From Raillietiella orientalis (lineage: Eukaryota), in assembly GCA_036172245.1 (NCBI GenBank), contig JAYWIR010000099.1, forward strand, positions 62,001 through 126,000: 64,000 nucleotides of DNA. Reading direction: 5' to 3'. How positions within the stretch are numbered: position 1 is the first letter of the stretch; every line of letters begins with the position of its first letter. This document shows positions 1 to 64,000 of the stretch, piece by piece. A program made the translations under genes and the position numbers. A model generated the notes under the pieces. That model saw only the letters and a program-made list of their open reading frames with translations. It was not told the origin of the DNA and ran no database searches.

Positions 1-270
1 TCGGATTACGATATTTGAGCAGCTGAGAAAACCTTTCACTCTCGCAAAGATGGCACCCGGCAGTCAGTGGGTAGGGGGTTGAGAGTCGCGCAGGAGTGCC
101 AATGTTCTCCCAATGGAACGCGACCCACGCCGCTTGGACTCTCTCGAAGACACGTGAAGAAATCTGACACCGAAGATGAGCTGTCGCTCGCAACGACCGC
201 GGTCGTCGCTTCGTCCCCGTGAAATCCATGTGTCCTTCTCCATGGAAGAGAAGACGGCAATTTACCTGCC

Positions 271-2643
271 GACCAGGTAAGCGAGTTTGACGTGTACACA
301 CGTCATGTGAAGGCGCCATTGTAGTGCGCTTGACGAATATATACGCCGTGCTGGAGAAAGCGGGGGTGGGATTACCATTTGGTACGAAAACACGAAATTG
401 TAGTAAAAAGTTCAAGCAATCTCATATAAATGTGTGCTTTACTTATATTTGGATCAAACCTGGAACGTACAATGACCTCATTAATTTTTTGTCAAAACAT
501 TTTCGAAGTGATGTAAGGTGTGCCAACCAAACAAAAGATTGTTTTTTCTTGCATGCTGGGTTTATATCATTCTCCTCGCTTAAGGCCTCAGATGTTAGTT
601 TTGCCTAATAAATTGGCAAAAAGTGATCCATCTTAAGATGTAAACGTAATTTTATTTTATATTTTTGCTTTTGCGGACTTCCTCAATCGTTATACCAACC
701 GGGTAAGGTGGTGTAAAAAGTCCTCGAATAATTGCTTTTCAATGTTATATTTCACCCTTTAGATGGCTGATTTTGATAGCGACGATGGTGCAGCTTTACG
801 TACTGGAAAGCGAAAACCTGTGCTCCGGATTTCGACATCTTCTGATGGAAGCAGCAGTGGTGAACCAGAGGAGGATCTCGATGGTGACGAGTCCGAAGAG
901 GGCTTTTACGGTGGCAGTGATAGGGAAGAGTGTTTTGGCAGTGACAGCGAATCGGAAGAGGAAGAGCAAGATGAAAGGTTCGAGTGGTGCACGGAGGAAA
1001 ATGGGCGAGCACCATTTGATTTCTCTGGAAAGCCTGGGCAGCGATTCAATGTGCCTACAAAATCAAGGAAGAACTGCTTGTTTTATTTGGATAAATTTTT
1101 GGATAATGAACTCATATCCATAATTGTGGAACAGACTAATTTGTATGCAACGCAATCCGTCTAAATCCATTCTTTGAAGAAACGATCGAGGATGAGAAGT
1201 TGGCATCCGACAGACAACGCAGAAATGAAATGTTTCATCTCAGTATTGATACTGCAAGGAATTGTCGGGAAGCCAAAACTTGGACTGTATTTCTCTAAAA
1301 GAGAAAGTGTATCCACTCCTTTCTTTAGCAAAGTGATGTCTCATCAAAGATTTTTGCTGATGTGCAAATTTATTCATTTTGAAGATAACCAAAGTATGAC
1401 TTCAAGGAGCAGAATTTCCAAAATCGAAAGCGTTTGGAAAAATATTCAGCACAAATGCAAATCCTTCTATATTCCAGAACAAGACATTTCTGTCGATGAA
1501 TCGTTTTCGTTGTGGAGAGGAGGATCGCCTTGTAAGGCTTCTAAAAGGAGTGGTTTCGGGATGAAATGCGAAAGTCAATCTGGATACATCTGGAATTTCT
1601 GTGCATACACTAGCAAAAACACAGAATGGGGTCAAAATTATCCTCAATATAGAACCGCGACTCGCATCGTTCTCGAACTTTCTCGTGACCTGTTAGGCCA
1701 GGGATATAAATTCTATCTGGATAACTGGTACACAAGTATAGAACTCGCTCAGAAACTATGTACTTGGAAGACGGACATCATTGGTACAATGCGACACCTG
1801 AGACTTGGCATTCCTGAAGATATGAAAAGAACTTCTCTAAAGAAAGGTCAGCATTGCAAGATATGACAACAAAATCATGTTGTTGAAGTGGCGGGGCAAA
1901 AGGGACGTACTGTTCCTCAGTACAGTACATGGCGCCGAAATGACGGAAGCAGAGAACCGACATGTCGTGAAAAGAAAGCTCGAAGTGGTTTCCGACTATG
2001 GGAAAAAAATGGGTGGAAGGGACAGAGGCGATCGTACCATTGCGGCGTATACGATGGCGAGAAAGAGGCTGAAGAAGTATTACAGGCAGATATTTTTGCA
2101 TCTTTTAGACGTCGTGTGCTTGAATTCCTATTTACTGTATGAAAAAGAACAGTGGGAAATTGAGTCTAAAATTGTCGAGGAATCTTCGACTCGGGAAGCT
2201 GACAGCTGACAGCTGACCGACCAACTGTGACTGCAAAGCCCACACGCCTCATCGGGAAGCACTTTCCAAGTTTTATACCGCCTACACCATCGAAAAGGAG
2301 TGCATCGCGGAGGTGTACCGTGTGGTGTTCAAAGCGTGGCATTCGTAAGGGAACACGATGTTGGTGCTCAACCTGCGAGGTGTCGCTTTGTGTCGTGTCT
2401 TGCTTTGAAAAATATCACACTGCAAAAGCAGATTGAGTTCCTCACGAGTTCTTTTTTTTTTCTTCTCTCTCTCCCGTGTGTGAAGTTTCTTGTTTTCTGC
2501 ACAATTGCGCAATTTTTATGATCTTTCTTTTCATTGAAATTTACAGCAGATGCATCCGCTGTGCGTTTGGCGTGTCAATTCGTCTTCGCCAATTTTCCAC
2601 ACGCACCCATTTTTCAAAAACAAAATCACTCGCTTTAGAGGTC
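271..2643 (+). mobile_element. Decayed piggyBac element with degenerate terminal inverted repeats
   Basis: gaccaggtaagcgagt (271-286) matches the reverse complement of 2628-2643 (gacctctaaagcgagt) at 12/16. A subterminal palindrome tgacgtgtacacacgtca is present. TTAA duplications are not intact. Confidence 0.55.
763..2436 (+). pseudogene. piggyBac (PGBD4-like) transposase, disrupted by stops and frameshifts
   Basis: Four consecutive ORF pieces (763-1164, 1174-1866, 1877-2209, 2227-2436). They show an acidic N-terminus, 'IVEQTNLYA', catalytic-type motifs SVDES, YLDNWY and MGGRDRGD, and a C-terminal Cys-rich domain (RRCTVWC...CWCSTCEVSLCVVSCFEKYH). Confidence 0.95.
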
Positions 2644-2949
2644 AAAGTTCAGAGGCCGGCCGCTTTCCACTGCTTCGTCGCGGTGTGGACCAAAACTTTG
2701 AGCAGATCTGAAAGTTCCTCCAGTTTCGTTCTCTCGTTCCCCTCGACGGATCTCGAGACTTCCAGCGGATGTCTTTGTGAAGTTTCGAGCCTTTTCCATA
2801 CGCTGAATAAAATCATAAAGTGCAATGCCTTTAGAGCCGTTGTACATCCCCGCGTACAGCCCACACGCAAAGAGTACGCGGGAATTTGCGTGATCTTGGT
2901 GAGGTTTGCGGAAATGGTGGCCCGCGAGCAGCCGGCTGCAGGATTTTTC

Positions 2950-3700
2950 CCGCCTTTGTTGAGAAGGCAAAGGAAATGCACCGCGCCTCAAGAAAGTGCT
3001 TCAGCGGGGCTCCTTCCCCGATGACTGTGGTCTCCGGAACCGCGAGTTTGTTGGTTTCTGGTCTTCCCGACGAGTAGCATCGTTCCTGGCTTCCCGGTTC
3101 CAGCTCCAAGGTCCGCGCAGGTGCCTTCCAAAGGGGCAGCCTTTCCTACTTTCGATTTCAGCTCTCTCCTGCCCAAGATGGGCTGCGTGGCGGCAACTCA
3201 CGGGAAAGAAGTGGCGGAGGTTCAGACTCGTGGAGGAAAACCTTTCGTCCGTGCCGAAGACCGGACGAACGAACTGCCCTTTTCACGTTCCTTTGCGCGG
3301 TTTCCATGCGGACGACCTTTCGCGTCCCTCGGCCGCTGGTCCTTCTCTGCGGGGAGTAGGGAAAACGGAAGCCTCGCTTGCCGAAGCGTTCACGAACTGA
3401 AATCCTGTGCGCGCGGCTGCGCTCCCGGAATGTTCCATAGGGAGGTGACAAGGTCCCAGCAGCCATAATAAGGATCAAGCAGCGCGCTCGCCAGCAGATC
3501 CATGGATGCATGCTTTGTACATCTCAAGCACAAGACCTCGTTCTGTGTAAACGGCGAGAAAACGGTTGCATTGCAAATGGAACGCGAAGGGAAGAGGACG
3601 GATGCCCAGCCATGAACTCCGTGGCCTGTGTTGGTGTGAAAGTACACCTTTGTGCTTGCGAACATCCATCGTTTGGTAGTAGGTAGCCAAGGAGACAGCC
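2950..3700 (-). pseudogene. Possible highly decayed APE endonuclease fragment of a LINE ORF2
   Basis: Correctly ordered but weak motifs across frames: YFHTNTGHGV, RGLVLEM, and SGDHS (SDH-like). Confidence 0.25.
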
Positions 3701-3739
3701 GCGTTGGCGGCCTCGTGGCTGCCGCCTCCGCTGGTCCAC

Positions 3740-4230
3740 CTGTGGGCTTGGAATGCGGCACGGATGGAAGCCCGAAAGCGGATGTCCTCCTGTTGACTGG
3801 CCGGGATTGGAAGTTGTCACCCGCGTGGGTACTCCGAGGACATCGAGGAGCCGTTTGATCCGGGGAGTCATACCCCGGGGAGGTTGTCCCTCCAGAGTGT
3901 CAACGAGTGTCGCGTTCAGCAGGCGTGCCAATATCAACGATTTCGTATTTATATTTTCAGTACAGAAATCCATCGCAAACAGTTCCCGGACGTATTCCGC
4001 ATTACACATCGAGGATGTCGACTTCAGATTGAGGAACCGAGTTCCCTTCGGGGAGCACCCTTCCGAGAAGTTGGGGCCTGTAACTTGAAGAGTTGCACGC
4101 ACCCTCGGATGGCGTAGGCGGCGTTAAAGAGCTTCTTGGGCTCCCCTAAGGAGGCGAGCGGTTCGTCAGTACTCCTTGGGAACCCCCCAAAAAAGAAAGA
4201 AAACCCGAAAGAAAAGGAAGAAAAAAAATA
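3740..4230 (+). repeat. Dispersed repeat B copy
   Basis: PVDWPGLEV motif, the 3' block taacttgaagagttgcacgcaccctcgg...aaagagctt...aaggaggcg, and an A-rich stretch, all shared with other B copies. Confidence 0.8.
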
Positions 4231-4544
4231 GCTCGAAGGAAAGCAGCGAAAACGAAAGGGCACTTTGTGCAGGTCCCCGTATACCGCTGGGCATGTTTTG
4301 CATTCCGTATTATACCATCCCTATGGGCTATGCGTGGATCATGCGATTGTGAGTGAAACGTGTCTCTGAGAGGTCATGATGATGATTCCTCCTCCTCAAA
4401 AGGTGAAAGGAAAGCTTCAAGTGACTGTCGAGCTGAAGCCAGAAGACGAGCTTTTCGAGTTTTCTTGTGGACTTCAGTGTCGTCGTTTGAGACGCACATC
4501 TTGTTGGGCAGCTTTATCCATGGAAACATGGAGGAATTGGACTC

Positions 4545-4926
4545 CAGTGGTACCCCGGTATTCGACGGTGTCAGAACTCGTCAAACTCAGTACTCTTCGC
4601 AGTTTGAAGAGAGGAAAAAAAAATGTTGCGACACTCGGCGCATGCTCGGAACTCGACATCACCCCACCCACTCAGATGAAACGAGTGAACTCTTTCGTCC
4701 CACGGTGGCCCGCGGACAGTGCCGAGCACTTCCTTATAGGGTGCCTCCCGAATCGTTCCCCTTTTCTGTGTGCTTTCTGTGCAGTTTGAGCGTTAATCGT
4801 GGGTCCTAAAAGGGTTGAAAATGATACCACGAAACCTAGGAACAAACTCGTTCGGTACTCGTCGGCGATTTCGGCACTCGTCACGAGTCTCGGAACGAAT
4901 TGCCGACGAGTACCGAGGTACCACTG
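4545..4926. mobile_element. MITE-like element with pogo/Tigger-type TIRs
   Basis: cagtggtaccccggtattcgacggt matches the reverse complement of the right end (cagtggtacctcggtactcgtcggc) at 21/25. Internal perfect 15-bp inverted repeat at 4852-4866/4902-4916. TA TSD not intact. Confidence 0.7.
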
Positions 4927-5824
4927 CATTTGGATGGAACGGAACTCAGCTGGTCGTGCCGTGTGCGCCGCGTTCCTTTCTAGAGCTCCGTCGAGTGCCG
5001 AGGCACCCACGTGGCGGCTGCCCCGCAAAATCAAACTTTGAGTGCAGCGTGCCGTACGAATTTATCGTCGCCCGGTGTCGACGACCCACGCATTCTGTCG
5101 GTGCAGCCTCCGCGGAATTGGTTTCCTCCGGTAGGGTCGGACCTTTGTCGTTCCTTTCTTATTCCCGTTGGCAACACGGCTTTGCACGTCGGATGACTTC
5201 TTGATGCTCGTCGTGAGGTTTTGCGGAGAGGTCGAGCCCGAACGCTGCATAGAGGATTTTTCTCAAGTTCGCTGTTTGCTGCTCTCTGGATTGAGAACCG
5301 TCCTTGCAGACAGCAGCAACAGGGTCATCTGGTGCCGAAAGTTCATCTTTGGGCGGCTTAGGACTTTCCTCGTCGGCAGGAGGCAGCTACGGTCTCACCA
5401 AATCGTCGATTGGGCGGTGAAGAAGGATGCTACAGACTTTTAAGTCGCTACACGAAATCCAAGTTCAATGCATCATTCGTTCTTCCTGTACTTACCTGGC
5501 TTCGAGGCGATCTTGGTCACCATGGAAATCCCTCCAGAGTGAGGCTCGATCATTGCACTGCGATTGGGCTGACCTCTGCGATAACCCCAAACGTGGGTTA
5601 CTCGGAAGCATAATTTTTTTCGTTATTTCTGTCTTGGTGACTGTTCGCCCATGACCCCTCTCCATTCTTGTGGAAAAGAAGGCAGACGAAACTCTCCTCG
5701 GAGCATCAGCTGCACAGTCATTACCGATACCGACGGTAGCTGATTCCTCTTCTTCCCTGGCCCTGTGGCGATCGTTCCCTCTCACTTCCTTTTCCTTTTT
5801 TATCTTCTGCAACAGGGTGTAACG

Positions 5825-5990
5825 CCCTGTTGCAAGATGACGCTGGTTGGCTCATTCGGATGTGGCACGGGTGGAAGTTGGACGCCCCACTGATTGGACG
5901 GGATTGGAAGTGGACCCCTCGGGATCCTTCCAGGACATCAAGGAGCTCCTTTGGAGCTCTCCTCAGGTTGTCCGTTGGCGGACGGTGCCG
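5825..5990 (+). repeat. Dispersed repeat B fragment
   Basis: QDDAGW...PTDWTGLEVDPSGSFQDIKE motif. Confidence 0.8.
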
Positions 5991-6039
5991 ATCCTCGATG
6001 GAGGAAAGAGTGGTTTCATCGATTCCAGGCGAAGGACAG

Positions 6040-6395
6040 ACACCCCGCGGTGGAGTGCGACCTGCTTGGACGTGCCCCCACCCGAAGGACTCGCAGTCCC
6101 TTCCTTGCTGCGTTGGAAACTCGGAATCTTCATTACTGCTACAGCACTGGGCGTTCCGATGCGACCAGCGCAAGCACTGGCACTCCTGTCGGACTGTAGT
6201 ATCCTGGAGGACACGTAGACAGGGGAGCCGTGGGAGCTGTGATCACAACGACCTATTGACTCCGAGCCATGATGACAGCCCCGCCATGTCTTGGAGTCTC
6301 GTTCGCAGCCAAGAGAGGTCACGACCGTCTACTTGAGGACGATCGTGCTGCGAGGTGACCTCACCTGCCAGAAGTAGCCAGGAAGATCGCCAGCA
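6040..6395 (+). mobile_element. Family A (A2-type) ORF2 C-terminal fragment, internally deleted
   Basis: LLLQHWAFRCDQRKHW motif. 6240-6395 aligns with 43360-43530. Confidence 0.7.
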
Positions 6396-6477
6396 TGTAA
6401 TTTAGTTATCCTTTAAATAAACCCTGTCTCTGTCTGACCGAGTACAAACAAAGAGTTGGTGCCGGTCTTCTGCTCAT

Positions 6478-7830
6478 TGAGCCCCAGGGACCAAACGGGC
6501 GCCTCGTTCCAAGAAACCCGCCTATGCTGCGGCGAGGATGCGGTTGGACCGGTTCGAACAGATCCGGTTGGATCCTCACCCGTACGGCACACGCTCGATA
6601 AGAGTTCCCAGTTCGAAACACTGGTGCCAGGCGTGCCTGGCACCAGTGTGAAGGTGGTAGCGCCCGCGCGGACCGGTGTCGCGGGTGCTGGGCGCAGGAC
6701 GAGGACGGTGGATCGATCCATCCGAGTGCTGGTTGCCTCGGTAATGGCAATCTTCTCCCCCGTTCCTCCTCTTCCTCATACTCCTCTTCCTCTTCCCTTC
6801 CACCTCCTCTACTCCCTTCCTCTTCTTCTTCCTCCTCTTCGTCGTCGTCGCCATGATTCCCCCGCGAGCCACCATCCTCGTGATCACTTCGGGGTGGTGG
6901 GCGCTTGGCCTCATCCGACGTAGTGTACGAGGGAAGACCCCCGTTCCAAAGTGACCTCGACCCGTTGTCGAAGTTTGGGTGGCCGGCGAGGCTACGCGTG
7001 CCGGTAGAGTGCCGACCTGCCTTCGCCGTGCCCGAGTGGCGGCTCCCTCCGGGCAGGGGATTCCACGTGTCTGTAGACTCCCGTCGCGGGTGTCCCCGTC
7101 CGACCGGGAGTTGCCTCTGCGGCGCATTGGGCGGCGACGGCCGCCGTCTTGAGGGCTCGTGGTTTCCGCCATCCAGCGTAATGACGGCGTCCGGGGCTGC
7201 TTCCTGTGAGGGGCGGAGGAAGGGGAAGTTACCGCGGAGGGGCGAGGAGACTTTCCAAAGGGGCTGCCTCGCGTGCCTCTGTCATGGGCGTAGGGACGCG
7301 GGTGCTCAGACAGATACGGGAGAAAACGTGGGGAGCGCCGTTTCCTCGGTTCCAGCGTAGCGTCGTAGGATAGCAGGGTACAGTGCCGGCCTTATTCGCC
7401 CTGAGCCCTAGGGACCAAACGGATGCCTCGTTCCAGGAAACCTACCTGTGCTGCGGTGAGGGTGCGACCGGATCGAACGGCTCCGTGTGGATCTGCCTGA
7501 CGCGTACGGCACGCGCTCATCGATGAGACTTGCCCATCTCAGTTGCGAAAGGAGCCTGGGAATCCGAGGTGGACATCCGAGGAGCGCAAGGAATCTTCGC
7601 TGCCGTTCGAAAGGTCGCAAGCTGCTTGACCCGTGCGGCAGGTTCGAAGGGGAAACGATCTTGAGCGACCCGCCGCACGGTGGCTCGGCAGATACGGAGA
7701 TTCTCGCTCGCCCGAGCGAAGTGAAAACCAACTCTTGCGGAAGGGTGCGAATAGATGCAGCGAGCAAAAGCAAACGCGCACAGCGGACTCGCAGCACGCC
7801 GCCGGAGAAACGCAGCGCCGGAAGACCATA
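6478..7830 (-). mobile_element. Two related ORF1(gag)-like LINE fragments
   Basis: 6478-6620 and 7402-7550 are diverged direct repeats. The minus strand gives LxAAxxGFLERGxRLVPxAQ after a degenerate zinc-knuckle-like segment. Confidence 0.4.
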
Positions 7831-9659
7831 TTGAAAGGGAAACCCTCCCGCTGTCTGCACGGGTTGCGGGCCTGTCAGCAAGGTGGAGGAGGGGCTAGAG
7901 GGTGTGTGGTCTTTTGTCGCGGGTCGTTCTTGGGGCCCGCTGCTCGCACGACGACTAGCAGCGCGTCGTCGGTTCGTTTCCTCTGATGAGCAGTCCCGGC
8001 GATCGTCGGTCGACACATTCAGGAACAATTATCTGGAAGGGCTCGCTCTTTCTTGCCTTGAACCTGCCTTCAGCACCATGCTAGGTGGATGGATGGCAGA
8101 ATGGGTCAGGGGATTCTCACGTTTCATTTCCGATGATTGCTTCGCTCTAGGCAGACGGTGACTTTCTTGGAACGGATGCAATGCGAACGCGAGGCGGGGG
8201 GGAGGGGGGTCACGTCGGGTCCTCGCGAATTGCAGAGCAGCAGCCTGGAAACGCCAGTCTGGAAATTTAGCGGCAAGGATGCTTTGTAATAAAGGGAGCC
8301 GATATCAGCTCTTGATCTGTTAATGGCGAGAGCAAAGTGCTCTGATAGTGGGGGAATTCACAACAGCAACAGCGCACACACAAAAACGGCCCTCCATGTG
8401 GAGATCGAAATGTTCCAAACTGGAAAATTCAAGAATAGTAATGATAATGAACACTGATGATGCCGAGAAGTTTCGCTGAAGCGTGTTCCGTGGATGCTTT
8501 GCTCGCTTTCGGAGCATCCTGCTGCCGGCTGATGCAGTGGCTCCAGGAGCGAAGACGTAAAATCCATAACATGATTTATGGAAGGTTTTAACTATTGTTC
8601 CAAGTTTTCAGAACAGCCAGCATTATCGGCCGGCTTCGCATAATGGAATCCTCCTCCAGCCTTTGCCCTGATCTCATCCCGGTTGGGCTGCGGATTCCAG
8701 AAAAGAAATGTGTAAACTTTGTAAACGAAGAAGAAAACAGCGAAAGAAAAATTCCCGTTCGAGTTCCGGACAAATTTCACCGCCCGTGAGAAATTATCCC
8801 GCTTTTCTAATAGAACCCATTGCTTTTCCGTGGTGCCGTTTTGATGGCGCGCTTTGTCGTTCGAGATTTACCGGGAGCTGGAGCCAGCGCGAGCATCGTT
8901 CATCTTGGTGCAGCCACGGAGGGAGCACGCCGAAACCTGGCGAAGAGCTCTGCGTCATCTCAGCGGGCATCTCCGCCACCAGACTCTGTTCGTACTATGA
9001 CGTCGAGGTCACCGGTGGTTTCCTTCCCCCTGAAAGTGCTCTTTCCGATCAATGCTGCCAAATGAGCGCGCTCTATCTCCTCGACATAATTCTGTTAGGA
9101 CACACACGTGGCTTTCCTTTCCCCCAATGTAAGGCTCCCCAATTGCTGTCCGATTCCGTTCGTCACATATTCAATCCCGTCTTTTTGCTTTCAATCCTCG
9201 AAATCTGCTTCACTTCATCGCCCTCGCTCAAGCGAGATGTCTGAATGCATTCTACCACCCTCATGCTTCGGATCCTCAATTAGACCGCACAGAGGAGCAC
9301 GCTTCAATCCCTCCCTCCCCTCTTTGCTCCAGCATCCCGAATTCCTGCTTTGGCAGGAGTCGTCTTTCCTTCTTTCGGCATTCGTTGTGGCACGCTTTGA
9401 CCGACGTCCGCATCACCTCGGACCACATCTCGTTCCGTCTTCACCCTCGGCATCTTCCCCGATTTGGATCTGCTTCCCGTTCCACTTCGAGAAAGCCTCG
9501 CGGGTTCTATCAAATCGATCTCGAGCTTCATTTCTTCCCAAATCTCTGCTTCTCCGTGCGTTTTCCTCTCAGATTCTGCTATGTTTCACTCCTTCCCCCA
9601 TTTGTGAACAGAGAGGGCGGCAGTTTGAAACGGTCGTTCTCTTTTGAAGCTTCAAAGAC

Positions 9660-9760
9660 CACCCTCGTCCCGTCTTCCTCCCGTTCTGCATCTTCCACGG
9701 TGTTCCGGAGGGCTGGTGTTGGACAGTTCTGTTGCTGCATTGGGGTCTCCCTTCTTTCAT
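9660..9760 (+). mobile_element. Small family A fragment
   Basis: ctgttgctgcattggggtctc (LLLHWGL), near-identical to about 11898-11918. Confidence 0.5.
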
Positions 9761-11292
9761 CGCGTTCAGCCTCTCCACGAACGCACAGACATCAGCTCAG
9801 CGGCAAACTTCAATCCACGTCCACTTAGGTGAACGAACTGGAAAGAAATTCTCCAAATGGTACCTTTCCGATTCTTCGAAACCGCGCGGGCACGCATCTC
9901 TTGAAATGGGAAAACCGAATCAGCTACTATCTTGGAAAGGAAGAAAAAAAAAGGATGCATGAAGAAGCCATAAAACGCTTGTGGAATACTTTCGCTGTGA
10001 GTATGTGAGATGTGTCAAACATCTGTGCCGGACGTGCCCATCATACCAAACAATGACGCATCTGACGTGACGCTTATGTGTGTTCTTATTTTGGTTTGAA
10101 GAGAATTGCCTGAGGAATTCCGGAAACGAACACGAATTTATAGTTTGCTTCGGATGGCGTGAGCGGCGTGGTGACCTGACCATTCACATAACAAAAGCTC
10201 TTTTATGGATGAAAGAATTTGCTGCTCCTCGAAAACACCGATGTCAGCTGCAGCTGAAAAGAGACTCCTTAAGCATCAGCGTGCATCACGCTCGGAAAGC
10301 AAGTCGCTGCCACGAAGGTAACACGCAGAGGGGAAGATGCTGTGTCCCGAGATGGAAGGTGCTTTTCGATGAAAGCACGGCGGAATCTTCGGATGATGTC
10401 GAACCGTGAAAACGCGAGGTGCCCAACGGCCCTCTTTTGAAACGCGCGAGAGATGAAAGTCGGTTGCTACTCACAACCCTTCCGAAGCCGGCCCTCGTTT
10501 CCCGTGCTTCGGTAGATCGGTGCGTGGGCGGCAACGTACCAACATGAGGTAAGTTCTGCGAAGCAGACTCGGGAAGACGAACTGCCCGAAGACCTCGAGG
10601 CCATCAGACTGCTGATGGCGGGATTCACGCGAGAATTCGCGGCAGCAGCACGAAAACGCAAACTCGAAGGGAGCTGGGGAAACTTGTGCAGCTTCCTGAA
10701 CCGTTATGGGGAGCATGTTGCATCCGGAGACATCCGCATCGGCACCTAGCAGCAGCCTGCGTACCTCTTCGCCATCCGAAGGAGCAGCCCAGCCGAGAGA
10801 CGGACACGGTCCCCTGCAAACCGAACAACTTTGGAAAAGCGGAGCACCCGAGGATCTCGCAGCTGAGCGTTCGGCGTTCTTCGCAGCAGAAGTTTCCGCG
10901 TGCGAAGTCACTTGGAAGGGATAGAAGAAAATCCCAAAGGCGAACTCGTCAACTCGACGGCTGTGGATGGCCTCCACAGAAGGTACCGAGGAAACTGCTT
11001 CGAGGAAAGAATTCTTCTAGGAATGCCCACAGAGACACACGGGCTCATCTCCCCGGCGTTCCCTTTCGATTCCTAAATGATTTCCAAAGCGAGAGACTTT
11101 TGTATTTAGTTTTACGTCCGCTTGTTTGCGGTCCTCCTAGTCCCCGTGAGCCCATCCTTGGGATGTTATAAAGCGATCCTTCGTGTGCATCGCAGAATAG
11201 GCTGCTCACTACGCGCAGGTGAACGAGGAAGGAAAAACAGAAACGGCCCTGATCCCCTTCTTGAGGGGGAACACGTCGTGTCGTCGCCCTTT

Positions 11293-12563
11293 ACCTGGGG
11301 AGATACGACATGGCTCCCGTGTCTCATCTCCTTAGATCTCCTTTGCCTGCGTCCTTCAGAGATGCAGACGCGCGGGAGCCAACCGATAGTCTCCTTCATA
11401 GGCCATTCCGCCATTCTTCTTCCGCCTTTCCCAAAGAGGACGGTTCTGGTCAGCCAGCTGGTTTCACGGCATCCGACACTCTGCTTTTTAGGAGTCGGTA
11501 AGAGTGGGGCCGTGCTGGCACTGCACTTTTCTCGCTCACGACAAGCACCCAGGCGTCAACGGGTGCAAATCAAGGAAGGAAGCCGGGAGGGAAAGCTGTC
11601 CCGTCAGAAATGCTGCTGGCTGCGACGTCACGGTTCCAGAGGTCGCAGCCGGTTCGTTTCCGGAGGGCCTGTGCTCCGCAGAATTTCCGACTCCCCTTTA
11701 CCCCTTTCTCTGGTAGGGGAAGAGGACTGGGTGAGTGGACGACGGGCCAGCTAACGTACGCTGCGACCCGGAATGCCCCTCCCCGAGGACACCTTGGCGC
11801 TGGGACGAGCTGCTGGGCATTCCGGAGGAAGACCTTCAGTGATCCCTGGTGCTCATGAACCCTCCCCATCCCCTTTAAGTGGTAGGAGTCGGAGCTGTTG
11901 TTGCTGCATTGGGGTCTCGCGTGCAGCGACCCCGGCATCGCTAGATGCTAGGGGGGCAGAATGTGGCAGGTGCGGGGAGCAGGAATCCCTCCCGCACCTC
12001 CTGGTGGACTGTGTTTCCCGCCAGCCCCTTTGGGAACGCTCTGCCGCGACCCCTGGAACCCCTGGAGGCAACTCCAGGGACGCTCTGAAGCCCCTCCTCG
12101 TTCGCGACGCCCTTCTGCCGGCAGCCTCGCCAGCAGATTTCGGCTTCCTACGCAGGATCTCCACTAACTGGAGCCACTCAAGAGGAGGACCGAGCAACAG
12201 GGATTCCGCATCCACTTCGCTTTCTACGGATAGCGGTCAGGTGACCCCACCTGGGCATCTATATAAAGCAAGACCTAGCCGGCATACTCCAAAGGCTGCA
12301 GAAGACCAACCCCAGCATGCTGTAATCCCTTTCCGTATCCGCAACCCCCCATCCAGATTGTTTTATTTTTGTTTTGTTTATTTTTCTTTTTGTTTGGCCC
12401 TTTACCTCTGCAGCCGTGGTGGACCTCAGCGTTCGATGCAAACCGGTAAAAGGGCAGAGTATCTACAGAAAGAACGTGGTTGGACCCCGGGTCCAACCAC
12501 GTTTACAAATTGCAAATGCTTATTCTGTTTCTAAATAAACGTCCCGGCGAACGCGGGTGGAAA
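11293..12563 (+). mobile_element. Family A (A1-type) 5'-truncated L1/Tx1-like retrotransposon
   Basis: zf-RVT-like CGRCGEQESLPHLLVDC, T-rich 3'UTR, and end aataaacgtcccggcgaacgcgggtggaaa. The 5' boundary is tentative (possible TSD cgtcgcccttt/cgtcacccctt). Confidence 0.85.
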
Positions 12564-14405
12564 CGTCACCCCTTTCCGTCCAACCTAATGAGCACTTTGT
12601 TCCTGGTTCGCGAGCTCTCCACCAAATTACTACTTACGCGGAAGTGAACGAATTGCCAGTCCCCATGTCGATTAGGGGAGCGTGGGAGCTCCCGCCGCAG
12701 GAAAAAGACGTGCCTCTGGACTCCGAGTGACAAATTTACGATGGAATTTTCAGTCATGCCGGGCGTTCCAGGTGGTGAATAATTCAGCATCCCGGAACAC
12801 ACGAGGCGAAGCAACCGCTCTTCAGCGGCGGGAAAGAGGAAACGTCCCAGCTACAGGAGCGAACTCGAAACCTGAGTGCAGGCTCTGTCCAAAACATCGA
12901 TAAGCACGGAAGAAAAATTGGGTGAGGAAGATCAAAAGCCGGCTGAACGAGGAGTGCGTAAGAGGGGAAAATTCTCTCCAGTTAAAATTCCATCTAGGCG
13001 GAAACAGACCGTTTGCAAGACGAAGATTCGGCACAAGTTGCCCATTCGTTTCAGACTCGTGCCTTCCCGAATGCTGAAGGGAGGAACGAGGAGGGGGGAA
13101 CGAAAGGTTCCATTTCACGTGATGCAAACGCTTAATCAGACCTTCCGCACACGCCCTTTCTCCTGCCTCCCTAGCGATCGATCGCTCCGGGACGTCTTTC
13201 CGTGTGCTGCTAGGGGTTACTGCATCCCGCAAGATTGCGACTCGGTAAAGCTCACACACAAGAAAAAAAAAAAAAAAAAAAGGAAACGCATCTTCTCTTC
13301 GTAAGGGGCGGCCTTCACGTTCCGAGTTTTTTAAGCCCTACGAGGGGAAAGAGCAGTCTATCTTCCCGGTTCGTGCAGGCATACAAAAAATAGGTGCAAA
13401 GATTCCCGGTGACAGTCGAATTAACTCTTGGTTGCCACAGTAAGAACACGCACGTCGAACGTGAGAAACAGGGGAGAAAGCCACCTCCTGCTCCCTCGTC
13501 ATCTATGCGAATGCCCAGACATCGGAATGCACACGCCGTGGCGCAGCCTCGCTCGCCGTTCCCTCGAGCCAAGCTGCGGACTTCTCCGTTGCGCCTCACC
13601 TTGAGGAGGTGCGCCGGTAGCGAAGGACTGCTCCCGCTGCTGCCAAGCACCCTTTGCAGCATGCGGGGATCCGGCTTCCCCCTGAGGCAACTAGTGGAAA
13701 GTGGAAGCCCAACCGCGGTTCTCCCGACGCCCGACGAGCTGCAACGCCCGAGCAAGCCGGAAGCTGCTGAGTCCTGGACTGCAATCCAGGCAATGCTCCC
13801 TAAAGATCTTTGCCCACTGCGACACCTGTTGCCACGATCGTTGCAAGTGGTGATGCACGACGTGCTGAAGGGGCCGACCCATTCCTCGACGCAGCGCTAT
13901 CCTCCCTCAGGGCAAGAGACGGCAACCGGCGAGGTGGGAGTCTTCCTGCATCAACGAAGCTCCTTGGTGGCAGGGAGAGCGCGAGCTCGATGGATGCTGC
14001 TACTTCGCGTACCGTGGGGACGGGGCTCCTTCGGTGGGGCGAACTTTGGAGTGTTCCCTCCCGAGGAACTTCTGACCCCTCCCTGATGCCTGGACACTTC
14101 TGTGTTCCCGCTCTGTTAAAACAGTCTGTGCTGCTCTTCCTTTACTGGGATTTCAGCGCGATGAGCGCAGGCACCCCGTTTCCGCAGGGGGTGCATCCCG
14201 AACTGCTGTTCCTGCTGCAGGTCGGCGCAGTCAATCACGGCGCCCCTGCTTTTGGACCGCGGTGTTCTCCAGGAAGTGTGGTGTATACTGGCGTCAGCGC
14301 TCCTGCACCAGGAGGACGCTCTTCCAGAGACCTGCTGCGACGTTTCTTCGCGACTGGAGGGCTTTCGACGGGCACGGTGATTGCGACCATCGCAGCGCAC
14401 ACCTT

Positions 14406-15501
14406 TCCACACACGTCCACACAACTGTTTCATGACTAGAAGAAACAGCTGGCACGTGGGCGAAGTTAAACCAGTCTAGTGGTAAATCCTGGAACCGCCT
14501 GCGACCCGGCATCTACACCCGCTGCAGGCTGTGGAACGTGCTCGAGTGTCCCGCCAGAAGCACGTGGGAGGAGACGACCCCACTGACCACGGCGCTGCCC
14601 TTCCTGAGGAGGGTGCTCGGCAGCAGCCGAACTCCGAAGTGGCAAGTCTCCCGCCGTATAACGTGCAACAAGCTGTTAAGCGGCTGGACCATGAGGCAAC
14701 TGGCTGACGCCGCGACCCCGAACGTCCTCCCGCGAGGAATTCAGAGATGGTGCGAGCTGCTGGGCATTCCGCTGGCCATCCCTAAAGTGGCCCCCGGTAT
14801 TTGCAGACACGTCCATCCTCCCTCTCAAGTAGCAGGAAACGGCGCTGCTGCTGTTGCACTGGGGTCGTCCCTGCAACGCGCGCCGCCACCACTGGACGTT
14901 GGGGAACGTAGGACAGAAGTGTGCAGTGTGTGGGGAGAAGGAATCCCTCCCCACCTGTTATTGGACTGCTCTACCCTCCGGCGCTTGAGGGAACGTTTTG
15001 CTACGACCCTCCGTATGCCGGTCGGCAGTATCCCCAGAGACGTTGTGAGACTCTTCGTGCGAGACGCCCTGCCACCAGCCTCAGCCCTGGCAGCGCTCTG
15101 CTGCCTCCGAGGGACTGTGGCTGAGTGGAGCGCAGCCAACAGAGGAAGCAGCGATAGAGACTCCATCGTACACGCGGGTCGCTACCTGCGAATCGCGATC
15201 GGCTGGTCCCATCTGGGAGCTATGACGAGGGACCTCGAGGGCATCCTGGAAAGGATGGTCTCTTCCTCCAGCGGGCTGTGATCCCTTCCCGGCCCACCTA
15301 AGTGTTTCTTTTTTTTCTTTTTTGTTTTCCTTTTTATTTTTATTTTTGTTTTCTCCCCCATCCCCACCGCTGCCGAGGAGAGTCAAGCTGGTCTGCGCAC
15401 CGGCTTCCCAGCAGGCCCCACGATCTATTGGCCGTAGCGGGGCCTCGTACCGCAAATGTACAGAGTTTAGAAATAAACGCCCCGGCGTGACCGGGTGGGA
15501 A
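14406..15501 (+). mobile_element. Family A (A1-type) nested insertion
   Basis: TSD cacacctt at 14398-14405 / 15502-15509. ORF 14538-15281 contains PHLLLDC...VRDALPPA...WSHL. End aataaacgccccggcgtgaccgggtgggaa. Confidence 0.9.
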
Positions 15502-15509
15502 CACACCTT

Positions 15510-15829
15510 CCGGGTCCAATGATGTCGGCGCGCGTTGCATTGGGAGGCCCCAGTGCAACAGCAGAAGGGCCAAATCCTGCCAATTGAATGGGAGGGTGCG
15601 GTTGCTCAGGGGCGAAGGGGGCCACCCGAATCCTCACGGGGTACGCTCAGCAGCTCGCCCCAACGCCCAAGTCCCTTCGGCTGGAGGCATGGGGTCGCAG
15701 CGTCGGTTAGCTGGCCAACCAGGGAGAGCCCTGCATCTGGATGACGTCTCGCAGAATACTTCCTATTTAGCCGGCAGGTTGCTGCTGCCGAGATGCTCCC
15801 TCAGGGAGGGCAGCGCCGCGGCAAGGGAA
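15510..15829 (-). mobile_element. Inverted family A1 fragment
   Basis: The reverse complement encodes GQLTDAATP...RWGELL...WQDLALLLLHWGL(fs)CNARRHHWT and is homologous to 14580-14900. Confidence 0.85.
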
Positions 15830-16204
15830 TTTTATCGCCCGGATTTGCCGGGGCATTTGTTATAAGAAATTATAATAAAAGTTGTGATATTCACAAAACC
15901 GTGGTAGAACGCGTGGTTCTGCCACGCGCGAGGGACTTGCCAAGAACCGGTAAGCAGACCGGTGAAGGAAGTGAAGTGAATTCTGCCCACGCACACTTAA
16001 TGGGATACACGATGATCTCCTGGAGCGAGCGGTTGTTGTTGGAGTCGCTGCCGTAACTCCGGGTTCGGCTCGTTGATCTTCTCCCACGTGCGCACGGTTT
16101 CCTGAAGCACTGCCGGGGGGGGGGGGGGAAGGAGATCCAGGTGTCCTCCCTGGTCAACGCAGCCATGCGCCGCAGTTGTAGCCCGCAATGGGACACGTTG
16201 CGGG
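15830..16204 (-). mobile_element. Short divergent family A-like insertion
   Basis: Minus-strand end aacaaatgccccggcaaatccgggcgataaaa and UTR motif ggtctgcttaccgg. TSD gcgccgcggcaagggaa (15813-15829) / gcgccgcgcaaggaa (16205-16219). Confidence 0.7.
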
Positions 16205-19200
16205 GCGCCGCGCAAGGAAAGGGAAGAAGGAAATGAAGGAACGGCGGACGCCGGTGAGCCTCGTTCCTAAGCTCCCTTTACTTTTCTTATTTTTCTTTCT
16301 CGTCCCCCACTCCCTTTCGCTCCCTAAACTTCCCCGGTTTTCGTATATTGATCCCGGTGTATACGGAGCCATTCCAAACACTGCTGCCCCTTCCCTTAGG
16401 ATTTCCTCAATCTTTCTTTTTTGTAGTCTCCCCTCCCTTCTACCCCGTTCCGGACTTTTCGATATCCCGAACTGCGTGTCGGTGGATCCTCCCCCCGAGC
16501 CTCTTTTGTCTTCGGTCGGGAACTGCATCCCAGACTGGCTTATTTTATGAAATACACGTCCGGGCGTGACCGGGTCGAAAGCCTCGCTCTCCGAAGAGCG
16601 GCATCTATCGGATGTTTCGCCAAAGTTTTCGCGATGCCGTCAGCCTCCTTCCGCGGCTCTTTCCCGGATGCTCCCTCAGCAGCGTTTTTCCTTTCCCGTT
16701 GCTTTTCCCATGCACAAGTATTTGCGATTATTTGCAGTAACAGTTCTACAGCATCCAAACTTCCTTCCAAACAGGCGGGTGCTTATAAAACGTGTAAAAT
16801 CACCGTGGACCACGGGCAGCGCGAAGGAGAAATGGCGGCAGTCCCTCGCGTTCCCTTACGGCGCTGTGGAGGAACCTTCGGTGCACTTCTGGGCACCGTA
16901 CGAGTAGGATTAGGAACAGACTTCCATCTGCTTCAAGTTTTCGCAAACAGCAGCGTAGGAAGATGCGTTTCTCGGCAACGATAGCGACAGATCTGGGAGG
17001 AGGGGGAGGTGCACATCGAGTTAACAGCAACGGACGAAACTCCGAAAGCCCTTTTTCTTCCCCTTAATTCAAGGGAAAAGCATATTTTTTCTTTTGCCTT
17101 TTCGTTTTGGATTATATTGCTGCGATCGACGATTCGAAATGCATTTTGCGTGGCGCTGTTACGCCGTCCACGTGCACCCCCCCCGCACGGCGACACGGAA
17201 CGCGTCCTCCGTGCTGCACGCGGTGCTCAGACGGCACCTTTTGTACAGTTCGTTCCGGCTCTGTAGAAGGGGAACCCTGAAATGGAACCTGACCAAGCTC
17301 TCGGAGACCGCAAGGTCGCCTTCCTTCGCTCAGCATCTCGGCTACGCTCGCAGCGCCTCGCCCGTCCTTCCCACTCCCAAGTAGGAAGAAGAAGAATGCC
17401 GATGCAGAGAGCGTCGGTGCAGCGCGTGGAATGGTTCTTCCGGTTGGCGCCGAACCTCTTATCTCGAGTCGCGGGTTGCTGCTGTTTTCCGGAGACCGAT
17501 TCGAGGGGAATTTCCGTGAAATTCGTAATCTGATTGGTAGGTGTTCTTGCAGCTGCCCCTTCATCGTCGCATGCCACTCTGAGAGTGATTACGCAAGAGA
17601 ACGTGGGTCTTGCAGTACATTGGGTGCACCGGGTGCTGAGGTGAAGAGTCCCCTTGAACCACCACTTTGCTGAGGGAAAAGCATCCGAGTGGACGGTCTG
17701 GAATGCTCGTGCGGCGGGTCTCGTTCCAGGGCCCTTCCCCCCCCCCCTCGCGGGTCGCACGGGCGTCGGCTGCCTCGGCGTCTTTTACAACCGCCTCTCT
17801 CCTGATGCCCAGGAAACAGGGTGTTTGGGTGTTTCCAACTGTCTCCAGCATTTCCCATCCGATGGTCAGCGTTCACGCCATGTCGAGATTCGCCACTCGG
17901 ATTCGACCTCGTCCGGGATTCCTCCGGAGCGAGTGCAGGAGGTCTGCAGGGTTCGTTTCCACACCTTCTGGTGCTTATGCTTTCCTTTTGCTGGCATCTG
18001 TGTGGCTTCGGCTGGCGAGCACTGCTGTGTTAAGGAAGGCGTTCGAGCCATGAGGCTGGTGGTTTGGAATGGGGACGCCGCCTTCAGACACCCTCTTGCG
18101 GGTTTTCCCGGGTCATCTGTCCCACACCGAGCGATGAGCACGTGGAAAGATGCACCGTGCGTGCATCGCTGCGTGCCGCTCGGCGTTCATCTTTGGGGTC
18201 TTTGGATCGATGTTTGACTTTCGTTCCACACTGAAGTCCTCCATCATGGGAGGGAACGAGGGTTGCATGTCGGGAAGCAACTGGGCTTTGCGGGATGCGA
18301 GTGCTGCGAAAACCTTCCTCAGCTCGTCGACTGCCCTCTCGCGCGATCGTTTTTGGGCCAACGCTGCTCTCACAAACTCTGCTGCAGACTGATCCGTCTG
18401 CCGTTCTCTCTTCTTGAGCGTGAGTTCCCCTCGCACTTCCGCGATCCTTTGACGGGAGAACACCTGGCGGGGGTGGATGCTCCTCGCATCCCGGAATCCT
18501 GTGGGTGGTCGATTCGTCTCCCGCACTGCCCACGGAATCGTAGGGGAAGCACCGCAGGTCTTCCTCCTGGAGGGCATCTTCACGTGCTGGAATGTCGTGA
18601 CCCGGGACGTGCATCAGTCACCATCCATGCGGATCCTCATCTGCTAAGAGCAACTCGCTAAGAGCCCAGTCCGAGGTCCTTCGATTCGACTGCTCTCCAG
18701 ACCGAGCATTGGACAGTCTTGGAGGTGGTGGCCTGCGAAATCGCACTGCGTGGTATCCTTCTTTCGGAAGGATTTTGTTGTTGTTGCTGTGCATGTGAAA
18801 ATGCGCAAAACCTGTGCGGGCATTTTACTGTAATGTAATGTAGCAGTGAAGTGCGATGGATCATTCACGATGGAGATTCGTGAGATGGACAACACCTGCG
18901 GCGATGTAGTGCAAGATTGAAGAGTTGCTTTTTCCCGTGTCTAGACAAAAAAAAAAAAAAGGATGCTAATTTCGGTTCCTTCTTTCCTGCGGTTTAATGG
19001 ATGAAATCGATATGTGATTGATGCCACATATTGATAAAACATCAGCTGATCGCAAATTCCAGCGGTTTGCGTTTTTTAGCCCCGCAATCACAGCCAGAAC
19101 GGCTGCAGCGATCTTTGAATTCGAGCCTTTCGTGACGCTTCGAAATTCACAATTGATTTGAATCGAGCTTGATATTCGATAACGGGAGAAAAACAAACAG

Positions 19201-21459
19201 AGGACAAAGATTAAGCGGAAAGCAGTAATTAATTACCGACGGATAATCATTATTAAATGAAGCAAGGTAGTGTTTTACACAGTGCTTTTCATTCAGCGGC
19301 ATTCCAGACAGAATCACGGCGGCTGCTTGCGTATCCGCGCATACTTACACACACTGGGAGGATTTGTGCATGAAGAAAATCAAGCTTGGCTGCAGTACAG
19401 TCCTGCTTTTGCGGTACACGTGCGTGTACACAGTACAGAGTCGCGCTCCAATCAAGCCACGAATTTCGCGATCCGACGGACGCGTGGTAGGCCTAGACGG
19501 CAGGGTTGCCAGCCGTCACACGCTTCGATACTCCATCACGGAGGTTCATCACGGGAGAAAAAAATCGGTTCATTTGAATTTCCAGCTTTTTGTCAAGTGC
19601 GCTTTACATTTTTCAACGTTTCCCGCTCATTATCTTCACGGAAATAATCTGGGATTGAGATGGGACTCATCTAAAAAGTCCAAACGGCATTCACTATGTT
19701 GGTTCATTTGAGGCATGATGTGACTAGAAATCAGATCGACGTACTTTCAAGTGCACTTGAGTGGCATGTTTTCAATAGCCTTGGATGCAGACTATTTTAC
19801 AGCAGCCCGCCAGCTGATCTTTCGAAATGGAAACCATGAATACCAACTTTCCAATCATTACAGGTCAAATCTGAAACCTTTTTCTTTAGAAAGAATTATT
19901 TGGATGTCTGATATGGAACCGTGCATTTCATTGATTTACTTCCGTGTTGCATGCCGCTCGGCGAAGATAAGATTGAATTATGACGATTAAGAAAATTCCA
20001 TCAATCAATCCAGCAATAAAAAAGAGCGAGGATTTGGCTGCTTAGTAGGCTTTCCAGTGTCATTACTGCTTCCCACTTCAAAATTGAAAAATTCATACTC
20101 CATCTTAATATAAGCCTTCTAGTGATGTATTTGCAGTTCCAAATAGAGGAAAATGCTTTTGAAGACAGCTTTGGGTTTCTCATGCAAGCAAGTGCACTCT
20201 ATTGATCTATGAAAGTGGACCACGTGCTTGGTCTGAAAGAGCAAAGGAACCCTTCAAACGATGGACGCACGTGAAAAAACGCTCTTCCAGACACGGTTGG
20301 ATGTTTGGAGTTTCTCAGCATCTATTCTCTTATTCAACCTTGGAGAGTTTATAAAAAGAAAGAATATCGAGGGGCTGGAAAATAAACCAGCTGGAACTTC
20401 GGCACTCAGCTAAAAAGCAGTGATAAATAAGGGGAGAAACAATAAAATAAACAAAAAAAAGAATGCTTTTCTTTTTTCTGAAAGCAAAGACGACGGAAAT
20501 TCAAGTCAGGTGAAAGGTTTCTTGTTCGTGTTTGCATGCGTATGACATACCTTTGTCCACAGTTTCTCTCTGCTCGGAAATGTACAGAAACACGGCGATG
20601 AGGAGGAGCAAAAGATACGGTGAATGTACAAGATTTCAGGAAGATCATTTTGGTTTCGGCGCCCCGCAAGTCCGTCGCCTCGCTCCGTAGTTTATCTCTG
20701 CTACCGCCGTGGCGACGCTCTAAGCGTTTGCTTTCGTAATAGTTGAGCAAAATTAAGCGGAAAACAAAGGGAAAAACATTTGGCAATACTTACTAAAGTT
20801 TTGCGCAAAGTTGCGTTCCTTTTTTTTTTTATCTTCGACGAAGGAAAACCCGAGAAAGCAACAGCGATGCTTTTTTCATTTGTGATACTTCCGGTCTAGA
20901 AGGAAATGCTTCGGAGTCCGTCGTCGAATAACGAATTCCCGTGAAGGCGGGGAGAAAGGAAGAGGCTGTCAACCGCAAATTAGGAACGGGAAAATAGAGC
21001 GTTCGCGAGACGGCTCTGCGCCAGAAGTACGATAATTCCATAATGCAGCGTAGGGTCGCTGGGAGATAAGTGCCCCCTCAGGGCCTCGGGGCTCGGAAGA
21101 AAGACGCGATCCCCCGACGCGCCGCAAGGCAGCCGCGAACTCGGGATGCGAGTCCTAAGGAGTCCTTCCTCAGCGTTCCCATCCATGTGGGAAGCTTCAG
21201 GGATCACGGAGCTGGGCTGCGACTGAGAGGGAAACCTAGAAAGAGCACTGGCATGCCCGTGAAAGAAAACGAATCCACAGATCAGTGAACAGGAGGTCGA
21301 GACCCCAGCGAAAGCAAGAACTCGGGCTGGTGCGGCGGGCTTCCACGTCACCGTGGTCTGCCAGAAGTGGGGCTGCTGCGGCGGGCGTCGACGGCACCAT
21401 AGTCTGCATGGGGCCTCGGAGTCCGGTTTTGTCTAGCGGAGAGCTCTCACCGCCCTGAA

Positions 21460-21800
21460 GTTTTCGTATGATTCGTCTTCGAAATCCCTTGGTCCACTTT
21501 GAGGTGCCACCGAAGGAGGTGCTGCGAGATGAGCGGTGCAGCGGGCTCTCGCGGCCGGGGCCTAAGCCAAGGCGATCGGAGGGCGCTCCTTCGCCAGCGT
21601 GGGGCGCCCGCCATGCCACTTGGTCGGCGCGGAAGGCCGCGCTACCCGAGTTTATCCTCTTCGCTACCGCTTTGAGCGCGCCCCAGAGGTAGCGCCGGGA
21701 ATATTCATCCGAGCTGCTCGTGGCGCGCGTTCTGGGGGATCCGCCGCCGCCCAACTGCCCGGTCGGCGACCCGCCCACGTGCGTTCGTCCCCGCAGGCGA
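21460..21800 (+). mobile_element. LINE ORF1-like fragment (degenerate zinc knuckle)
   Basis: AALPEFILF followed across frameshifts by C...NCP, resembling the LPxxI...CxxCxxxGHxxxxCP pattern of L1/Tx1 ORF1. Confidence 0.4.
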
Positions 21801-21959
21801 CTGACGGACGCAACCCCGCACGCTGGACGCCCGCCGCCGCTCAACTCGGAAAAATCCCCGAACGCTGCCCCTCACGCCTCACGACGTTGCCATCGCATCT
21901 CCGACGGCAGGGGTCCGAGTGTCGAAGCATGGACAGCAGCAGGCGGGGATGGATGAGGG

Positions 21960-22400
21960 AGGCGTTGCCCGCACCGTGCGGCTGTTGCCTGCGTGGCACC
22001 GGGAGACGCCGGTTCGAATCCTTCCCGGGTAAGGGTCGACCCCGAGAAATCGAGGCTGCGTCGTGGGGTTCGAGTTTACCCCTCAGGATGACGCTGGTTG
22101 GACTACGGGTGGAGTCCTGACGGAAGCCGGATGACCTCCGCTGACTCGCCGGGATTCCAGGGTCCTTCCAGGACTCCACCGTTCCCTTCCGAGCGAGAGA
22201 GGGACAGATGGCTCCCTCCGGGGCCTTCCTGAATCCATTGGGCGGTCCATACGGGGTCGCCCCTATTTTTAGGACTCGACACGCACCCTCAGGTGGCAAG
22301 GACGGTGCCAAGGAGCTTCGTGACCTCCTCCCAAAGGGAGTGGGCGGCTCTTCGGAACTGCTTGAGAACCAGAAGAAAAAGAACAAAGTACTCAAAGTGA
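21960..22400 (+). repeat. Dispersed repeat B copy
   Basis: ggttcgaatcc...gtcgaccccgagaaa...caggatgacgctggttgg...gacacgcaccctcaggtggc, then an A-rich stretch. Confidence 0.8.
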
Positions 22401-22699
22401 CATCACCCCGGGCTCTTGTCACTTCTACCTCGATTTTCATGTTTAAAGATGTTTGACCTCTAGTGATTGCTTTGTCTTGCAATTCGTTTTGTTGGCTGGA
22501 GGAACCCAGGACAGGGCGTGAGTCACCGGCGGCGCCACCTACTGCCACCAGTGCGAGCGGTGTCTCCGTCCATGGCTGATTCCTGGGAACGCCCTGTGCA
22601 TCCCGGGAGCGGTCCGGGATGAGCTTCGGCTCCACGGGGGAGGGGAGGGGGTCGCGGTTTCTGGGTGGTCCCCACCGAGTGCAACCCCGCTCCAGGCGG

Positions 22700-23520
22700 C
22701 GCTCCTCGTCGCAAGGCGGAAGCGATCCTAAGACGAGGGATAAGTCCTTAGGTGCCCGATGAGTGAGAGCGGATCGGGGTGGTCCATGATGGCTCGATGC
22801 GCCCCAGCGCCGAGTTCCGCTCCAGCGGGTGAGGAAGAATTTACGACCCTTGCGACCTGCTTTCGATCAGCACATCCTCGGCGAGAACAGCGGCAGGGAC
22901 TCCTCTCTCTCCTCCCCCAAACCAATCCGATCATCGGGAGCACTCGAGACTCATCCCGCCTCACGTGTGGCACGCGAGCCTCGGCGATAACCAGCGTGAA
23001 GAACGGGGGTCATCAGGACCTTCGCGGTTTGAGATCCCCTTGCTTAGATACGAGGATTAAGAGCTCAGGAGATATACGGCGCACAGGGGAGATGGAGGAG
23101 TGCTTGCTCGCGGAAGAGGCCAGCCCCAGTCGTGGATGGAAGGGGAAAACTCCCGAGGTGGCCTCATCCAGCCCAGAGAGTACGTCGCGCATCGGAAAGG
23201 TTGTGTCCTCTAACGGACAGACTCACAACTAGCAGGCAGAGGAATCCAGAGGGTGCGAGGAGATGGTCCCGCAAGGTCGCGGCGACCTGGAGACCCGGGT
23301 CAAGAGAGACACCCTGGAGCACTGCGGAATGGAGGCCGCCAGTCTCAGCTGCGTGACCACGAGGACAGGCGAAGTCCGAGGCGGTCGCGCTGCGTGGGAC
23401 CTCGCCCGTGGCGCCAGGTGCTCGTCCCGTCGGAGTTCGAGTCGGGTCGTCTCTGGGAATCGCAGGCTCCTAGGCCACCGGCTGCTTCCTGTCCGGACGT
23501 CTCTAGCACAAGGATGCCGT
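22700..23520 (-). repeat. Repeat C (probably LINE 5'/ORF1 region)
   Basis: 23280-23500 is the reverse complement homolog of 34420-34560 and 34830-34900. 23180-23230 resembles 35390-35460. Confidence 0.6.
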
Positions 23521-23569
23521 GGATCTGGATGCTGCTCTTATGGATTTCCCTCGGTGCCATGGCTCAGTA

Positions 23570-24390
23570 CTTAAAAACCTTTCCCCAAGGGGATCACGAA
23601 GGTCCTCAGAGCTGGCTGCGCCACCCGAGGGTGTGTGTCAACTCTTCAAGTTGAGGAAACACCCTAGGGATCCAGGAAGGCTCTGATCTTACGCTTGGAA
23701 GAAGAACCCTCGCCTTGGTTGTCCCCGGAGAGAACCCCGAAAGCAACCCTGGTTATCTCTGAAGGTCCCCATCGCCCTGGTTGTCTTCTCTTAGGTGCTT
23801 CTGAGAAAACTCTTACCCTGGTTGCCTCCGGAGAGAACTTCAAAGGTCACTGTTGCTCTGGTTATCTTCGGAACTGCCCTCCGGAAGGGACCCTCGATCT
23901 GGTTGTCTTCGGAGGAAACCCCAAAGGTCACCATCGCCCTGGTTATCTCCAGAGGAAACGACGGAATGAACCTCTCCTGATTTCTTTCTCTGAAGAGAAC
24001 GCGAAGGGATGCCTCCAAGTTTTTCTTAAGGGCGCTCTTCGAAGGGAACAGTGCGCTTCTGACACTCTGGAGAGGCAACTCCCGAGGGGGAATGTCCAAC
24101 CAGCTCCATGGTTTTCTAAGGAAGCTCCCTTTTCGCAGCTGGAGGATAACCCCGGAGGGTTCCTTGATTCCTGGAAGGACCCGGAAGGTCGGTCAGTCCG
24201 GTTTCCGGCTTCTCACCAGTGCTGCATACGAAGCCTTCTGGCCAACCAGCGTCCTCCTGCAAGGGAAGACTCGGGACTCACGACGCCCCATTTCTCTGGT
24301 ATCGACGCTTCCCCGGAAGGGATTCGAAGCCACAACGTTAAATGTGGAGCGTAGGGGTCGCAGCCACGCGGCTGCCGACGCGGGCAACGC
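23570..24390 (-). repeat. Dispersed repeat B copy with internal ~39-bp tandem array
   Basis: B head and tail blocks on the minus strand. Repeated ccctggtt(g/a)tc...ggagagaacc units at 23705-23955. Confidence 0.8.
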
Positions 24391-24819
24391 GGTCCCTTGT
24401 GTCTTGTTCTTGTTCTTCTTCTTTCTATGCTGTGCTGTTTCTATGCTTCTTTCTATCTTGTGAAATAGGCAGTAATGCGATTGCATAAAAGGATTTCTCA
24501 CGTCTACTGCATGACGAGGCTGCACCAATGTTTTGTTCATCCGCTGCTTGAAAACAAACCATAGCAATGGAGCAGAAGAAAGTTCTGGTTAAAATGCTGG
24601 AGAAATACCTCATTTGCAGTTGCCGCTTGGGGTTTTCCTACGGGAAAAATGGTGGCTTCCAGGGCGCACGTTCCCTTATCTATGGTGATTTATTCAGCTT
24701 ATTTTATGGATGATAAGAGGATCCCTCTTTTTGTTCCTTCGCTACAATAAAATTCATTTCTTTTTTTTCTTCCGAGTTTTTCGTTTTCAAGTTTTTAAGG
24801 CCTCAAAGACCTCCTGCTC

Positions 24820-25060
24820 GGCTAGCAGAGTGCTGTAGTGGAAGGCTGAACGCCATGCAATGTGGACGCTAGGATCTTACTCAGGATCTTATGGAACAGC
24901 GTCTGCAAAGCAATTTCCCATTGCTGGATTAATGAATTTCCTTGCCACTGGAATCGTTGGTGGTGATAATCCCTGGTCGCCCATGGAAGTTCAGGGTATG
25001 CCGACGGCAGAAAGGACCACGGGTGTAGCAGCAGTTCGTGATTTTCCTCAATGAAAGACT
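24820..25060 (-). pseudogene. Non-LTR reverse transcriptase fragment
   Basis: PGIITT...GK followed by LFHKILSKILASTL, matching the GIITLIPK...YKILSKILAxRL region of L1-type RT. Confidence 0.65.
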
Positions 25061-25949
25061 CGAATGAGATTTTCAACCTTGTGGATACTGACCAACGGAG
25101 TGACCGGCGTGGGTTTAGTGGGGTCACTTGAGACACGGGGGTGTGCACGGCTGTGCTTCGCTCGCCGGGATGTGGACCAAAACGGAGGATCCGATGGCTT
25201 TTCGAAAAGGTCATTTTTTTTTTTTTTCTTCCAGAGCCATTAAATGGAAGGCCCCGGGCAAAAACATCGGTTCCTGCAGCCTCCAGCAGCATACCGCGAT
25301 ATAGGAGAGATTGCTTCTTGAGTTAGCAGCACACCTCGGCACACCTTTCAGTCCACGTCTGAGCAAGACACTAATTGGAAGAACCCTCTCTCCTTCGGAG
25401 TCAGCTCCGAGTCAGCAAGGTCACGAAATCCCCTGACGGCCCTCTGGAAGAACTGCGGCTCGCGGGAGAAGCGATCAAATCCCTCTCTTCGATGCAGTCG
25501 TTCATGCCGGATCTTCTAGCAGCAGATCGTTGGCGGCCATACTGATTAGTCGAAGGCGATCGATGCGTGTTCCATGGCGACTTCCTGAGCTTCGCGAGTC
25601 CCGAGGAAATGCTGGGAGACGACGAGGCACCGAGCTCCGCTGGCTTCCGCTCCCCGTTGCAGGTGTCGTCCACGCGACCCGCATCACCCCCTTCGGGAGT
25701 CGCCGCAAGACATCGACGATTCTCATGGCTGGAGCGAAATTCGCACTTCCGGTATCCTTCGGTCTGGAACGCGACTTTCTCGGCACCTCTCTGAGGTCCG
25801 AGAAGCATGGCGGAGGGCACTGGGAATATCACAGCCCTCGGTCGCACCGACATGCCGCGACACCCCTCTGAGGCAGAAGTGCAGAAGAACCGCTTGCCCC
25901 CCTGAGGCGGCTCCTCACGTTAGGGGGGGAGGGATAACTCCACATGAGA

Positions 25950-26620
25950 CGCCCCACGAATCTGGTGATACTACAGAGCAGGGAGTCCGTTCCTCTCCAA
26001 ACCCTCTTCCTGAAAGATGCTCCAGAGAAAAATTTCGGAAAGCGAAACTTGCTGGGAAGGAGGAGACACTTTAGATATCCGGCTGATCTACCAGTGTCCG
26101 ATGCACCATCTCTTAATCTCCAACCAGTGAAGGTGGGCTTTGATCCTCACGAGATCACCTGCCGATGCTGTTTTGCTGAAGAGGTCGCAGCCACCTTTCA
26201 GGAGTTGAAACCAAGAGTAGCCGGCAGGCCAGAAGAGACGGTTAAGCCAAGGGCGCCACAACGATTCACCGTCTGCACGCTAGGATTCGATCACCAGAGC
26301 CCACCTGCTTGCGCTATTAGATGCGCCATGATGGAAGAACGCGTGAAGGCCTTGGAATTTCCTTTTTTAATATTATTCATTTTCTGGAATTGGGCAATCA
26401 GCTGATTCTCAATCCCAGAAAGGGAAGAACGTGTATCGATGCGAGCGTCGCACAATAAAGGGAATTTCTTATGCTGATGATGACCTGTGGGGTGGCTGAC
26501 TTCGGTCTCCGTGACCCTGACGACGGAAAACATCCGGAATGATTGGAAGGGGATTCTGGACGGACCGGGCGCGTCGCCATACCCCCCCAGGTACATTGGA
26601 GGGCGATCCTTGGAAGGGAA
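25950..26620 (-). pseudogene. Decayed LINE ORF2 fragments
   Basis: DAPGPSRIP (APGPDGIP-like), then LIAQAGGL and WLNRLFW (post-RT GGLG...W region). Confidence 0.45.
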
Positions 26621-27799
26621 CTCCCAGAGGGATGAAGCGACCGCATTACCTGCGAAATCTTCTCAAGCCGACTGACTGCCGCCAACCCTCCCCTCTTCGC
26701 TGATGGATTCACACGTTCTTCAATTATAGAACGGAGATTCATGTAGGACGAAGGATAATTCATCGCGGGTCCATGCGAAGGAGAATTGCCCCGTGCAGGT
26801 GAGAAGGTTTTCAAGAGCACACAGCACAGAAGGGAGTTCTTTTTCCAGAGAGCTGTCCGAGTTTCCCGGAGCCAGAATATTTATCTGCCGATGCACGTTC
26901 CCGCGTCCGTGCTCTCAGGGTTGGACTCGAGCGTTTCTGCATCAGATGGCTTTTTTTATTGACCCTTTGGGTGAGGGAGTCATCCGATCGAAGCGTCCCC
27001 CCGTGCTGGAGGCGCGCGGGTCGCCGTCGCTTCTTCGCGTGCCGCCGGCTCGATCGAGGCGCCGGTGGACTCTGCAAACTGCTGATCCAAGTCGCCATTG
27101 CAGCTGTACATTCACGCCACATTGAATAAAACATTTTTTTCCTTCTTCCCAGACGCATGTCGTTTGCTTGAAAATCACCATCCGAATAAACCAATGACTC
27201 CTTTGCTAAGGTGTCGCAAAGGTGGAAAAACGGCGTGGTAACTTCCACGCGGACAGCCCGCCGCCATGAGCGGAATTTTGTTTGCCGTCGTTGCCAAGGC
27301 AACGATGGGAGCGTGAGCGCACGCGTCCATCCCAAGCATGGACGGTGCCGACTTCTGCGGTGCGTGCAGCACGGTGCGGACATCGGTCAAGCTCGTGGAT
27401 GCGTCCACGGCGCACGCCGGGAGTCTTCCTCGGACTTGTGGATGCGTCCACGGCACTCGAAGGGTTAAACCTGGTGGCGAAGTGATCGGCTCTGCGCAGG
27501 GACCGCCGACGGCTTCGAAGCGCGCAGAAACTACGCGGTCCACGCAGGTCCAGCGCACGGCATCTACCAAGAGGAGATTCGCTTGCATCTGCTCGCGGGA
27601 AGCGACAAGCCCGTTACGAGCACCGTCGGAAGCTGTGAGTCTTCTGCGTCAGGAGCAAGCTCCGTACGTTATGAACAGAGGTAAGCCGAGGTACTTTGTT
27701 CGGGTCAGGAACAAGCAGCTAGAGGGCAAACGTGACCCAATGGTAAGTCGGCCGGTCGAAGAAGCTCGCGGCCATCAGTGCAGCGATTTCCTGTTTTGA

Positions 27800-28090
27800 A
27801 GCGCGCGCTGCGGCCTCCGCGAGTTGGCTCCCAATGTCGCGGGTTCGAATCCCCGTGCGGAACGTCGACACCGAGAAGTGGGTGGGACTTCGAGTACCCT
27901 TGCAAGGTGCCCCTTCCAGGCTTAAGAGGAACGGACTCTTTCTGCGGAGGCTACCCGGATTCACAGGGTGGTCCCTACGGCGCCATCTCCTGACTGAAGA
28001 GTTGACACGCACCCTCGGGTGGCGTGGTCGGTGTCAGAGAGCTTCGGCCCAAGGAGGCGAAAGGGCGGGTCTTCAGCACTCGGCGCAGTG
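27800..28090 (+). repeat. Dispersed repeat B copy (internally deleted)
   Basis: gggttcgaatccc...gtcgacaccgagaagtgg...gacacgcaccctcgggtggcgt. Confidence 0.8.
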
Positions 28091-28599
28091 CTTCCAAATC
28101 AGCAGATAAGGTTCTTCAGCTACTTATACTCATATCAAGCGGAAGTGTGCGCGGTGCTCAGGTAAGAGGAAGGTGGCAAGAAAAAATAAAAAATCTTGAA
28201 AGATGCTGCTGAGTAGGAGCTTCGGGTTGTCATTTACCGAAGAAAAAGAAGCAAAAGTCCTCGAAGTGGTGGAGTTGCGCCGATATTGCTACTATTGATG
28301 AGGTTCACTGTTGCCCAGCTACCACTCGCTGCATCATCCTTGCAGAATCGTGCGATCTTCACCATTTGCATCGGGGAAGCAGAGCTACCGGAGGCATTTG
28401 AAGAGCACGGAAAAACCCTGGCGGCCCGTGTTGCTGCGCCACTTAGAGTTCTTTGATTCCACGTAAATTGCAGGGGGAGAGGTCAGGCGTCCCGTTCTTT
28501 TGGGTGTCTTCTTTTTTCCATGAGCGCCAGCAGCGAACTCGCGGGGAGATCCTCGCTGCTGGTCGAGGATGATGGGAAGAAACCCTCTGGGCGTCTTTT

Positions 28600-30010
28600 G
28601 CTTTCACTGCTTCCCTTCCAGCTTTTTTTCTTTTTTTGGTTCCCAAGGAGTGCGGGAGAACCGTTCGCCTCCTTAGGGCGAAGCTCTTTGACCCCTCAAA
28701 CGCCACCCGAGGGTGCGTGTGACTCCTCAAGTTAGAAGACGACCGCGTAGAGACCACCCTGTGAATCCAGGGAGGCTGCGTTGGAATGGGTTCGTTGCTC
28801 TTACGCTTGAGAGGAAAACCCCGAAGGGAATCCTCGCCCTGGTTGTCTTCGAAGAGGACCCGGAAAGAATCCGCTCCTGAAATTTCTTCTCCGGAGGCAA
28901 CCCACAAGGGATCGCTCCTGGCTACTCCTCTGAAGGACACTCCGAAAAGACACTTCCTAATTTCTCTGAAGAGTTCTTCCCGAAGGCAGCAGCGCGCTTC
29001 TTGACGCTCTGGATAAGTATCAATCAACCAGCTCCGTGGTGCGCGATGCAGGCGCTCCATGGAAACGGCTTTATTTTCACAACTGGAGAGGAACTCTGAA
29101 GGAAACCCTGCTTCGGTTGTCTCCGAAGGAAACTCCGGAGAAATGCTTTCTAATTTCTGTGAAAACTCGCTCCCCGGAGGGAATGGCGCCAGCAGAGGCG
29201 ACCTCCCGAGGGCGACATGAAGCAGCTCCGTGCCACGTGATGGTACGGCTTCATCTTCGCAAACTTCGGGAAACTGCGGAGGAAACCGGCCCATTGGTGT
29301 GCTGGAAGCACCCCGGAGGGTCAGCTTCCAATCACGACAAGCCAACGGCGGCATCCAGTTTCCAGCTTCCACCAGTACCGCAACTCGCGGCGGCGACACC
29401 AGAGACGTTTTGAAGCGCCTCTTCTTGCGCGACGTCCTCACGCTGTCCGCATCCCTAGCAGTAATTTGCTGCCCACGCGGCGGGGCCGTGGCTGCATGGA
29501 GCAGCGCTAGAGGAGGCCAGGACGGCAGGAACGCCATCTACTTCCTCATGAAGAGGGCAGCGTCAAAATGGCCCCATCTGGCAGTCCCCGAACAGGAACT
29601 TGCCGACATCCTCACAAGGATGCAGAGGACGCCCTCCAGCACACAGTGATCTCTTCCCGAACCCCCCTCATTTTTCGACTCCATGTTTTTTGTTTTATTT
29701 TTTTTCTTTTTGTTCGTCTCCCCTTCCCCTGTGCTGCCGAGGCGAACCCCGCTGGTCTGCGTGCCAGTTTCCGGCAGGTTCCTCCTCGTATTTGTAGGTA
29801 AAGTGGCAGAATCAAACGTTCTGCCACACACATGTATGTTTATTTCTTATAAATGAACGCCTCAGCGTGACCAGGTGTCGTGACCAGTGCCGCATCGGAA
29901 GCCAACCAAGGCCATCCCGCTTCGTCCTGCGGGAAGACACGGACCCACGACGTACCCCCGTTCTTCGAGTCGATCCTCCTCCACGTTTGAATTCGAACAC
30001 GCGCGGGGCA
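28600..30010 (-). repeat. Dispersed repeat B copy interrupted by a family A insertion
   Basis: B 3' part at 28600-29382 and B 5' part at 29883-30010, which are contiguous once the insert is removed. An internal ~170-bp duplication lies within about 28930-29290. Confidence 0.8.
29383..29882 (+). mobile_element. Family A (A1-type) 5'-truncated insertion in repeat B
   Basis: TSD accagtaccgca (29371-29382) / accagtgccgca (29883-29894). Encodes RDVLKRLFLRD...KWPHL...ILTRMQ. End aatgaacgcctcagcgtgaccaggtgtcgtg. Confidence 0.9.
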
Positions 30011-31585
30011 CCGCAGCTAAGCGGCCGCCGCCAACGCATCTTTTATTGACCTTGTGTGGGAGGGTCTCAAGTGGTGTTCCTCGCTCCTGCACGACGACAC
30101 GCTCCTGCCGCTGTTCGCGAACCGGAGGTCCGTACCGCTGGTTTCATCCTAAGCAAATGTTTGCACGGAAGTTTCGACTGCTTCTCCATGCAACTGCCAT
30201 TCCACTCTCTCCTGCAACGGCTGCTGCCCTCCCACCAACAAAAAAAGCTTTCGTTGCATCTCCGCGGCTGCCTTCGTCTCTGTGGAACTGCACCGATTTT
30301 CTGCCTACTGGGACGTCCTGGCCGAAATTTCCACTCCGCCTTTCTTCTCTTCCGAGTTGCCAGCTGTCGGCACTTCCTCCTCGCTCCTCCGAGTCGCCTT
30401 TTGGAAGCTGTGGGCTGGACAACGGGGCCACCTGGCATGGTCTGCTTCAGCTTCTCATCCGGCTGGAAACCTTCAGCTTCGAGGCCACACCCGTAGGTTT
30501 AGCTCCGTTGGATTCCTCCTCCTGCGGCTTGGTCAGCGTGCAACCCGCTGGCCACTGGTTTCTCCTAATGAACTTTCCTTTCCTCCCCTTCGCCAGTGAT
30601 GCGTGCCCACGCTCGTGGTGACTCTTGTCGGTGCTGAATCAAAAGCTTGATGTGGATTCCCCTTGACCTCACTTGTCCGTAAAGGCTGTTTCAGCTCCGG
30701 CTCGAAAGTGCGCCCCTTCGCCCCATTGCGTCAGCTGGGAAAATCAGTTCCTTGTTTGCGGCAGCTGCCGATTGCTCAACGCCGGGATGGTGAGAGCCAT
30801 TGCAGAGGCTCCGATGCGCGCGGACTGCCCGGAAGCAAGTCCGGGGTCGAGCGACAGGTCGGGCAGCCCGTGTTGGCTGCACGAGCGGCGCCCGAAACGC
30901 GCTGGCTCCAGCAGAGGCGCGCGCTCCTCGCTGCACGCTGATTTGCACCCTCTGGCGCCGAGGCGTTCATTTCACAAAAATAGAGGAAACCTACAGGCTG
31001 GTAAAGCAACCGTCGAGGCGACGATTTTTTAATGAAAAGGTCGAAAGGAACTTCAAGGGGAAGGGTTCACTGACACACCTGACCGGTTTCCTGAACGTCC
31101 AGAGCGAGGGGATAGGGACAAAAATCAAAAACAAAAATAAATTGGAAAACAGGGGAAGGGGCTTCGGCTTTTCCCGTTCCTTCATGAAACATCGCTCTGC
31201 ACTCAGAGACACCAGTCGAGAGAGACTTTGCGGAGCAGCTGCTTTCGGAGGGCGCATCGGCGGGAAAAGGGTAGGGGCGCCCACGTGTATCAGTCCCTTT
31301 CGGTGGCGGGGACCGCCGATGGCAACGGAAAACTCAAAAAGTGCAAAGCACCAGGAAAGGATCGGCAGTCGGCCGGGTCCTTCCAGCTTTTTCCCGCGGG
31401 AAAAAGTTGGAAGGACCCAAGTGGCGCCGCCTGGAGTGGAACTCGCGATGATGATTCGAGAGGGGAGCATGGTAACTGCCTCTTCCGGATAGCTCGAGTC
31501 CGCCTACCCGGAAACGAGGTCACCTGCATAGCGCATCAGCTTAGGTTGGGTAAGGTTGGGTTTCGCCCGGTTAGGTCAGCACAGG

Positions 31586-31928
31586 CCCATCGAGGGCCGG
31601 AGAAGCAGGCGACTCGTCGACAGGCCAACGGAATAGCCGACGAGTCGGCTGCCGGGTGGGCTCATCTTCCGGAAGACGCGAGGAACGAGATCTCCGGCAT
31701 CCAACGGCGGTTCTGAAAGGAGGGAACGGCCGAAGCCAAAGACCCCCTCCATATTTTTATTTCTATTTTTCATGTGTGTATTTGTGGTCCTCTCCCTTCC
31801 GTTGCGGACTTTCGGATGTACCGACCTGCGTGTCGGGGAGCCCTAACTTCGTTTTTCAGTGTCCTTTGTCCGGGAACTTGGTTCCCTGATAGTTTAGCAA
31901 TAAACTCCCCGGCGCACCCGGGTGAGAA
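31586..31928 (+). mobile_element. Family A (A2-type) short insertion
   Basis: Perfect TSD tcagcacagg (31576-31585 / 31929-31938). Encodes GWAHLPEDARNEISGIQRRF*. End aataaactccccggcgcacccgggtgagaa. Confidence 0.9.
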
Positions 31929-31976
31929 TCAGCACAGGTGAACTGACCTGAGACGAGGTCAGCTCACCTGTGCTGA
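31929..31976. repeat. 21-bp-arm palindrome within degenerate TTAGG-like sequence
   Basis: tcagcacaggtgaactgacct-gagacg-aggtcagctcacctgtgctga, 20/21 paired. Confidence 0.9.
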
Positions 31977-33104
31977 AGTGAAGTGAGGTTATATTAATTT
32001 AAATCTAATTAGTCCGTGTTCGGTTAGTTAGACTTTGTCATGTTGAGTTAGTTTGGATGAGGTCAGTTTAGGTTTGGTTCTGTAGTTGCGGCTCAGTGTG
32101 CAACAGGAGAGGAATGCGCTCCCAGGCATCGCGTCCACTACTCAAAGGGAGTTCAGAATACTGGCCATCAGATGGGAGGTCCATTCATGTGATTGGATAT
32201 TAATGTGATAGGAACAGTTTTTATTTCGGAAGACTGGGAAGAAGCAGAAGAATAAAAATCAATATAAATATATAATGAATAAACAGTGTATTTAAATATT
32301 TTTGTTACATAATGATGTTAAAATTATGTAAATTTATGCTAAAATATATTTATATCGATTGATTAAATGATATTAAAAATCACAAAACACAGCATATTCC
32401 AACCTGATTTGACCTATCCTAACCTTTGTGAACTGAGAAGCGTGGGTGCTCTCGAAACAGTGGCTCGCGCGCCTAGGTCAGGTCGCAAACCCGTTCTCAT
32501 CCCAGCGCTGTCTTGTGCCGCCCCTGGAAGCCGCAAGTCGACAGACCAGAAAGCGGTGGAAACGCCGGGAACTTTTGGGATCGCTCTCAGCCTCGAGCAG
32601 GCGTTCGACCGCGTGGTACTCCTTCGGGAGCTTCCAAGGACGCTCGGGCCTCGCTCGAACTCTTCTCCTCTGTCTGCAGCTCGCTCTGGCGCGACGCGCC
32701 CATGAACGGCGCTTCCGAGACGTGCAGTGCCCGCCAGTGAGGAGGGCCGACTTCCGGTTACGGTCTCCTGGGCACTCCGCCTGTCACTTCCACCTCAATG
32801 GTCGGAAAGGTCGTTAACTTTAAGCGTCATCAGCCTCCGGCTGTTTGGTCCCGAATTGCGGCTCCACTAAAATAAACACCAGCACACGAGACGATTCCGT
32901 TTCACGGCCGTCAGCATGAGCGACGTCCTCACCAACCTCAGGCACCTAAATTTTCCAACCTCCCGTCTCTCCCCATCCCCCGTCCCCTGTTTCCCTTGCG
33001 AGAACTTGGCTTCCGGGCCATTTGGCTTGGTCTCAAGAGAAGCATAAAAAACCACTCCCCGCTTTATGGTGGGAGCCACTTGCCTGTGGCTTTTCTGATA
33101 AGGC

Positions 33105-33440
33105 GGAAAATGGCGGACGTGTGGCCGAGGCCTGCACGCGTGGTCTTGGGCATTGCGGGTTTGGATGCCACCACCCGGAGAGGGGTCGACACCGAGAAGT
33201 GCGTCGTTTGCGGATTCGAGTTCTCCCCGCGAGATTGCGCTGATGGGTCTTCGTCGGCTTCGGGTGCGGCACTGTTAGAAGCCGGACGCTCCCGTTGACT
33301 GGTCGGGATTGAGGGTCGACCCTCCGGGGTCCTTCATGACACCAAGGATCTGGATCCCGCCGCAGTTTCCTGAAGGTTGAGTAGAAGGGCCCGTACCATC
33401 GCGTACCATGGGGCTACTTGATACCCCCCTCGGGGGTCGG
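33105..33440 (+). repeat. Dispersed repeat B copy (5' half)
   Basis: MADVW...GVDTEKCVVCGFEF...AALLEAG, PVDWSGLRVDPPGSF. Confidence 0.8.
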
Positions 33441-33449
33441 CCACCTCCG

Positions 33450-34110
33450 CGGAGTGCAAGAAGTGTCTTCCTCCGGAATGTCCGGCAGCTCACCATAGCG
33501 TCAAAGTTCTCGGGTTGGGAAATTCGGGGTCGCAGCGTCCGTGAGCTGGCCCGTCGTCCACTCACCCAGTCCCCTCCCCCTGGCAAAGATTTCCACACGA
33601 ACCGCCCATCTAGCCAGAAGGCTGTTGCCCGTATGTTGCCTCAGGGAGAACAGTGTTGCGGAGAGGGAGATCCTTCCCTCCTATGCACTTTTTTCAGGAT
33701 CTAGGAGGATCTTCTGGAGCAGGAGGATGTCGTGAAGCCCGCACAGAAAACGTCGCTCCTAGTTGCTCTCCCACGCGCGGACGGTTTCCTGCAACCAGGC
33801 GCCCCCGTCAACAAGGAGGCAGGGGATCCATCCCGTGTTCTTCCTGGACAACGCAGCCTCCCGCCAGAGCCGCATTCCTCAGTGGGGGAGACTGTAGCGA
33901 CGGCGCACAAGGAAGGGCTCGCATCCCATGCTGCCGGTGGCCTGCTCGATGAGCAGGGTCGCATCAGATGGGGCGCTACACCCTCGCCACGAGGCAGGAG
34001 TCCGAAGCTGGAGCCGCTGCGGCTCCAGCTGCGCCAGCATCAGGGGGACCATCCCGCCGTCCCAGCGCGGGGAGCACGGGTCCTTCGCTCAAACTCAGGA
34101 CCTCCGCTTT
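33450..34110 (-). mobile_element. Family A1 ORF2 post-RT fragment
   Basis: The reverse complement of 33470-33590 matches 11715-11835 (ggactgggtgagtggacgacgggccagct...). 33605-33670 matches 15765-15829. Confidence 0.7.
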
Positions 34111-34399
34111 CCCCAAAAGGCAATCCTTAGAAGGTTCCCCGTCCTCTCTCTGATGTCCTCAGGTGGTCGTTGAGGACATGGAAGATAAAACAGCTGCTAT
34201 CAGGGTTCCCAGTCGCCAAAGCGTCAACACACGCACGCATTTTCCTGGACCGTGCTTTTCAGCTCCTGGTTCCGTTCCCGGCAGGGGCTTCCTAGCGCCG
34301 TGCGCGTCGATGGAGGATGCTCTCAACGAGGGAAGGGGACCAGCAGTGATTGCTGGCGCGCACAGCACGCGGATGGCGGATAGGCAGGCGACCTGAAGA

Positions 34400-35520
34400 A
34401 GGGCGACGGCGACGTAAGGAGAGGAAGCAGCCGCTGGTCTCGGATTCGGCGATTCCCGGAGGCGACCCGACAATAACTCCGACGTGACAGGCACCCGGAG
34501 CCACGGGAAAGACCCCACGCGGCACGACCGCCTCGGACCTCGCCTGCCCGCGCGGGAACGTAGCAGCGGCCGCTCTTGCTGGCCGAAGAGAGAGGTGCTC
34601 GTGGCAGCGACGTTCGAGGAGATCCGGGAACCCGCGGGTTATCCCGACAGGCAGCAGGAAACATGCAGCCTCTCGAGTGCCACCCTCGAGGGAAAGACGG
34701 AGATTCACCCACCTGCCCTCGCGTGCTCTTCTCAAAGTCGGCGAAGCCCTGGAGTCGGGCTGTCTCCAGGAAGAAGACGAGGACAGTGACAACGACAGGA
34801 GAGTCGGGCGCTGCGACCTTGCAAAGCCATCGTCTGGCTGGCGGCCACAACCCCCCAGTGCTCCAGGATGTCCCTCCCGACCCAATCGCCAGGTCTTCTC
34901 TGCGCAGGTGCGGAGCAGAGTCCCTTCTGCACCTTCTAGTAGACTGCGTTGCCCTCCGTCCCCTGCGAGAACGCGTCTTCGCCGCTCACTGCGGATTCCT
35001 GAGGGCAACCCCAGAGGGGTTCTGAAGCGCCTCTTCCTGCGCGACGCCCTCACGCCAGCCGCATCCCCAGCAGCACTTTGCTTCCCACGAGGCGGGATCG
35101 TGGCTGCACGAAAGAACACCAGAGGAGGCCAGGACGGCAGGGACGCCATCTATTTTGGTGTCCTCTTCATGAGGACAGCGTCAAGGTGCCCCACCTGGAA
35201 GTCTTCAAACAGGAGCTTGCTGGCATCCTTACAGGGATGCAGAAGACGCCCTCCAGCACCTGGTGATCCCTTCCCGAACCTCCCTTTCCATTTTTTGTAC
35301 ATATTTTTTGCATTATTTTTACTATAAATAAACGCCCTGGAGTGATCGGGTGTCAAACCAGGACTTTCTGGCGGAGTCGCGTGCTTATCGGTTGACTCAG
35401 TCCGTTTTCTTGACCTCTGGGGAAGAAGCCACACCAACGTTCCCTGACTGCGATGTCTGCGCCCTTCCCCCCCTCCTTCTCTCCCGGTGTGACGACCCTC
35501 TGGTGCGCCGGCTGCCGAAA
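34400..35520 (+). repeat. Repeat C copy interrupted by family A
   Basis: Homology to 23180-23500 (reverse) on both sides of the insert at 34903-35357. Confidence 0.6.
34903..35357 (+). mobile_element. Family A (A1-type) 5'-truncated insertion
   Basis: RRCGAESLLHLLVDC. End aataaacgccctggagtgatcgggtgtcaaa. Imperfect TSD ccaggtcttctctg (34889-34902) / ccaggactttctg (35358-35370). Confidence 0.85.
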
Positions 35521-36139
35521 CGCTCTGAAAGCCGAAGTCATCGAACATGAAGAAACAAAAACAGAAAAAGGCAGCTGAACGGACCTCTCCAGTCCCCACA
35601 GTCTTCGATAGGGGGGGGGGGGTGCCAGGCAGCACACCGAATGCCGGAAGAACTCCGCCGCTGAAGAAATCAGAAAGGAACAAACGCATCCCGCAGAAGA
35701 GCGAAAACTGAGAACCCAGGAACCCGCCCGACGCATTCGCTCAGGAGCCGCTTTGAAAGCTCACGCTCCTCGAGGGTCGGTAGGGGAGCTGTCCTCTCCT
35801 TGGGGGCTGCTGCTGAAAAGATCCTCCCGGAAGAACCAGCTTTCGACCTCCTCGGAGGGCGCACAGAATGCCGAAGCCCTGGGCCAACAAAACGTTCCTT
35901 CAAAGAACGAATTCCGGCGACTGCGAGCAATCCTGACCGCACTCGATTCCGGAAGCTGCTCCCTGCGAAACCGAGAGGCGTCGGAAGACACCAGAGAGAA
36001 CACTCGCACCTCAAGGAAACGCCAAAGGGAGCACTCATTTCAACCTCATTGCGCATTAGCGAAAGACTCCGCTGAGCTCGGGGGCTGTCCCAAAGAGCCC
36101 GCCTCACCAGGGGTACGTCCCCTTTTCACCGTCCAGCCC

Positions 36140-36455
36140 CTTGCCCCTTGCCAGTGCGGCTCTCTCTTAAAAATGCTAGAAACAGTGACTTCCCGGCAAG
36201 ATGGCCAGTGTCCTGCCGTATCCAAGGCAGCAAAAATCTTTTAAGCACGTGGGCAACTCGGCGACTGGCGGACGTGCGATCCCGAGCTTCCCATCTAAAG
36301 GACTTTCACGCTGGGGCGAGTTGCCGCTCGCCACACCTCCGGAGGAGATGAAGCTGCCCCCAGCTTGTTGGGGCAGTGGCACCTTCCCCTCCGAGTAGCA
36401 AGAGGTGGCTTTGCTGGTGTTGCATTCGAGAATCCCATGCAAAGCACTCTTCCAT
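36140..36455 (+). mobile_element. Family A ORF2 fragment (3'-truncated)
   Basis: LLSTWATRRLAD...KGLSRWGEL...QEVALLVLH, homologous to 14580-14880. Confidence 0.7.
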
Positions 36456-37649
36456 CACTGATTTTTTTAAATCGCCGAATGAATTGGCAATTTGTGTTTA
36501 GTGAAGCCGGCTGTTGCCTTGCGTTTTTCTCCGAACGCGCTACATGGGGTGTGCAAATCATCAGAATGCACCAACGCACATGTGGTCGAAAGCTCATTTG
36601 ATCCCTGGTTACTTGGCAGCCCGTGGTTTCCGGAGAAGCCGTTCCGTCTAATTTGGGAAAACAAGAAATCCTCGTTCGGGGCCCTCGCAAGATGAATTTT
36701 CGAGTTCCACACCTACGCCCACAATTTCATGGTATTTATAAGCCTTGCTGTAAATCATTATGGCTGCCTGCCTTGATCGTGGTTCCTCCTTTAATCTCTC
36801 TCCCAGCGCTCATTGAAAGAGTTGGTGTCTACCATAGAGACCATCTATAGCAGCTTTTTTATCAAAGAAACTATTTTTTTGTTGTTGTTGTTGTTTTTGG
36901 CTTTTAAGGAAAGAAAAATGTCACCCTTTTGCCTTTGTTCACAGCTTATTTCTTAGGTTTCCTTCCGATATTTCCAAGAGACCAGAAGACGGCAACAAGG
37001 TCGGAACCTGTGAAATGGACCGGGTGGCCAATGTGCTCCCCAAGAACGCACACAGACTCTGCGCGTTCTGCCTGAGCCCAGCGACAGCCTCCCACGAAAT
37101 ATGGGATCTCCCTTTAGCTCTCAGAAAGCCTTCGGTCCAGACGCCGGCACGATCGCCTCTCTTGATAACACGTGACCAGCGCTCCATTCGGAATTTCGAG
37201 AATGCCTGCTGCTTCCAAGAAGAGACCATGCCGTCGAAATGTGGTGCTCGCGAAAGACACACAGCAGCGCGGGCTCGAGGATGCAAAAATGGCGGCGGTG
37301 GTCGCATACAACGCGGGTCAATCAGCTCCGTGCGACGCTGGGTGGACACATTTTGCTTCAGTCCGGCCGTTTTCGAAAGCGGTGGCGCTTGGCTTTAGCC
37401 GGCCGAATTTTGTTTCATTCAAATTTTCGTGAATAAAACACTGCAGCATCCAGCGAAGAGGATGGTGGAGCCGAAAGTTGTTTCAGCTGATTGCGCATCA
37501 TCCAAATTCCATGATGCCTTCTTCGACTGGATGCTACATAACGGGCAAGCACTTTTCCTCTCATCTTAAGGTGAAGGGAAAACTGTCGCAACTTTCGAGG
37601 TACATTTTCTATAAATACCGTCGTGGTATGCATCCATCGTACCTCGTAT

Positions 37650-38050
37650 GACTCAGAACACGATAAAGGAGCCTCCTGTACACGGAATTTGGTTTAGAAT
37701 GTGTACCGGAACTTCCTCTTTGGTCGAACAGGCTGTGGTCAAACAGTGTGCGGTCGTGCGCGTCGCACAATCCACCCAGGGAGACCCAAACTCCTTGGTA
37801 CTGTACCGTTCTCTGTATTTTCCCAACACCCAGCTGATACGAAAGAGATCGTGCATCACTCAGCTCGCTGCTGCATCCAGTTTCTTCTCTCCCCTCGAGC
37901 TGACCGAATGCTGCAGGCCTGCCGGCTTGCGGAGATGAAGGTCTGCCTACTCCGGCCGTCGAGAAAGTTCCTCGATTCCAGAAAGGCCTTCAGCCACCTG
38001 ATGTGTTCTTCGCCGTCACGTGAGATAAACTCTCGCGTTGGGAGGAGGTC
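37650..38050 (-). pseudogene. Possible non-LTR RT fragment
   Basis: HIRWLKAFLESR and a later QYQGVWV (KYLGV-like). Weak. Confidence 0.3.
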
Positions 38051-40085
38051 ACAGTTCGTCTTCCCAGGAGGCGTGTCCCTGCCAGGGACCCCAAAGGTTT
38101 CTCGATTCCGGAAGCAACGCAGCAGGGCGGCGCTGACCTGAACCCCCGCACGGGAGTCTCTCCCTAAGGGTGGTTTCTTTGCCAGCGTATCCTTTCCGGG
38201 ACCGAAGGAAAAAACGAAACGAAAAGACGCTGTCCTGTTTTCCTTTCAACGAGATGCCCTCCCTCCTATTCTGTGGAGTTGGTGCATTTGTTTTGTACGC
38301 GATTTTGTCGTGTTAAACAGCTCGTAATATTTGCGTCTGTACGTCGCGTGAAGCGGTAGAGTTGCGATGCGTGCGGACAAGCGGATTCACTTTGGGGGAC
38401 ACACACAAGTCAAATAGGGGAAATAAAAAGGGGGGAAGGGGGGGGGGGAAATAAAATGTCGTCCCAATTCATCAGAGCTTCGACTGCTTTCGTGAGATCG
38501 TCTCTGAGATCAGTTCTTGCTACACTCAGCTGCTTCTGCAGTGGGAAAAAATTGCTGCCGTTCGTTCCCGGCAGAACTCTGCAAAGGCACCTTTTCCAAG
38601 GAATTGGCGAGAGGGGAAGACGCCCTGCCGCTTGCATTTCATAACCGTAGATGACCACCTTTGGCACCTCATGCCACCACTGTTTCTGCAATCACACTTC
38701 CGGACAGCATCGCAGGAGCGTGAATGGTTACGATCTTCATCGGAAAGTGAAAAATGCAAAAACAGAGCTTCTTTTCGGATTCCTGACAAAGTACGGATGC
38801 TGGAGCTCTGTGTGGCGGGAGGAGGGGGCCGTTGTAGGAGCCCGCGACACACGAGGTCCATGAGTTTGCTGTATACGTGGATGATACGATGGTATATACG
38901 GAGTGCAAAATCTGCACCTTAAGCATTATAACAGTGCGCGGTCCATCATTTCCCCATGAAATGAAAAGAGGAAAATTCAGAGTCTCTCTTTATTCCTCAA
39001 ATTGGCGTAAAACGAAGAGGGCGCCGACTTTGGTTGGCATGGAAAACAATACACTTCCGTCGCTACGGATGCCGAACCCGCGAAGGAGCGAACGAACTTT
39101 TCGAATTCCGGAACGGAATTCTGCTCTTTTCCGGGTCGTGCGCGCGCATCTTCTCATCTGAGCGGACACGGAAACCACGGAAAGCGGAAATTCGTCCGCC
39201 GCGCCGTCGGCTGCTGAGCGGACTCGCAGCAGACGACCGTCGCCATTTGGCCACCGCGCCACACCACCGCCGCGTCACGTCACCACCGTCGCCACCTTTC
39301 CGCAGCGTGGCAGGGATCCGCGTGGCGCGGGGGTCCGTCGTCCGTTCCCACTTGCCCACTTGCAGAACACGTGATGGGAACGCTGCAGGTAGGTATCGGC
39401 CATTAATTTTCATTCGGGATGTTTTCATCTCGTCGCCAAGTTATGAATGCTGCATGGCTGGAGGCGGCGATGCAGAGGTTTTTCTCATTTTCGAAATGCT
39501 TTTCATGCATCTGAAATCGCGTAGTGGATGCAATTCTTCAAGAAATTGTCTTGTTATACACAGTCTCTTTGGGGAATGGGGGGGATGGGGGGGGAGAAGT
39601 CTATTCCCTGTTGGGAACCCGCTCGGAGAGAAGAATTTAATCAGCAGTGCGGAAGGGAGGGCTCGGAGGAAAGCAGCCCGACGATGGCAACATCCGGAGT
39701 TTACGCTCTGAAAGAGCGCGCCGGCGTCTCCCTTCTTGGTGATTCCCGGTTGGTTCCTCCCGCTGCGGGAGTGACTGCCAACTCGCACGCGCTCCTGCCA
39801 GATCCAGGACCGCGCCTCCCGAAGCCCGTCTCCAAGCAACGGGAGCGACAAGAGGAGGACACGGTCGCTGCAGCGAGAGGCGTGGTCGCGGCAGCTCTCA
39901 CCGCACGCACCCCGACCCAGCTAGAAGGAGCACTTGGCAGCCGTGGGTTTCCGAGTGCCTCCTGACGCCTCGGCGGTCGCGGGATCCTTTCTTCTGATTG
40001 GCTGACAAAGGGAGCCCGTGGTCACCTGGGGCACACCGCGGAAGACGCACCAACCCGCTGCGGCGGGATCGCGTGCATCTCGACA

Positions 40086-41534
40086 TTTCTCACGAGGTCA
40101 CGCCGGGGCATTTATTCAGTGTAAACAGAGAGATCATAAAAAATAAACCAGTTGCGAACACAGTTGACAACTGACGACTGGGCAAAAATGATGGGGAATT
40201 CACCTGGCACGCAGGCCGGTATGACATCTCTCAGAGTGGGGAAAACAAACAAAAAAAAACAAAAGAAGAACAGTGGGTGGGGTGGGACAAGGGTGTGTGG
40301 GACAACCCTTGTCCCAACAGTGGGACAAGGGTTTTGGGGATCGCTCCGCAATGCGCCGGGATGCAAACACTAGCACCGAGAATTCAACGGAGCGAACGGG
40401 GATGGGACATGGGTGGGTGAGAGGTCACAGGAGTCACCGGAGTACGCAGTTCTTAAGAGTCTGTGTACCGACGATGGATGCTGGTGATGTCCCCCTTCAC
40501 CTCGTCATGAAGGTGAGACCAGCTTGCAGACTTCTCCATGGATTCAGCTGCAAGCAGGTGGGCCTCTCTTCGCTGCACTGACCACTCCAGGGCGTAGCGG
40601 GCCTTGACGATGGCGCGGATGCAACATATGGTTGCGACGACCACGCCTATCGAAAGTCCGTACCAGCTGAAGAAGCGTCGTAGCACGTCCATGGCAGTGC
40701 CTCCCTGGGGCATGATGGCCGAAATCAGCCTCCGCCACAGCTCGCGGAGGTCACCGCAGTCCAGCAGAAGGTGCGGAAACGACTCGATCGCCCCGCACCT
40801 CGAGCAGTTTGGCGGAGCAGCTCCCCCGGAAACGATGCTTCGCTGCCGATTACAGTGGAATCCCCAGTGTAAGAACAGCAGCGCATCTTGTTCCCATTTC
40901 AAGGGGAACACGCAGCTGTCCAAACAAAACGGGGGGGACCACTACCTCTTCGGGGTGCACACTTAACTGTTCGCTGCACCGAAGCAGGCCCTTCGCCCTA
41001 TGTCGAGGAGTGGCGGTTTCCACCAGCTCCTTTGTCGTCCAGCCGCCGAGGGGCTTAGACAGACACTCCTGCAGCTGTGCAGGAGAACTCCGCCATTCCG
41101 CCGGTAGGCAACTGTCGCTGCTTGCCCTGAGGGCAGACAGCGCTGCGGCGAGTGCTGTGGCGGCCAGACGATCCGCCTTCTTCTTGTCCTGCATGACTTC
41201 GTCCAGGGGATGACTCAGGAGAAGTCGCAGGCGTCGAAGATCTTCCTGGCGCGTTCCTTCGGAAGCGGCCCACGACGCAAAAGATTCCTGCCGCCATGCA
41301 TTAGCGTTCATGGGGCGGCAGGAGATCCAACTTTGGGCTTCCAGCAGCGAGGACAGCTGCCTCAGCGGGAAGCCAAACCCTTTCCTGGCTGTGCCGAAAG
41401 TGGGGCAGCAACGAAAGGAGTCCTTCGTTGCCCGTGCAGCGCAGGAGTAGAAGGCGCGCGGGTGAGCATCACGGCGTACACCACAGCTTGGCACAGAGCC
41501 GCAGCTGGATGCTGGTCATGTCGAGGATGCCCAA
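40086..41534 (-). mobile_element. Family A (A2-type) insertion
   Basis: ORFs 40850-41494 and 40453-40923 (LLFLHWGFHCN...CSRCGAIESFPHLLLDC). End aataaatgccccggcgtgacctcgtgagaaa. TSD gcgtgcatctcgac (40071-40084) / gcgtgcatcctgac (41535-41548). Inserted antisense in an ORF1-like sequence (GHLGHTAEDAP). Confidence 0.9.
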
Positions 41535-41832
41535 GCGTGCATCCTGACGCGGCGCGAGATGGAAGGGGCGGTAAAGGCACCTCCTCGAGTCGTCGCGCGG
41601 GCGACCGGTGCTCCAGCGCGGAGGCTGCGGGTGGTGGCGACTCCTCGCGTCATGACAGCGGGCAGTTGCAGGCCCGCTGAGCGGTCGAGCGAGCGGGTGG
41701 CCGCTGCGAGGGAGTCAGCCGCAACCCTTCTCCGGGAGATTCTCTTGACCTTGCATTTCGGTCTGCTTCTCCTTGCTCCCTGAGAGGCCGCGCCCTCTCC
41801 ATCCTCTGCTGCGCGCACCTCCTGGTTCATCG

Positions 41833-42330
41833 CTCCCGGTCACTCCGGGGCGTTTCTCATAGGAGGGACGAAGGCGATCGTCGAAGGGTGGTGGGACTTT
41901 CGGTCCTGCCAGCCTCCAAAACCCGGGAACTGCCGATATGCCGGTGCGAACCGGCGGAGATCGCTGGGCAACGAGGGGCAGGTACTGAGCAAAATAAGCA
42001 AACCAGTAAATTAATCCGCAGAAACAAATAAATGATAATAAATGAAAATTTAACTAATTAATGAAAATAGGTGCATAATTTTAGATGAATAAATTAAAAT
42101 ATATTAATTGATTAAAAATAAGTAGATGAATAAAACATGAATAAATCAAAATATAAATATAAATGAACGAATAAATTCGAAAGTGAATAAATAAAAACAA
42201 GTAGATAGATAATGACAAAGGTAAACAGGTAAGTAAGAACAAATAAATAAAAATGCATAAGTAAAATAAATACAGAGGACTGGTTTGGGAGGGATTCGGG
42301 AAAAGATCGCAGTTCGTTGCGGGCTGCCCT
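41833..42330 (-). mobile_element. Family A 3'UTR-only copy with expanded AT-rich tract
   Basis: Minus strand: gatcttttcccgaatccctcc, a (TTTA)-rich expansion at about 41990-42270, ggttcgcaccgg..ggcag, and end gagaaacgccccggagtgaccgggagcg. Confidence 0.75.
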
Positions 42331-43359
42331 CTCACAGCCCACTTCTTTCGCTGCCTCCGCTGAATTCATTGCAGGACTGACCACCGTCCTCCCCCGGCGC
42401 ACCCAAATTTCGAACCGGGAAAACCAAGGAGCGGTCCCGTCTGCCCCCGGTCGCCCCGGAGCGACTGTTGCGAAAAGAAAGTGCGGACGATCGAACGGTC
42501 GTCCAGCGGAGAGGAAGGCGCCCGAACTCCGCGGACTCTCCGGTGCCCGTGGGGCATGCCTGCCTCGCCGCGAGCCTGGAAGAGGAAGCGGCACGAGGCC
42601 CGCTGTCCCGCCATCCCCTTCCGGCGCAGTCCGACGGGAGCAAAGTAGCCGCGACGGCAGCGGCAGGCTGATAGGCACCGCTGAGCCGACCTATGGGTAA
42701 GCGACTCGCCGTTCTCTCCACCCAGAGTTGCCAGGGCACTTATTAGAAAAATTACGAATTTACATTTCTTTTCGAGTGGTCGAACTCGCGGTCCTGTCAC
42801 GTCCTAAAATAAAGGGCGAGGTGAAAGCTGCCGAGTTGCCGACACGCAGAGCAAGGAGGTTCCCTTCCGGATAAACTAATAATGATAATAATATACAAAC
42901 AAAGAGCGTGCTCTTCCGGGGTGGGAAGAGCAGCTCGACGTTGGCTCTGAGGCGATGCGTGAACAGTCGGTCGGTCGCGCGGTTCCCCAAGGGAGGCAAA
43001 GAGCTGTTATGGCTGTGACCGACAGAAGGATAACCTTCTCTTGGGATCGCGAGATTTTCTTCCCGAGGGTCCTCCGCGAAGAGTCCCTTCGTGATCCCGC
43101 ACGATGGTCATCTTTCTGCCGAGCACAGCCACAGCAGCTCTGTTTCCGTCCTGGACGAAGAGGAGTTTAAAAACGCCCCTGGCGCTGCCGACCAGGATCC
43201 GTAGGGCTGCTAAATAAAAATAAATGAATAATGCACGGGTCAAGAAACCCCGAGACGTCCGAAAGACGAGCGGGTTGGATGGTGGACGCCGCCAATCCTC
43301 GAAAGAAATCGTATTTCGGTCTTGGCTGCTGCGGCTCCGCTTCATTCAAGGCGGGGGCC

Positions 43360-43770
43360 GTGATCGCAAGCACCTGTTGGCTCCGCGCCATGGTGACAGC
43401 CCTGCCATGCCTTGGAGTCTCGTTGGCTGCCAAGAGAGGTCACCAGCATGTCAGCCGACCGCCTACATGAGGATGGCTGCTGAGAGGTGACTCACCTGCC
43501 AGAAGTCATCGGAAAGGTCACCATCATCCACGGCCTCTTCTAGAAAGAAAGGAACGAAGAAAACCAGAGACCCTTGTCCCTATCCTCCCGTCTTCTTGTT
43601 ATTTATTCATTGTCCTTTCCCTCCGTTCCCTGCCTCTTCAGAAGGCGGTCGTGATCATCCCCAATAGACTTTTTAATTTTCTGGCATTTCTCGTATTCAG
43701 GGGACGTCTCCCCTCTGACTTGGGGTTTGTTTACTTTTCAAATAAATGTCCCGGAGCGACCGGTTAGAAA
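43360..43770 (+). mobile_element. Family A (A2-type) short copy
   Basis: WLRAMVTA...THLPEV C-terminus. End aataaatgtcccggagcgaccggttagaaa. Tentative TSD gcgggggcc/gcggcggcc. Confidence 0.8.
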
Positions 43771-44929
43771 GCATTGCGGCGGCCTTAGCAACATCTCCTT
43801 CACCTTATTCCGAGGCACGAACAACCCAACAAGAAGTCAAGACATTGCTGTGCGTTTCGGCAGCTAATTCCCTGGACCTTGCCTGGAGCGACTTCCCCGT
43901 TCGCTTTCGCTCCTTGCTGTTCCGCCTGAATGGCTGCTCCAGGCCGCTTTTCTTGTATCTCCGATTCCTCTCGGAAGGAACACAGGCGCGGGCAGCGGCT
44001 GCAGGAAAGTGTTCCGGACAGCCACGATGATACCAGATGTAACCGTCGCTAGGATGCCGTTCCATGCGGCCGAGGGCACCTCTACCGACGCCATCGGATT
44101 TCCCAGACGACATGCCTTCCACGAAGCGTTTTCACGTGTCCATCGTAAATACGGGTCGGTTGATTTTCCGACGGGAGCAAGACATTTCCTCCCGAGGATC
44201 TCAGTTTGCCTTGCCACTGAAGCTGCCACGTCACCGTGCCCTTGCGAGCAAACTAACATGATAGCGCTGAAGAAGGCGAACGTGCGCTCTCGTATCTTCA
44301 CCAGAACTGGTCTTTCGATTGTTCTTTGCCTGTCGGATCCGAACCAATTGCTTTCAGGATCCTCACGAGCCCACGGTTCTCGCTAGCACGTCGTGAAAGC
44401 ATCAGTGACATCGCTGCGGAAGAGACACCCGATAGCAGCGTGCTGAAGCAGTTGCCATTTGCTTCCAGCAGCGCCCGCCGAGGGCGCACGGGTCGGTAGG
44501 TCCGATTGGGAGCAAACAACCGCGTTCTCTCATTCCTTTGGCACCAAGAGCACCAACGACCTGGAGGAACAGAGTTCATCTTCCCTCCGACCAATGGATC
44601 CTCCCTGAGGGAAAATTCGTGCCCAACTTTCGGTTTGGGGATTCACCAGAAGGTTCGCCGGTGGTCGACGGCTACCTGTAGCACTCCCTGCCCTGCGCTA
44701 CTATTCAAGAAGTGCAGCGCTGCTGTTCAGCTCAGGAGTTCAGTTGTCTTGAAGAGCTGGAGATGCTGATGGATTTACTTCCCTTGCTCGACAAGGCCGG
44801 CGCTTTGTCCTTTGCATCTTCTCGAGGAAACATTTCTCCAATCTATAACTTACTCTTTCTTGAGTGCTGACCTCGTTCGCCTGTGGGCAGAAGGATAACA
44901 TTTCATGACGAGCTGTTTGTTTTGAGTTC

Positions 44930-45305
44930 GTGAGCGTGTAGCGGAGTCAGTTCTTCACCTGACGGCTCACGAAACTCTTTGCCACTGTTGCACGCTATCC
45001 GAGGCTGCGTGTGCTTCCTCAAGTTATGGGGGATATCCCGGTAGGAGACTGTCTTTTGAATCCAGGAAGGCTCCAGAGGAAGGAATCCATTCCTTCTGAG
45101 CTTGGGAGGGTACCCAGAAGGGATCCGCTCCTGATTTCTTCTCCTGATGCTTCCTCAGAAAAGTCCATAAGGCTAGCCAGAGTTCTCTTGCGAAGAGGAC
45201 TCGAAACTGTAAACGAAGCACCCATTTCTTGGCGTCGATTCGAACCCGCAGCGTTTGTTGCCGAGCGCGGAGACCGCGGCCATGCGGTCGCCAGCGTAAG
45301 CTCTT
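44930..45305 (-). repeat. Dispersed repeat B copy (internally deleted)
   Basis: Minus strand gcgggttcgaatcgacgccaagaaatgg ... taacttgaggaagcacacgcagcctcgg. Confidence 0.75.
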
Positions 45306-45534
45306 CAAACTGGAAGAGCAGGGGCGGTTGCACATGAGGCCACACCACGTGTGGAGATACCGCAGGCTGAGTTCGGAAGTCTTCGCTGCTACATGTTCAA
45401 CGGCACAGTGGGGGACTGCAAGAGTTGAAGTTCAGTTGCTTAAATTTCCAATTGAAGATTGCGTTACAGGAAGGAAGGGCTCCTGACATTCTGCCGGCAT
45501 TGCTCCTCTACCCATTTGAGGCGCTTGTCGCCCT

Positions 45535-46600
45535 TCAACCCGTGCCTTCCCCAACTTCCTGTCCTCCGTCTCGCGAGAGCTTACCGCTGGGGTTCTCCGG
45601 CCGTATCTGACTGTCGGTCCCTCGTGTGATGTGAGCGGCGTAGATGTCGCTGGAATACAAGATGTGCGAAGTCACCATTCGGTGCCTCATCTTCTCCGAG
45701 TGCTTGGGAATTTCCAGATCATGAAGCGCTTCCTCGTTAGGCGGGTCCCGGGCTCCCAGAGACCTAACGAGGAGAGCACGAATCCTGCATTGTTTCCCCT
45801 CTCCACCTAGCTAGGGTTCTGCTTCCTTGTACCTTTCCTGTTTGTTCCTCCTAGCTGTGCTGAACACCTCTTTCTCACCCTCGCACGGGCAGCAGATGTC
45901 CAGCACCATCATCTGATTTCCTTTCTTCAGCGCCAGGTCTGGTCGCAGGAGGGATTCCGTTCCTGGAGATCTCTGGTCAATGGAAACACCAGGGTCCACT
46001 TCTCCTCATCCACCGCGGCCATGGTAATCATTTCTTGGATCGCGTTATGCCGCTCAGCGGAGAGACGAAGGTGCCTCCTGCATCGGTTTGACATATGAGG
46101 CAACGTTTCGTCTTCCGTCGGGCAGCGCCGAAATGCTCGATCTTCAGGTTTCATCCTGGGCCCGGCCCTGACTGGTCGGATTTTTAGCCTGGCTGCGTGG
46201 ATGAATGCGCAGTCCTGGAACTTCAGGTACTCTCCGTTGGTGAGAAAGAAGCTTGAGGCGTGGTGCATGCCCCCAAACATGCATTCTGTGGGACTCCAGG
46301 AACACCTTTCTTGTTTTACAGCACTTCGCGAAGAGACCTTGGGTTCGCAGCAAACTCGTGGCACTTTCTGTCTCCATTAGGCACACGAAAAGTCTTGTCA
46401 GAATCGATGGTTGGGCAGTCAAAGCACTCGCTTTTCATTCTCCATTCCTCCCCCTACAAATTTCGCCAACTTTACCTTCTCGCCTCCATACGCAGCAACC
46501 GCCACAAGTATGCGGATCATGTGCCAGCAAGAGACCTTTGCCGACGACAACTCTTGGAACACCTTAAAAGCATCTGAAATTTTTTTCGGCGTGACGGCCG
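45535..46600 (-). mobile_element. RLE-type non-LTR retrotransposon 3' fragment, NeSL/Utopia-like
   Basis: SSFFLTNGEYLKFQDCAFIHAARL; CCHC-like RRCPTEDETLPHMSNRC; RHNAI; RPDL...LDICCPCE; K.ERY; ALLVRSLGARDPPNE...YSSDIYAAHIT; stop at 45535. Confidence 0.9.
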
Positions 46601-48399
46601 AAGTTTTCTTTTGTTCCGAACCCGAGATCCACTGGAACGTCCAGTTAAATCTCAGTCAGGGTTACCAACCTCAGTCAGCCTCTTTTAACGCCATTCCCGC
46701 GCCTCTCCCGAAGATGAGAAACATTTAACATGAAATGGGAAACACGTCCGCTGTCATGTAAGAACGCAAATGCCTTATTGGTTTTCTCGAGTGCTTCGAT
46801 TGCTCTTTGAGGTCAACGAATGCATGTTCAAGTGATAAATTTGAAATTTTCCAGCAGGGGAAGACATTTTTCCAATTGAATTATTTTTATTCATCTCCTA
46901 CGATTGCTGCACTTGAAAAATCATACGTGCACCTTGCATCCCTCAAGTTCACTCATGGGGTACGAGATCAAGCAGTCAAATCCGTTCTTTTCCCTCAAAT
47001 AAAAGTTCCCTATGTGTATATATGTACGAATATATATATATATACACATATAAAGTCCAAACTCTTTCCAAGATACTCTGTTGTCTAGGACTAAATTCTC
47101 TCTTTTTCATTATCATTAACAAAAGTTTACAGAAAAATACCTGGGGAGGGTATACAGGAAGGCGGTAGATCCTTGCCACAGTTTCCGCAATTCTGCATCC
47201 GTTGTCTATTTCGGATTTTCCCGTTTGTACGTTTTTTTAGTAACGCTCGGTAGTTCCAGCAAACGTTCCGATAGCATTGCACGTTGCTGCAGAGAGTTTC
47301 TTTTTGTTTCGAAAGTCTTGGCTCACCCTCTTTTGATTTTGATTTTTCCTTCAGGGGAATCTGGGTGGTCGGGGCCTGTCGTTGCCTCTATACCAAGGAC
47401 CTGTTGTGGCTCGTACTGCTGCGCGTACTCCCTTGCTGGCGAGACTCCAGTATTTACGCTCCTTGGAGTCTTCTGCTGCTGAAGAATTGCCCTCGGAGGA
47501 GAAGCCGAAGTCAATTGAGAAGTCACTTTTTCGTCACTGTGCAGGGCAGGTCCTGCAGAAGCTTGGAATCTGTTCCGGGAATGGGTTCCTTGGAAGAGAG
47601 TTCCCAGTATTTCTATCCTCGTCCCTTTTAATTTATTAACTCCCTCTGACGATGACCCCTGGTTTGGGAATGAAGCACACAGTGGCCGACAGCATGCTGA
47701 AGGAACTCTTGCCAAATTGCACATCTGCACGAGCAGCCAACGCCGCTTCTGACGGTTGCAACCGGTGCCGGTTTTCTGTTTAATGGAGCCACTGCACGAA
47801 GCAGCGGTCCTCAGACAGCATGTGGTCGCGCCATTGAAGATGGAAGCCAGTGACAGGTTGCTGACCACCACAGGACATGTTCTGCACTGGTCAGGATGCT
47901 GTCCTATCAGTTTCGTGGGGCTTGCCCGTCTGCATGGCAGAGCGTGCAGGTCCGACGTAAAATTTTTCCTTGTGAGCTTATCCAACATCAGATGGTCAAA
48001 GACCGAGGCTGCCTTTAGCAAGCCAGAGGCCTGTCATTCTACCACCCACCCACAGACTCCATCGGTGAGGACGTAACTCCTCATTTGAGTGCTGCTGAGA
48101 CTGATAAACTCTCCAGTGATCGATAGAGACGCGAGTCTTGCAAAGTCGCCGCCTATCGGTGAGGTTCATATCTTCTGGCTCACTTCTTTGTAGGGTTCCA
48201 AGGGCAAGATTCCTGACTGCTGGATCTGGCTGGAGCAGCTGAAAACAGCTGTCGGCCACAAAGTTGTCATCTCTGTCCGGCAGGTTGTTATAATAAGAAC
48301 AAGGAGAGGAAACTGCCTCAGTGGTCACGCATTCAAGTGCAGTACGCTCTGGATGGTAGAGTCTTTGCTTACGGTAGGAGACGCACGGTTCGGTGGAGC

Positions 48400-49253
48400 C
48401 GACGTGGATGTCGTACCATGGGACGTGTGGGACCATGGGACAGCTGGCGGATGCCACGACCCAGAGTGTCCTTCCGTGAGGACTGAAGAAATGGGGCGAG
48501 CTGCTCGGCATCTCGACGGATGACCTGAAGTGGTCCCCAGTGATATCCGGGAGAAGGATCCTTCCCCTAAAGTGGCAGGAGTCAGCGCTTATGCTGTTGC
48601 ACTGGGGACTCTCTGCAACGCGCGCCGCCACCACTGGACACGGGGGCGAATGAATCCAAACTGTGTTAGGTGCGGGAAACGGAAATCCCTCCCGCACCTC
48701 TTAGTTGACTGTGTTGCCCTCCGGCCCCTTTGCGAACGTTTCGGTACGACCCTAGGGATCGTGGAATGCAGCCCTCTCAGAGACGTTTTTCGGCTTTTCT
48801 TCGTGCGGGACGCCCTGCAGCCAGCTGCTGTCGTAGCAGCGTTCAGCTGCATCCGCGGTATTGTGGCGGCCTGGAGTGGATCCGGCGAAGGAGAAGATGC
48901 AAAGGACAGGGACGTCATGGAGTACGCAGCTCTCTTTCTGCGAATAACAAGCCGATGGCCTCACCTGGGAAATATGCAGAAGGACCTCGTCGGCATCCTG
49001 CAAAGGATGGACCCTCCCCCCAGGGGACAATGATTCCTTCCCGACCCTCAAAAGAACTATGGTTTTTTCTTGTTTCAGTTTTCTTTTTTTCCATTTTTTT
49101 TTTTTCCCCCAACCCCATCCGCTGACGTGGAGTGTCAAGGCTGTCTGCGCACCGACCACCCGGCAGTTCCCTATGTTTTATTGGCCGCAGCGGGGCCTTC
49201 CGCAAATACCGAAAGTTTTTAAATAAGCTCCCCGGCTTGACCGGGTGAAAACG
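48400..49253 (+). mobile_element. Family A (A1-type) insertion in the RLE element
   Basis: ORF 48530-49033 (CNARRHHWT...CVRCGKRKSLPHLLVDC...RWPHL). End aataagctccccggcttgaccgggtgaaaa. TSD tcggtggagc (48390-48399) / tcggcggagc (49254-49263). Confidence 0.9.
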
Positions 49254-49301
49254 TCGGCGGAGCAATCTTTCTGTTCGTAACCTACAGAAAGGTGAGATCG
49301 T

Positions 49302-50303
49302 GCGCTCATCCATAGGTGAGGTGCGTCCCGATCATGGCGAAATTCTCCCCGAAAAGCCTCAGCTGCAACGTTTGTCTCGGGAACTAACGAATGGAGCAGC
49401 TTGAGGGCGTTTTTGGAACCGCGAGAGCGCGTCAGCAACTCCTCAGATGGAAGCTCGCGCAAGATCTGCAGCATCGCTCAAGTTTTCGAGTTGCGAGATG
49501 CAGTGAAGCCATCAGCAACGGTATGAAGCGTTCGCGCTGCTTTCCTCTTTCATAAACAACTGACTCCATGGAACGAAGAGAAAACTGACGCATGAACCTA
49601 TATGCAAGTGAAAATGCATTTCGAGTCCATTTAATCATTTTTTTTTGTTTGCTTCTTTTTGGGAATCCGGATTTGTTTCCCGAAGAAATTTCAGCATCCC
49701 AACTCTTTGTTTAGTACCTCCATCAATCCGCATGGTAAGACAGCGATCGTAATTGTGAGCCGAAAGAAAAATGCACCTTCCCCTCCTCTCCCTCCCTTCT
49801 ACCTCTTGTTCTTCTGGGAAATGCCTGCGCTTTAAGGTTCCGCCGTGGAGAAGGGACTCTTCGCACGTCGCGGCGACGGGGGAGCGACAGGGTGCCTATC
49901 GCAAAGTATGAGGAATGGAAGAGGAGCAAATGGAGACAGCAATGCGGGTATGAGCTGTCGCGACCCCCCTTCTGCTTCAAGAGAGCCGGCTGAGCAGTCG
50001 CAGGCGAGCATCGACCCCCGGTATTCTGGAACGCCGTTTCTCCCCACCGCATGTCAGAGACCAAAGATTGTTTCCGACCTGCATGAATTCTTTGTGATTC
50101 TTTCGTCCTCGTCTGCTTTCGCTCCTGCCCGGAGCTCCGAAGGGTTTCTCGCCACGGCGCATCTTTTGTGCTTTCGCGCTCATCCACAGGTGAGGTGCGT
50201 CCCGATCATGGCGAAATTCTCCCCGAAAAGTCTCAGCTGCAACGTTTGTCTCGGGAACTAACGAATGGAGCAGCTTCAGGGCTTTTTTGGAGCCGCGAGA
50301 GCG
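49302..50303. repeat. 128-bp direct duplication (49302-49429 and 50176-50303)
   Basis: Near-identical, with about five substitutions and no indels. Confidence 0.95.
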
Positions 50304-53300
50304 TTCCAATGATCGAGGATTTGCATACTATTGAAAGTACGCGCGAAAGCTCCGGCAGTGCAAAAGCAATATGGTCGAAAGTCAACAGGCGCACATTTCG
50401 ATTTTACTGCTTACTACGTCTTGGGCTCGAGTGGTTGCCAAGCAGTTTCTCGACTGACTGCGGTGTCGTCATGAACGGAGCTCCGGAGACTCCCTGGGCC
50501 CCGGCCTCTTGGCTGAGATCGAAAGTGCACGGCCACCGAGGACGCGCGGCCTGGCAGAATGTCCACAGAGTCCACGGGATCCACTCGAAGCCATTATTCC
50601 TAGATCATGGAGACGATAACTCATACCGGTCGAGAGTGAGCCTTCCCAACAGGAAATTACCCCAAGATGGATTTCCGAATGCATTGGTCTCGTCCCGTAC
50701 GATACTCGAACTCTCGAGAGATTCTCTGCAAGATCGGATGTGGCACACGGAGCACCACATTTTCCTCGCTCATTCCCAATTCTCGGAAGGTGTCCTTCCC
50801 ACGCGAGTTGGGTATTTTTTCTTGTCAGGCGTTCCCTCCGTGAATTTCCTCTGACGCAAACCTCCAGTAATTCTCAACGAATCGGAACCAGCCAGGTTCG
50901 ATCCCCAGCCCAGGATTTCAGGAAGGAGCTTTTCCTGGAGACCCACAAAACGAGAAAGGCAGGGAGATCCGGACGGGGATTTCCACTAGGTGCCTGCGGG
51001 GCTGACGCGTCCGGGGTGGGCGTGGAACGGGTCGGCGCGCTTCCCATTCTCCAGGGATCCACGACGAGTCCAGGATTATGCCCGGATAGAAGGTCTCTTC
51101 GGCCTCGGGCAGAATCGTTTTCGTCCAGCAGAATCGCCCGGCGCGCTCGCGTCCGGGACGGGCGCGGTGGTTGGGAACGCGCGCGTGTCTGAAATTCGAG
51201 TCCGTTTTGCACTCCTCTCGATGGGTCCCCCCCCCCCCCGTCTTCTGCACGAGTGAGCGAGATGCCTGCCGAGTTGCGGACGCAGGGCACAATCCGGAAT
51301 CCGATCTGCCTGGAGGGGTTCCCGGACCCCTTCGCCTCCAGGGTGGATCTCCACGGGGTACGCGGTGGGTGAGCCCGCCGCGCCCGTGCCGAGCGCGAAA
51401 CAGCGTGGGTTCGGGCTGAGCGGCCGTCCACATCCTCTGTTGAGTTGCTCGGATACCGGAATCATCTGCAGTTGCGTATCGATTTCCTCTCGGCGAGCTG
51501 TGGCCCCCGATCACCCGCCTTCCCGCCAGGAAATGCCAGCAGTGAAATTCCAGGTGCGTCCACGAGGGCACGAGACACCCCTTCCCTTGCCTGTCGTCCG
51601 TGGATTGCATTGCATCTGGTGGAAATAAGAGGCGTTCCAGAGATGATGCTGCCAAAGTGACGTCAATGCGCAGAGGCCGGCACGGGAAGACGGCCGCGCA
51701 TCCATCTCTGGAGATTAAATAAATATTACCAGCTGCAGGTATTTCAATTTCCCTAGTCTATCGTAACTGCTGGAGTGCGATTTGTACACCCTCTCGGAAG
51801 GAGGACAAGAAGAGAAGGAGGACGGACGTGGTGGTGGGATCGAATGATGTGATAATGTGCGTGAGATCGACACAACGGAAACACAAAGCGCAAAGGCAAC
51901 TGGACCAATAAGCACAGCAGGAAAGAACGGAAAAGTTAGGTCAGTTGACGTTTATTTAAAGATTCCAAACGGAATCGCCTAATGAAGGAGCACCCTTCCT
52001 ATATGTGCGCTGTGGCAAACGGTGTGATTTCAATTGCACGCCGGTCCATTTCGATCCTTCCATCCCGGAATTAAATGTCGCATCCCGGCGATGGCATCCG
52101 CGACGCTGCGATCCCTCGTCCAAACATGCGTGGATGCTGTCGACGCCCAAGTGCCGTATTTCTTCCGAAGTTTGATTCCCGTAGGGAATTTTTCAATCAG
52201 CGATCCTCCGAAAATTCGTTCCTTTGGATGCTTTGCAGCTCAGCGCTGCGTGCGGAAACGAATGAGCAAAAAGGAAAGAAGAAAAATCCGCAGGACCGCT
52301 TGTGTGTTCCGTGCCCCTATTCCTCCTATTTATGCACGTGATTTCCGACATCACACGGGGAAGGAATGCTGTTGTGGCTTTTTCTGTCCGGTTGCTGCCC
52401 GAGGGAGACGGTGCGTTCTTCCGGCGGTCCGTAGTCGACGCACGATTTCATCAAAATCATCATCTTCCGTCGAAGGATTTTCACGCACAAGTCATGCTAA
52501 CCTCGAGGAAGTCATCAACAGGAATTGCGAGTCAGGACAACGGCAAGTCAAACGAAGACGGGGTGGGAAAGGGAAAAAAAAAAGGAGCACTTGAAGAGAG
52601 GTTTCCCTCGTAGAGCCTCCACGAGCAGGCAGGGGCGTGTGTGACGCTCAGAATGCATCCGAGCCTCATAGGAGACGGTGGCGCACATCTCCGTGCACGC
52701 CTCCACGACGAGACTTTTATCTCCCATCCCGAGCCCGCGGCTTCCTCGGGGGGTGACGGGAGCGCGTTCTCATCTCAAATGAGTCGTAAGAAGGGGAATC
52801 ACGGGCGCTAATTGCGCGCACCGGTTACGCTTGACGGGAGCGATGATGATGATGCCATCTTCATGGAGTGGACGCATACAAACGGCAGTGGACGGAGCGA
52901 ATAGTGCGTTCGAAATCCACGAAAGTTTTATGAGCTTGAGTGTTCCCGGAACAAGTTTCGCTCTTCGGGAGGAGCAAACTGGTCATCGCATCTGCTTCAC
53001 AGCATCATCGCAACGAACGCTCGGGTGCCCTTATTGCCCTGCTTCCTTCGAACCTCCAGTTCCGGTGCGGAATTTTTCAATCAGGAACCTCTCCTCCTGA
53101 TGCTCCCTTTGATGCTGGGTACCCGGTACTGCGCGCAAATCAAATAAGCGGAACATTTGCACAGCGCCCCTATTTATATTTATTCACATGTTTACTGCAT
53201 CTTCGGGATGCGGGCGTTCTATATGGATATTGCCTAATTGTCCGCCCCACCTTACTCTGGACTGCTTGGTAATTCTGAACCTGATTTAGCGCGGTCATCT

Positions 53301-53389
53301 ATCCAATCCATCTCTTTAATCAGGAAATCGGTAGATTTCTGCTCGTTTTTGATAGCTGGCACGTCGAGATCCTCTCAGTGGCAAGAACG

Positions 53390-53572
53390 GGAATGGGGAG
53401 AAATTGCTCTTTGCCTTCCCGAAACTTCTCCGAACAGCGACCATGGACAGGAATGCTACAGTCGTGAGTGTTTGCATCTCGGCAGCGGTCCGTGGTCTCC
53501 CAGTTCCTTCGGAAAGGAGAGTCGCTGTTCGGAGAAGTTTCGGGAAAGCGAAGAGCAGTTTCCCCCCATTCC
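53390..53572. repeat. 52-bp inverted repeat with 79-bp spacer (MITE-like)
   Basis: 53390-53441 matches the reverse complement of 53521-53572 at 48/52, and the inner 26 bp are perfect. Confidence 0.9.
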
Positions 53573-56500
53573 ATTCACCGAATACAGTTGACGCAACCAG
53601 CAGGGCCGCTGCGTACGACCGTACCTTACAAGTGTGAAATTTCCTGACGACTCGCGCCCGGGTGCTTTTGCACGTCGCTGACTGGAACAAAAGCACTGGT
53701 ACGGCCGGGTAGATCCCAACAGCAAGAGAGCCGTCGGAGCCACTGATCTTTTCCCTTTAAAGGAAATCATGCAAAGTCTCAATTCATCTCAGCGCAAGGA
53801 GGAAGAGGAAGCGTCTTCGCGGGAAGATTCCGGAATTTCAAGCCAGTTGCTCCTTGCGGAGGAAAGGAATTACGCCGGATCCACAGAGGAATCTATGCTT
53901 CCGTGAGCTCTTAGCAAGATGAAATGAGCAATACGCTGCTTCTGGCAATTTAGATCGTCCTTGCTCAACGCAAAAGGAAGTGCATGCACGGAATTGGGTT
54001 TTGGTAGAACTTCACGGAAAAGCGCGTGGGTTCAAAAAGCGTAGGAAGGCCACATTCTCTCACTGCTCTTTCGTGATGAAGAAGCCATGATGGATGTGGA
54101 CTTTGAGAACGCCGGCGTCCGTGGTTGCTCGTTTGAATTTGCGAGTCCGGTGAGCACGCGACACGTGTCCTCGAGGTCGGGTGGTCCTGCCGACGGGTGC
54201 CACTTCCCGCTTCCGGATCCTCGTTCTGTGCAAAGGCAGGCATTTGAACTTCCCTCGTGCTCGCGATGCTCTTTCGGTTTTCCTCAGAAACTTCAGGATT
54301 CACCGCATCGGGTAATTCGATTTCGGTCTCCTTTGTTCGCCGAAAGTACCTGCGAACTCTCTAAGCCGAAATGCAACTCTCTGCCAAGAGCGCTTCTGCC
54401 GGTCGCCACAGACTTTCCAAGTGTAAACACGTTGACGCTTCTTGCAAACAAAAACCAGGTCTGCAATAACCGAAAAGTTGAAACGGCTGGAGTGAAGAAG
54501 CTCCATCTTCAACGCGGCTGAGGAATTGCCATGTCCCCAATGCTCTTTCTCACGATTCCAACGTGAAATTGACCGTTTTCGTTCTTTGTTAGGGATCACA
54601 ATGAGGCAGTTCCCATTCAAGAAGTCCAGGATAACCAAGGATGACGTCATCTTGCTGTTCAACAAGATGCTTCGTTCGAAAGACATGGAGTCCCTCCAAG
54701 AAAAGGACATAGATCTATCGCAAAGGAACTCTTTGCAAGTAGGTTCTCTCTCTTAATGTCCTCAGCAACACCAAAACCGTCCGAATGCACTGCAACACTT
54801 GTGTGCACGTTAGCACGTTTGCCAGCGTGGTCGCCTTCTGAACTTGACAAATGGGGGGTTCGAACTCGGGGGTTTGGGATGCAACCTGGGCCTCTTCGTA
54901 CAGCTACCCTCACTCCCAAATGGAAAATGAATTCAGCTCACGGTTGCAATCGCCGATTCAGAGCAGCAGCACACTTTTCGAATTCTGCATTCGAAAAGAG
55001 CACGGTATCCCTGATTAAGTGTCCTTTTTTTTTTTTTTTTTTAATGGACGATGGAATTCGAGAATTCAGGGGGATTGAAGAATCAGCAAAGCAAGAAAAC
55101 AAACTCACACTTTTTTCTGTTCTTCCCTTCTTTCTTTCCTTACATTTGCAGCCGCGGCGGGATCAAGCGGATAAGAATCTGTTTGCCCGCTGCGGAATAT
55201 CTGAGAAAGGAAAGGGGCAGTCCGCTGCCTCGCCGTGGTTCTTCCGTATCCGTCGCGCCTCTCCGTGTGTCGCTAGCCTACGTCTCCGCCGCCATTTCCC
55301 GCAACGAGCAGTGTGACCACATTCCTCTCTGGCCACTTCCGCCCGACGCCGCTTTCTTGAATTCAGCAGTCCAGATGCATGAAATATCCACGGAGCTGCG
55401 GAATATGAAAAACTGAATCGATCAATTAGCCGTCCCATCGCAGCATTTCATCATTTCTTCTTTTTTTTTCCAGCGTACTCACAATCCAATGTGTTCCTTT
55501 TTTTTATGATTCCGGAGATTCATATTGAGCACTGTGCCGGGAAAGTGCTTAGAAAAGCAGATACGTAGGAATTCTTGTTTTGGATTCCATAGGAGCCATT
55601 CGCAGACCCGTTAGTTGGGGAATGCTCACATCAGTAACTGGAGCAATTTTTTTTTTTTTTTTTTTTCTTACTGCCTTCAGTAACGGATATCACATGAAGA
55701 AAAAACTGAAATGGAATTTCACTAGAACGATCGTGTAAAAGCTGGTGGTATTGAAAAAAATGCAATTTTTTTTTCCGTTTGCCTTGTTTGCATATGTGCC
55801 ACCGCGTCGATGAACTTTTTTCATTACCATTTTAGGAATTCTTGGTTTTCTCCAAAGTTTTTCCTTTGAAACAGGAAAAATAAATGCAAATTGTTTGATC
55901 CGGATTCTGGATGCACCGTCAAAACGGAGTCAGGGATAAGAAAAATTATCTGAAGAATTTTCAATTATCACTAGTTCATTCTTCAAAAAACTCTGAAGAG
56001 GGGAGGGAAGGGGAACACTGTTTTCCAACTCTGTGAAATCTGAGACAAGAAGCTCCCAGTGAATTGAAACTTGGGCGGTACCTCTAATTCTTCTGAAAGG
56101 TTTCAGTCTAAAGATGTGCGACGCCAACGGACTCAGTTAGCCATGTAAATTCAGTAAGGAAGGCATTTTGAAGTGGTGTCTGAACTAACTGATTTTATTA
56201 CTTCCGTTTTTCTGGTGCTCATACCTCTGCAGCAAGGCGGAAATAGTTTCTTTCCACCCGAGTCCCCCGTTAGATTGGAACGAAACTTTGCGTGGACCAG
56301 AAAAAACTAATGACTCTCGCCATACTTTTTTTTCCCAAAAGCGATGACACGCACAAACACATCCGATAGTCGCGACCACCTCAGGGAAATGGGCAGACAG
56401 TGCCATCCGAGCGATACCGATGTCCAACTTTCGAGTCGGCACTTTCCGTCGGCTCATTTTCGATACGACTTCTGACAGATGGCTTTTGGAAACTCTCCTC

Positions 56501-57349
56501 CATTGCCCGTGGGCATCCCATTTCTTCTCTGTTCATTTGCGTTGGGGAAACCAACGCAAATGCTTTTCCGTTCGTGTTCCAGAAGTTTCCATTCTGGCTT
56601 TCTTGCTAAAAAATTGTAACCGATTTTCACAACACGGCATTGGAAAAAGAGAATGATTCTACGGTGTGTGTTCCTATGAATGATGGCTCTTTAACACTCT
56701 CTATCGTATCTGGACTTCGCGGATGTTGAAAGTTTTCCATCATCAAGGAGGAAGCCATGATGCATTCCTTACCTGATATCTCTTAAATTCCTCAAGGTGC
56801 GAAGCGGGAAAAGTGTGCTCCACACCCTGGCCCGGCGTATCATAAGCGTGACCGCAAGTATTTTATGACAACGAAAGTGAACGGCCATTGCTTAGCTTCC
56901 GAAATGTTTCCGACTTTCCGCAAGTGATGTACAGAAATCTGTGCAGACGCTCGCGAGGTGCGACATCCCGTAGTCAGCCCGGATCCAGCGAGGGCAGAAT
57001 GTGTTTCAGTGGCTGCACAAAGGCTAGATCTCTGGCGGAAGACTGAGAAAATTAATGGGCAAAGCTGCGTGGGGGAGGCCATGCATTCTTTTGTTCCTCG
57101 CTGCAGCCAACGAAAAGATCCGTGGGTGCCGCTTCCTCGTCGTCTTCGCCGTGGGGTCCTCCTCGGTTACTTGGAGGACGATTAGCTCTTTGGGAGTCTC
57201 GCATTGCAGTTTTCGGAACATCAGGTCCACACTGAGAAGATTCGGTCACGGTGGCATCGCATGCATTTGTCGGTGACCTTGGCATCGGTGCCGCTGTCAC
57301 GTTATTTCAACTTCTACGCGTCTTGCATTCAAACGAAAAATCACACACA

Positions 57350-57650
57350 GATATATATATATATATGTATTTGTGATCTTGTTTTTTATCTATATAAACA
57401 GATCGATAGTTTGTTTTATATGTATATAACTATCTATTCATACGTAGTATTATTTATCTATCTGTCTATATCCATATCTATCGCTATCCACATCTATTTC
57501 TAAGCATCTCTGTCTGTCTATATCCAAGTTCATCTAGATCTATCTAGATGTATTTCCAGTTCTATACCTACCAATCTTTATCCATATATGTATAGATAGA
57601 TAGATATGTATGTATGTACCTATCTATGAATAGGTAGATACGTAGATAAG
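57350..57650. repeat. Degenerate (TA)n/(TATC)n microsatellite
   Basis: Direct inspection. Confidence 0.9.
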
Positions 57651-58859
57651 ATTTCCTGCCTTCCTGGTCAATCGGCTTTGCTCCAATGAATCGTCAGGTC
57701 ACTGATGTTTCAATGAAATGGCAGTGCGGATCTCCAAGCTGTACGTTACGAAAACCCACTTGGATGTATAAGGAAGAAAGTCGTTTGGTGCATTCAGTTC
57801 GCTACTGGTGCTTCTCCAGCATCCCATCGCCACTGCCTGCTTCTGCTTCCCACACTATTCGATATGTGGCTGCTTTCAAAATGGAGATTCTTCAAAGATC
57901 GTGATGATGCGATCGCCGGCATGCGATTTTTCGTTTCCTCGACGTCGAAAATTTCAACTAACCAGAAAAGCTGCAGAGCCGAGGAGAGGTTCGAACTCAC
58001 AAGCATGCCATCTTTGTCTTCAGTGCTTGAATGATTACTTTTGCATCATTTCGTAGCATCACTACTGATTTCATTTTACCGCCCACGTGACTGGAACTCT
58101 GTGGCCTGGAAAACAAGGAGTGGTTCTGCTAGTTCCACGTTGCAACCAGTTCATGGTGCACTGGAGTGACAAGTTCCACCTTGACGCTGGTCCATTTGCA
58201 TAAGGGAAGTTCCTTCCCTCATTCCCGAAGTTGCTTTGGAAGCTCGAAAGGAGGTGCTCGCGTCTTAGCACTTCGTGGAACCGAAAATCACAATGCGCGC
58301 CGCTGCTCTTTGCACCATGGAAACTCCGAAATGAAGTCTCCAAGTATCGTCAGGATGTTAAGCAAACTAAAGTAGTCTCAGGGAAGCACGAAGACACATG
58401 CATGGTGTGTGTCTTCGTGTAATAATAAAAGAATACAAACACAGGAAACAGAATTCGTGATGACTGAGGCGGCCGAACTGGTTGCAAACTCACAAAAGGT
58501 GAAAGCCGTGTGGGTGGAGACGCCTCTGCAGGTGCCGTTTTCCTCTTTTCTCCTCTCTCTTCCCATGTCATATAATGATGCTCCGTTTGATACACACCGC
58601 AGCAACGTCGAAGAGGAGGAGAGGCTCTCAAACCAAAACAAATACCGAGATCTGCTTCCTCACAAAATCAACTTTGTCGTTCTACTTCGGTTGGATACCG
58701 CTCGAGGATCGCGCAAACTGGCGCGTTGCTGAGGAGAAAGGAAGATAGAGTTGACAAGTGACAGATAAACAAGGCGCCTCATGCAAAATGCAGTTGGTAC
58801 AGCGATAAAGGGGCTGCGCCAACATCTAGCAAGAAATGCGCCATCGAAGAGGCCCTCAT

Positions 58860-59580
58860 TGGCGGCCATGTGGGACTGCGGTCTCCTCGCTTGGTACCGC
58901 GCGTTGCAGGGTCGAATCTCACACAGGAAAGGGTAGACGCGAGAAATGGTAGCGCCGTGGGTTTTCAGCTCCCCTTGCAAGATAACGCTTGTTGACCTAT
59001 TCGAGTGCGGCACTGGTGGGAAGCCGGAAACCGGGGTCCTTTCAGGAATCAAGGAGACTTTCAGAGCTCCCCTCCGGTTGTGAAAATGGAGCCGTTACCA
59101 TAGAGCGCCTCCATCGCGCACCGTGGAGCTGGTTGATTGCTACCTCCCCAGAGTTCAAGAAACTCTCTGCTCCCTTTGGAGAGCGCTCTTCAGAGAAATT
59201 TGGAAGCTCCCTTCGGGGTTCCCTTCAGAGAAGCGAACAAGGAGCGGATCCTTTCCGGGTTCCCTTCGGAAAAGAAACGAAGATTGGCTCCCTCCGGAGT
59301 GCTTCCAGGGTGCCGCATCTCATCCCTCCGGTAGTCCTTCCGGAGAGAATGAGGAAGAGGTTCTCTTAGGGGTTCCCTTCCCAAGTTCAAGAAGAAAAGA
59401 CTCCTTCCTCCGGAGTTTTCCTGGGTTTACAGGGTAGTCCCTACGGGGTTTACCCTCCGTAACTTGAAGAATGACACGCAACCTTGGGCAGTGTGAACAC
59501 CCGAGTGTTAAAGAGCTAAGGAGAGGAGTGGTTATTCAGTGCTCCCTGAAAACCAAAAGAAAGAAAACGAAGAAGAGAAA
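58860..59580 (+). repeat. Dispersed repeat B copy, near complete, with empty family A target site
   Basis: Head, uninterrupted tgcggcactggtgggaagccgg, CENGAVTIERLHRAPWSWLI block (compare 29020-29085 minus), tail and A-rich stretch. Confidence 0.85.
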
Positions 59581-60524
59581 GCGAAGCTGCAAAGAAAACA
59601 TCGGAAACAGAATAGCGCAGTAGAATTTTCATCGGCCTGAGCCAATAGTGACTTTGGTTCCATTTTTTCAACCATGAACCACAATGTTGTTCAGTCAAGA
59701 CCTCCGGTAAACGATCAGTCCGCATCCGAATCTCTGACACGACTGAATCCATCGACTGCGTGAGCAGTGGAACGATCCCACATGGTAACGAATATCCGGA
59801 GGATGACTAATTCGGAAGGAAGGGGATGAAAGCGGCTTGGAGACAGCTTTGAGCAAGTGCCTTAGACAGCCTTCAGAAAATGCTGCCAGAGTTTTCGCGC
59901 CCGAAGTGTTCCTGCCTCAGTTCCCGTATCTTGGCCACATGTAGTCGCTTTGCAAGGGCTAAGAAACCGTCCAGATGATTCATCATTCCATAACTAATGA
60001 CAGAAGAAAGAATGGATGGAGAAGACACAAAAACTGAGCCCCGGATCGATTGAAGCATGAGAAGCTCTAGTATGTTGCAGGTGCATCTGCTGGAAACCTG
60101 GAGCGAATGGGTTTGCATCTCGAACGGACTCGTTTCCCCTAGAGAAAGAACCATGCAGCAAACTTCATCCCAGGCTTGACTTCTGAACCCTGAAAACGGG
60201 TAACCAGTAAAAAGGGACGAACAGAGCAAGTAGATTTGTGCCAGTAGATTAAGAAGTGGTGTGTTGGTAAAAGTTTACAGGAGCAATTAATGGAACCTGA
60301 CGCCCTTATTTTGTTTCACGACAAATAAGGTGACAAATAAGTGTTCAGTTGAATCATCTTGAATGTAAGTAGCTTTCGAGCTGAGAATTCAAAGTGCTTC
60401 TTGTGTGGTTCATCACAGAGCTGCACACTGTGAAGATCGTTTCACGCCAGCAACGTGAGCTGGGAATGGCAGCCATTTTGGCGTTTTCTCGATCCTTCGA
60501 AACTTTTCCCCCTAGTTACGAAAA

Positions 60525-60670
60525 ACTGCATTGTTGCGTCTATATTTAGAAGCGGTCGTTTCCCCCAGGTTGAAGTACCGCATTGTTGCGTCCATATTTA
60601 GAAGCGACCGTTTCCCACGGGTTGAAGGACAGCATTGTTGAGTCTATATTTAGAAGCGATCCCATTCCAC
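60525..60670. repeat. Minisatellite, 52-bp unit x ~2.8
   Basis: acngcattgttgcgtctatatttagaagcg...gttgaag units start at 60525, 60577 and 60629. Confidence 0.95.
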
Positions 60671-61410
60671 TGCACGAACTTACCGAGCAAGTTGAGCATT
60701 ACCTCAGTCCCATGATCAGAACATGAACGACCCGCACGACCATCCATCCATCGCACTTCTTTCCATGTTACTTCTGTTCATCCAGAGTGCATTGAGTTGT
60801 GCACTTGAGATGGGAGGAGGGGGGACTTCAGTCCTGGACACTGCACAATGCAGAAGCCCCCCGTGTAACGCTCAATCGTGGTGACGCGAAGAAAGGATGG
60901 CGGCCGTCTTCGCGTGGCTACGAATCAGCCCTGCACGACTCTTTTGTGGCAGCTCTGTTGTCAGCAGATTTCATCTCACCCCACTTGAATCTTCTTGTCT
61001 TAAATAGAAGGTGCATTTTTAACCACGTGAGAGGTAGAAATGAGTTGGGAATCGTTTAAACTGATTACTTCTTTTAATTGAGTGATTTTACTTTTTATTC
61101 TAACGTAAAGCGGTAAACATTTTACTGATATAACGTTGAAGGCAGTTTTTCATAACTTATACTTAATTATGCATGCATAACCCACAGGAATCGTATACGC
61201 GTATTATACATGTATAACAACACACAGGACTCGTACAACGTGGAACGCAGTTGCCACGTCAACCGGGAGCCAAGAGTGGGGGAAAAAAAAAGAGCAAAAA
61301 TTCCGTTCCCACCATTTAGACAACTTTCACTGCTGCGAAAGCATGACTCCTGATCACCTGCTGTACTTTCGAGGTTTTTTCTTTTTGTAAAATTTCGGAA
61401 CCACTGACGT

Positions 61411-61900
61411 TGCAGGGAGCGTGGAAGAGCCTGATGTAGGAGATGCATCGCGAGGGAATTGCATGTGCACCGATGCTGTTCCTCTTCCTGTACGAGGGGT
61501 CACCCCGGATCCCGAAAGATGAATTCTTGCAGGTGCCTCCATGAGGACAAAGACAAAACGACCTCCAGACGTGTGGTGCACGCCAGTGTCTTGCAATCTT
61601 CCTGGTTTGGCACTTCCCTCGACCACCTCGGTACTTACTTGGCAACCTTCTGACATCCCAGTTGTCTCAGGGAAGCAACTGAATTCGAAGAGGGCGTGCA
61701 CTTTGGCCCTTGGTTTGGGCAAGCTTGCCAACACAGTCCCGGCTATTCTTTTGCAACAGTCTCAACGAGAGTTGCGGTCCATTTCCCGTCATTCATCAAG
61801 GTCGTCGTCCTTCCTTGCTCTTCATTTCCCAACTCATTCTTACGTGGTGTTTTCTTCGTTCTTCCGAAATTCAAAGTCGCTTCGAGGAGCTGGTGGTCTT
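61411..61900 (+). pseudogene. Possible ionotropic receptor (iGluR/IR-like) pseudogene remnant
   Basis: After an acceptor-like tgcag: GAWKSLM*EMHREGIACAP, PDVW, AILLQQSQ...SSR, LFISQLILT, FEELV. This follows S1-M1-M2-M3-S2 order, with frameshifts. Confidence 0.35.
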
Positions 61901-63299
61901 CTGCCTTTTACCGGATTAAGAAAGCACTCCACCTACGAAGGAGCGGAACCAGTGCAGAATGCTTTTCATCAAGATGGCACCCTTCAGCAAGGTGGTGAAT
62001 TCCATAAAAGGATGCTGGGAAGGATTGTACATGGAACGAAAGGAGTAGCTTCCACGCATATATGCTTGACAAACAACTGTTTTTCTTTTTATTGTTTCTT
62101 GATTGAAGGATTCCTCTCATTCTCGATAGGAAACTGTCCGAATGAGCTGATAGACGTTTGCTACATAAAAAGTTGTTGAAGCGTGTAACAAGGTGCAGCA
62201 CGAGTCGTTTCTGTTCGTTGAAGATCGTCCCTGAAAGATATTTTCACCTACCATCGTGAATCCGTTTGAAGAAAAACACACAGACACAGGAAAGTCGCTT
62301 TTCAAGGACAGAAATGAGGAATCGAATGTTCCCGAATGGAGTTTTCGTGCGAGGTTATTCGAGGTAATGCTTCGCTCTTTCCGTTAATCGCAGTTCCTAA
62401 ACGACATCTGCACCTGATTGAGGATGGACGAAATGTTTGAATCCATTTCAATCACGTGTTTGCATTCGGCAGCATGGTTCCATCAAGCCATCATTGGGTA
62501 ATTGGGTGATTACCTCGCAACGCTTCAAGGATCAATTAGTGAAGCTTTCCTTCTTACATTCAAGTGAGATGGGAAGCCTTTTGCTGCAAAGAAGGCATCC
62601 TGAAACAAGTCGACGCTTTCCTAATCATGATACGAGATCACGTGATCTCGGAAAAATCAATGGAGCAATGATTACTGGGGAGGACGGATTGGTGAATTTT
62701 TAAGCGCAATTACTGAGCACAATCCCCGGATCGGACAGGCAATCCAGAACCATCAACCATCAGAGTTCCCATCTTTCGTGCACGTCTCGAGAAAATTCCG
62801 CCGCAAGAGGAGTGGGTGTTTCTGTGCTGGAAGGCTGGAAGGTCTTTTGAGAGTCATGGCAATCATCCCGCTGCAAGCTTCCCGTTCAGAGTCCCGGAAG
62901 TCGTCCCTGAAAGCACTGGCTTCTTGAGCTCGAGTCTTTTTCGGAGTAGGATGCCAGCGGGAACATTGCTGGACTTTGTCAGCTTGCTGAAGAAACATCT
63001 CTGACGGCGGCCTTCATCCAGATGGTTTCGACGCGACTCCCTTCTGATCTTCCTCCTCCTCCCCCTTCCCCGGTTTCTCACACATCCCGGTGTTGTTCTA
63101 GACTGTGGATCGCATTCCTCCCCGGTCACTCCTTTGGCACCAACCAACCGAGGCTGCGCTAGAAATCTCGGCCACGATGGGCTCTCCGCTTTGCCCTCAA
63201 GCGTTGGCTTTTCCCTCATTGCATCCTACCGGTCATTCCTGGTATTTCACCCGTAAGACCTGATTTTGTTCCTCATGGCTTCAAGAATTTCGACCGCAC

Positions 63300-64000
63300 T
63301 GGTCCCCGCGCGCGGCACAAAGAGTTGCCGATTCGAATCTCCACGTGTCCAGACATGGGTGCGTCCTGGACTTCCAGTTCCTCCCCAAGATGACGTTGGT
63401 TGGCATATTTAAGTGCGGCACTGGTTGACACTTTGACGTGCCAGAGCATTTATGTATAAAATAAACATACATGTCTTTGGCAGGAACCCGCCACGTTACT
63501 TATGAATACGGAAAGGAACCTGTCGGGATCTGGCACGCAGACCAGCGGGGTTCGCCTCGGCAGCACAGGGGAAGGGGAGACGAACAAAAAGAGAAAAAAT
63601 GAAACAAAAAACATAGAGTCAAAAAATGAGGGGGATTCAGGAAGAGATCACTGTATGCTGAAGGGCGTCCTCTGCATCCTTGTAAGAATGTCCGCAAGTT
63701 CCTGTTTCAAGACTCCCAGATGGGGCCACCTTACGCCGTTCTAATGAAGAGGACAGCAAAATAGATGGCATCTCTGTTGTCCTCTGGCGTTGCTCCATTC
63801 AGCCACGGCCCCGCCGCGTGGGCAGCAAAGTGCTGCTAGGGATGCGGCGGGCGTAAGGGCGGCGCTGGTGCAAGCCGGAAACTGTATGCCCCCGATGACT
63901 GGACAGGATTGGAAGATGACCCTCCGGGGACTTTCGGGGTTACCCTCCGAATGTGAAAACGGAGCCGTTGCCATGGAGGGCCTCCATCGAGAACCATGGA
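63300..64000 (+). repeat. Dispersed repeat B copy interrupted by family A (runs off window)
   Basis: caagatgacgttggttgg...tgcggcactggt | insert | gcaagccggaaac...gactggacaggattggaagatgaccctccgggg. Confidence 0.85.
63426..63858 (-). mobile_element. Family A (A1-type) insertion in repeat B
   Basis: Reverse-complement homolog of about 29435-29882. TSD gcggcactggt (63415-63425) / gcggcgctggt (63859-63869). Confidence 0.9.

Follow-up and report, generated by a model that had tools for sequence, protein, structure and literature searches.

A hairpin-capable 3′ terminus without poly(A) in L1/Tx1-type LINEs of Raillietiella orientalis and their insertion into sibling elements

The window, which is the whole stretch of 64,000 nucleotides analysed here from a Raillietiella orientalis contig, carries at positions 15472..15501 a LINE end that raises the question of how an L1-type element can be copied when it ends in a short hairpin and no poly(A) tail. 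Human L1 depends on the pairing of the last four primer bases with poly(A), and R2 primes without complementarity, according to the available portion of the text of PMC3649969. The locus bears on the initiation of reverse transcription where poly(A)–oligo(T) pairing is lacking, and on whether stringency was ancestral to L1-type elements, a question raised in PMC3472496. Because the signal spans only 30 nt, its junction is fixed to the base and natural variants of loop and stem occur, the question is directly testable.

The motif reads exactly as the first-pass annotation had written it. An AATAAA hexamer, which resembles a polyadenylation signal and follows a T-rich tract, occupies 15472..15477 of the forward strand. 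After CGC comes the hairpin at 15481..15495 (+), with the arms CCCGG and CCGGG around the loop CGTGA; its fold energy is −10.5 kcal/mol. TG and the 4-nt terminal overhang GGAA complete the motif (15496..15501, +), and the offsets of target site duplications (TSDs) suggest that the element ends there. A tight pattern of the motif found 394 exact copies in the 210-Mb genome and 0 for the reversed control. By an HSP70 search this genome falls among animals, with at most 84% identity among the matches listed, and the gene together with the genome size suggests an invertebrate. Within the 64-kb window, 9 sites had at most 5 substitutions, compared with 0 in each of 100 composition-keeping shuffles. 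Most of the twelve ends listed in the annotation withstood inspection: 10 fit the motif within 5 edits, and the other two (15836-15861 and 63429-63454, both on the reverse strand) are more decayed but recognisable. The end at 41833..41858 (−) is doubtful, with GAGAAA in place of AATAAA and no T-rich tract before it. Two decayed candidate group-A ends that had not been listed lie at 42719-42744 (−) and 30946-30971 (−).

From all fetched loci we collected 146 non-redundant ends, referred to as group A, after the removal of two duplicates and one false hit. In these ends, which were chosen by motif likeness, the AATAAA hexamer has 0–7 mismatches per position, and the element end lies 24–31 nt downstream of it. 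TGTA was found in 56 of 145 upstream 60-mers versus 16 in a control window, and the T content is 0.47 upstream versus 0.21 downstream of the end. The motif is common to three long group-A ORF2s that are only 53–68% identical, which bears out the earlier statement that strongly diverged subfamilies share it, and group-A UTRs split into many separate clusters despite the common motif. We conclude that the motif is real and that it terminates LINEs with an APE endonuclease and a reverse transcriptase (RT). A metagenome pattern scan gave 3 motif matches, none of them with blastx LINE homology or a T-rich tract, and these were taken as chance; no relatives were shown in the other scanned genomes.

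The copy that ends at 15501 is a 5′-truncated group-A LINE (14431..15501, +), 88% identical to a younger copy over 1075 nt. Its ORF2 C-terminus runs to about 15281 and is followed by a pyrimidine-rich 3′ UTR. The host sequence behind it (15502..15835, −) is the ORF2 of a sibling LINE in the opposite orientation, and this index copy lies antisense at the HHWTxG zinc-finger codons of that ORF2 (aa about 1092-1093). Elsewhere on the forward strand, truncated group-A copies were found at 11706..12563 (end motif 12534-12559; TSD of 11 bp with 1 mismatch) and at 48438..49251 (end motif 49222-49247), and a group-A copy with nested insertions at 13560..16580 (end motif 16551-16576; TSD of 13 bp with 1 mismatch). 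A TCAA-type copy of about 500 nt occupies 29380..29882 in its usual CCAGTGCCGCA target, with a 14-bp TSD containing 2 edits; for another at 34900..35356 (end motif 35327-35352) a TSD was looked for and not found. A short copy with the loop CGCAC (31586..31928) has an exact 10-bp TSD that begins 4 nt after GGGTG, and upstream of a decayed end at 43741..43770 ORF2 homology was looked for and not found. The reverse strand holds a group-A end with the loop CAAAT at 15832..15861, followed by ORF2 sequence of the same strand. It also holds an AGAA-type copy at 40087..41558 (end motif 40091-40116; 66–80% amino acid identity to the AGAA subfamily) and a TCAA-type copy at 63425..63869 (end motif 63429-63454; 16-bp TSD with 2 mismatches).

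The annotation had placed most of the ends downstream of a zf-RVT-like ORF. blastx detected ORF2 C-terminal homology directly upstream of 7 of the 12 ends, and the zf-RVT match itself is weak (E 4e-4, below the curated cut-off, in the long relative P0001). Nine copies had been credited with TSDs, a number that we did not reproduce: 5 of the 12 are credible, 2 are weak (15472 and 49222), and for 5 copies no TSD was found. The window copies are old, being 12–30% diverged from young copies, and their TSDs may therefore have decayed. At 15472 the left and right flanks come from different host elements, so that the TSD of the index copy is not established. In a Pfam scan of 118 ORFs of the window the LINE fragments were too decayed, and the sole match was a piggyBac-type transposase, a fragment of which lies at 1165-1866 (+; DDE_Tnp_1_7, E 2e-45). 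Three tandem copies of 52 nt were also seen at 60520-60675, and a MITE-like 52-nt inverted repeat around 79 nt at 53390-53572.

Long copies encode an ORF1 with a CCHC knuckle (zf-CCHC, E 2e-4 in A and 5e-5 in B) and an ORF2 of about 1200 aa. ORF2 consists of an APE endonuclease (EN), an RT and a C-terminal Cys/His finger, and the catalytic motifs are present. The group-A ORF2 matches human L1 ORF2p (E 3e-45) and L1 EN structures (E 1.5e-5), Exo_endo_phos and RVT_1 domains were found in group B, and the best database matches of the RTs are annotated as LINE-1-type. One database protein (P0347) shares 75.5% identity with group A; after it, the 44 best of 150 database matches reach at most 35% identity to any of ten RTs. 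The motif-bearing lineage A was sampled in five subfamilies that are 63–84% identical in RT, and its copies range from 48 nt to about 5.9 kb through 5′ truncation. Lineage B was sampled in four subfamilies (RT 56–78% identical), and lineage C is represented by three copies found in the genome. The RTs of A, B and C are 30–40% identical to each other.

We placed these RTs in a quick maximum-likelihood tree of 87 sequences, whose backbone is unresolved and whose reference set is without named Tx1 elements. A+B+C formed one clade (SH-aLRT 99) apart from vertebrate L1, plant L1 and the CR1/R2 outgroups, and a CR1/R2-like/BS/Chlorella group (SH-aLRT 97) excluded them. The clade does not join a large group that carries the motif QT(Y/C)xVPGR, which we take to be Tx1-like. 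Judged by their EN and RT domains and by the RT tree, A, B and C can be assigned to the non-LTR retrotransposons of the L1/Tx1 superfamily, in agreement with the first-pass annotation. They appear to be a deep-branching group of L1-like elements in a tree from which Tx1-clade references are absent. Compared with L1 EN, the group-A endonuclease also appears to have a shorter loop ahead of the IDH motif (L034:5699-6370 (−)). This loop is a region reported to shape target choice.

The lack of poly(A) extends over the whole genome. None of the 394 exact-motif copies continues with NN+A5, genome-wide no hairpin continues with NN+A8, and none of the 146 non-redundant group-A ends has A8 within 40 nt. 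Young copies were checked for long poly(A) after the motif and none carries any, so that the tail-less end described by the annotation is upheld. The exact copies read NNAA and then a non-A in 176 of 394 cases, and an A stands at position 3 after GGGTG in 141 and at position 4 in 137 of the 146 ends. In B and C, the longest A run after the hairpin is 3–4 in 32 of 36 ends. AATAAA and a hairpin without poly(A) are the layout of all three lineages.

TSDs show where the junction lies. An exact repeat of 10–20 bp is present at 30 of the 146 ends, a few of them probably by chance. We calculated offsets for 21 fetched copies with an exact repeat of 11–20 bp, and the TSD starts at offset 4 after GGGTG in 11, at offset 3 in 4 and at offsets 5–7 in 6, most of the last with one mismatch near the start. 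The TSDs of these LINEs are 10–17 bp long, 1-nt microhomology was found in 5/21 copies, and both A and B have the 4-nt overhang. No TSD among the 21 begins with AAAA, which indicates that the primer strand is not T-rich; at most one A occurs among the first four TSD bases in 16/21. Because the TSD starts 3–4 nt after GGGTG in 15 of the 21 and with AAAA in none, pairing of an A-tail with a T-primer as in human L1 does not set the junction. The TSDs, together with 5′ truncations down to 48 nt, support the earlier claim that the copies were made by target-primed reverse transcription with variable 5′ truncation. Two marks of relaxed mammalian-type L1 were looked for and not found, a poly(A) tail of varying length and TSDs that begin with AAAA, as a TTTT/AA-like nick would leave them. 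The elements seem to work like stringent target-specific LINEs, and we do not claim membership of the Tx1 clade for them.

Each of the five stem pairs of the group-A hairpin is kept in 137–142 of the 146 ends, mostly unchanged. The loops vary between 4 and 6 nt while the arms remain paired. Nine different loops, of 5–6 nt, were seen at least twice, and the variants include a GAAA loop closed by A-U and a six-pair stem with a CGTA loop. Changes on both sides of the five core pairs occur in only 2 of 730 cells, so group A has essentially no covariation, and what is conserved could be the sequence of the motif. Folding does not set the index hairpin apart from its shuffles (z −0.65), and z lies between −0.65 and −1.54 for 5 of the 7 termini folded. 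We disfavour the reading as a palindromic DNA-binding site, given that the spacer length ranges from 4 to 6 nt and that changes of the G-U type are the most frequent.

The stem covariation that is lacking in group A was found to some extent in the sister lineages. In the B/C terminus AATAAA is separated by four or three bases from a hairpin whose outer stem is CCCCA/TGGGG and whose inner stem is CC(C/G)/(G/C)GG, with an AC(T) bulge. The variable inner pair of group B is C-G in 92, G-C in 8 and mixed in 0 of 100 listed copies out of 135, and the stem of lineage C is CCCTCA/TGAGGG, with U-A replacing C-G at another pair. Across the 14 related rows of a B/C alignment, pairing holds in 89.9% of cells, and double-sided changes affect two pairs. 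The covariation score of these rows exceeds that of 500/500 shuffles; their count of doubly changed pairs is not above shuffles (211/500). The covariation amounts to about two evolutionary events. The hairpins of A and of B/C cannot be aligned, so that a common origin rests on the tree and the layout. We infer that the hairpin could act as an RT-recognition signal. A SINE sharing the terminus was not seen among 142 ends, a sample biased to LINE loci: 128 of the 142 have ORF2 upstream, and the other 14 are without a B-box match within 400 nt.

These subfamilies insert site-specifically; their targets are conserved codons of the EN, RT and zinc finger in sibling LINEs, and most of the insertions are antisense. 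The copies of this survey were gathered by ORF2 similarity or by motif, and not by flank; among near-identical loci some may be duplicates of assembly or segmental origin, and the counts would then be a little too high. LINE sequence is present in 96 of 146 group-A flanks. Copies with the AGAAAT or CGAAAT loop lie antisense at the TCGA of the RT motif DLRKAF|D (aa 592) in 24 of 38 cases. A further 2 lie within 4 codons of aa 592, 2 are in sense orientation at a neighbouring TCGA, and 6 are followed by that TSD and the 5′ end of another copy. All six AGAA copies are at the EN motif QEIHV..QE|I (aa 78), and 4/6 GCAA copies are at WRPIT..K (aa 510). The subfamily of the index copy has 13 of 35 copies antisense at its preferred site, the zinc-finger codons aa 1091-1093. 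DNA recognition is suggested by one off-target copy (L103), which keeps the upstream CGCAG and the TCGA.

The TCAA copies insert in 8/10 cases in a repeat with a B-box-like motif. This repeat family has short internal repeats and the B-box-like motif at 23697-24232, 28821-29135 and 59000-59206 of the window and at loci L033, L038, L024 and L018. The motif resembles what we take to be the B box, GGTTCGAATCC. The repeat is probably a tRNA-derived SINE; Rfam gave no tRNA match in loci L038 or L018.

Group B forms head-to-tail arrays of 5–5.7 kb units. Some of these lie antisense at the end of a group-A ORF1 with the spacer CTGCCGAGTCGG (loci L084-L089 and L092-L095; contigs C26, C53, C139 and C150). 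Arrays of B1–B3 have U4 snRNA sequence at their junctions (L077, L078 and L081; C71 and C114), where the hairpin and AAAA take the place of about 19 nt at the start of U4, the arrangement that insertion into U4 genes would give. We disfavour U4 snRNA as a 3′ tail of group B, since copies of B at other places stop at the hairpin plus 4 nt and then pass into unrelated DNA. Two further readings were rejected: telomeric arrays like those of HeT-A, on account of the mixed array polarity at contig ends, and a Helitron-type end, on account of the RT and the TSDs.

How the junction is set may be explained in several ways. On balance we think it somewhat probable that these are target-specific, 'stringent' LINEs of the L1/Tx1 superfamily in which ORF2p attaches to the hairpin and begins reverse transcription from a fixed position. 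The RNA would end near the hairpin, probably through AATAAA-directed host cleavage, and hairpin-bound ORF2p would then set the template, so that cDNA begins 4 nt past the helix and any poly(A) is left uncopied. The endonuclease of each subfamily would nick a short target of its own, with a primer strand that is not rich in T. Priming would be independent of A:T pairing, and R2-like rather than human-L1-like. With targets in conserved sibling-LINE codons, nested clusters and head-to-tail arrays separated by a TSD would be the outcome. Several results count against a role of the hairpin in binding ORF2p: the missing covariation in group A, the weak fold z, the 6/21 TSDs at offsets 5–7, the absence of a partner SINE among the 142 ends and the selection of ends by motif likeness.

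The same fixed junction would be obtained if RNA reading through the element end into the donor flank annealed to the nicked target, as in R1Bm. Such pairing would drop poly(A) from the copy and reinforce the subfamily targets, and the hairpin would mainly bring AATAAA nearer to a cleavage site inside the flank. The flank is near-constant within a subfamily, so that RNA from the donor would fit the target; the target is restored in tandem arrays; and R1Bm needs downstream target sequence for accurate initiation, as the consulted part of PMC7265360 reports. However, off-target copies have the same 4-nt overhang, and so do the copies of a loosely targeted subfamily, in whose flanks only about CT(C/T)CC is common. 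Where the left and right TSDs mismatch, the right one is not favoured in its fit to the subfamily consensus (8 cases, by eye), and no clear 3′ transductions were seen. We therefore regard annealing of the donor flank as unlikely, though with some real chance of being correct. The motif might instead be only a 3′-processing cassette of a T-rich/TGTA element, AATAAA and the hairpin, at which host CPSF cuts at one base with no need for a downstream GU element, and RT starts at the base of the poly(A) independently of the hairpin. The hexamer is as conserved as the stem, and the distance to the end, the TGTA excess and the drop in T content reported above would fit such a cassette. It leaves unexplained why no copy gained five or more A and why the group-A stem sequence is nearly invariant, and we consider it quite unlikely.

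An RNA that is not polyadenylated at all, but cut or trimmed to the helix and a 4-nt overhang so that RT starts at a true 3′ end, would account for the lack of tail-length variation and for the 4-nt overhang in both A and B. This kind of end can be likened to the acceptor end of tRNA or to the end of histone mRNA. However, the perfectly kept AATAAA at a canonical distance argues for normal cleavage and polyadenylation, and the stem polarity, C-rich and then G-rich, is unlike that of the histone stem-loop. We judge such trimming very improbable. A wider proposal builds on the preferred reading, in which ORF2p measures from the hairpin, and we put it forward only tentatively, as more doubtful than probable. 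An L1-type clade may have swapped poly(A)-primed copying for a handle made of a helix and a 4-nt overhang, with ORF2p as the ruler. The endonuclease would thereby have been freed from T-rich targets, and families would nick the EN, RT and zinc-finger codons of their rivals, gaining a safe site and disabling the rivals. If the ruler reading is true, the clade would offer a natural set of APE endonucleases that differ in their targets and are coupled to a cis signal of 30 nt. Tail loss linked to non-T-rich, family-specific targets would explain the diversification of L1-type endonucleases, and the clade would supply natural site-specific insertion enzymes for study.

A 3′ stem-loop is not new to the L1 clade, and the suggestion of an undescribed arrangement was overstated in this respect. 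Ohshima (2012, PMC3472496) has described a conserved 3′ hairpin in the monocot-1a L1 lineage (LINE1-1_ZM with ZmSINE2/3), and families without any 3′ repeat are listed there for 9 of 233 L1 families in flowering plants and 5 of 15 in green algae. The monocot-1a elements are likewise LINEs of the L1 clade and are much more strongly conserved at the 3′ end than elsewhere, with a pyrimidine-rich tract, an AATATA-like hexamer, a hairpin and a 4–5 nt spacer (PMC3472496). However, their hairpin shows compensatory changes, with a varying stem and a kept loop and flank (PMC3472496), whereas in group A the stem is fixed and the loop varies. They end in poly(A) and have partner SINEs (PMC3472496), and here neither poly(A) nor a partner SINE was seen. 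Their host is a plant; the present elements are from an animal, and their RTs cluster apart from plant L1.

Site-specific insertion has its own precedents. In the available sections of Kojima (2015, PMC4494074), Tx1L is in Tx1D, Tx1-Mar in Mariner-N4, Keno in U2 snRNA, and Tx1-8_Crp and Tx1-4_AMi in LTR elements. Those Tx1-clade LINEs are also animal APE-type elements with family-specific targets in mobile elements or snRNA genes, but the targets found here are conserved coding motifs of sibling LINEs, mostly in antisense. Neither sibling-LINE coding targets nor a hairpin terminus is reported for Tx1 families in these sections of PMC4494074. Zepp of Coccomyxa/Chlorella is similarly an L1-clade LINE in clusters of nested copies, as the accessible part of PMC3446292 relates. 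However, it is one family nesting in itself, whereas here several families cross-target distinct codons, and Zepp ends in poly(A) (PMC3472496). The tail-less hairpin end and fixed insertion in transposons thus each have separate precedents. Within the part of the literature covered, which lies outside Repbase/Dfam and includes few subscription papers, a tail-less, hairpin-ended animal L1/Tx1 lineage and the targeting of sibling RT or EN codons were not found. The present study contributes the findings that tails are absent throughout the genome, that the primer is not T-rich and that a hairpin extends across the clade, with paired changes in B/C; beyond the first-pass annotation it also adds the fixed 4-nt overhang, the clade-wide distribution and the site-specific insertion into sibling elements.

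R2Bm, R1Bm, SART1 and UnaL2 require a 3′ UTR structure for copying, as stated in the portions available of PMC3649969, PMC7265360 and PMC3747384. The present elements share with stringent-type LINEs a hairpin-capable 3′-terminal sequence that is conserved far beyond the UTR, and with R1/R2-type elements site-specific insertion; the priming of R2 without complementarity (PMC3649969, in its available part) would be a further likeness. However, R1/R2 and the L2-type stringent LINEs belong to clades other than A+B+C, SART1 depends on poly(A), and the end of UnaL2 consists of TGTAA repeats (same portions of PMC3649969, PMC7265360 and PMC3747384). The R2-like elements of the same genome group with the outgroups in the RT tree, and in those located in 28S rDNA (L175, L186) AATAAA abuts the target directly, without a hairpin. 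A U2 snRNA gene was also observed beside RT-bearing ORFs that are distant from A, B and C (L176:7116-7293), and these are possibly U2-associated elements.
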